NCBI GenBank assembly: GCA_001938485.1
Contig: MQRK01241303.1
Span: 1 to 51,319 of the forward strand
Length of the DNA stretch: 51,319 bases
Direction of reading: 5' to 3'
Origin: Girardia tigrina
Lineage: Eukaryota
The translations under genes were made by a program, and so were the position numbers. Shown piece after piece: positions 1 to 51,319 of the stretch; within the stretch, counting starts at the first letter, position 1, and each line of letters begins with the position of its first letter. Under the pieces are notes generated by a model. It searched no databases. It was not told where the DNA came from and saw nothing but the letters and a program-made list of their open reading frames with translations.

Positions 1-795
1 ATTTTAGGGCAACGTGACCTTATTAACAATGCTTCACACGACACTCTCTCCCAATAACTGTCAAAATGCTCACAGAATTTTGAAATTATCAAAATTAACA
101 TCACATTTACATTTTTTCCCATGTTCTGCAATATTACTCTTACTCTCTTTTCGACCATGTTCTTGAATTCGTTTACAGAGATTATTAACAACATCACAAT
201 TTGAATGCAAACATTTATTTACAACACACACAGATTCTTCACAACACTTGTCAGTGGTCATCTTTCTTTGATTAATATAGTTTTTGATTAACTACTCAAA
301 TATGAAAAAAATTAATGAATGGGGAAATATTAATATTACATTTTAATTTCTCTTAATTTTTATTGGATAAAAATACATTATGTAATTTTTAAAATAAACA
401 TTAATTTTTTAAAAATATTAAATTTAATAAGTTAAAATCGTTTACTGAAAATATTATTAAAATTCATAATTATCAAACTTTAATTAATTAGTACTTTAAT
501 TTAATATNATTAAATTAATTTCATTAGATTCAAATAATTAATCAAATAACATATCAATCCCATCTGAGTAGGAGAGTCACAAATCTAAACAGCATAAAAA
601 ACAACAAACTTACAACATTCACAATTATCCCTCACAGAGATGACGGGCAATCTCTCCAATGTATGTGGCATCGCACCCATTGTATTTATATTCATAAACA
701 ATATCAGAACAAAGTGTTAAAGGTGTAATAGATTTATTACTGAACATATTTTGAATTTTATGAGATCGTGATATAATTTTTAAATTTAATTCATT
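1..795 (-). mobile_element. Penelope-like element GIY-YIG endonuclease remnant, split by a 451-bp insertion
   Basis: 634-795 reads CSDIVYEYKYNGCDATYIGEIARHLC and 1-182 resumes LCKRIQEHG...SNIAEH...FKIL. Homologous to the contiguous copy at 11200-11540. Confidence 0.88.
183..633 (-). mobile_element. Short insertion with 8-bp target-site duplication; unclassified, possibly a 5'-truncated Penelope-type tail
   Basis: ACAGAGAT at 175-182 and 634-641; the uninterrupted homologous site near 9503-9517 has the motif once. No TIR or poly(A). Related sequence at 8761-8871 and 12565-12980. Confidence 0.7.
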
Positions 796-799
796 GTTA

Positions 800-1017
800 A
801 AGGTGAAGATGTTAGCAACGAAGGTCGACGATCTAACAAAGGCTGCATTCATGGCTGGACTGCCTTTCGAGTTGCAGTTGGATTTGGAACGAGCCGGTGA
901 CCAACCCCTGACCGAAATGATCAAATATAGCCGCAGGTATTTGGGGATTAAAAAGGGTTTATTACAGGGTTCAATGGCAGCAATACAACACGGAAACAAC
1001 AGCAAAGAAACACGGAG
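800..1017 (+). mobile_element. Ty3/Gypsy gag fragment
   Basis: LTKAAFMAGLPFELQLDL resembles the Gypsy gag AFxxGLP motif; ends at an N gap. Confidence 0.55.
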
Positions 1018-1067
1018 NNNNNNNNNNNNNNNNNNNNNNNNNNNNNNNNNNNNNNNNNNNNNNNNNN

Positions 1068-1186
1068 CTAGTAATTCTTTTCTGGTAATGCAATAACCAA
1101 GTTCATGTTTATTCATCTTATGAGAACCATATGCAATAACTCTTTCTCTTCCACTCAAGTCTTTTTGTGACAGTACTGCTCCAATC
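1068..1186 (-). mobile_element. Ty3/Gypsy RNase H fragment
   Basis: IGAVLSQ...ERVIAYGSHKMNKHELGYCITRKELL, close to the RNase H at 23582-24370. Confidence 0.85.
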
Positions 1187-1210
1187 ATTAATATAATCAT
1201 ATATAATATA

Positions 1211-1350
1211 TAATTTAATATCATTAAATTAATTTCATTAGATTCAAATAATTAATCAAATAACATATCAATCCCATCTGAGTAGGAGAGTCACAAATCT
1301 AAACAGCATAAAAAACAACAAACTTACAACATTCACAATTATCCCTCACA
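1211..1350. repeat. 140-bp direct duplicate of 497-636
   Basis: Identical apart from the N at 508. Close to gaps, so possibly an assembly overlap. Confidence 0.85.
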
Positions 1351-1646
1351 ATGGCATCAGGAAAGTTTATTATTTTTGGTAGTTTATTTTTAGTGACACT
1401 TAAATCATCAATTATAAGGAAAAAATACATTCTTCGAAAAATCTATAACCTATATGATCAAAATATCTATATCAATTTATAAATTAAATAAAATGTTTAA
1501 TATTATTGATATAATTCAGTAATTATAGTAATCTTTTAATACGATCAAAAGACATGTTTAGATTTTTGTTTAAATCATTATCAGCAATTATAAATTAACA
1601 CTTAATAAACTGGTCAAAGAATTTTATATTTTATATTTTAGGTAAT

Positions 1647-1757
1647 CAGCGGATCACGGAATATTCCGCTTTTTAAGACTGTAGATACAGAGAACGCAAT
1701 GTTTACTCTGTAAACGCAAAATCTTAAAAAAAAGAGAATATTCCGGTTTATATACTG
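1647..1757. mobile_element. Small decayed fold-back MITE
   Basis: Nested inverted blocks CGGAATATTC/GAATATTCCG, TTTTTAAGA/TCTTAAAAA, TACAGAG/CTCTGTA. Confidence 0.5.
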
Positions 1758-2723
1758 CTTATGTCTAGTGAAAAATAAAGGAAAAGTCAATGGGCTGATT
1801 ATTAGGTAATAATGCAAATTATTTAAAATAAAAATGGTTATCGAATAATCAGAAAAAATAATAAAATAAATAGTATTTGCTAATAATAGAAAGTTTTATT
1901 GAATTAAGAATTTGAAGTATTGGTTTTACTTTTCCAATTTGAATGTTAATTAATTGGTTATAGTGTCTAATCTATAATGATTCACTAAACTGAACTTGTA
2001 ATGTGAATCAAAACACTTTTATAGAATGGATGACTCAGCTTTTTAAATAATGAGGTTTTACCCTTACAATGCATTTGGCGATCAAGAAAGGTACTCGAGC
2101 GACTTAGTTGTGAATATTAATTAAAATGGGTTTTGAGATGATGATCTGTGTCTAAAATGTACGAATTTTTGCATCCATTACAATTAAATTTATATGCATA
2201 AAACAATTGATACACTAAGTGATAAATTGGTTTCGTATTTCTCTAATGGAGAGAGCAGTCAATCGATATTCCAGATAGATGTTGTCCTGAATCACTTCAG
2301 TGTCAATACAAGGGATATTTGAACCGGTCTCTCTCTGAACGATGGTATGACAGACGCGGGGAATCAGAATAGCCAACCAGAAGTACTGATGTCGCATCAT
2401 CCGTCTTCAGGCTAAGATTTATCTACGAAGCAAAGTTTACTTACCACCAGAGCGGATATTTATAAATTTTGTTTCACTGCTAGAAACAATATAAAACGTA
2501 TTGATGTACATTTCATTTAACATTTTTTGAAGAGTAATAAATGATTTCCCTAGAAGAATCAACAGATGCCCGAGAGTGAATGACATACATGTACGAAATA
2601 GTACATTTAGTTATCTTGTCTTATTACATGTGTTAAAATGTGTATTCATTTTTATTAAAAATACTGAAATTTCGTTGTTTCGCATTGAATAAAAACTTCA
2701 AAAACTTTTTGAACATTATGTAT

Positions 2724-4223
2724 ATGCTATGGCGAATTTGTGTAATTGCCTAATTTGTGAACAGGTCAATTTTTGCCAAATTCACTAACTATATGATAAA
2801 TTTTCATTTTAAATGAAAATTTCTCAATTTAAAATGAAAAACTATATAATTAATATGAAAAAAATATCAATTAAATATGAAAAAAATCAATTTAATATGA
2901 AAAATATCAATTTAATATGATGTTACATGTTAAATTTATTTCTTGAATGAAATATTTAACATGAAAAAATATAGATAGTTATTTGTTTAAATAATATCTA
3001 TTTTAAAAGTATTTTAGTGAAAAATAAATTTAACATGTAACATCATATTAAATTGATATTTTTCATATTAAATTGATTTTTTTTCATATTTAATTGATAT
3101 TTTTTTCATATCATCGCCCGGATAGCTTGTAATAACGAATCACAAATCAATTAAAATTTATTTTTCACTAAAATACTTTTAAAATAGATATTATTTAAAC
3201 AAATAATTATCTTTATTAAAGAGAATTGCGTCTCGATCGAATATCAGTATCATGGGAGCATTATGATGGTATAACAATACACCATCCGACGGAAAGGAGA
3301 CACCTAGTTCAACACTTTACAAGTACATTCCAGTCGGTTTGGAGATAATCGAAAGAATTGAAAAGGAGCCGGTTTACAATAAGGTAAAGACAGACTTCGT
3401 AGAGCAACAGTTANNNNNNNNNNNNNNNNNNNNNNNNNNNNNNNNNNNNNNNNNNNNNNNNNNNNNNNNNNNNNNNNNNNNNNNNNNNNNNNNNNNNNNN
3501 NNNNNNNNNNNNGATGGTTTTTGCGGTCCACGGCATATAGCAGATATTCGACCAAGACAACCAGACCTGCCGCGAAACTCTTACTCGGATTACATGTTGG
3601 AAAATAACAACGAATCAGCTCCGAGTGTTAATCAAAGTGAATCAGGAATCAGCAACAGACCCCAAAGAGAAAGACGAAAACCGAAATATTTGAACGAGTA
3701 TGTGATAGATATAGATTTTTGTGATGAAGAATCTGGGGGGAGTGTTACATGTTAAATTTATTTCTTGAATGAAATATTTAACATGAAAAAATATAGATAA
3801 TTATTTGTTTAAATAATATCTATTTTAAAAGTATTTTAGTGAAAAATAAATTTTAATTGATTTGTGATTCGTTGTTACATATGAGAAAATACCAATTTAA
3901 TATCCAAAATTCTGTATTTAATATGACAAAAATATCAATTTAATATGAAAAAAAACAAATTAAATAGGAAAAAAATCTTAATTTATTATGCAAAGATAGA
4001 CTCCAAATGTAAAATTTTTATTCATAGTTAATAAAACTTCTTCCTTGGCGGTAAGCTGAATTGCAAATGTTTGTATTTTAAAAACATTTTATCATAGTAA
4101 ATTGATATTTCCTCGTATTAAATAATAATCAATTTCATAATTGAATTTAAAAAAATTTAAAAAAATTGCCGAGTTCGTGAATTCGGCAAATGAGTTATCG
4201 AATACACGAATTCGGCATAACAT
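2724..4223. mobile_element. Decayed non-autonomous TIR element with internal ~20-bp tandem repeats; host of an LTR insertion
   Basis: Left ATGCTATGGCGAATTTGTGTA vs reverse complement of the right end ATGTTATGCCGAATTCGTGTA. AATTTAATATGAAAAAATATC-like repeats lie on both sides of the LTR element. Confidence 0.5.
2921..3879 (+). mobile_element. Internally deleted and rearranged Ty3/Gypsy element with 137-bp LTRs
   Basis: 5-bp TSD TATGA (2916-2920, 3880-3884). 3' LTR 3743-3879 (TG..CA) follows a PPT (GGGGGGAG). 5' LTR starts at 2921. Integrase tail IKRIASR..WYNNTP..., RHIADIR, RPQRERRKPKYLNEY. Confidence 0.9.
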
Positions 4224-4526
4224 TGTAATTTTTACATTATTTGTTTTGTATGGTGGTAATGAGTGATCAATCATAATCAATCACTTTTTTGGAAATAATT
4301 TACTTATATGGTGACTGGATTTTTCTAAAAATATAAATTATTCAGTTTTCTACAAATAAAATATTGATTAATAACAAATGTAAAAGTATCTTGTTTACAT
4401 TATCATAAACAGAAAATAATATATTTGACATAAGTAAATAAACTTCAAACAAAAAATGAATAATTATTATTAATAAAATAACAAAATTATTTTAATATTT
4501 TTCAATTAGTTTAAAATATAATTTTA

Positions 4527-4691
<165 letters not shown>

Positions 4692-5619
4692 CTAGATATA
4701 TTTATTCATCAACGTCTATCACATTTTTGATATTGGATTAAGTTTGTCCATGAATTAGGGTTTGTCCATGCAGTAATCCACAATATTTATCAATTACAAT
4801 TTGTAAAGTTTCATGAAAAAATATTTTTGATGAACTTTTGTTTTCTGTTTTTTATTATATTAAAAAAAATAAATATTCATTCAATTTTTATTATTTATTT
4901 TCAAAATTAAAATACTCGTATTATTAGATTTCAGATAAAAATAAGAAGTGATTTTTTACAAATAATATTTTTAATGATTTAAATTATTATTTATTTAAAA
5001 AAATTATTCAATAATTTAAAATTTTTAAATATTATTTTTTCTATATATTTATTATTTTTATTAAAAAAAATAATTGACAAAAAAACCTTTTTCAGTATGT
5101 GATTTTAATATTAATTTTTTTCAATAAAATTATGCACGATTTAGTATTGATTGATTTTAATCAAAAAATTTGATTGATTTTTATCTTAATATTGATAAAA
5201 AAAACTAAAACAGAAATACAGGTGTCACAGGAAATTGTGTAAATTACTAGCTGGTGTACTAACTGTGCATTTGTTAATTAAATTAAATAAATAACTTAAA
5301 AGCCATTTACAATAACAGATATCACAAACATTTTTTCGACATTTAATGATGCTATTTGAGCAATGATATTATTTGGTGCTTTCATTTTTTCAATGCGAAA
5401 TCTTAAATAAAAAACAAAAATTTTATTCATCCTCGTCCAAGAATTTGATATCCTAATATAGTGGATTCCGCTTTATTGGGACTTATCGTGACTTTGGCAC
5501 TTTGTCCTAATTAAGAGAATATCACGTTTTTTCAATTCAATTCATGCTATTAAATAATAATGACCAAATTTAATAAAACGATGCTTATTTTTATTCAACA
5601 ATTGAGAATACATAAAATA

Positions 5620-5960
5620 ATATTATTAATAAAAAAATTTTTTATAAAAACAACCACGTTTTTCAAGCATTACCAATGCACTAAAAAGAGGAAAATAATT
5701 TTTTTTCTAGACATGTGCGAAATTTTATACCTAACCAAAAACGTGAAGCGGATTTCTGAATTACTGCTATTAGTAACTGCTATTTTCACTTTACTGCTTT
5801 TTAGTAACAATCGATCATTTCTATGCCCCACGTTTTTGGTTAGGTATAAAATTTCGCACATGTCTAGAAAAAAAATTATTTTCCTCTTTTTGTGCATTGG
5901 TAATGCTTGAAAAACGTGGTTGTTTTTATAAAAAAAATTTTTTTATTAATAATATTATTT
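5620..5960. repeat. ~215-bp interspersed repeat plus fold-back duplication
   Basis: 5620-5838 is near-identical to the reverse complement of 22547-22765; 5830-5960 is an inverted copy of 5620-5746. Confidence 0.85.
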
Positions 5961-6643
5961 TACTATTTTTAGTTATCATTTAGGAGTTCAAATCTTTCGA
6001 TTGATTTCGAATAACAGAAATGATAATAAAACCAAAACAACAAAGTTTTATTTTAATAAAAGCAAGTTTTATTTCAAAATAATTTTTTTGTACGTATTAA
6101 TTAATATTATTGATTTTTTTTCATAAAGTTAAAATTTTCATAAAGTTAAATTATAGCATATNNNNNNNNNNNNGAGCCGTAAATGTTTTAAAATATTGTA
6201 TTGTCATCGGAAGCAAGCCTGTATAAAAAAAATCAGCTCAATTGGATGACTGAAAGTGGTCGAAAAATCAATCGCAAGATTTGTTCCAGACAAGAAACGA
6301 AGTAAAACGTGGTAAAAAAACAATAATTTTTAATTAAAATAATAAATAGCCAGGCACATAGAATGTTATTCAATTAAAAAGGAGTCAAGTGTAGTCTGCC
6401 TTTTGTTATTGTAACATTTCATTTGTACAAAATCTGCACAGATATTCAGTGCAGATGTAGGGCTCCTTTCATTTCCTTCTTGTATAAAATAACACTGTCA
6501 CACGGCCATACATTTTTTGCGTCCTGGTTAGTCACAGGTACAATTGACTCCTTATCATCGTCATAATCATTTAATTTTTCATGTTTCTGCAATAGAATCC
6601 TCACAGTCTTCCTTATCATCGTAACATGGTAAATTATTATCGA

Positions 6644-7342
6644 CTAGAAAAATACCCGTCATAAATGACGGGTGAGCTGAATTTTCGACTTTGAAAGTTT
6701 CTGTTTTAATTTTTTGAATCGTAATTATTATAATTTATTATTTATTGCTTAGAATTCTGTGTTGATTTAACAGTCAGTCAGTTAAATCGGCTTCCGAAAC
6801 CTTTCGGAAAAAGCACCGTACAGACAGAACCGTCTCGATGTGGACTATTCAGGGTTATCTCAACTATACATGGATTCATTCCCTGTTCCTCCAATATTTC
6901 TCATTTTATCAGCATATATGTGATCATAGTAAAATTTGAGCTTGACCGAAAAACCCTGAATCAGATGATAACGAAATTTTGCAAATTTAACTTAAATTGA
7001 TTTTTAGAAATATAATTAGTAAATAAGTGATAGAAATCGTCATTTATCAAATAGATTAGTATTCTCATAAAAATTTTCACGAAATTCCGTGTAGGAATCA
7101 TCAAAATCGCCATTATTCGAAATCGGTGTTAATTTAACCAATAACTTGTACGTTTTTCGATCGATTTCATCGGCTTCCGGGCGTTTTCAGCAAAGGCGCT
7201 ACACCGACAAAATTGTATTGATGCGGGCTATCCAGTTTGACCACGTCCTTAAATGGATTCACTGTGGTTACTCCGCAATTTCACATTGAAAAGCGTAACC
7301 GACAAACAAGCCAACACACTTTTTAGGCAAATATTATATGTA
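6644..7342 (-). mobile_element. Non-autonomous Helitron, 699 bp
   Basis: 3' CTAG preceded by hairpin ACCCGTCAT..ATGACGGGT (6654-6673). Inserted between A and T with no TSD; removing it restores Tigger EEFLT|IDNNLPCYD. The 5' end reads TA instead of the canonical TC. Confidence 0.85.
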
Positions 7343-9173
7343 TTGTTAGAAATTCTTCATAGTTAATAATAAGAACTTGCTACATATTCTCCTTTTCTTC
7401 GTCGCTTAAAAATTTGGAAATATCTAAGGGTTTAAAGCAACAATTGATAAAACAGTTCTGTATTGTATTGGTTTTTATAGCTTGCCAACTGTCAACGAGG
7501 GGAATTTTTGAACTAATCTCTCTGGCTGTAGTGGAACTTGTTAATAAGTTTTCATCAATAGATTCTAATATGTAATTAACCAATTTTCAACGATACAAAG
7601 TCTTTAAATTTTTTATTACGTCCATATCCATTGGTTGAACTAACGATGTGGTACTTGGGGGAATAAATTCCAGCTGTATATTTTGTAGATTGTCTAAATG
7701 AGGATGTGTCGCAAAATTGTCAACAAGCAGCAAAATTTTTCTTTGTTGAATTTGTAAGTTTTGATCCCAACTAGTAAGCCACTCTCGAAAAATTTCGGAA
7801 GTCATCCATGCATTTTTGTTCGTATAGTACTCCACTGGTAAAGCCTCCATTCTTAATCCTTTCAAGCATCGAGGCCTACAACTTTTTCCAATAATCAGTA
7901 GCTTTCGTTTGTCAGTACCCAACATATTTGCCCAACATAACACAGTAATACGGTCCATCGCTTTTTTATAACCGGACAGTGTTATGTGTTTATAACATAA
8001 GGAACCATCTCGCGTTGCACGATAATAGAGACCGGTTTCATCGGCATTGAAAATGTCATCAGCACAAAATTTCTCTAAAAAAGTAGGGATTTTCATAGTG
8101 TTCCACTGTTCGGCACTTTCGTTGTCGGCACTGCCCTTTTCACTGTGTGCTTTTCTAAATTTAATATTGTGTCTTGCTTTCCATCGCGATAACCAACCAT
8201 CAGTTGATTTGAAATCGTTGCTTCCCAGTTTTTTATCCAATATTTCTAACTTTGCTTTTAACATTGGGCCGTTGATATTTACGCCTCTGCCACTAACGAT
8301 TGAAAAAATTTTATCTAATGCTTCTTCAACGTCTGGATCATTTCCCTCACGTTTTCTTTTGTATGTTCTTGCTTGTCGTTCTTGTAAAAGTAATTCCTCA
8401 CGAAGTTGATTCTCTTGTTGTAAGACACGCGATATGGTAGATTTTGGTACACCAGTGATCTCAGCAAGACGACGATAACTTGTATTAGGTGGCAGATTTT
8501 TATTTTATTCAGCAACGCAATTTTATTTGAAAGTGTCAAATCATTTCTTGGCATTTTGGCAAGGATTAATTTTTTTGTAAATAAACAAACAAAATAAAGT
8601 TTAAATTTACTGTTCCAATTAAACAAACAATTTCATTATTTATTTCTTGTTTTTGTTTCGGTTCTTTGAGATTTGTCCCAAATAAGCGGCTGTCCCAATT
8701 AATTTATGCGTGTCAAGAAGAAGGCCACATAAGAAGAACAGAAATGGCCATTATAGAACTCAATAATCAAAAACTATATCAATCAAAGAAAGATGACCAA
8801 TGAGAATTGTTGTGAAGAATCTGTTTGTGTTGTCAATAAATGTTCACATCCAAATTGTGATGTTGCTAATAGTATTTATGTGGAGAGATAACTTTAGAGG
8901 AGAGAGCTTTGCATAAACTTTAGATCTAATAAAAGATTTCTATCAATAAAAATTGTTTATTGTTTTTGGTTCGTTGTTATTTATTACATTATTAAATTAC
9001 GTAAAATTATTTGTGTTGGGGGACATTTTTACAAGTGCCATTTTAGGGGCGGAATTTGTACAAGATCCCTGCATTGTAATTTTAGTATATTCATCACATT
9101 CAGAGTTATTCCCTATTTACTATTAATATTAATTATTATAAACAAATAAACGCCATTTAAAAATATATTTTAG

Positions 9174-9212
9174 GATAATATATTTCGACGGTTTAACCGT
9201 CATCGTCAGATC
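9174..9212 (-). ncRNA. Minimal type I hammerhead ribozyme (Penelope pLTR)
   Basis: GAU-CUGACGA-U-GACGG(UUAAA)CCGUC-GAAA-UAUA-UU-AUC: intact core, 5-bp stem II, palindromic AUAUAU stem III, 3-bp stem I. Confidence 0.8.
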
Positions 9213-11640
9213 ACTGATTATGTTCTTTTTTATTGCTTTTATATATGAAATGAATGATTATGCAATCACTTACGTAAGTCTAATCGAAAACTCTTAACAA
9301 ATTAGTTGAGAGTGCTGTTTGAACATTGATTTTAGGATCACATGATCTTATCAACAATGCTTCACATGACACTCTCTCCCAATAATTTTTTAAATGCTTG
9401 CACAATATCTTAAAATCATTTATGCTCATATTACAGTTACACGTTTTTTATGCTCAGCAATATCACTCTTTTACCCTTTTTGACTGTGTTCTTGGACTCG
9501 TTTGCAGAGATGACGGGCAGTCTCTCCGATTTATATGACATTGCACCCATTACATGTATATTGATAAACAATGTCCGAACACAATCCTAAAGGAGTATGT
9601 GATTTATTGCAAAACATATTCTCAACTTTAAATGATTGAGAAATAATTTTTAAATNNNNNNNNNNNNNNNNNNNNNNNNNNNNNNNNNNNNNNNNNNNNN
9701 NNNNNNNNNNNNNNNNNNNNNNNNNNNNNNNNNNNNNNNNNNNNNNNNNNNNNNNNNNNNNNNNNNNNNNNNNNNNNNNNNNNNNNNNNNNNNNNNNNNN
9801 NNNNNNNNNNNNNNNNNNNNNNNNNNNNNNNNNNNNNNNNNNNNNNNNNNNNNNNNNNNNNNNNNNNNNNNNNNNNNNNNNNNNNNNNNNNNNNNNNNNN
9901 NNNNNNNNNNNNNNNNNNNNNNNNNNNNNNNNNNNNNNNNNNNNNNNNNNNNNNNNNNNNNNNNNNNNNNNNNNNNNNNNNNNNNNNNNNNNNNNNNNNN
10001 NNNNNNNNNNNNNNNNNNNNNNNNNNNNNNNNNNNNNNNNNNNNNNNNNNNNNNNNNNNNNNNNNNNNNNNNNNNNNNNNNNNNNNNNNNNNNNNNNNNN
10101 NNNNNNNNNNNNNNNNNNNNNNNNNNNNNNNNNNNNNNNNNNNNNNNNNNNNNNNNNNNNNNNNNNNNNNNNNNNNNNNNNNNNNNNNNNNNNNNNNNNN
10201 NNNNNNNNNNNNNNNNNNNNNNNNNNNNNNNNNNNNNNNNNNNNNNNNNNTTTTCTTCAATGGAAGAAAGAAATATAGAGGCTAACGTCGGAGCCAATGG
10301 TGAACCCATTGCAACCCCATCTATTTGTTTGTACCATTCACCATTAAATAGAAAATGGACATTTGAAGTTGCAAATGTTAAGAGTTTTCGAAAAGCAACT
10401 TCATCTAAATCAGAATTGTCCAGATTATTCTTATGCCAAAGTTCACAACATAATTCGATGGTTTCCTGTAACGGAACATTAGTAAATAGACTCGATACAT
10501 CAAAGGAAACCATAAAATCATTTTCAGTTCGTATTTCAAAATTAGCAATGGAATTCACAAACTCAAAACTGTCCTTACAAATAAAATCATTAGGAATGAA
10601 AGATTTTATCTTCGTATCTAGATATTTAGCAATATTGTACTGAGACGTACGGATCATAGATTGAACCGGTCGCATTGTATGTATTCGCCATCTTTATGTA
10701 CTTTAGGAAGACCGTATAATTTTGCTGGTTGAGAACCAGACACATGAAGTAAGTCAAAAACATCCTTCGTAATGTGTCCATCATTTAAAAGGTTTTTTAA
10801 CAACGAGAACAAGTATATGAAATATATCGAAAGAAAACTGATACTGGTTTGTACACCTCCATAAACAGTTTTTGTGAGTTTAAATATAAAAGGAATATGA
10901 TCAAAGGTTTGTTATACCGCTCTTGGTCTCTTTCTTCNNNNNNNNNNNNNNNNNNNNNNNNNNNNNNNNNNNNNNNNNNNNNNNNNNNNNNNNNNNNNNN
11001 NNNTAAGTCCATCATAGACAGACTCACTCGTGAGACTGTAGATAAAATAATCGAAAAAGAAAAAATCAATAATGAACAAATTAATAGTTTAAACATTGGA
11101 AACTGCTTTACACCCGGGTATACTCTAAGCTTTCCTTACTCCGAGGGTTTTAAACACCTCAAGAATTCGATCTTGAAATCAACAGATAACATTTTAAATT
11201 TAAAAATTATTTCTCAATCATTTAAAGTTGAGAATATGTTTTGCAATAAATCACATACTCCTTTAGGATTGTGTTCGGACATTGTTTATCAATATACATG
11301 TAATGGGTGCAATGTCATATAAATCGGAGAGACTGCCCGTCATCTCTGCAAACGAGTCCAAGAACACAGTCAAAAAGGGTAAAAGAGTGATATTGCTGAG
11401 CATAAAAAACGTGTAACTGTAATATGAGCATAAATGATTTTAAGATGTTGTGCAAGCATTTTAACAATTATTGGGAGAGAGTGTCATGTGAAGCATTGTT
11501 GATAAGATCATGTGATCCTAAAATCAATGTTCAAACAGCACTCTCAACTAATTTGTTAAGAGTTTTCGATTAGACTTACGTAAGTGATTGCATAATCATT
11601 CATTTCTTATATAAAAGCAATAAAAAAGAACATAATCAGA

Positions 11641-11679
11641 GATCTGATGATGACGATTAAACCGTCGAAATATATTATC
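11641..11679 (+). ncRNA. Minimal type I hammerhead ribozyme (second pLTR arm)
   Basis: GAU-CUGAUGA-U-GACG(AUUAAAC)CGUC-GAAA-UAUA-UU-AUC. Confidence 0.77.
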
Positions 11680-11930
11680 CTAAAATATATTTTTAAATGG
11701 CGTTTATTTGTTTTTTATAAAAAATTGCCATCTTTTTTCAAGTTTATTTGTAATATTTATTATTGTTATATTTTTCTATTATTTTTTGTTTCTTTCTAAT
11801 TACTTTCTTTATCCTTTTTTAAAATCATTTGGAATAAACATATATTCTCTATGAGGGTCGATATGGAAGCAAATCCCCATTAGAACATTCTACGGTGACC
11901 ACAAGGACAATCGACACGAATAATCAATCA

Positions 11931-12116
<186 letters not shown>

Positions 12117-12269
12117 CTAAAGTGAATAAATTTGTCGTTAAAAATTAAAAATTCCAAGAAAACCGTTTGTTTTTACAAACATAAATTTATTATGCACCAT
12201 ATTTATATCTTGTTTTTGTTGTTAAATAAATCACATTAGAATTTTCAAAGAAAAATTTTAAAAAACCTA

Positions 12270-12490
12270 CTTTGTAATAATCTTTATATTGGATAAATGG
12301 ATTTTTCTATAGAGAGAATTTTATAAGTTTTAAAATTTATAAACTGAATGGAAATGACAACCACTTGATGTCTAAGACATCAGACACAGTGCAAACTATG
12401 ATAAGATGTTGAAATCATCGTTGAAATCGATGAAACAAAATTGAGATAAGAAAGTATAACAGAGGACGCAGGGATGAAAGATAGTTATTA
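12270..12490 (+). mobile_element. Merlin/IS1595-family transposase remnant
   Basis: IIVEIDETKL and RKYNRGR across a frameshift, matching the Merlin VEIDE..KRKYxRG motif. Confidence 0.7.
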
Positions 12491-13409
12491 GGATGATGAA
12501 CCAACGAATAAAGATGAACTACGGTGAGGAGATTAAAGTATTTTTATGTTCCACGATAATTGTGTGTGTGAGGAATGTTTTGAATTGTGTGTTGATATTG
12601 TGCATGTTGTATGTTGATTCGGATTGTGCCTCTCCTACACAGATGGATGATTGATATTTTCTTTGATTCTTACTAATTAAAAATAATTTAATTTAATTGT
12701 AAAGTAAAAATATTTAAAATAATTTTTGAATGTATTATTTATTTTTTAATGTAATTTAAAATTTTAATATATTAATTTAATATGTTCTTTTTTTAAAAAA
12801 TTTTAGATTTAATTTCAACCAATTACATTTTTTATAATTAATAATTTTTATTAATAGATTTTCTTTTATTGGAAATAATTAGTTTGAACTCAGAAATAAA
12901 TTGATCAAGAGAGATGTCAAATAGTGAATGCGCTTGTGATAATAATAAATGTTGCAAAACTCATATTGATGTTGTTAATAGTGTGAATGCTGTCATTCTG
13001 TTATATATCATAAAGAAACATATCGTGGTTGGTAAAATATTATACAACAGTATACTGACCTATGAAATTCCAAAAAAATAATCTTAAATCCTATTATTTT
13101 ATGTAAAAACTATTAGATATTTTTTCATATTTTTAATAGCTCACTTCCGTTACATAAATGCGTGTGTCAAATTTGTTAAACGATTTCTCACCCACTTTCT
13201 GTGGCCCGATTGAACAGAAGTTTTACCCAAATGTGTAATCCATAGGATTAATTAATAATTAATTAATTAATACATTTACTATCTGAAAAAATAATTAGTC
13301 ATTTTTGGCAAAAAAATTGCGATTGCCTCTTAATTATCACATTTATTAATTAATGTATTCATGCGCAACTTGTAAGCATTTATAAGATCCGTTAGTATTT
13401 ACATATGAC

Positions 13410-15130
13410 ACTCGAATTAAATTAATTCATAAGTATTTATAAATTAATGCATAACTAATCACAAATTAATTAATAAATATTCATAATTAATTAATAAATA
13501 TTCATAAATTAATTCATAAATAATCACAAATTAATTCATAAATATTTATAAATTAATGCATAACTAATCACAGATGTATTCATAAATATTCATAATTAAT
13601 TAATAAATATTCATAAATTAATTCATAAATAATCACAAATTAATTCATAAATATTCATAAATTAATTAATAAATATTCACAAATTAATTCATAAATAATC
13701 TCAAATTAATTAATAAATAATCACAAATTAATTAATAAATAATCTCAAATTAATTAATAAATATTCATAAATTAATTCATAAATAATCACAAATTAATTC
13801 ATAAATATTCATAAATTAATTAATAAATATTCACAAATTAATTCATAAATAATCTCAAATTAATTAATGAATAATCACAAATTAATTAATAAATAATCTC
13901 AAATTAATTAATAAATAATCACAAATTAATTCATAAATAATCACAAATTAATTCATAAATAATCACAAATTAATTCATAAATAATCACAAATTAATTCAT
14001 AAATAATCACAAATTAATTCATAAATAATCACAAATTAATTCATAAAGAATCACAAATTAATTCATAAATAATCACAAATTAATTCATAAAGAATCACAA
14101 ATTAATTAATAAATAATCACAAATTAATTCATAAATAATTAAAAATTAATTCATAAACAATCACAAATTAATTCACAAATAATCACAAATTAATTCATAA
14201 ATAATCACAAATTAATTCCTAAATAATCACAAATTAATTCATAAATAATCACAAATTAATTAATAAATAATCACAAATTAATTAATAAATAATCACAAAT
14301 TAATTAATAAATAATCACAAATTAATTCATAAATAATNNNNNNNNNNNNNNNNNNNNNNNNNNNNNNNNNNNNNNNNNNNNNNNNNNNNNNNNNNNNNNN
14401 NNNNNNNNNNNNNNNNNNNNNNNNNNNNNNNNNNNNNNNNNNNNNNNNNNNNNNNNNNNNNNNNNNNNNNNNNNNNNNNNNNNNNNNNNNNNNNNNNNNA
14501 AATTAATTCATAAATAATCACAAATTAATTCATAAATAATCACAAATTAATTCATAAAGAATCACAAATTAATTCATAAATAATCACAAATTAATTCATA
14601 AAGAATCACAAATTAATTCATAAATAATCACAAATTAATTCATAAAGAATCACAAATTAATTCACAAATAATCACAAATTAATTAATAAATAATCACAAA
14701 TTAATTAATAAATATTCACAAATTAATTCATAAATATTCACAAATTAATTCATAAATAATCACAAATTNNNNNNNNNNNNNNNNNNNNNNNNNNNNNNNN
14801 NNNNNNNNNNNNNNNNNNNNNNNNNNNNNNNNNNNNNNNNNNNNNNNNNNNNNNNNNNNNNNNNNNNNNNNNNNNNNNNNNNNNNNNNNNNNNNNNNNNN
14901 NNNNNNNNNNNNNNNNNNNNNNNNNNNNNNNNNNNNNNNNNNNNNNNNNNNNNNNNNNNNNNAATTCATAAATAATCACAAATTAATTAATAAATATTCA
15001 CAAATTAATTCATAAATATTCACAAATTAATTCATAAATAATCACAAATTAATTAATAAATAATCACAAATTAATTAATAATTAATCACAAATTAATTAA
15101 TAAATATTCATAAATTAATTCATAAATAAT
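13410..15130. repeat. 22-bp AT-rich satellite (ACAAATTAATTCATAAATAATC)n in CYFIP intron 1
   Basis: Head-to-tail units with no spacers, two N gaps, degenerate left edge. Confidence 0.97.
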
Positions 15131-15523
15131 TGTATTACTATTTTAAATTGTAAATTTAATTATAAATTTTAATGAGTATTTAATTAAATTTAATTATAAT
15201 TATTTAATTTATTTTAAATAACTTTAAATATTATTTAAAATTGATAATTAATCAATTTACTATAATTAATTGCAATTCTAATATTGAATAAAGAGCATTG
15301 TGATCGATATCGCAGTACAACCAAATTTAAAATCTCAAGTCAAAATGAAAAATTCTCAATTTAAATCAAAAATTATTTAAAACTTTCACATGATTTATAA
15401 AAGAACTGAAATAAGATAAAAATAAAATATAAAAAGTCAAAAAAAAGATAAAAGTCAGATTTTTCGTAAAAAATTCCGGGACGAAAATAAAGAAAAGCCA
15501 ATTAAATTAGAAAAAAAACGAAC

Positions 15524-15646
15524 TTGATATTTGACAGCGCTGTTAACGGCCTGAATGCACGGCACATCGTCTGGCAGCGGTATGTCGTCGAGGGCGGTCA
15601 CGTTTCTTATCGCATCATCAAATGACACTTTATAAGATTCGGACAT
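15524..15646 (-). CDS. CYFIP: CYFIP/Sra-1 (WAVE regulatory complex) coding exon 1
   Basis: MSESYKVSFDDAIRNVTALDDIPLPDDVPCIQAVNSAVKYQ followed by GT donor (gttcgt). Aligns by eye to the CYFIP1 N-terminus [35 protein letters not shown]. 123 nt, phase 0. Confidence 0.93.
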
Positions 15647-16402
15647 TATGGTTTTTTTGACAAAATAAAAGATTTCAAGAAATTGAATTTAATAATAAGA
15701 GTTCATTTAGATGTTTATATGCAATTTGTTTATTGATAAATTTAAACAATTTCTAATTTAATTTATTTATGTTTTGAAAACTGATAGAAAACTTAACATC
15801 GATTATTTTTTTCGAGATAATGTTTTTTTATGAAAATTGAAAAAAAAGATTAAATAAAAGTTTACTTTTCTTATTAATATTATAAAATTATTATGAATAG
15901 TATAATTTGAACAAAGTCATTTGTTAAATTAGATTTATTAAAAAAATAATTAATGGAAATAATTTACATAATAAAATTTGGATAAATTAATAGATTTCCA
16001 AAAGTCAGTTTCAATTTTTCTTGTAAAAAGTTAATTTAGGCAATTAAATCCACAAAAAATAAAAAAATCATTATCATGAACTCTTATTTTAATTTGAAAA
16101 TTACTCTGATTATAAAATTGTTAACGAAAAGTTTTCATAAAAAAGTAAAATAATTTCAAAACCCTACAAATAAAAAACTACAAATTCATAAATCAGAAGT
16201 TTTAATAAATAGGTAAGATTGATATCATCAACTAATAATGCTGACGCCTTCATTAATTATGTGATATGTTAGTAAAATAGAACGAATTCGTAATTATTCT
16301 TTTTACAATAAATTTCTTATTTCGCTATGTATAATTTTTTATCCTATTCTGAGAAAAAGACGCTGTTGATTGACTATTAAATTAAAAATAAGTTTTGTTG
16401 TC

Positions 16403-16746
16403 CAGGCGCGTACATAGAAAAATATTTCAGGGGTGGACATCATATTACATTTTTTTCTTTTTCGATTTTTTATTTTTAAATTTAAAAAAAATTAATTAAT
16501 ATTTTTAAAATAATAAAATTTATAATACCATCGAAATATCACTAATGCAACTAATATCACTTGGCCATTGTTCATTACTGGCTTCTATAGATAGGAGGAT
16601 TTCGTCATTTGTAGCATGTTTTATGTTTTGCGCAAGCGTATACAGGGAGAGGAATTAGGTTGATGAATTCATCCCGAAAAGTTTGAACTATGATCTTCAA
16701 ATAAGGGGGATTTATCACTCTAATTCCTCCTCTGCGTACGCGCCTG
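16403..16746. mobile_element. hAT-like MITE
   Basis: Perfect TIR CAGGCGCGTAC (16403-16413) / GTACGCGCCTG (16736-16746); a decayed inner arm near 16633; no clear 8-bp TSD. Confidence 0.55.
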
Positions 16747-17289
16747 TTAAAAAAATTCAAAATAGTTATTTTTCGTCATGAGATTTGAATTATCATTATC
16801 GTAAATAATTTATATTTCATCACTTCTTTTAGATTCTTTTCGCTATCTTTTTTTGGTTCCTACCTTTTTCATTTAATTTTTAGCATTGTTTTTTATCTTC
16901 GTTCATGTTGACAAAATAATTTAAAATTTTTGAAATGTTGGCTTATCGGTGTGCTTATAGAACTTTTATCAATAAAAGAAGTCAAAAATAAGATTTTTTT
17001 TCTTTTTTAAATATTTATTTATGATGTACCGATTACAGATTGTTTAACAAAACTTAAATCTTATAGTAAGAATTTAAATTTTAGATAGATGGTGAAGCAA
17101 TTATACTCGCTCCAACTAAAGTTTAAATTACATAAAGATATAGTTACTTTAAGAATATATATAAATTATATGTTTCTCCCGTACTTAAAAATAAATAACT
17201 TTTTGCTGATATATTCAATTGTGAGTTTTCAGTTGTAACTTTCGTTCAATTCGTTTCAGCGCGATCTCTCACGTCAATCATTACTTTAT

Positions 17290-19190
17290 ATACTCACCTG
17301 GAAATCCAGAAAAAATCAGGTAGTGAAATTGTTCCCCACCTTAAAGCTGATGAAGGATATGTTTATCTGGGTAGCTTCATCTCCCGTCTACTCCGTCATA
17401 CTCCTGAGGAAGTTATTGCAGATGTTCTTGCTGATCTTGCCTCCTCAAAAACTCTGTTCTCTCCCCTGCCAGAAACTCCATGCCTATCAGACCTTTGTTC
17501 ATCCGAAGATGATCTTTTACTTCCGAAACACCTACATCCCCTTTCCTGATATTACGGCCTGGAAAACCGGTTGGGAAATTATTGTCCGGAAGGAACATAA
17601 AAAAGTTTCTTAATCTACTGTCACGGGCGTCCAATTCCTATATCTACACAGATAGGCAGCACGGTGGTGTTGGGCTTACATCGGTGTTTGACGAATATAT
17701 GGTGCAGTCAATCACACACAGTTTCTACCTACTTAACTCTTCTGATAGTTTTGTTAAAGACGCTGTGTGGACTACCCTGAAATTCGCATCCAAAAAACAA
17801 ACTAGAAATGGGATCTTCTACTGGATTAATGAGGGGTTTCATGCGTCTGTATGCAATAACTGGTGAAACAAAATCCAACATGCAATTTTGCATTGAAAAA
17901 TATTGGCATCACAATATTTTTGGCATCACGCCCCCTCATGTCGTATACGAATGCTCGTCACGACTCTGTTCTTGACATTCTTGCGTCTGAGATTTAAGAA
18001 CACACCAATGCTGAACTTGACGTCAATCTCCGTTGTGGAGACGAGTTCCCCCTCACCTGCATTACTATCAGACTTTCCAAAGAGGATTACCAGATTGCTT
18101 CCACAATCCATGCATCTGAAATGGTAAAATTCTCTGTGTTTTTAAGAAAATGTCTCTCCCTTCATTACCTTTTCTTTTGGACTGAGCAGAAAAGTGCAGG
18201 TCGATCGGCGTCTGCTCTCTTCCTCTCTTCCTACACGACGTCTGTCGTCTATAAAAGTCATCTTTCCACTTTTGAATGGGAGTTCATTCAGAAGGGTCGC
18301 TTCTATACTCTCCCTGTCAACTGTCGCTTTAAGGTCACTGTCCTTTGTAGACGCTGTAATGAATATGCCGAGACCCTGCTCCATGTTCTTTGCTGCTGTC
18401 GCCCCCTCATGTCGTATACGAATGCTCGTCACGACTCTGTTCTTGACATTCTTGTGTCTGAGATTTAAGAACACACCAATGCTGAACTTGACGTCAATCT
18501 CCGTAGTCGCTTTGTGCACTCTCCGCTCAGAGTCGACTTACAGATTCACTTCCCCGACAAAAAAGGATCGTCTTAATTGATGTCAAGTGTCCTTGTGATG
18601 AAAAGGATAATCTGGAACGGACTAACAATGACAACCTTGAACACTATAAAATGTTAAAAGAAAGTATACAGGAGAAATACGGCGATCATAAGGTATTATT
18701 GTTCACGTTCATTATAGGAGCTCTGGGAACGTGGATTCTAGATAACATCAAACTGCTCCGGGTGATTTTCTTATCACACAGAGAGAAAGCCATCGCCTAT
18801 GCGGCTATCCGGAGCAATATTCGTTGGAGCGCACGACAATGGGCTGCATTTGGCGATAGAAGAGACGCATCTAACCTGTCTCGATTCCGGGATGATCCGG
18901 CCCATGACCCAAGAGCCCCGTCAATCGAAGGTCAAATCTTTGAAGATGAAGTAAACGACAATACCGAATCAATCCAACCAAACTCCAGTAATCACCGAAG
19001 TGGCGACCAGTGATCCTGATGCAAATTAGCCAACACAACAAATCAGATCAAGTCCCGGAAAGGGCAACTAATAACTTTTGTTTCGAAATAAATTTTTGTA
19101 CATAATTGTCTTCCTCGAGTAAAACAATTGATCCGCCGTTCAAAATAATTGGTTACGTAAATTATTGTAACTCTTTTTCAATAAACTTTA
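17290..19190 (+). mobile_element. 5'-truncated, decayed RLE-type non-LTR retrotransposon (NeSL/R5/Utopia-like)
   Basis: RT end (YVYLG, GGVGL), CCHC CRRC..ETLLHVLCCC, RHDSVL, endonuclease RVDL..LIDVKCP and GALGTW; AATAAA near 19180; stops and frameshifts. Confidence 0.85.
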
Positions 19191-22100
19191 GTTGACCTTT
19201 ATAATTTGTACTTTTTAATTAATTAATTAAAAAGTTTAAATTACTCATATCTTTTTTTTGTAATCTTTACTTATCTTTCTATGATATTTTCTAGTTTCTT
19301 CTTTCACTAACCTTTTTCTTCTTCAGCTATGTATAATTAAAGGTCATTTTCTTCACAAAATCTTTTTCTTTTATACACTTTTCTAAACTTTAAATTATTT
19401 TTATTTATTGTTTAATATTTCTTGTTTATCTTTCTCATATAATTCTTTTTTAAATTTTTATTCATATTATTTATATTTTCTTAAGTTTTTATTTCTATTA
19501 TTTATATATAGTTTATATTTATTATGATAAACAGATAAATAATTTCTTATTATATTATTATTTCTTATTATTTCTTATTAATTAAAACAAATAATATTTT
19601 AAAAATATTTTTTATTTTATAATCTCAACAATTTAATAAATAATTTTAGAGACAAGAGTGATAAAAATAGAAAAATATAATCTTATATATAAAAATTTTG
19701 TATGTTCGCGAATCAATTGAAGACAGTATAACTAAATACAACAAAATTACCACAAACGTTCTTTCTACATAGTGACGAATCGACTGCTTTGGAAAAAAAA
19801 TAAGTTACAATGTAGAAAGCTTCATCTACTCTTTTCATATGTCTATTAGCCTTTTCGCTATTTATTTGAAAACTGATAAACTAAATACGATCACACTTCT
19901 CAAAAACTTCTACATATAACGGGTGTTGGTAGGCAAAAACATTTTTTAGAAAAAGTAATGTACCATTCTAAAAACTCAAAGTTTTTCTTTGATCTATTTC
20001 TAAACTTTTGAAAAACTACTTTTTTAATCGCGTATACAACAGAATAAAACAAAAGATGATTTTTTGACACAATAAAAAATATAATTTTATAATTAATTTA
20101 TTTAACATAAAAAATAAAGCAAAGCATGAAGAAAGAAATCGAAAATTATAAAAGTAATGATGAGTACATTTTTGAAAAGAAAAAAATAAAGAGTAAAGAA
20201 TTAAAAATAATAAAATATTTTTATTTATCCTATTTAATAATTATTTTTGACAGAAATGTTTAAACTAATTAAATAATTTTTTTACATTTTTACTCATAAA
20301 TTTATACTTTTTTTTAAAATTTTTATAAATTATTTTTTAGAAAATAATAAAAATAATTTTTTAGTAATTAATATTTTTTTAAAGAAAATGTAAGAGCAAA
20401 TTAAAAAAATATTATAATAATCAAAAATCATTAAAAATATATAAATTTATTCTAATTTTGGCCAATAATATTGAACTTTATTTAATATTTAAATAAATCT
20501 TGTACATAAAAACGAATGTCTGTTTAACTGTTCTCTCTGCATTTGGCAATAATACAACGAACGATAACAAAACTTTCTGCAGATCTTCTCTATCCAAGGG
20601 GAAGGTAAATGTCTGCTCTTTACCTAAAAAATCAATCTTACCTTTGATAATCTTCAATATGATTTCAGTATTTCAAATTGTAGTGCGAGCCTCTCATGCT
20701 CTTTCATTTTTCATTTTTCATTTTACTTGATGTGATTTTTATTTTTTTTGGTGCGCTTGTTTTGTGTGATTTATTTATTTGTTCGTGTATTGATTTTTTT
20801 GCGTGCTGTCATTTGATTTATTTTGGACAAACGCTGCTTTTATTTTTATTTTTTTCTATATTCAGGTGTATTTTTAATATAATTTTATTCCACAATAAAA
20901 TCTGACATATCTCAAATAGAAAATAATTGGTGGAAAAATATGTAAAATTGAAACTCATTCAGTTGCAGAATCTTTATCTTAGAAAAATCGGATTATATTT
21001 GATTAATTTTTAAAAAAAGGATTCATCACGGACTGTGGTCGTAAACCTATTGAGACAAAAGAGCAGTGTAATTACCGTTATGCAACTGATAAATTTGGTG
21101 CTGTGTAATCGAAGCTGCATCAAATCGATCGCAAGGATTTTTATTTAAACATCTTCTGATGAAGTCTTTTAACGGGCGAGATCGGTTGGACATTGGCGAT
21201 AATGCTAATTATCGTCAATGGATATAAAGAAATTGAAAAGTTTAAAAAAATAATCAATACAAAAAAATCAATCCAGAATTAAAATTAATTATCAAGCAAC
21301 CAATTTAATGAAAGACAGAAATTCAGTCTATTACGTTCTAATTATATGATCTAATTTGGTTACTGACATTCGTTTTTTTTATTGACTACTGAATATCAGA
21401 CACAACAAGTAATTTACATTTGTTCAGAAATTATTGTTATTCTTTTGATATATTAAAAGACGAAATTTGTTCAGAAATTATTGTTATTTTTTTTGCTATA
21501 TTGAAAGACGATTTATTTTATTTTTTTGTGGGATATAACTTTGCCTTATTTTATTTAGTAAACTAGACTAATTTATTTTTCTCTCAGGTTAGTCTAGTCC
21601 TAAGTTAATTATTACTAGAACGACAGATTTGTCATCTGAGTAAGAGAACAAATTTGTTGTTCTACACAAATAATGAAAAAATATCGTTAGTGAAGGTGAT
21701 CAAAGCCTATATGAGCACTCCATTACTATCATTAGCATGTTTCATATACTTTAAGACAATCTCCAATAAGCTTAATATGTTTTATAAGATTTTCAAAATG
21801 CACGACAAGTTCTTTAGCTAGCTTATTATCATTAATAACTGATAAAAGAAAATATTACAAGTAACATCGATGATCACTTAAATTAATAAAATTATGGGCT
21901 ACAAATTTGAGAGTTTGCTGTTACTTCGAGATTTTTTTTGCAACTGGAGTTTTTCTTAAAGGTTTTCATGTTAATTCATACTTGGATGACAGAATAATCG
22001 TATGAAAATATCTTTAACCAGAAATATATCAGATTCATTTCTTTTGCACAGTACATTGTTTATATCCCATGTTTTATTGATTTTATCCTTGAAAATTTGA

Positions 22101-22546
22101 TGTCAACTTATTTGCCATTGTTGGTGCATCCAGGTATCATGAATTTATTATTGAAAAGAAGTCAAAACAAGACAATTATTCTTTTTAAAATATGTAATTA
22201 TTATTCACAATTTACCGGGTATATAAACTTAAACCTTAACTTTGAATTTTAGATTTTGAATAATTGGTGAGGCACTTGGTGTCTACACTGAATGATTTTA
22301 GATACATAGACAATAACTGGATTTTAGTACATAAATTATATAATTTCAATTCGGACTATGAGGAATATTTTAAATTGTTTGAATATGTAAATATATTGAT
22401 GCTGTATGTTGATTTAAGTATGTTGAATTTAGAATGGTGATTCTGCCACTCATTTGGAAATTGGTATTTTTTTATTTAAATTTAAAGTGATTAACTATTC
22501 GAACATAATTAAAATAATCATTTTATAAGTTCATATTTTTAATTTA

Positions 22547-22765
22547 AAACGTGGGGCATAGAAATGATCGATTGTTACTAAAAAGCAGTAAAGAGAAAAT
22601 ATCAGTTACTAATTGCAGTAATTCAGAAATCCGCTTCACGTTTTTGGTTAGGTATAAAATTTCTCACATGTCTAGAAAAAAAATTATTTTCCTCTTTTTA
22701 GTGCATTGGTAATGCTTGAAAAACGTGGTTGTTTTTATAAAAATTTTTTTTTATTAATAATATTT
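22547..22765. repeat. Second, inverted copy of the ~215-bp repeat
   Basis: Near-identical reverse complement of 5620-5838. Confidence 0.85.
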
Positions 22766-23270
22766 TCTTGTTTCTTATCGATTTACCTTTTGTGTCCTCA
22801 TTAACTCCTACAAATCGATCAATGCTTAATTTTCTACAAAAGATTTCTTCTCCTGGCTACATATAGTGGTTTTCTGAATAGTTAAATTCATTGTGATCTC
22901 AATGTGTGGTAGGCATTCCTCCCAATCTCGAAATAATTTATCTTTGATACAACAGAAGAGCCAGTCTTGAATAGTACGGAATTGTCTCTCTATTTGCCCA
23001 TTCGCTTGAATATAGACTTGAATATAGAATGTCAAAATTGTACTTTTTTGCTAATTGTTTGAATATTGTTGATACGAAACATCTGCCATTATCAACATGT
23101 ATTACTTTTGGAGTTCCAAATTTTAATATCCAATATTCCGTTAGTATTTTCACTAATGTTTTCTCGTCTTGGCTTGTTACTGGTCTCAGTATTATTTACT
23201 TACTAAACTGATCAATGATCGCCAGTATATATTTTTTCCCGACAATGTTGTTCTCAAAGGTCCACAAAAA

Positions 23271-23272
<2 letters not shown>

Positions 23273-23312
<40 letters not shown>
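23273..23312. repeat. (TA)n microsatellite inside the Gypsy integrase
   Basis: Direct reading; further (TA)n runs at ~33773-33808 and ~39785-39810. Confidence 0.95.
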
Positions 23313-23315
<3 letters not shown>

Positions 23316-25632
23316 ATTCAAACGGTTCTTTCACTGTTAGAGTTTGACTGACTTCTTTAGTTTTCTCTGTAAAAACCTTTTTTTCTTGATAGATTTTACA
23401 ACTCCGAACAAAGTTTCTTCAAACTGGTTCATTTCATAATTATCCTGTAGAAATTTAAAAACCTTTTGACAGCCTGTATGGTATAGTATGCGGTGATAGA
23501 GTTTTATAAATTCCTATATTTTCTCTCTCGGTACATATATCTTATTTTTCTTTCGGACAAGTCCATCTACAATATTATATTCTAAACATTCTTTTGTTCC
23601 AATTTTTTACTTATTTTTTTAATTTCCTGATAATCTTTTTGCAGAGAGGGTATCAAATTCTCCTGATCCATTGCCAACAATCTTGTTTGACACTTTGTTC
23701 TTTTTGCATCTATATGTCCCATCTGGCACTGTTTACACAACTCAGTGTTCCTTCTTGAAATTGCGTCTGCGTTACCATGCTTCTCTCCTTTTCGATATTC
23801 TAATTTTATGTTCAGGCTGCTCAAAAAATTTATCCAATTCTGGAATTGTGCAGTAATCGGTTTTCTAGTCGTCAACATAAATGTGATGGCTCGATGATCA
23901 GTCCTTAAAATGAATCTTTTACCATAAAGATAATGTTTAAAATGTTGCGTGAAATGAAATACTGCTAACAATTCCTTCCTTGTTATGTAATATCCAAGTT
24001 CATGCTTAGTCATGCTCCGAGATCCAAAAGTTATGAATCTTTCTCGGCCCTCTCTATCTGCTTGGGACAATACCGCTCTGATTGTATCGAAACTCGCATC
24101 CGTGTCAAGAATAAATTCTTGGGAAAAATCTGGGTATCTTAAAATAGGAGTATTCAACAATTTTTCTTTCAATTCCGTAAAAGCTCTGTCACATTCATCC
24201 GTCCAGACAATACTTTTATTTTTAACATTTATTAATGATTCTAACGGTCTTGAATATCTTGAATAGTCTTTAATAAACTTCCTATAATAATTGACTAGAC
24301 CGAGAAAACTTCTCACATGTTTTACGCATTTTGGTCTTTCGAATTTCTTTATAACGTCAATTTTATCCATATCAGTCTTTTTTTTCTTCGGAATTTATTA
24401 TATGACCTAAAAATTTTATTTCTGGTACAAGAAATTTACATTTATAAGGATTTAATTTCAGACCCGTGCCAGATATTCTGGTGAATAATTTTTCCATTAT
24501 CCTTATGTGATCCTCCAAAGTCTTAGAAAAAACTAATATGTCATCAAAATATACTAAACTCTTTCTCCAATTCATATCTCCAATAAATATTGACATCAAT
24601 TTTTGGAATGTCGATTGGGCTGCTGCAATCCCAAACGGCATTCTGTTAAAGCAGTATTGACCATATTTCATAGAGAATGCAGTATTTTCTTTTGATTTTT
24701 CTTCTAATTCGACGTGGTAATAAGCACTACCTAGGTCAATAGTTGAAAAATATTTTGATCTGTGCAGTGAGTCCATCATCTCGTTAACATTTGGAAGAAG
24801 AAAAGCTGGTCTCACTGATTTAGCGTTCAATAATCTAAAATCTAAACACATGCGTATCTCTTCTGAGTTCTTCTTGGATACACATACAATTGGAGAATTC
24901 CATAGAGATTCACATTTTGATATAATTCCATGTTTCTCCAAATTCTCTATTATTTCCTGTATCTTCCCTTCAAAATGCATTGGTTGACGTCGAACTGGCA
25001 CTGCAATAGTGATGATATGATATTTCAAAATATCAGTCTTTCCTATGTCCCATTTACTAGCCATAATATAGTCCCATATTTCAAAATAAGTTTATATAAT
25101 GGATGTTTTTCAGGTAATAGTTGTTTCGATATTAAGATTTTTCTTCTAGTATCATCTGTTATTTCTGAAAACTTCCCTTCTAAATTACATATCCTACCCA
25201 CTGTTTCAGTACCATATAACGCTATGAATTTCACTCCAATTTTTTCCAAAATATCGACTCAAATTATTTCTTCGGGAATTATTTCATTAGCAACGAACAC
25301 CACGTGATTTACTTACAATCCTCGATATTTTATTTTTAATGTACATTGTCCTAATATTTGCAAAGGACTACCATTTGCACAGGAAATTCGAGTTGATTTA
25401 TTCTTTTCTAAATAACCTTTAATTAATTTCAAAATTTCGGCACTGATCACACTAATCTTTGCTCCTGTATCAAAAAGACATTAGCAATATACGTTATTCA
25501 AAGTTACTCTTCCAAAAGATTTCATATCACTATCATTTCCTTTTATAATGTTATTTTCTCCTATTTCTATTAATCTCATTACGTCAGTATCAAGTTTGTT
25601 GACAATTCCTAATCTTATTTTATCTACAACTA

Positions 25633-25939
25633 CGCCTCCCTCCCGCGGTAATCCGCATACGCCCCTCAGGAGCCAAAGGAGCCGAGTCGGTGTTTCATCG
25701 GGTTTCACCCCTCAACTGATAATGGGTGTTGTCCGAAGACATTTCCACATCCCGCTCGGATAGCAATGCCTTTTAAAGGGGTGAATTGCAGGCCCAGACC
25801 CCCGTACTATGTTGGTCAGCACCCCAACAAGGCAAGCTTCGGACACTTTAGCCTAGAGCACGCTCTAGTTTCCCAGGGACACCACGTGAAGGTATGTCCG
25901 ACTGGCTTAACACAAGTTTCCAAAGTAACAGGTCCCCTC
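25633..25939 (-). mobile_element. 307-bp non-coding SINE-like retroposon headed by an HDV-like ribozyme
   Basis: Perfect 11-bp TSD ATCTACAACTA (25622-25632, 25940-25950). GC-rich island inside AT-rich Gypsy sequence; no TIR, no poly(A), no tRNA head seen. Confidence 0.85.
25839..25937 (-). ncRNA. HDV-like (nested double-pseudoknot) self-cleaving ribozyme
   Basis: P1 GGGGAC/GUCCCU (G1-U wobble); P2 UCGGACAU/GUGUCCGA; P3 ACC/GGU with L3 UUCACGU; GG after P1 for P1.1; P4 CUAGAG(CGUG)CUCUAG; J4/2 GCUAAA with catalytic-position C at 25851. Confidence 0.85.
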
Positions 25940-28900
25940 ATCTACAACTAATTTCTTTTACACAGTTGACTGTTTATCTATCTTCTTGTTCAATACTAAA
26001 CAGCTATCTTGAAATTCAGTAAGTTCTTTTCATATAACTCTATTATAAGATTTTTCTTTATTATCAGTCGCACAATTTCCATTCTTTAAAATACTATATT
26101 CATTAAATTCATTATTATTAACTTTATTATTGTATTTGTCATCGTAATTATTTGTATCATTATTAACATTATCATCAACTGTATTAAAAAATGTTTTATT
26201 AATATTAAATTTATTATTAAATGTATTATTATAATTAGTTGTATCATTATTAACATTATCATTAATTGTATAAAAAACATTTTTATTATTATCAATCAAA
26301 AAATTTTCATTCGGCAACATACAATGTTCATTAACGTTCTGTTCTGTAAGCCATGTAAAATCATCACATTCATTAATAATATCACAATAAGTGATCCTCT
26401 CATCATACTTTAGTACACAGTCATACATATTATTTACATTACAATAATCACCATTCACACATTCGACTTTTAAAAATCGAGTATCGTTTACAACATCACT
26501 TACTGCGTCTGAATAGCTCCGAGCATTTCCCCGATGTACGAAGCATGTCAATTTCCCGTCAGCAAATCATGTCCAGTCCGATATCTCTGTTCCGCATCGT
26601 TGTTCGAATTCTGAAATTCGGCTCTCTCCGCTATTCACTGCGGCTATCGGATCATCTGAATTCGTCCTCCTTTGCCCATCATATTCGGTTTGTCTCGAAT
26701 TGGATCTCACTGGTGCGCCTCTGTCGTTCAATCTGTCGTTGTCTCTTCTAGCAAAATAGCATTGCTAGATTGAATGACCGTTTCTGTGACATTTTGAACT
26801 TTTAATATTTTGGCAGTTCCTCCGAATATGTCCAAATTCCCGACAAGCGTAACATTGAGGTTCATATCTTGGAAGTTGTCTCAAATTTGGGTTGGACTTC
26901 GTGACTTCTCTGTATATAATTTGTGGTCTTCTGTTTGGCTAGTGATACTCTCTTCTGTTCGAAAATTGTTGATGATTATGTGGTCCGTTTTTTGTGTCAT
27001 TGCAGCATAACTGGGTCGATTTATAACCAATACCTCGTCTTGTCTCGTCCTAGCTTCGACTGTCTTCAATATCTCCTTGATATATTTTGTCGGTGTAGGG
27101 ACTTTTTGATCTTCGATCTCGGAATTGTCTTTTCCAAACTTCAGTTTCAGCAAAGTTTCAGTATATTCGAATCTTGAAACTTCTTCTCTCATCTTCTCGT
27201 CATCAAGACAGTAGTTTAGTAAAAAAGCTGTTAACTTTATTGATGTTAACTTGTGCTTCATTACTTTTTCGACATTTTTCTCAATTTGTCGAATATACTC
27301 ATCAATTGATGCTGTTCCTTTCCTAATAGCAAGAACATTTTTTTGGATTAAATTTTTTTTGGATTGAGGGATAATTCGTAGTAGTTCGCTTGTATTTAGC
27401 GTGGTCGTCATGTTATCCATTTAAAATAAAATGACTAATTCCGATTCTAAGATTTATTAATTATAACACAATATCCATAATCTCGATTATTTAATGGGAA
27501 AAATAGTGATGTTATAATGACTCACATTTTCAAAGCCTTTTCATTGGTTTACACTCTCAAACACACATATACTATCAACATACTTTCAGCATACATTCAA
27601 CATCAGACAAATAACCCATTTTATTGTATCATCACACAATCAATGTCATCAGCAATCACACAATAATTATTACGTAAGTAATCTTAGTTATTTCAGGTAG
27701 TAACAAGCAATATTTATTACGTAACTATTCCTACTCACAAGAATGATGACAAACGATGAAAGGCTTTCTGAGAGTCATAATGACTCTAAATGTGATTGTA
27801 ATAAAAATTTAAACGAGACTTGTCTAAATGCTCTTAATACGGACAATCTTTTAATTCTTTCATGTCCTTAATTTTAAATTTTCCTTCAGAAATTAGTACA
27901 CTTAGTTTTAATACCAAAGTTGTTTCCATGTAGAAAGTCAGCAATGTTGTCATTGAACCAGCTGTTGTTGACACGATATTAATGAGCAGGTGTTCCGCCT
28001 ATTTAAACTTAATTAATTAACTTCTTTTTTTTGTTAAAATCTCTATCTGTTAACTCTACGATTTAAATAAACTAATAGTCTTTCTCATTCCCTTTATCTT
28101 CCTTTTATACTTTTCTTTTTAACTTAAACTTTCTTTATTTACAACTTAAATAAACTTAATTATTCTTGTTACAAAAATATTTCTTCATTTTATTGGAATT
28201 GTTTGCATTTTATTTAGTTATAATCTAATTATTTATATATATTTTAAATTTATTTTAATAGTGGAGAAAATATTCTATTTAACTCATTTAATTAAAACAA
28301 TACATTAAAAAAACAATACCTAACAGTTGTCCGGGAGGCATGAAATATATGTCCCCTGTTTTGTCCCAAAACTTGTTTTTTAGTTTTTCCGTTTATATTT
28401 AACTATTTTATGTTTTAGTTTTGCTTAGAAAATTAATTATTTAATTTGGTTTTATAATTAAATGTAATATTTTATATGGTGAAAAAAGTAGATTTTGTTT
28501 TAATGCACAAAAAATGCAGAGTTTGAATTTGATTGAAAATCAGTCATAATAATGTCGTGGAATAAATTTTTGTGTACTATCGTATTATTTATCAATTTGT
28601 CAAATACTGATTATGAGAAAACATATGATCTGGTATTAAATGTCTCGGACACCATATGCATATAAATAAAATAATCAAAAGTATACACAATACATAGGAA
28701 AGAATAAAGTTATACATGCAACAAGATATAGAAAGAACAAGCTAAATCAACATCAAAGTCAAACATAAAAAATTGTCAATTGAATTATCAGTCATCCGTC
28801 AGATCGTAAGACGTAACTCACTGAATGGATCGTGCCGGACATAGGGTTCATCTTTGATCATCTATTACTGAGGCGAGAACCACGGTAGAAATGGTTGGTC

Positions 28901-31900
28901 AATATCCACCTTTTGTAGAGGAGGTGGTGGGGTGTAAGTAGCGCCATTTTGAGCTCGATACCATACACCATATCTGATGATGTCGGCCTCATTTTGGAAA
29001 TTTAAATTTCCTTTAACTATCGGAACAATCTGATCACACTATGGAGGAGTGGTGCGACATTGATGGGTGCAAGTTTATACTGCTGAAGGTTGTATCACAG
29101 TAATAGAAGGTGGTTGAACATGAACTGGCGATGTAAGCTTTGCTAATTTCTAAGGATGGTTTCCTATGGTACCTTGGGACCATCTTTTCTGCCTAACTAT
29201 CTCCACGGGTAAGTGATCATATGATTACACCGCAATTTTAGGCGAAAGCCTCTCAAAATTTGTTGGACGTGATCCAGAAAGAACCTTCAGACTGCTTTTT
29301 TAGGATAGTAATAGAAGTTTTCGTGTTACTAATGATAAGGGGTGCCCATGTAACAGGTATACCGAGTATATAAATATTTCCACGGTAATTGTGATGTTGC
29401 TAATAGAGCCACCTAAAAATTTATATTGTTGAATAAAAACATTTATATTATGAATAAAAAATTTGATATTTTGGAATAACATTGTATGACGAAAAGATAC
29501 TGAAAATTCATTAAATTATGACTAATGTAAAAAAATAAAAATTTGAATTGTTTTCTATTAAATTTATAAATGATGATGATTTATTCATTTAGAATTTTTT
29601 TAAATTCAAGTTTTAATTTTGTTTGATAAATTAAAATTTTTTCTTATTCAATTAATTATAAATTTTATTCAGAGAAATGATATGTAAATGTTACTTTTAA
29701 TAAGAAATACATTTGCTTTCTTTAAACTTTTGAGAAATAAAACATCAGTTTTAAAATTTTTAGTAATATTTAAATTTTATATAATAAAACCTTTTCGAAC
29801 AAAGCTTGTTTTAATCTTTAGATTTCAATGTTGATTTGATGCTTTATGTTAGTCATGGAAGTCATGATTTTGTAATGGAAAATGATTTTTATAGGTAGTA
29901 AGTCATTTTATTTATTTATATTATGCATATATATTCCATTTTCCAGTTACTTACAACGTTTTGTAAGTCAATTTCAACATTTAACATTAAATATATTACT
30001 CTTAAATTACATTAATATGAAATTAAAAAAACTAATAAAATTTTCAGTCGAATTCCATTAATAAAAATGCAAATTTCATTAATGAAAATCCAGATTTCAT
30101 AATTATCAAATCTGATGCTTTGTTTTAGACACAATATTTTTTTTAATAATCTAAAAGAAAAATTTCTGCACATTATCATGTGTGCCGAAGAATAAGTAAT
30201 ATGTATTATTTTAGTTTTTATATTTTTTATTATTTTCTTACCTTTTAAATTACATTAACTTTACATTCGTAACATTATATTGTATTGTATGTTTGTGCAC
30301 GATACCCAATTTGGCCCTAGAACCGGTTGGTAATAACAGAGGCGCGCAATAGATCATATGAGCGCTCATTTTCATTGTGATTTATATTTTTTCGTCATTA
30401 ATGTTTCATCAATCAAAAAATAGTTATTTTTACAATTTTATTAATCAAGAACATATTCGTCATTACAATTTTATCAACCGATATAATTAAAGAAACTAGT
30501 GAATCTCAAAAGAAAAAGAAAAGAAAACTTTTTATTAATTGAGAAAATCGTATTTCGTTCCGTAAATCGTTCACAATGCAGAATTTGGTCAAATCGAGCA
30601 ATCAAAATAATTTTTAAATCGATAAAAATTGTAAAAACAATCGAGGGCTGGGGTTTCTTTTTCACCCCCACTTAATTTTTCGATTTTCAGAAAATATACA
30701 ACACTTACGTTAAGACAGCCGAAGATCTTCAACAAAAAAGCTTCCCGGGCTTAGAAAAATCACTTTAAAAAATTACTTAAAATTTCAAAAAACGCCTTAG
30801 ACTCAGAGCGAGTGTTTCATTTAGTCGATCAATTGACACACACTGATTCGATGTACAACACAAATTTCTCTCTCCTTTACAAATACCGACTCACAAAACT
30901 GGCCTTAAATCTATCCAGGAACGTGACAAGATCATCATTAACAAATGTTCATTTTTAATTATGAATAATTAAAAAAATTTATTTTCAAATTTAAAATTTT
31001 ATTTTATCATATTTTACTTTTATTTAATTTTTATTTCTTTAAATTAAATGTAATTTAATTATTTCTATTTTTAACGATCATATAATTTTACATGTTCTCA
31101 AGTTTTGCAACTAAATTTGAACGTATAATAAAATTATAATTCAAATACCAAACATTGTACTTAGAAGTTTGGAACCACTAATAACAAATTAATGACCATT
31201 CAGATTTTGATTGTAATTATGCAATGCAATCAATAATAATTAGCGGTTCTACTACAAAACCAAATTTCAAAACCGGGATTTTGGTATTAATTTTATTTAA
31301 TACTGGCATGTCGGTATCGATATCGTTATACAATCAATAAAACAAATTAGCTATAATAAGAAATAGAAATTTTTATCTATGAAATTTTTATTTTTGAAAT
31401 CTGGCCTTTTATTTATGAAATGGATTGTGTTGTTGATAATGGTTTCTACCACTTGTTGGGAGTAAATCAACTCGGCGTTCGTCTTCGTAACTTTTGATTA
31501 CAGTACTTTTTTTGGTACCGTAGCCGTTGGGCCGTGGGTGCACTCAATTATGCACAAGCATTAATAGCTTGGTTTTCAATATTTTTGAGTGTCTCAGTAG
31601 GCTAGGAACCTGGTGGCGCCTATTTCCTCTCTAGGTATGGATGGCCGTTGGCTCAACAGAGCTCATCCGCCCTTTGCTAGGTTTTGTTTTTCATCCTGCT
31701 AGGTGTCCACACACCCTCTTCACCAAGGTTGCTCTTGGTGAGGTAGCCGGTTTAGTCGCCAACCATTCGACAATGGGACAGGTATTACAGGTTTACATGG
31801 TATCTGTAGCAAACAGCTAGTCTGACCTGACCTGTTTATAGTCCTTGTAGAGCTATAATTCAATTGTAGCAACATCCTTAATCGTTTTCCTTTATAAATA

Positions 31901-32181
31901 AACCTTGTTAGACTTTGTCGTTTTTCGTTAAATATTCTATTTGGAATCAATTTAAATATTTTGTTCTGATTTTAAAGAAAAATATTAATCAACAGACAAC
32001 AATTTATCAATATGCACGATTCTGGAATGTATTTGAAATGTTTTTAAATTTTTTTTTTCGTTAAATATTCTGTTTCGCTAACCTCGTAAAATTGAAATAA
32101 TTTCTTCATTATCTTAATTATTAACTTAACACGGGTAGATTTATATTCAGTTTTATAAGATGCAATGTAAAAATATATATA

Positions 32182-33771
32182 ACGGATATCGCCAAATAGT
32201 ATCACTAAATTTTTTTTAAGTTGGTGATACTATTTGGGTCGTCATACTATTTGGTGCTTTCAATTCCCATTAACAAAAATATCAAAATATGAATAAAAAA
32301 GAAAGCAAATATCAATAATACTTTATTCATTAACGACATCCAAACATTCTACATCATCATTATCATCTAAACAGTCTACATTCTGATCATCTACATCTTC
32401 TCCAGAAATAGACTCGTAGGGAAATTGTTCAATCTGGTTTAAAATAGCCTCGCAAAACTTTCTACCATACACATGCTTTGCTATATGCCAATCGTCAGGG
32501 TTTGAACTAAATCCTGATAATATTTTTGAGTTTTGTATGGTTTCGGTTTTCAATTCATTCAAAGATTCTCCGACCCATGAATTTACCAATTCCTTCGATG
32601 GTAGTTTTAGATTACCATTTTTTATATAAACAACAGAATCAGAGTTCTTCCATTCATTAATACGAAAATATATAAAATCTTTCAAGGAACGAAAAATTCC
32701 TATATCTCCTGCTTGTAGATAAGGTGTCAATCCCCCTGAGATCACGATTATTTCAAAATTTCTCTTAATACAATGTTCTTTTACTTGTAGGCCTAAATGA
32801 ACTTGACACGAATCCCAAATAATACACTTACCGTTGCTTAAATCAATCAAAGAAAACATATGGTCGATCCACTTTATAATTAATTCTTGGTTAACCCACG
32901 ATTTTGATTGAGTAGTATGCAAGATACGATTTTGTTTACAAATATGACTTCCATCTTTTCCTTTATGGATTACCAAAGGCATTGCCTTCCTACCATCTGC
33001 CCAAATATAAATCAGTGTTGTTACTCTCATTGAACTAAAACTAGTTGATTTAATTACTACATTGCATGCTCCGAGTAAATCCACAGTATTTGTTCTGGCA
33101 TCCTCAAAAAATACTGCAGTTTCATCCATCATTAAAGTCTTTTTAATATTTAAATAAGGAAGACGATTTTTTAAATATTTCATATAATTAACAGCACGTA
33201 AAATTATGTCAGAGTCTGATAATGTTGTTAAATTGGTAGTTCACCTAAGTGTAAATCCATTTCTCTTCATAAACCATGTTATCCAATTTCCAGTAGCCTT
33301 TAATTTAATACTATACTCATTACTCAATACTACTGCCCTATCAGAAATATACTTCCGACTAACTTTCATTTTTCGTTTTCTAAGATCTATTATCTCATTG
33401 CAAATAATTTGTTCTGTAGTTCCCAAACTGGTTTTCTTTCCTGCTCCCACCGCTCTTTTCATTGATGGTTTTTGATTAACAAGTTTGTCTTTGTTTCTCA
33501 GCCACTGTTGAAACATAGAATGATCATATATTTCCCCGTTTTTAACTTCGAAATGCTGTTTTGCAGCATAAACTCGATTATTTCTTTTTTGAAAGCGATC
33601 GTTTGGCCATAATAATTTTTAAAATGGAATATTTATTAATATTAAAACAATTAAATTAAATGATTTTAAAAATTAATGATTTTTTTTTCAAGTGATTTTT
33701 AAAAACTTAAATATTGATACTGATAGGGTCGTGATACTATATGGGTTGGTGATACTAATTGGCGATATCCG

Positions 33772-33772
<1 letters not shown>
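32182..33772 (-). mobile_element. Full-length pogo-like DNA transposon, frameshifted
   Basis: TIR ACGGATATCGCCAA(A/T)TAGTATCAC at both ends in a TA context; HTH 33241-33516 (GNWITWFMKRNG); DDE_1 32323-33183 (MDET, IWDS, YLQAGD). Confidence 0.92.
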
Positions 33773-33812
<40 letters not shown>

Positions 33813-34639
33813 CAATTTAACATTAATTTGAGATTAATTTATTTACTTGTGTAATTTTAAGGATAATTTTATTTACTGCTCAAATTTATTTTTTTTATTT
33901 TTTACCAAGGAATGTAAAAAACGATGGCAAATTATATTCTTGATTACAAAAACTGAACAACATTTTGTAAAATTTATTGTTATTAATTTCCGCGGATTAT
34001 CCGCCATCTTCATACTAAATTAACTGTCGTTCTAAAACCAAAAGAGAAACGTACCTGACAAACTGGTATTTCAAATTCTGCCTTCGATTGACAATCAATT
34101 AAAACAACTTTTATTGATCGGATTAATTCCAACTTCCCCTTGCCTTCAAGGCAAATATGCACACTCCGTCCGTGCACCGAGCAATACTGTCTCTTATAAT
34201 GATAAATTAGAAAATTATGGTTAATAAAGTTATTCTTATTAAGATTGACTTAAAATAAATGAAAGGTTATAAAGTTTATTTTGTTACAAACGTTAAATTT
34301 AGGGATCGAATCGACAACAAGAAAACTTACATTATCGGTCGATATGAAAGTCATTTTTTCCGTGCCCAGTCGGTCTCTGTCATCGTCGGTGCGGTGCGAA
34401 TTTTTGGGTCCTTCAGTATCGTCTGGTTCTCGTCAGGATTGGATCGTCGTTGGAATAATTCTGTTGCGACGGGCATTTATGAGTATTGTCGGTGCACCGC
34501 GAATGTTTTTGCTTCTGACACTATTGTAGTGGGGGTGCGCATCGTCTGAGACCTCGGGGGGTCCGATCGCCGGCAACGGATCCTGGCACTTGAATCGGCA
34601 ACCACGGTCCTGTAACAATATTAAATTACCATTTTTTTA

Positions 34640-34900
34640 TGACATTTGGATACTATTGATGGGTTGTCATCAAACCCACGAGTAAGCTTGGAACCGACGT
34701 CATTCATCGGGTTATCTCTGTAGTCAATCGGATGCGTCAGCAGGTGTTTGTACATGATATCCCGCTGAATTTTTCTCCCTTCCCGGTACTCTGCTTGTTG
34801 AAGAGCGCCACGGACGAGTTGTAATCAATCGTCCGCCTGAAGACCGCTTTTCTCATTCGTTTCCAGTCAATATTCGTCGACAAATTGTTGTCCAGTGAAT
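34640..34900 (-). pseudogene. WDR33: WDR33/Pfs2 N-terminal fragment, frameshifted
   Basis: IDWKRMRKAVFRRTIDYNSSV then, after a shift, IQRDIMY..PIDYRDNPMNDVGSK, versus WDR33 [21 protein letters not shown]...IQPD...PIGMLNNPMNAVTTK. Confidence 0.8.
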
Positions 34901-34904
34901 CATT

Positions 34905-35968
34905 GTTTTTCTCAATTTTTTTGAAGTATTTCTCCTGGAGTAAAATGTCAAGATGTTTGAAAAAGTGATAATCAATAGGCGAGAGGTCAGGTGAGTATGG
35001 TGGATGACTCAAAGTTTCGTAGCCAAGTTCGTTCAACAGTTGCATTGTCAGACGTTCGATGTGTGGCCGAGCGTTGTCGTGGAGAAGAATAGGCCCCTTC
35101 CTATTGACTAATGCTGGTTGTTGTTGTTGGAGTTTCTAGTTAATTTTGACAATATCCTCACAGTATCTCTCTGTTGTAATTGATACTCCTGGATTTAGGA
35201 AGCTATGATGAATAACACCGACTGCAGACCACTAAACAGCCACCATCATCTTTTTGGTACAATTTCGGCCTCGGAAAGGGTTGCGGAGCTTGATCGTGGT
35301 CCAACCATTCAGAAGAACGTCTCCGATTGTCGTAGAGAATCCACTTTTTATCACACGTTACAATTCGGTCCAGAAACTGATCATTCTTGTTCCGCAGAAG
35401 GAAGACGATACCTCAAAACGACGCATTTTTTGATTGTCATTTAATTCGTATGGAATCTATTTATCCAGTTTTTTCGACTTCCCAATGTCAAGCAGATGGT
35501 TTGAAATTGTTCCTATCGCGACACCTAGTTCCTCCGCAAGCTCTTGAACTGTTGTGCATGGATTTGCTTCTACTAGAGCCTTCAAATTTTATTTTCAATA
35601 GCAGGTTTCCGTCCACGGCCATCATCATCTTTGAGGGTCTCATCTCCTTGAAATTTTTTGAACCAACGTTGTAACATACGTTTGTTTGTGGTTCCATCGC
35701 CCAATGCACCGTTGATATTACGGGCAGCCTCCTATGCTTTGTGGCCATATAAGAAAATTGCTCGTAATTGCACTTTTTGCATATTGACAACTATTTAAAT
35801 AAACACATTAGTTTAAAGTTAATATTTAAACAAAGTATCATAGAAATATAGCGTTTTTCGTAAGCTTCAAAAGTATAAAACATAAATAAATGATAAAAAT
35901 TTATTTCAAAACATGATCAAAAATCAGGACCATTCAAAAAACGACATTATTTTTTAAACAACCTAATA
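34905..35968 (-). mobile_element. mariner transposon, 3'-truncated
   Basis: HPPYSPDLSPIDYHFF, LHDNARPH, IVTCDKKWILYDN; TIR-like TATTAGGTTG near 35959-35968. Confidence 0.92.
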
Positions 35969-38139
35969 TAATAAATTCTTTTTTAGAATATTTAAATAAT
36001 TGATTTTTTAGTTCGAATCTCATTTTTTAATTCCATAAAAATATATTTACACGTTAAATTAAATTTTTGTTCAATTGTTGTCGATTAAACTTCCTTTCTT
36101 TTTTTCTTGAGTTTTTTGTACATTTTAATAAAAAATCATTTTTTTTACATTAAATGACAAGGTGAGAAATTGATTAGTAAAAAAATTATTCATTCGTATT
36201 AAATTATTGTTTAATACAAATGTTGTGTGATCTAGCAGTCACTACATAGCGGTTTTTTTATAATTTTCAGTATTGATAAGACTCTACAACCAATTAGTTA
36301 GTATTCATATTTGGCAAAGTAGGGCTTTCTCAACTTTTAAAAATTAAAGGAATAAGTAATTAAAAAAGTAAAAATTGTATTAATATTCAGTTATATTGTT
36401 GGAGTATCGAGGTGATTTATAAAAGTATAAAAATGAAATGTAAAAGACTGAGTTTTGTTTTTATAAAAATATTTATTATTTTTATAACAAGATTTACAAA
36501 TAGAATTCAAATAAAAGCTTAACCTTATAGACTGATTTTAGATTTTGGATAAGATGGGAAGAGAATTCTCTTACTCAAATTATTTAGAGTATATATAAAA
36601 ATATATTAAGCAAAATATATAAAATTATTAATATTGGGATCAATTCGTACTTTTGATCTTTATTATTCGGATGATAATACTGTTTTCAAATATTTACTAG
36701 GACAATGCTTAGTTCTCGCAGTAGAGTTTCTACCTCTGATCTGTAGCTACCTGCCTTTATATTAGCTGGTGGAATTAATGAACTCTCGTGGGTGACTTAA
36801 TTAATTCAGCTAATTTGAATAACTAAGTCACTTGGTGAATCGTTAATGTGAAATTTGATCTTCTTTGCGTCTAACAATTAATTAGGACCGTATTGCACTT
36901 TTAATGAAGTGTACCCGCATCTCTAAATAACATAGGAAAGGAGATACGGGTAATTAAAAACTTGATCTTTAACGGTGGCATGCCACCGTGTTCTCGGTCT
37001 TTAAAGAGGTGGTCACTGCCTCTGTCAATCGGAGTGGGTGCCGCTCGACGATCCACCGATCTTAACAAATGGACGGTCGATTTGGGCGCCGATTGTTGGG
37101 ATTTAATAAAGTGATTGATTAATCCAGCGCGGCCGTTGAGTGCAGAAGTGCGGCCTCCGTATTCGGTCAATTGGAACGGTGCGGGCGCCATGATTTGATA
37201 TCGATCAATCGAGTGGCAGAAATCGACCGACAATAAATCTACAACGGTCTGCAGCGGCTGTTGTTGACGATTTATTTTAAATAATTAGGATAGAGCTTGA
37301 TGGCATCATAAGTAATGTTTCTTTTCGCCAAAAGATTAAATAAAAATCACAAGAGAGAAAAAAATCTTTTATTTTAAAAAAATGTTTTCATGGGATTATT
37401 CAAACAACTGTTTGACATTTTTCAGTTATATTTATTATTTTTTATATAGATAGTAAAATATGTGATTTTTGATATAAATAATAATATAAGTATTTTTATG
37501 TTAATAAAGATTTTTTACTGTTAGATTTTTTATTTAATTAAAAGTGGTCACTACATTTAATAATTAAGGTTCTTTCTTTTTCCTTTTACTTGTTCTTTCG
37601 ATTATATAATTAAGGGCTATTTTCTTTTAAAAATCCCATCCTTTTATACCCTATTTCTAGATATAATTTATCTTTATTTATCTTTAAAAATAAAATGCTT
37701 TTCTTTTTGTGATAATTTATCATTGATAAACATTCTTCTATTTTATTTATTTTTTTATTAAATTTTAATTTCGTTATTTATATATAATTTATATTTAATA
37801 TGGTAAAGGAGTAAATATCTCTATTTTACTCAAATTAATTAAAACAAAAATTTTATAAAATACTTTTATTAAATATTATACTCAACAATATCTTAGAAAA
37901 ATAAGTTTTATTTTAAAATTTTTCATTGAAACTAACATTTTAATGTTTTAAAAATTAAATTACAATGGAATATGAATTTTCAAAGAATGTTTGTGGTGAT
38001 TCGGAGTGACAATGTGTGCAACCAATCAAAAAATAATTAAACTGAAAATTTGATATCAAAATTAAATCTGGTGTTTAAATAAACACAATAAATTGCGAAC
38101 TTTAAAAAAAATAATAACCGATGTTTGGTAAAATGATTG

Positions 38140-38420
38140 ATGTATATTTTTTTATCAATAAATGTTAATTTATGCACAATCGCCTTTTCTTTTTTACCGC
38201 ACAATTTCCAATGGTCGAACGATGCGATCGGACCTTTAACCACGTCACTCGAAAGTATGGGGAATTCCCGCCGACTGTTTCGAGAGCGAGTGCCTGAACC
38301 AGATCCAATCGGTTGCCACATGGTCGAACCGAAGTTTTTTTGGCCGGTCGTATTTGAGAGGAAGAGAAATTTGAGTTCTGAATCGACAGTCGATACTTTA
38401 ATCGCAGTTTGTTTAGACAT
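38140..38420 (-). pseudogene. ERM (moesin/ezrin/radixin/merlin) FERM N-terminal fragment, frameshifted
   Basis: MSKQTAIKVSTVDSELKFLFLSNTTGQK, then FDHV and VTWLK in shifted frames, versus moesin [27 protein letters not shown]...TWLK. Confidence 0.7.
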
Positions 38421-38829
38421 TTTGAACAATAAAAAATTATCGAGCAAAACACAATCAAATGTTATTTGAGAGTCTAAAATCTGACAAAAAATCGATACAA
38501 TCAATCCTTTTTCTGAGCTCAATTCAACACAAAATAATTTGAGAAAATCAATATCACAACAAAAAAAATTTGAGAAAATCAATATCACAACAAAAAATGT
38601 GTGCAACCAATCAAATGACAAATTAAGCCAACACACACGTCCATAACGAACGGTTGTAGCATTTATAACGGAGAACCAATATTCACACTCTTTTGGCTGC
38701 ACATACTCCTTGATACAAACAATAAATAAACATGACTATTTTTTACATAAATTATTATTAAAACTGAAATAAATTTAGTTATTTAAATTTGAAATTCTTA
38801 TTTTATTTATTTATTTAATTTATTGAGTG

Positions 38830-39545
38830 TTACTTGTGACATTTAAACTGATATACTATATTTGCCTGCACACTCAATGGAGTTTTTGATTTATTAGAAA
38901 AGAAACCAGAAACTTTATTTGTGGAAAAAAATACCTTCAATTTAAAATTGAAGGAGTTCTTTTCATTAATGAATTTTTGAAATCTTTTGTTCTATCAGGA
39001 AATGGTATCTTTAAGGTGATGTTTAACAAATTCTCAGTGTTATTTGGAATTTCGATTATGTTATGACTTTTATTATTTGATTTCTTAAATATGGAGTCAA
39101 TGGCATCTTTAATTAGCTTATTTACATAATTTTTATTGTAGCCATTCTTTTTTAATCTATTTTGAAGGTCGTTTAAACCATCGTCCACGTTCCCATATGA
39201 GGAAGATAAATTCCATACTCTATGCACTAGTGCATTTACCATAATTCTGTTATACTTAGGGTCACAGAAACTTTTGAGACCACTGTATAATCCAGTATCA
39301 GGGGATTTTCGAAACACCTGTATACTGTAGTTCATCGATATTCTTTTTATGAGGACGTCCAGAAATGAAGTATTGTTAGATTTTTCAATTTCACAACTGT
39401 ATTTCATGTCTGGATGTAACGCATTCATAAATTTTAAAAACTCCTCAATATCAACTTTATTTTGGAAAATGAGAAATATATCGTCTACATATCTCGTGTA
39501 GAGTAAGGGCCGTCTACCAGTTAAAGTTGTGATTTTTTTCTCCAA
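38830..39545 (-). mobile_element. Penelope-like RT C-terminus/thumb fragment
   Basis: YTRYVDDIF, SFLDV, FRKSPDTGLY, LKKNGY. Confidence 0.88.
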
Positions 39546-40269
39546 ACTCTGTATTATATAATATTATTGACCTGAGTCGTCCTGTTTGTGGCGGCAACTG
39601 ATATAAAAACCGGTTTAACCGGTCACCGGGTTGGCGGTTCCGCTTGTGGGGCGTCCGCGGGACTCTCGATTAGTGCGGACCAAATTCTATCAGTGATTTG
39701 TTGACTTGAAACCATCGAGTAAACGGAATGAATCGAGATCAATTGAATCGAATTTTGTTTTTTAAAAAGAAATCAACATAAATAAATATATATATATATA
39801 TATATATATAAAATAAATAATATATATTTAAACAATAATATTTGAATCCCAAACAGCTACTATCAAATTTTTGTTGATTAGCCCATAAATCGAAATGGTA
39901 TTCATATTGATTAGATAATGTGGTCCTCCAGATAAATGACCCATTTTTCGCTTTTCAGACTTATTCGGTTCGAGTTAAAAAGTATAATTTTTTTAACCGT
40001 TCAGATCGAAAAATTAACAAAAATGATCAAAACTCCAAGTCTTCACAACAATTTGAAGCGTTCAAAAATATATTCACTGTCGTTCAAAAGGTTGCACGAG
40101 TTGAAAAAAGTACTATTTTATTATTTTAACGACATAAAATCAATTTTTTATAAAATTCAATTAAAATTAAATAAAATAACTATTTTTACCATTATTTTAA
40201 ACAAATCTACAATAATTTAGTAATTAAAATATGAAAAGACAATTTTTATATTAATGTTTTTTCATCAAA

Positions 40270-41000
40270 ATGACCACTTTAATGATGGCTTAAAATAATT
40301 TTGGTATTCTTTCAACAACCTTTTAAAGTTTTTCTATTCGAAGATTGTTTCATACAGTTTGTAAACATTGAAATTCACTTGATAGTCGCATCATTTTGAC
40401 TTGACGATCGAACTCATCCCATAGCAATTCAATTATATTGACATCAAGTGATTGAGGTGGCTGCTCCATTATTCTCAGCAGTCGATCATCCTCACATTCG
40501 GGCTTCTAATGTTCACCTGATTTTCTACGAACAAATTGTCCTCTTCATTAAAAAAAAATTAAGTCCAAACACAGATTTCTTTTGATCTGTTGTTCAATAT
40601 TCGTATCTTGTAGCAAAACTAAACGTTTTTGTTTATTTACATAACGAATGATATGTTTTTTTCGCAGCTTTCTTTCCAAATTGACCTTTTTAAGCAATCG
40701 ACGTTTCACTGCTGAAAGTGATATAGGGTCCGGTAATGATATATTGATTTCAGTTACAATATGAGTTGCAGTTTTGAATAGATCTCCATTGCTTTTATTC
40801 AAATTTCGGCAATCGTCATTTTTATTTGTTTTTGGTGCTCTGCGAGAAAGTTTTCAATCACCATTCGATCCAATTTGATGTTATCGAATCAAACAACCTT
40901 GCATTAAAATTCTTGCAATTTCACAATTTGATTTGCCAGTCTATTTAGAAATAACAATCTGAGCTCTTTTCTCAATAGACATTCGTCTTGTTGGTGCCAT
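40270..41000 (-). mobile_element. Decayed Tc1-family transposase
   Basis: MAPTRRMSIEKRAQIV start, SAVKRRL, and PPQSLDVNIIELLW (SPDLNPIENLW motif). Confidence 0.8.
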
Positions 41001-41517
41001 TTTCAACTAAAAAATAAAATTTAAAATAAGAAAAATAAATAACAAAAAATAAGGAATTTAAACAAAAAATAAAATTAGTTTCAGTATTGTTGTAACAATA
41101 CTATAAAATGACACAATAGTAAGTGTTATAGTAGGGCCGAATTAAATGGCACTTTAAAATTTAGTTTATGAGTAGGTCAAGGTCCAATCTAATATTCTCT
41201 AGTTACTAATTTATTGTAGTATGATTTTTTTACACCATCTATTTGTACAACGTATCTGTTTATTGTGTTTTTCATGTAAAAATGGTTTATGGTAAAGTGT
41301 GTATATTTGTTGTATGACGATCATGTGTTCAGACTTTTATGTGGAATTTTATCTATTGATCTGTATGTTGTATGTGCATCATAATTAAAATTATAATCTT
41401 ATTTATTTCAAATTATCATATTCCTTATTTATCATTAATCATTATATATTATTATTCGTAGTAAATTATTATTCTTTATTAATATATCTGTATTTATATT
41501 TATATTAAACATGTTTA

Positions 41518-42880
41518 CAGGGTTTTTCATAAATATAACGACAGTTTTCATAAATAATTGGATAGTTTTCATAAATAAACGGACAAATTTTCATAAAAAA
41601 TAAAAATAATTAAAAATTAATTTTTAAAATCAGGAAACAAACAATAAAAATTCTAGTATATAAACCTTTCGATATATTTTTTTGAATTTATTACAAGATC
41701 GATAGAAAGTATACAATTTTTCAAATACAATAAAAATGGAAAATCAAAATACAAATACTCACGATCAACGCAAACAGAATAGTAATGGCGAATAGTTTAC
41801 CACAATGGCGGAAGCAGTTAATTATCGACGAAGGTTCCACCAGATGCAAGCTCTGTCGGCATAGTTGCAGTGCGAATTATAGATTTGGCTCAAATGGCTT
41901 CTAGGCCTCAATTAGATGAATGTAGGGGAAAAGCATACGTCGGTGATAATGGCACTTGAATGCACGGATAATTCCAGTTTCCATAGGTTCAATTTGAGAG
42001 GTGGTATTGGGCGGGCGGAAGAGGAGTTTGACTGATTTCAAATTAGTTATGTCAGAATTGGCCGGGTAATTGTCAACGATGAGGATCATTTATCTCTTTT
42101 GAATTGTTATTGTTCGGTCGAAATTTCGAACAAAGGTCTCAAACAATGAACTCACCGTCCATGCTATCTTATTAGCTTTGTACTCCACTGGAAGTAGTTG
42201 AATTCCTTTAAAACATCGGGGTTTTGATGACTTTCCTATGACAAGCAATGGATGCTTGTCTGTGCCATCCACATTGGCACAAAGAAGCACAGTAATCCTC
42301 TGCTTCTTGGCTTTCTCACCAACGTATTTTTCTCCTTTAAATGTGAGAGTTGACAATGGTAATAACTGCCACAAAAGACCGGTCTCATCGGATTTATATA
42401 TTTCAGAGGGAGAATATTCACTAAGAAGAACTGGAATAGCACTTTGATTAAACGCAGCAACACCAAGTTGATCACCACTTATAACTTTTCACAATGGAAT
42501 GCCGTGTTTTGAATCGTTCCAGCCAGGCTTTGTTACAACTGAAATCATTCATTCTCAGCTGTGCTGCAAAATCATTAGCTTTCTTCAATAGAACATCCGT
42601 AGAAATGGAGTTTTGATTTAATCTCATTTGCTGAAACCATAAAAGAAGACACTGATCCAGTTCAGAATAGGTGCATTGTCTCATACGCTTCCAATCTGGT
42701 GTGACACTTTCAAGAGCAGACATGATTTTAGTTTCTTCTTTTACCCAACTGTTGAGCGTGGCATTTTGAACTAATCACACACTTAAAAATTTTAACGTAA
42801 AATTTTTAACGCCGGCCTTGATTTTTTATGGCTTGTGCTTTCACGTCAAGAGAATTTGAAGAATAACTGTTTCGCTTCAT
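41518..42880 (-). mobile_element. Decayed Tigger/pogo element
   Basis: ORF pieces 41901-42880 (WLERFKTRH, DETGLLW, KQRITVLLCAN, PPNTTS..EPME). Four ~21-bp TTTCATAAA repeats at 41518-41600 may be its subterminal repeats; left boundary uncertain. Confidence 0.85.
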
Positions 42881-43163
42881 GTCTGACAGAAAGAATGAAT
42901 ACTTTTAATCAAATGAGGCAAGGGTAGTGTTTGATTGTAAAAAATGAGGAAACAAAAGAAAAACCGAAAAAAATCTTGAAAAGAAAAAAAATGAAGTTAA
43001 TCGGCTAATTCAATTAAAAATAAAAAATCAACAGAATTGGAGAAATTAATTCAAATCGAAAAAAATAAGTTTCTCGAGCAAGATAAATCCACAAAAATTG
43101 AAATGGAAACTCAAATAAAGAAATTTTATGAAAAATTGATTATTTCTCGTTTGTTTATTTTAA

Positions 43164-43368
43164 CCCTTTCCTGGCTGAATTAAGAATACACTGAAATGTA
43201 GTAAAATATATGCGAAAGCAGTAAAGTAATTAGAGTAAAAATTTAATTGACAACAAATATATCTTCTTATCGATCTAAATAAAAAATGTTATCCCTATTC
43301 ATTCATAGATGGCTATACAAGTCTGATATATATTATGATTCCATATGGCATCAATAGTCAGTAAAGGG
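43164..43368. mobile_element. piggyBac-type MITE
   Basis: TTAA TSD on both sides (43160-43163, 43369-43372); TIR CCCTTTCCTGGCT / AGTCAGTAAAGGG. Confidence 0.8.
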
Positions 43369-43516
43369 TTAATTTAAATTTTCGCGGCAACAATTTGAAA
43401 AATGTGTAATTTTAATTAAATAATTTATTTATCGATCGATCAATTAAATATCGAAACTGTTACTATGTTTCAAATTTGCATGGATTTAAACTTAAAAAAC
43501 ATTATCAACTCCGGAT

Positions 43517-43837
43517 TTGCTTTCTCGGATCGAAAAAATAATCAAAGAAAATCGAGATGAAAATAATATGGAATTCTTGATTACAAAGATAATTCTGCCT
43601 AAAAATGACAGATTGTTTAATGAATATGAAAGTGAAATATTGTGCACAAAACTTATGAAATATCAATTGGCATTAAATAATCGTCGAAACAAAGAATATT
43701 ACAGAAAATATAATCTTAATAAAAATAAAATTCAGGAGTCGGATAATACTTCTTATAAAGAAAATATTGGAAACTCTAACAATGGTTTTATCGGATTTAT
43801 CCAAAACAAAATTCCAGCAACAAAGATTGATTTGTGA
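43517..43837 (+). mobile_element. Possible Penelope ORF N-terminal fragment
   Basis: NNMEFLITKIILPK resembles the PLE N-terminal FL..C...IPK motif; weak. Confidence 0.35.
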
Positions 43838-44631
43838 ACATGACTTTCCATATACTTGTTGGGGGTTATTCGATTTGTTGATTCCATATTTAAGACTCTT
43901 TCAATATCCTTAGATTGATTCTTGATTTTATCTTTGCCTTTGTGATTGATCTGTGAGTTTGGTTTGTTAAAAACGATTTAAATGATTAACTGTTTTGTGA
44001 TTGTATCCGACCACAACTGTCGTTTTTGTTCTAAAATCTATGACTGATTTATGTCAATATTCGAATGATTTTATTTCATTTATTGATGAAAAATTTAAAC
44101 CAAAAATATCGATTTATGAATGTAATTACTTTTATATTGATTCAATGCGACTTTTGGTTAAAAAAAATTAATCAAAATTGTCAAAATGGCAGATGAGTTG
44201 AATCGAATTTTGTGCGTTTTTTGCGAGTTTTCTGTTCGGACTTTTGATTGGGCAGTTATTTTTGGTAATACAATTATTATTATTCGATATGATATTATTC
44301 GATTTGTTTAAATTGATTAAATAAAAATTACTTGCACGAAAAAGTTTTATAATTGTATGATTTGAAAGTCGCCGTTTTTTGTAAAAAGTTGAAATGAATA
44401 ATAATAATATGAATTAAATTTTTATTCCCACATTATTTTCTCACAATATTCTCCCTCGGCAATTCATTCTAAAAACTGATTAATAAAAAAAACTAAAAAC
44501 TGATATCGTAAATAATTTAAACTATCCTATAAAGAATTAAATTTTCATTCCCACTTTTTAAAAGAAAAATAAAGTTTCGCGGAGATTTTCTTTATTTGAT
44601 TCAAAGTTAAATTGATTAAAACGTTAAAAAT

Positions 44632-45252
44632 ATGAATGTCGGCAAAGCGATAATAGAGGGAAAGACGAAGATCGTTTGTGAAATGCCAGATTCTGACGTT
44701 TTGTGTTTGATTGAGTCCAAAGACAGAGTAACCGCCGGTGACGGTATGAGGAGCCACTCGATGAGGGGAAAGTGGCGATTAGTGCGAAAACTTCTAATCA
44801 TATTTTCGAATTGTTATTTTTTGCTGATATAAAAAGTCATTTTATTAAGCAACATTCCAATACAAGTTTTATTGCTAAAAGACGTTATATGATTCCGATT
44901 GAGTGGGTCAGGAGAAGGATCGCTTTGGGATGCTTTCTAAAGAAAAAGATCGATATTCTGGAGTGTTATGAAATTTGTCTGTTTAAACGAGAAACGTTTT
45001 TCAAAGATGATACCAATCACGATCCGCGATGGTCATATAAGCAGTTAGTTGCGGTTGAACTGAAGATCGGACCGAAGCAACGGATTATAACAGAGAGAGA
45101 TATTCAATTAATGTCGGGCATGACAATCGCGATTTTTGAAATTGCGTAAAAGATTTGGAGTAGTTTAAATTGTCAATTAATCGATATGAAGTTTGAATTC
45201 GGCGTTTATGTGAAAGGAGAAATCATATTGGTTGACATCCTTGATAGCTTCG
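44632..45252 (+). pseudogene. PAICS: PAICS (SAICAR synthetase domain) pseudogene, intronless
   Basis: EGKTK, SKDRVTAGDG, MIPIEWVRRRIALG, FFKDD..HDPRWS, LIDMKFEFG; frameshift near 44770, stop at 45147-45149; AIR carboxylase half absent. Confidence 0.93.
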
Positions 45253-45799
45253 ATCTTTGAGCGCCCGTGTCCGGCAGATCATTTCCCAATACCAACGCAC
45301 CGCGGCCTCCACACAGCGCCCGTTCTCGCACCACCAGGTAGTGTTGTTATTGAATAACAACTGTCTAAAAAATGGAATGAATAAGGTTAATGAAACCCCT
45401 TCTTTATTCATTCAATTAAAATCTTTCTTTAAATTTTTAATTTTAAAATTTTTTTGAAATTTAAAGATTTCAAATAAATTAAAATAAATAGTAAATAAAT
45501 AAATTAATAATAAATAATAAACATGTGTTAATATAGAATATTAACAGGTAGGTATCTGAAGTGGTTGAGGAGGGAAATCATTCCTGTCGTTTTTTTCTAT
45601 TGGCCTGTAAGGAAAAGCTAAAACTACGCTTAATAATCTTTATTTTAAAATAAAACTGTCTTTTTAAAATTTACACTGATTTAAAATATTCAAACAAAAT
45701 TAATATCCACAATAATTATTTGTTTTTTAATAGTTTTTTTATTTAGTTATAAGCATATTCTTGAACCATTGTTATTTGATATTTTAGATTACTTATTTA

Positions 45800-47450
45800 A
45801 TTATAAATTTATTTTACTTTTGTTAATTATATCTAACATTCGCTCCTTCTTAAAATGCTTCAACCACTCAATGTTTCTTGTAATTATTTTACCATCTCGA
45901 CCCTCTAGTATATGGCTTCATTCATCGACGTGGTTAAATAGTCTCGTATCTTTCTGAACTGTCTTTCTATCATCCATTCTCACTATGGTAATAAGAACTG
46001 GAGAATATTAAATTAATTTTATGTTGTTCTGAAAACTGTTGCATTAATCTCGATCGGAACGCCTTGCCACAATCTACATGTATTGAACGGAGTGCTCCAA
46101 ATTTTAAAATCCAATTCCTCAACAATACGATCATTACTGTATGTTCATCTTGTTTAGCCACAGCATGTAAAATTATATCGGCTAAACTGATCGATAATCG
46201 CCAGTATACATCTCTTTCCCCGTTACACCTGTTTAAAAGGTCCGCAAAAATCAACAAAAATATTCTCAAATGGTACTTCTGCATTTGTTTTAGTATCTTT
46301 TCCTTCGATTTCGTCGTCATGGTTTTGCATTTTTGACATACTTTGCAGTTTTCGACAAAATTCTTAGTGTTCTCACTCATTCTTTGTATATCGATTTTTT
46401 TAAATATAATCGTCCACTTTTTTACTGTCCGCACGACAAAGTAATTTATGTATTTCAATTTCAAAATCTCTGTTTCTATCTTCTGGGATCCATATTTTAT
46501 CTTCTGCTGTTAAGACGATACCATTTTCTATCTTGAAGTTTTGGGAGTTCTGTTTTGAACTGTTTCAGTTATCTTTATAATTTCTTCACTATCACATTGC
46601 CATTTGCACCCGTCTGATTCTGTCATAAGAGTTAGGATTTTCGGCTTTAATTTTCCCTGTTTAGTGTTTTCATATCTCATTTGGCTCGAAAGAGCTAAAG
46701 AGTAATTTCTTTTTATTCGATCCGCACAAACTTTCTAGACTTTTGGAGTAATCCTTGATGAACTGTCTATATTAATTGCACAAACCCAGGAAACTCCGTA
46801 GATTTTAAATACATTTTGGTCTTTCGATACTAATAATCGTGTCGATTTTAGATTGGTCTGTAGCGTTAATTATGTAGCCAAGATATTTTATTTCTTCTTT
46901 CATAAAATAACATTTTTCTGGGTTTATTCGTAAACCCGTCATTTTGATATTATGGAAAACTATCTATTCTTCACAAGTGTTCTTCAATTGTCTCTGAAAA
47001 GATTAAGATGCCATCGAGGTATACCATCGCTTCTTTCAAATTAAGGTTCACCAACACAACAGTCATCAACTTTTGTAATGTTGAAGGGGCGGCTGCAATC
47101 CCAAATGGCATCCACATGAAGCAGAATTGTTCTGATCTCGTCGAAAATGCTGTCTTTTCCTGATATTCCTCGTCGAGTTCCACTTGATAATACGCATTAC
47201 CAAGGTCTATTGTGCTGAAATATTTTGCACTATTAAGAGTATCTAACATTTCCTAAATATTCGGAATTGGGAATACAGGCCTATATGTTATTTCGTTAAG
47301 TTTCCAGAAATCTAAACATAATATCCTTTATTCTTTTTTTAGTACACACACCATGGGTGTGTTCTAAGCTGACTGACATCTCCGAATCACACCGTTCCGT
47401 TCTAATTTTTTTATAAAATCATCGATTTTTGCTTCCAAATGTACCGGTTG
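45800..47450 (-). mobile_element. Decayed Ty3/Gypsy pol (RT and integrase; RNase H largely deleted)
   Basis: FSTIDLGNAYYQV, MPFG, YLDG; integrase CKVCQ, HVDCG, SENG. Confidence 0.9.
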
Positions 47451-48379
47451 TTGAATATGATCTCTTTTGATATGTCTGAACACTAGTGGATAAATCTGTT
47501 TGTTCGTGTGATACCTCAGTTAAAAGAAAATATAATTTTTTTTAATATTACTTATATTTATTTTAAATCCACATATTCTTTTTAATATATGAAAATTCTG
47601 TTATAAAAATCAATATTAATATTATTTATTTTCATTATTTGTATCATCCACTCGATATTCGCTTATCTAAAAAAAGAAAAAAATGGAAAAACAAAAGCAT
47701 TTCTAAACTTAGATTTAAAAAATTAGGTCACGATAAATCGGATGAAACATACAAAATTTAAGAGAATACTTTAAATATTAATTAAACGAGATAGACCACG
47801 GACTCTTTCTTTCGATTATATCGATTCATGTGGTCTATACATCTAAAATGACAATTCATTTTCGTCGTCGCTTCCATTGTATAATAATGTAATATTCAAT
47901 TCCATTTAGTGAAATTAAGATTTAAAAGAAAAATTTCAAAATATTGGAATTTCAATGAAAGAATATTCAAACAAATTTTTTTTGGGTTATCGGAATAAAT
48001 TTATATTCTACAAAGAATTATTTCTTTTTAGTTAACAAACGGATTTTTTTATGGGAAAATTTCATATATCTTGTTCATATGCCAATATGGTATTTTTTAG
48101 AAAATCTAAATGCTCCAGATTTATCAGTTGCTATGATTTTCGATGACAAAATTCGTTATGAAATGTAAAAAATTCTGCAGACACAAAAATCCAAATTCTA
48201 CATTGGATCTTATATGTTATTAAACTTTTTGGAAATTTATGTTAAAAGGAACATTAAAATGATAACAAATTATGAAGTATCGTGATATCTAAAAACAAAT
48301 ACACAAATAAAAAAAATTAAAAAAAAATCAATGAACAATTTATGAACAATACAAATTGCAATATGAAGAAATTTTGAAT

Positions 48380-49570
48380 AGTGATATTCCTATCTCAATT
48401 TGAAACGATTTCCGGTATTCATCCAAATTTTTCAAATAATATTTATAATTTATTCCCGATCCTTAATTGATCAATCCATATATCCAGTATCAGGTATTCC
48501 AGAAATGCCAGATCAATTCCTGTACTCTTCGAAAACTCAACCTCAGCGAAGCTGCATTCGACAGCTCCAAGTTTGGCATCCTTGTCTCAAATCCTGCCCT
48601 CAAGAAACAATTCGGAGTAAAAACGTTTTCATCTCTTGCATCATGACTGATTCGAAAAATTGGCCGCGCATTATAAATTCCTTCCGCTTGTACTTCAACC
48701 GTATTAAGTTCTTCATCAGTTAGGTCGGCATCTTTTAAAATATCTCACAAGGCTCTTTTCACCAGTTTCACCATAACCTCATATACTCCGTTGACATGTG
48801 GTGTTGCTGATGGATTAAATAACCAGCATATTCCAGAATTTCCCTTTGAACAGCCATCTCTATATGATTTCTCCACAACGTCTTTCAAAGTCTTTAAGAC
48901 TCCGACAAAATTCGATCCATTATCCGATACAACCAGACTCAGTTTTCCTCTTCTTCCGATCATTCTTATGAGAACTCTTACGAAAGCATCCCTTTCCAAA
49001 TTTTGAACTACTTCCAGATTTACCGCTTTGGTCTGTAAACAGCTGAAAACGTAGATATATATCTTATCTCTAACCTTTCCTCGTCCCACTTTTACTTTAA
49101 CCGGTCCTGCGTAATCAACAGCCACATTTTCGAAGGGCCTCTCCCGCTCTACAACTGAAAGAAGAAAGTGGTGCCATAATTTGATTTTCCTTTTGCATTC
49201 TTTCTCCGACAATACAGACACTCTTTCATATACCTTCTTAAAACTCCTCAAACGCATTCAATCCAAACATAACTGGCTCCATTTCATAAGTGACTAACTC
49301 TCCCGATCTTCAAAGAAACTTCAGATATTTACGATCCTCCTGTTTCACTTTGATTTGCATATACATCTCAGCAATATCACTCACTAAGGCTACTTTATGT
49401 TTTCGAAGGACTTCCATGATATCTCGTTGTAACTTTGGTCCGGTTTATAAGAAATCGTTTAGACTAGAGCCCATAACCTTTGCCGAAACATCAAACACTA
49501 GTCGCATTTTCGTGGTTTCTTTGTCTCTTTTGATCACTGGGAAATGTGGAACCCACCATTTTGTCTATAG
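48380..49570 (-). mobile_element. BEL/Pao remnant (RT fragment fused to integrase)
   Basis: PHFPV..TTKMRLVFDVSAK..SLNDFLYTGP..DIAEMYMQI; integrase VDYAGP, SDNGSNF, WLFNP..PHVNGVYE, LTDEELNT..NARP. Confidence 0.92.
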
Positions 49571-49789
49571 CATTTCCGTATTGTTCAATCTTTTAATATA
49601 ATATTAATAAAGTCACCATACGCTTTTTACTTTTGTAAATATTTTGCATACAACAGCCTCATCATTTTCACTTAATGTAAATACTCCTACTTTTGCCTTT
49701 TGTTGTTTTCTGACAACGGCATAATATTTTCAACAATTTCTGACAGCTAGTCTATTTTAAAAGCAGAACATGATTTTTTTCTGAAGCAA

Positions 49790-50770
49790 TACTGTTTTAT
49801 TTAAAATAATCAGTTATCTTTTTGAATTTTTTTGACTTTTGTTCATCAAAGAAAAACGTTTTAATATTTTTTAAACCTTCCAACAGTTCATTTTTCCTCT
49901 TTATATCTCGCTCGACTACATTGTCCATAACATAATTCTTTATATTTATATGACATTTTATGATATCAGAAATATTATTCTTATTCATATTTGGAATAAA
50001 TTCATTGCTGTTTAATGTATTTCCAGTTTCACCAACTTCATTTATATAAATGTCCTCTTGATTTATACATTCAATTACTTTGATCTCCCATTCTATATTA
50101 TCTAATAAATAAATAATTTAAAATATATTCAAACATCAACAATTCCTCTATAAATACTGAATCATTTGGATTTATTTCATGTATTACTGAAATAATTTCG
50201 TTTTCATCTTCATCAATTAATTCTTTTGTCCCTGAAGTTTGCATTTCTGAAATAGTATATCGAGCTTGTCTCCAGCAATTTTTAATAACATCTTCTTTAA
50301 CAGCACTCCAAGCCCAACTAGGCATTAAATTAAATTTTTAATAGTAAGAGCCTTGTATATTTACTCAGATCTTACTATATTATCAATATTAAGAGCTATA
50401 TTTTTAAATGGTATGAAAAAAATTTTGATTTACAACTTCTGATTATTCCATGTAATAAGTGTAGAATTTTTTGATAAAAGAATAATTTTAAAATTTTGTG
50501 ATGTATATGTCAATTTGTGAGATGGACAATCATCAAAAATTAACAATATTATTTTTAACTTTCATTTTTTTCATCTCAATGTAATATCCACCGATTGAAA
50601 ATAACTTTCATCATTCATGCAGTTTCATTATTTTTATACTGACAAAAATTCTTGAAATCAAAATTTTTTAAAGCTCTTGGTTGTTTATATTTTTCAATAA
50701 CCAATGGTGTTAATTTTTGTGTTCCACTTTTATTACTAAATAATAATATGCGAAGTGTATATTTATATGC
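49790..50770 (-). mobile_element. Decayed Tigger/pogo 3' half
   Basis: SNKSGTQKLTPLVI..QPRALKN, AWSAVKEDVIKNCW, C-terminal KITDYFK. Confidence 0.75.
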
Positions 50771-51319
50771 CTCCTCTGACTGGACGGATAACTGATTACC
50801 GTAGAAACTACAGTACCAGCATTGGTTAACAGGGTAGTGAGCCATAGAATATCGGCTAGAAACAACCAAAAGACAATACAAAGCCTACTGGCTTTCTCAC
50901 ACGGCTTTAGGTGCAAGAATGCGAGCTTTCAGAGATCGGGAACGCCTCGGCTTCTCAGCCAGAAAGAATCAGTCATGATCAATCTTACCGGGATTCTGTA
51001 GAGCTTTGGCTATGTAACACATTTTGTAAAATGAATAAAGGGACACCAAAATATCCTAACATCAGTTGTATTACTTAACTGAAAGTCGAGAACCACTCCT
51101 GGAATCACTTCTGAGACCTCCGCAGTACCGTCGACAGGCACTGACACTTTCGAGCGATCCCAGTATTCTATGTACCGTCTTTTTGGTTTGTAGCATCTGA
51201 TACGGTCGAAATTCGTCCCTCATATAAAATAAACATAACAAAAAGAAAAACAGAAGTAAATAACAGAAAAAGCAAAACAATACATTTATTAAAAAAGAAA
51301 AAACCGAAAATGTCACAGG

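Follow-up and report, generated by a model that had tools for sequence, protein, structure and literature searches.

We analysed a window of 51,319 nt, the Girardia tigrina contig MQRK01241303.1, in which a 306-bp element, read on the minus strand, splits the frame of a decayed LTR retrotransposon just upstream of a protease-like motif (Table 1). Both lie on the same strand, and we take the host to be Ty3/gypsy-like from the order of its motifs. Public contigs from two runs (X5 and X10) carry the empty site: they skip 318 bp, namely the 306 bp of the element and the 12 bp of one target site duplication (TSD). These contigs diverge from the flanks of the window by 5-8%, the flank being a repeat, and may be paralogues rather than alleles. 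Together with the many other copies of the element, the empty site bears out the proposal of an earlier sequence-only reading that the insert and its target duplication are real.

The boundaries had to be moved, since that reading had counted 307 bp with a perfect 11-bp duplication and had placed the start of a ribozyme 2 nt inside the latter. A T follows the 3′ GCG in all 45 distinct 3′ ends of the family; this T therefore belongs to the element and not to the TSD, to which it had been assigned. The element is thus 306 bp long and its TSD 12 bp with one mismatch, and the ribozyme begins exactly at element position 1. Contigs of runs X1 and X5 also cover the element piecewise; the status of X1 as RNA is a guess, and this coverage is not counted as evidence of expression.

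Table 1. Features of the element and its host in the window.
Feature	Position	Strand	Basis
Decayed LTR retrotransposon hosting the element	23582..27420	-	motif order
Non-autonomous retroposon, full-length copy, 306 bp	25632..25937	-	other copies; empty-site contigs 318 bp shorter
TSD, 5′ copy, 12 bp	25938..25949	-	window sequence; empty-site contigs
TSD, 3′ copy, 12 bp, one mismatch; first base is the family's invariant A	25620..25631	-	window sequence; empty site; copy alignment
Predicted HDV-like ribozyme (P1, J1/2, P2, P3/L3, P4, J4/2)	25840..25937	-	descriptors; cross-family covariation
P1, 6 bp with G1-U	25937-25932/25880-25875	-	HDV-like fold
P2	25900-25894/25846-25840	-	HDV-like fold
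P3	25893-25891/25883-25881	-	HDV-like fold
L3	25890-25884	-	HDV-like fold
P4	25868-25853	-	HDV-like fold
Putative catalytic C in J4/2	C25851	-	position in HDV-like fold
Middle region, common to the sister subfamily	25685..25839	-	copy comparison; no significant match to LINE UTRs
3′ module, tail-less; predicted three-way junction	25632..25684	-	fold comparison across ends

A young, dispersed family of ORF-less retroposons

The element belongs to a young, dispersed, multicopy family of non-autonomous non-LTR retroposons. A genome search gave 1404 first-look candidates, among which the best 39 other copies are 94-97% identical to the element. The 40 full copies differ from the column majority by 2.9%, and 34 of them have a TSD (7-16 bp, mode 11), as expected of a multicopy family with distinct duplications. 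Their 5′ ends cluster at G1 or at most 6 nt from it. The base before the head, compared with a view to an element-encoded U ahead of G1, is a T in 23 of 29 copies of the element or its sister subfamily, as it is in 9 of 14 and 5 of 8 copies, respectively, of the LINE families LINE-A and LINE-B (see below). The 3′ flanks vary between copies, with only an initial A in common (45/45), mostly as AC (30/45). Such copy-specific flanks rule out the (TAG)n-type tail into which the 3′ end had been thought to run. Twenty further loci carry the head: 11 are full copies, 7 are of the sister type, one is internally deleted and one contains an assembly gap. In none of the 20 is the head followed by an ORF.

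The ORF listing, a regular-expression search for boxes and a tRNA scan all agree with the earlier statement that the element has no credible ORF, Pol III head or poly(A). No open stretch on its sense strand exceeds 46 codons (antisense stretches reach 95), and we found no A or B box, no tRNA, no tRNA-, 5S- or 7SL-like head, no poly(A) and no terminal repeats. The element does not fit a classical Pol III SINE, which would have such a head with A and B boxes.

Predicted structure of the 5′ and 3′ ends

The modelled fold of the head has the elements of the HDV-like nested double pseudoknot in order (P1, P1.1, P2, P3/L3, P4 and the C of J4/2), as had been recognized before. J1/2 measures 31 nt, and an alternative P1 register of 7 bp is possible if the preceding host base is used. 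An HDV descriptor matches this locus alone in the window, with no match in 10 block-shuffled windows, while a second descriptor gives 34 matches in the collected loci and none in 586,740 shuffled bases. An Rfam scan of the element returned no significant match (RF02682 at 17.2 bits, E 2.8, against a cut-off of 44).

Across six related families, P1 strands pair at 1.00 with their own partner and at 0.76 when swapped. For P2, whose register was chosen to maximise pairing, the values are 0.97 and 0.48. Changes on both sides occur in several columns of P1 and P2 and in one column each of P3 and P4; P3 and the base of P4 are nearly invariant across families. Compensatory changes, which the sequence-only reading had suggested looking for, are thus present in P1-P4. 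C25851 is invariant in 40 of 40 full copies. Within the family, divergence is 0.032 in the ribozyme core, which is no better conserved than the middle region (0.025), and 0.008 in J4/2 plus the 3′ strand of P2; a strict core pattern is passed by 22 of the 40 copies only. Self-cleavage by this predicted ribozyme is likely to release the element from read-through transcripts.

The remainder of the element had also been described as structured. This stands for the 3′ module alone, which has cross-family support; folding energies are no better than those of shuffles for the whole element (z +0.31) or its parts (z -0.19 to -0.67). The 3′ module is predicted to form a closing stem, a short hairpin with a 3-nt loop and a second hairpin. 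The same three-way-junction topology is predicted at the ends of the sister subfamily, unit A, LINE-A and LINE-C, and differs from the minimum-energy fold of LINE-A. A junction descriptor, built after the ends were seen, matches 3-20% of shuffles and misses the families D and LINE-C. The 3′ module is likely the protein-binding end of the element.

Candidate partner LINEs and a recurrent 28S rDNA site

The same genome contains four or more families of RTE-like LINEs with a single ORF (LINE-A to LINE-D), whose homologous ribozymes favour the earlier idea of an RTE-like partner. These LINEs have one long ORF with an APE endonuclease, a reverse transcriptase (RT) and C-terminal C2H2 fingers, no RNase H, no upstream ORF1 and a UTR of about 250 nt. 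HDV-like heads stand at the start of LINE-A, LINE-B and LINE-D, and a LINE-C copy (locus L252) is preceded by a head of the family-C type. These LINEs are candidate members of the RTE clade. In a quick RT tree that included no named RTE reference, they form a long-branched clade among unnamed homologues; PF20049, which we take to be linked to RTE, matches 10 of 23 distant homologues and does not match LINE-A. PDB, a protein atlas and cluster names yielded no clade label. A metagenome scan with P0004 gave no match, and the 80 distant loci obtained with alignment A1 lack both an HDV descriptor match and the 28S site described below.

An autonomous LINE sharing both ends with the element had been anticipated, and this holds for the 5′ end only. 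None of 500 shuffles matches the ribozyme core of LINE-A as well as the element does, and 7 of 500 do so for LINE-B; no LINE found matches the 3′ sequence, for which 295 and 395 of 500 shuffles, respectively, score equally well. Downstream of the core, the middle region does not significantly resemble the UTRs of LINE-A and LINE-B (75 and 88 of 500 shuffles). Apart from element copies and the core itself, blast found nothing similar in the LINE-C and LINE-D loci, and the last 65 nt, used as a query for a LINE with the same 3′ end, recovered 30 loci, all of them element copies or contig-end fragments. One locus from this search, L037, lacks the first 79 nt of the element. The element and at least four LINE families seem to have three features in common: the ribozyme core, the target TT|AC and a three-way junction predicted at the 3′ end.

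The LINEs, the 306-bp family and several other ribozyme-headed passengers recurrently occupy one 11-bp site in 28S rDNA. The 306-bp family is found there in L183, a locus with about 2 kb of 28S that scores 830 bits in Rfam, and in L252, and a head of the family or its sister in L267. Each of the 16 informative loci that run into the site from upstream is interrupted at one and the same bond; among 30 loci that come from downstream, an element end precedes 20 and one is uninterrupted. Seven or more types of 3′ end adjoin the site, and one LINE-A copy that ends there has a 1241-codon open frame. In L183, the R2/R1 region presumably lies upstream of the occupied site, which would thus lie downstream of the site used by R2 SIDEs. 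Anopheles RT1/RT2 may use the same 28S position. It should be noted that the 28S pieces are fragments in an assembly of 255,254 contigs and may lie inside or outside transcribed rDNA arrays.

At the 28S site, units also form head-to-tail chains spaced by the target 11-mer, namely: L090/L251 (4 units), L252 (4 units) and L178. The units of L252 diverge from one another as old and young families do. In L265, a LINE-A head comes immediately after a sister copy, and the same spacer, which is not that of 28S, lies on either side. The T-rich end of LINE-C recreates TT ahead of the duplicated 11-mer.

At positions 3-11, the junctions of dispersed copies show a resemblance to the 28S 11-mer (119 versus 84.9 in 38 junctions, 0/5000 shuffles), as do held-out junctions (51 versus 40.6 in 18 junctions, 142/5000 shuffles). 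Only 1 of 38 unbiased junctions has at most 2 mismatches to the 11-mer, and most sampled copies are dispersed; the use of 28S is a preference and not a strict specificity. LINE-A, LINE-D, the 306-bp family and its sister also share a second hotspot, which lies in a Penelope endonuclease motif. LINE-A, with its intact frame and shared hotspots, is the likely partner; LINE-C and LINE-D are further candidates. The 28S preference and the ribozyme-headed chains, which do not appear in the sequence-only reading, are the most unusual part of the case. No RTE-type element is described at this 28S site in the literature covered, mostly the main text of open-access papers. How novel the site is may depend on the 28S targets of planarian elements in S6 Fig of PMC4640811.

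Proposed mode of insertion, alternatives and related systems

We observe a family with TSDs and a TT|AC target, which shares the 28S and Penelope hotspots with the LINEs and stands in chains with them. The explanation that we favour, and regard as fairly probable, is an ORF-less 306-bp retroposon released by its ribozyme from read-through RNA and inserted in trans by a 28S-preferring, RTE-like LINE lineage. The predicted 5′ ribozyme would cut the element RNA out of the transcript, the LINE protein would recognize the 3′ three-way junction by its shape, and the LINE enzyme, after nicking the bottom strand opposite TT|AC, would prime through a short AC match. Source copies are likely to reside in the rDNA chains. 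There, the ribozyme of the next unit would cleave 11 nt past the element, leaving the target 11-mer at the RNA's 3′ end as priming homology instead of a tail. Dispersed copies, including that of the window, would be insertions with relaxed specificity.

We consider it unlikely, although more probable than the two alternatives below, that the element is a bipartite RTE-type derivative of the ordinary kind, whose preference for TT|AC is only loose. 28S would then be a good match like many others, enriched by multicopy rDNA fragments and by possible target regeneration at each insertion. Transcription would rely on any read-through from the host or on a Pol II promoter inside the element, and no downstream ribozyme would take part in forming 3′ ends. 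The dispersal of most sampled copies, with a single unbiased junction close to the 28S 11-mer, the location of the second hotspot in a Penelope repeat and the TT regenerated by the LINE-C end all fit this explanation, and PMC5786205 describes non-autonomous LINEs of bipartite build for RTE, Ingi, Vingi and R2. It sits poorly with the identical broken bond in 16 of 16 informative loci, the seven or more 3′ end types adjoining the site, the leaning of dispersed TSDs to the 28S 11-mer beyond AC, and the intact LINE-A frame at the site.

The chains could also be products rather than sources, made in single integrations rather than by serial insertion, the RT having reached the 5′ end of one ribozyme-cleaved RNA and jumped to a second RNA at its 3′ end. 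Template jumping of R2 in vivo is reported (PMC3414825), and the matching spacers of L265 suggest such an event. We nevertheless find this account improbable: the spacers of the chains are the full target 11-mer, so that RNAs ending in the 11-mer would still be needed, and the units of L252 differ as old and young families do. Still more improbable, in our judgement, is a partner outside the sample, such as a 28S-targeting family with a restriction-like endonuclease, with the RTE-like LINEs merely occupying the same site. The lack of a 3′ sequence match to LINE-A and LINE-B would fit, as would the genome searches, which scored top candidates only, and 28S-targeting NeSL-clade families are described in a planarian (PMC4640811 and PMC5035012). 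Against it, the element and the RTE-like LINEs have a homologous ribozyme core and the same TT|AC signature, duplicate 11 bp at the sites that they share, use the same pair of hotspots and stand in direct tandem contact.

The favoured mode of insertion has precedents. R2 SIDEs and R2/R1 hybrid SIDEs, which are described as rare, are likewise non-autonomous, combine a 5′ HDV-like ribozyme with a 3′ recognition module, have no SINE-type promoter, lie in 28S rDNA and have a TSD set by the partner enzyme (Eickbush and Eickbush 2012, PMC3414825). The element does not fit the R2 SIDEs, as its 28S site presumably differs from the R2/R1 site and the candidate partners are single-ORF, APE-type, RTE-like LINEs; moreover, the 306-bp family is abundant outside rDNA and several passenger families coexist in chains. 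Bipartite RTE-N, RIME and NARTc resemble the element in their size of about 300 bp, lack of an ORF, ribozyme-type 5′ end, RTE-type partner and own TSDs, and match the 5′ and 3′ UTRs of their LINE at about 70-90% (Kojima 2018, PMC5786205). In our element, by contrast, the ribozyme core alone matches a LINE, the 3′ end is alike in predicted shape only, and there is neither a microsatellite nor a poly(A) tail.

The candidate LINEs resemble RTE-clade LINEs with HDV-like ribozymes in their single ORF, endonuclease followed by RT, and 5′ ribozyme (PMC6765202, PMC5786205), and the insertions show the RTE signature of a 10-14 bp TSD with 1-2 bases of microhomology at the 3′ junction (PMC6007223). They differ in their C-terminal C2H2 fingers, recurrent 28S site and lack of a microsatellite tail; RTE-1 is listed as a random integrator (PMC13708176). 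Target-specific non-LTR elements are described mainly from the restriction-like-endonuclease, R1 and Tx1 clades (PMC4640811). The site-specific R1 and Tx1 LINEs also combine an APE endonuclease with a multicopy RNA gene target and a fixed TSD (PMC4640811, PMC1919474), whereas the candidates here show one ORF, no upstream ORF1 and a much looser specificity. The element would thus work like R2 SIDEs and bipartite RTE derivatives, its novelty being the 28S preference and the chains.

A bolder proposal, which we offer tentatively, is an undescribed RTE-group lineage with a fixed 11-bp 28S target and a guild of ribozyme-headed passengers. Its chains would be self-processing arrays in which the 5′ end of each RNA is made by the ribozyme of its unit and the 3′ end by that of the unit behind, with the 11-mer kept as a primer; ribozymes and a shape-recognized 3′ junction would replace promoter, poly(A) and tail. 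The RTE-like preference for 28S, if true, would represent a separate origin of rDNA targeting, midway between specific and dispersed insertion. The chains would offer a direct test of 3′-end formation in co-transcribed, tail-less retrotransposon RNAs, and covariation among the six or more families would lend itself naturally to the study of HDV-like ribozymes and of template recognition by shape.

Boundaries and copies of the element

The sequence-only reading placed a 307-bp insert with an 11-bp target site duplication (TSD) in the window; the location is borne out, while the dimensions have to be revised. The element is 306 bp long (25632-25937, minus strand), since a final T closes all 45 distinct 3′ ends of the family and is followed by A (C comes next in 30/45), and the window copy is flanked by a 12-bp duplication with one mismatch. 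In contigs from two public runs (X5 and X10) position 25619 is joined to 25938, skipping 318 bp, and a contig from a third run (X9) carries the filled 3′ junction. Since the flanking DNA comes from a decayed LTR retrotransposon, the empty-site contigs may be paralogues; paralogous or not, they settle the boundaries.

The feature is real and, as had been supposed, belongs to a multicopy family with its own TSDs. A first-look search of the window's genome (1.43 Gb in 255,254 contigs) yielded 1404 candidates, and the 40 that were scored comprised the window copy and 39 others, the latter with 94-97% identity across nearly the full length. In a set of 40 full-length copies, TSDs are present in 34/40 (7-16 bp, most commonly 11). 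Mean divergence from the column majority is 2.9%, and the window copy departs from it at 8 positions. The two bases preceding the target are T in 29/34 and 32/34 sites, respectively. In line with the earlier claim, the element contains neither a sense ORF nor a tRNA or Pol III box, and it is not a Pol III SINE; the (TAG)n-type tail once suggested gave way to an end with no repeat tail.

A sister subfamily has the first 262 nt in common with the family, but a longer second hairpin in its 3′ module. Elsewhere in the window, motifs in the ORF list suggest remnants of an R2/NeSL-like element, of a Penelope-like RT and of several DNA transposases; 18507-19013 has no Pfam match.

Coordinates of related families and of other remnants in the window
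Feature	Position or locus	Strand	Source
Sister subfamily copies	L186, L252:4897-5250, L264-L266, L274, L277, L280, L281		
Family C heads with L3 insertion	L162:117-280, L160, L169, L252:1011-1250		
Other non-coding families at 28S site	L090:686-950, 4832-5235, 5257-end; L251; L152; L178; L189; L191		
Presumed R2/NeSL-like element remnant (by motif)	17199-19013	+	ORF list
Presumed Penelope-like RT remnant (by motif)	9650-11322	-	ORF list
Presumed DNA transposase remnants (by motif)	7587-8504, 32323-33618, 42090-42774	-	ORF list

Predicted ribozyme and candidate LINE partners

All parts of an HDV-like ribozyme can be placed in the predicted fold, starting at the element's first base, as originally read. 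One descriptor matched this locus alone across the window and had no match in 10 shuffled versions of it, and a second gave 34 matches in the collected loci vs. 0 in 586,740 shuffled bases; an Rfam scan of the element gave a sub-threshold match only. The putative catalytic C25851 is invariant in 40/40 copies. The covariation that had been called for is seen across six related families, in which own partners pair better than swapped ones in P1 (1.00 vs. 0.76), P2 (0.97 vs. 0.48, in a register chosen to maximise pairing), P3 (0.89 vs. 0.82) and the P4 base (1.00 vs. 0.97), with both-side changes in each. Against a ribozyme, the core is as variable within the family as the middle region, and only 22/40 copies pass a strict core pattern. 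P1 may start at G1 and have 6 bp, or may reach 7 bp if the preceding host base takes part. The remainder, previously described as structured, folds no better than shuffles. Family C heads fit the HDV-like fold, but their L3 holds an extra hairpin of ~45 nt, and insertions are unusual there.

An endonuclease-family search for partners identified LINE-A, which has a related ribozyme upstream and carries endonuclease, RT and C2H2 fingers in a single frame. It comprises two subfamilies (150 scored candidates), one copy keeping a 1241-codon open frame; its first base starts the HDV-like head, and its tail-less 3′ end is followed by A. Three related families occur in the same genome: B at 57% identity, D at about 50% and C at 39%. 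In a quick tree, the four form one clade (SH-aLRT 96; 99 with database protein P0004) whose neighbours are unnamed single-ORF homologues. Additional relatives of the lineage occur in public data. We take these LINEs to be RTE-like from their architecture and motifs. Two loci (L256, on contig C216975, and L123) combine the LINE-A ribozyme head with a different UTR, possibly a fifth family or a head swap; the L256 ORF is only 48% identical to LINE-A. Two relatives of the eukaryote-type LINE protein (P0048, P0052) carry bacterial genome-bin names and lie on short contigs; they probably represent host DNA within the bins.

The expectation of a LINE sharing both ends held for the ribozyme core, whose alignment to that of LINE-A beats 500/500 shuffles, and failed for the 3′ sequence: neither the middle nor the 3′ end matches LINE-A or LINE-B. 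The 3′ ends may instead have in common a three-way junction, predicted to include a short hairpin capped by a loop of 3 nt. Energy minimisation arrives at this fold for the element, two sister ends, 2/3 ends of the unit-A type and the end of LINE-C, and the LINE-A end can be drawn in the same form; the descriptor, designed after the ends had been seen, also matches 3-20% of shuffled sequences and fails to match family D.

Shared targets and chains at the 28S rDNA site

Family copies lie mostly outside rDNA (1/38 unbiased junctions is within 2 mismatches of the 28S 11-mer target). At L183, a copy is embedded in a 28S stretch of about 2 kb (Rfam RF02543, 830 bits). At positions 3-11, the 38 dispersed targets match the 11-mer 119 times vs. 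84.9 when shuffled (0/5000 shuffles as good); 18 held-out junctions, including sister copies, gave 51 vs. 40.6 (142/5000). Both LINE-A subfamilies, LINE-D, the family and its sister also have a second hotspot in common, which lies within a Penelope endonuclease motif.

At L090 and L251, a 28S fragment ends in ACCACAGGGAT and is followed by unit A, LINE-A, unit A′, a 1.67-kb non-coding unit and 28S again, the spacers being this 11-mer or a one-base variant. At L252 the same 11-mer lies between successive units: the end of a LINE-C, a copy of the element (92%), the body of a LINE-C, a sister element and finally 28S. Of 30 upstream-28S loci, 18 extend to the site; 2 are uninformative and 16/16 others are interrupted there, 15 by units recognised by eye. 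Downstream 28S (n=30) is preceded by an element end in 20 loci, unrelated DNA in 8 and an 18S piece in 1, and is uninterrupted in 1. These counts do not estimate occupancy, as the search may collapse intact rDNA arrays or pass over them.

The site presumably lies in the peptidyl-transferase region, and Anopheles RT1/RT2 may insert near it. At least five other non-coding families occupy it: units A, B-D (1.67 kb), C and E, and an A/element hybrid (L178). At seven loci (L166-L168, L171, L176, L177, L179) the break in 28S coincides exactly with the nick predicted just before the 11-mer, and unrelated DNA follows. At L184 (contig C178589) an apparent 3′ part of what we take to be 18S rRNA abuts the site with nothing in between, meeting it at the 11-mer; rRNA might have served as template there. 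5′-truncated inserts at L183 and L092/L254 have lost several hundred bases of upstream 28S, resembling deletions reported for R2.

Proposed mobilisation

The element is of a known kind, a ribozyme-headed passenger. HDV-like ribozymes in RTE elements (PMC6765202) and ORF-less bipartite derivatives of RTE, Ingi, Vingi and R2 (PMC5786205) are already described, and the element works like such derivatives and like R2 SIDEs (PMC3414825). It was rejected as an R2 SIDE itself, and a simple deletion derivative of a LINE failed the 3′ sequence test.

The family, its boundaries, the TT|AC target signature, the shared hotspots and the chains are matters of observation; from these we consider it probable that the element is a ribozyme-released passenger mobilised in trans by a LINE. 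The predicted ribozyme would free the 5′ end from read-through RNA through self-cleavage, and the LINE protein would bind the predicted 3′ junction, nick at TT|AC and reverse transcribe. LINE-A is the likeliest driver because of its intact frame, its use of both hotspots and the sister copy that stands in direct tandem with it at L265; LINE-C adjacency may reflect only its T-rich end recreating the target. More tentatively, and rather doubtfully taken by itself, the next unit's predicted ribozyme in a chain would cut 11 nt behind the element, and the tail-less end with its invariant A would follow because the RNA 3′ end would keep target sequence.

Target-specific families are reported to fall mostly in early-branching, Tx1 and R1 groups (PMC4640811), RTE-1 is listed as a random integrator (PMC13708176), and RTE-related TSD signatures described so far correlate with microsatellite tails (PMC6007223). 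The literature searched, largely main texts of open-access papers and without Repbase or Dfam entries, describes no RTE-type element inserting at this 28S site. What is new here is a set of RTE-like partners with a recurrent 28S site, a guild of passengers, and their chains.
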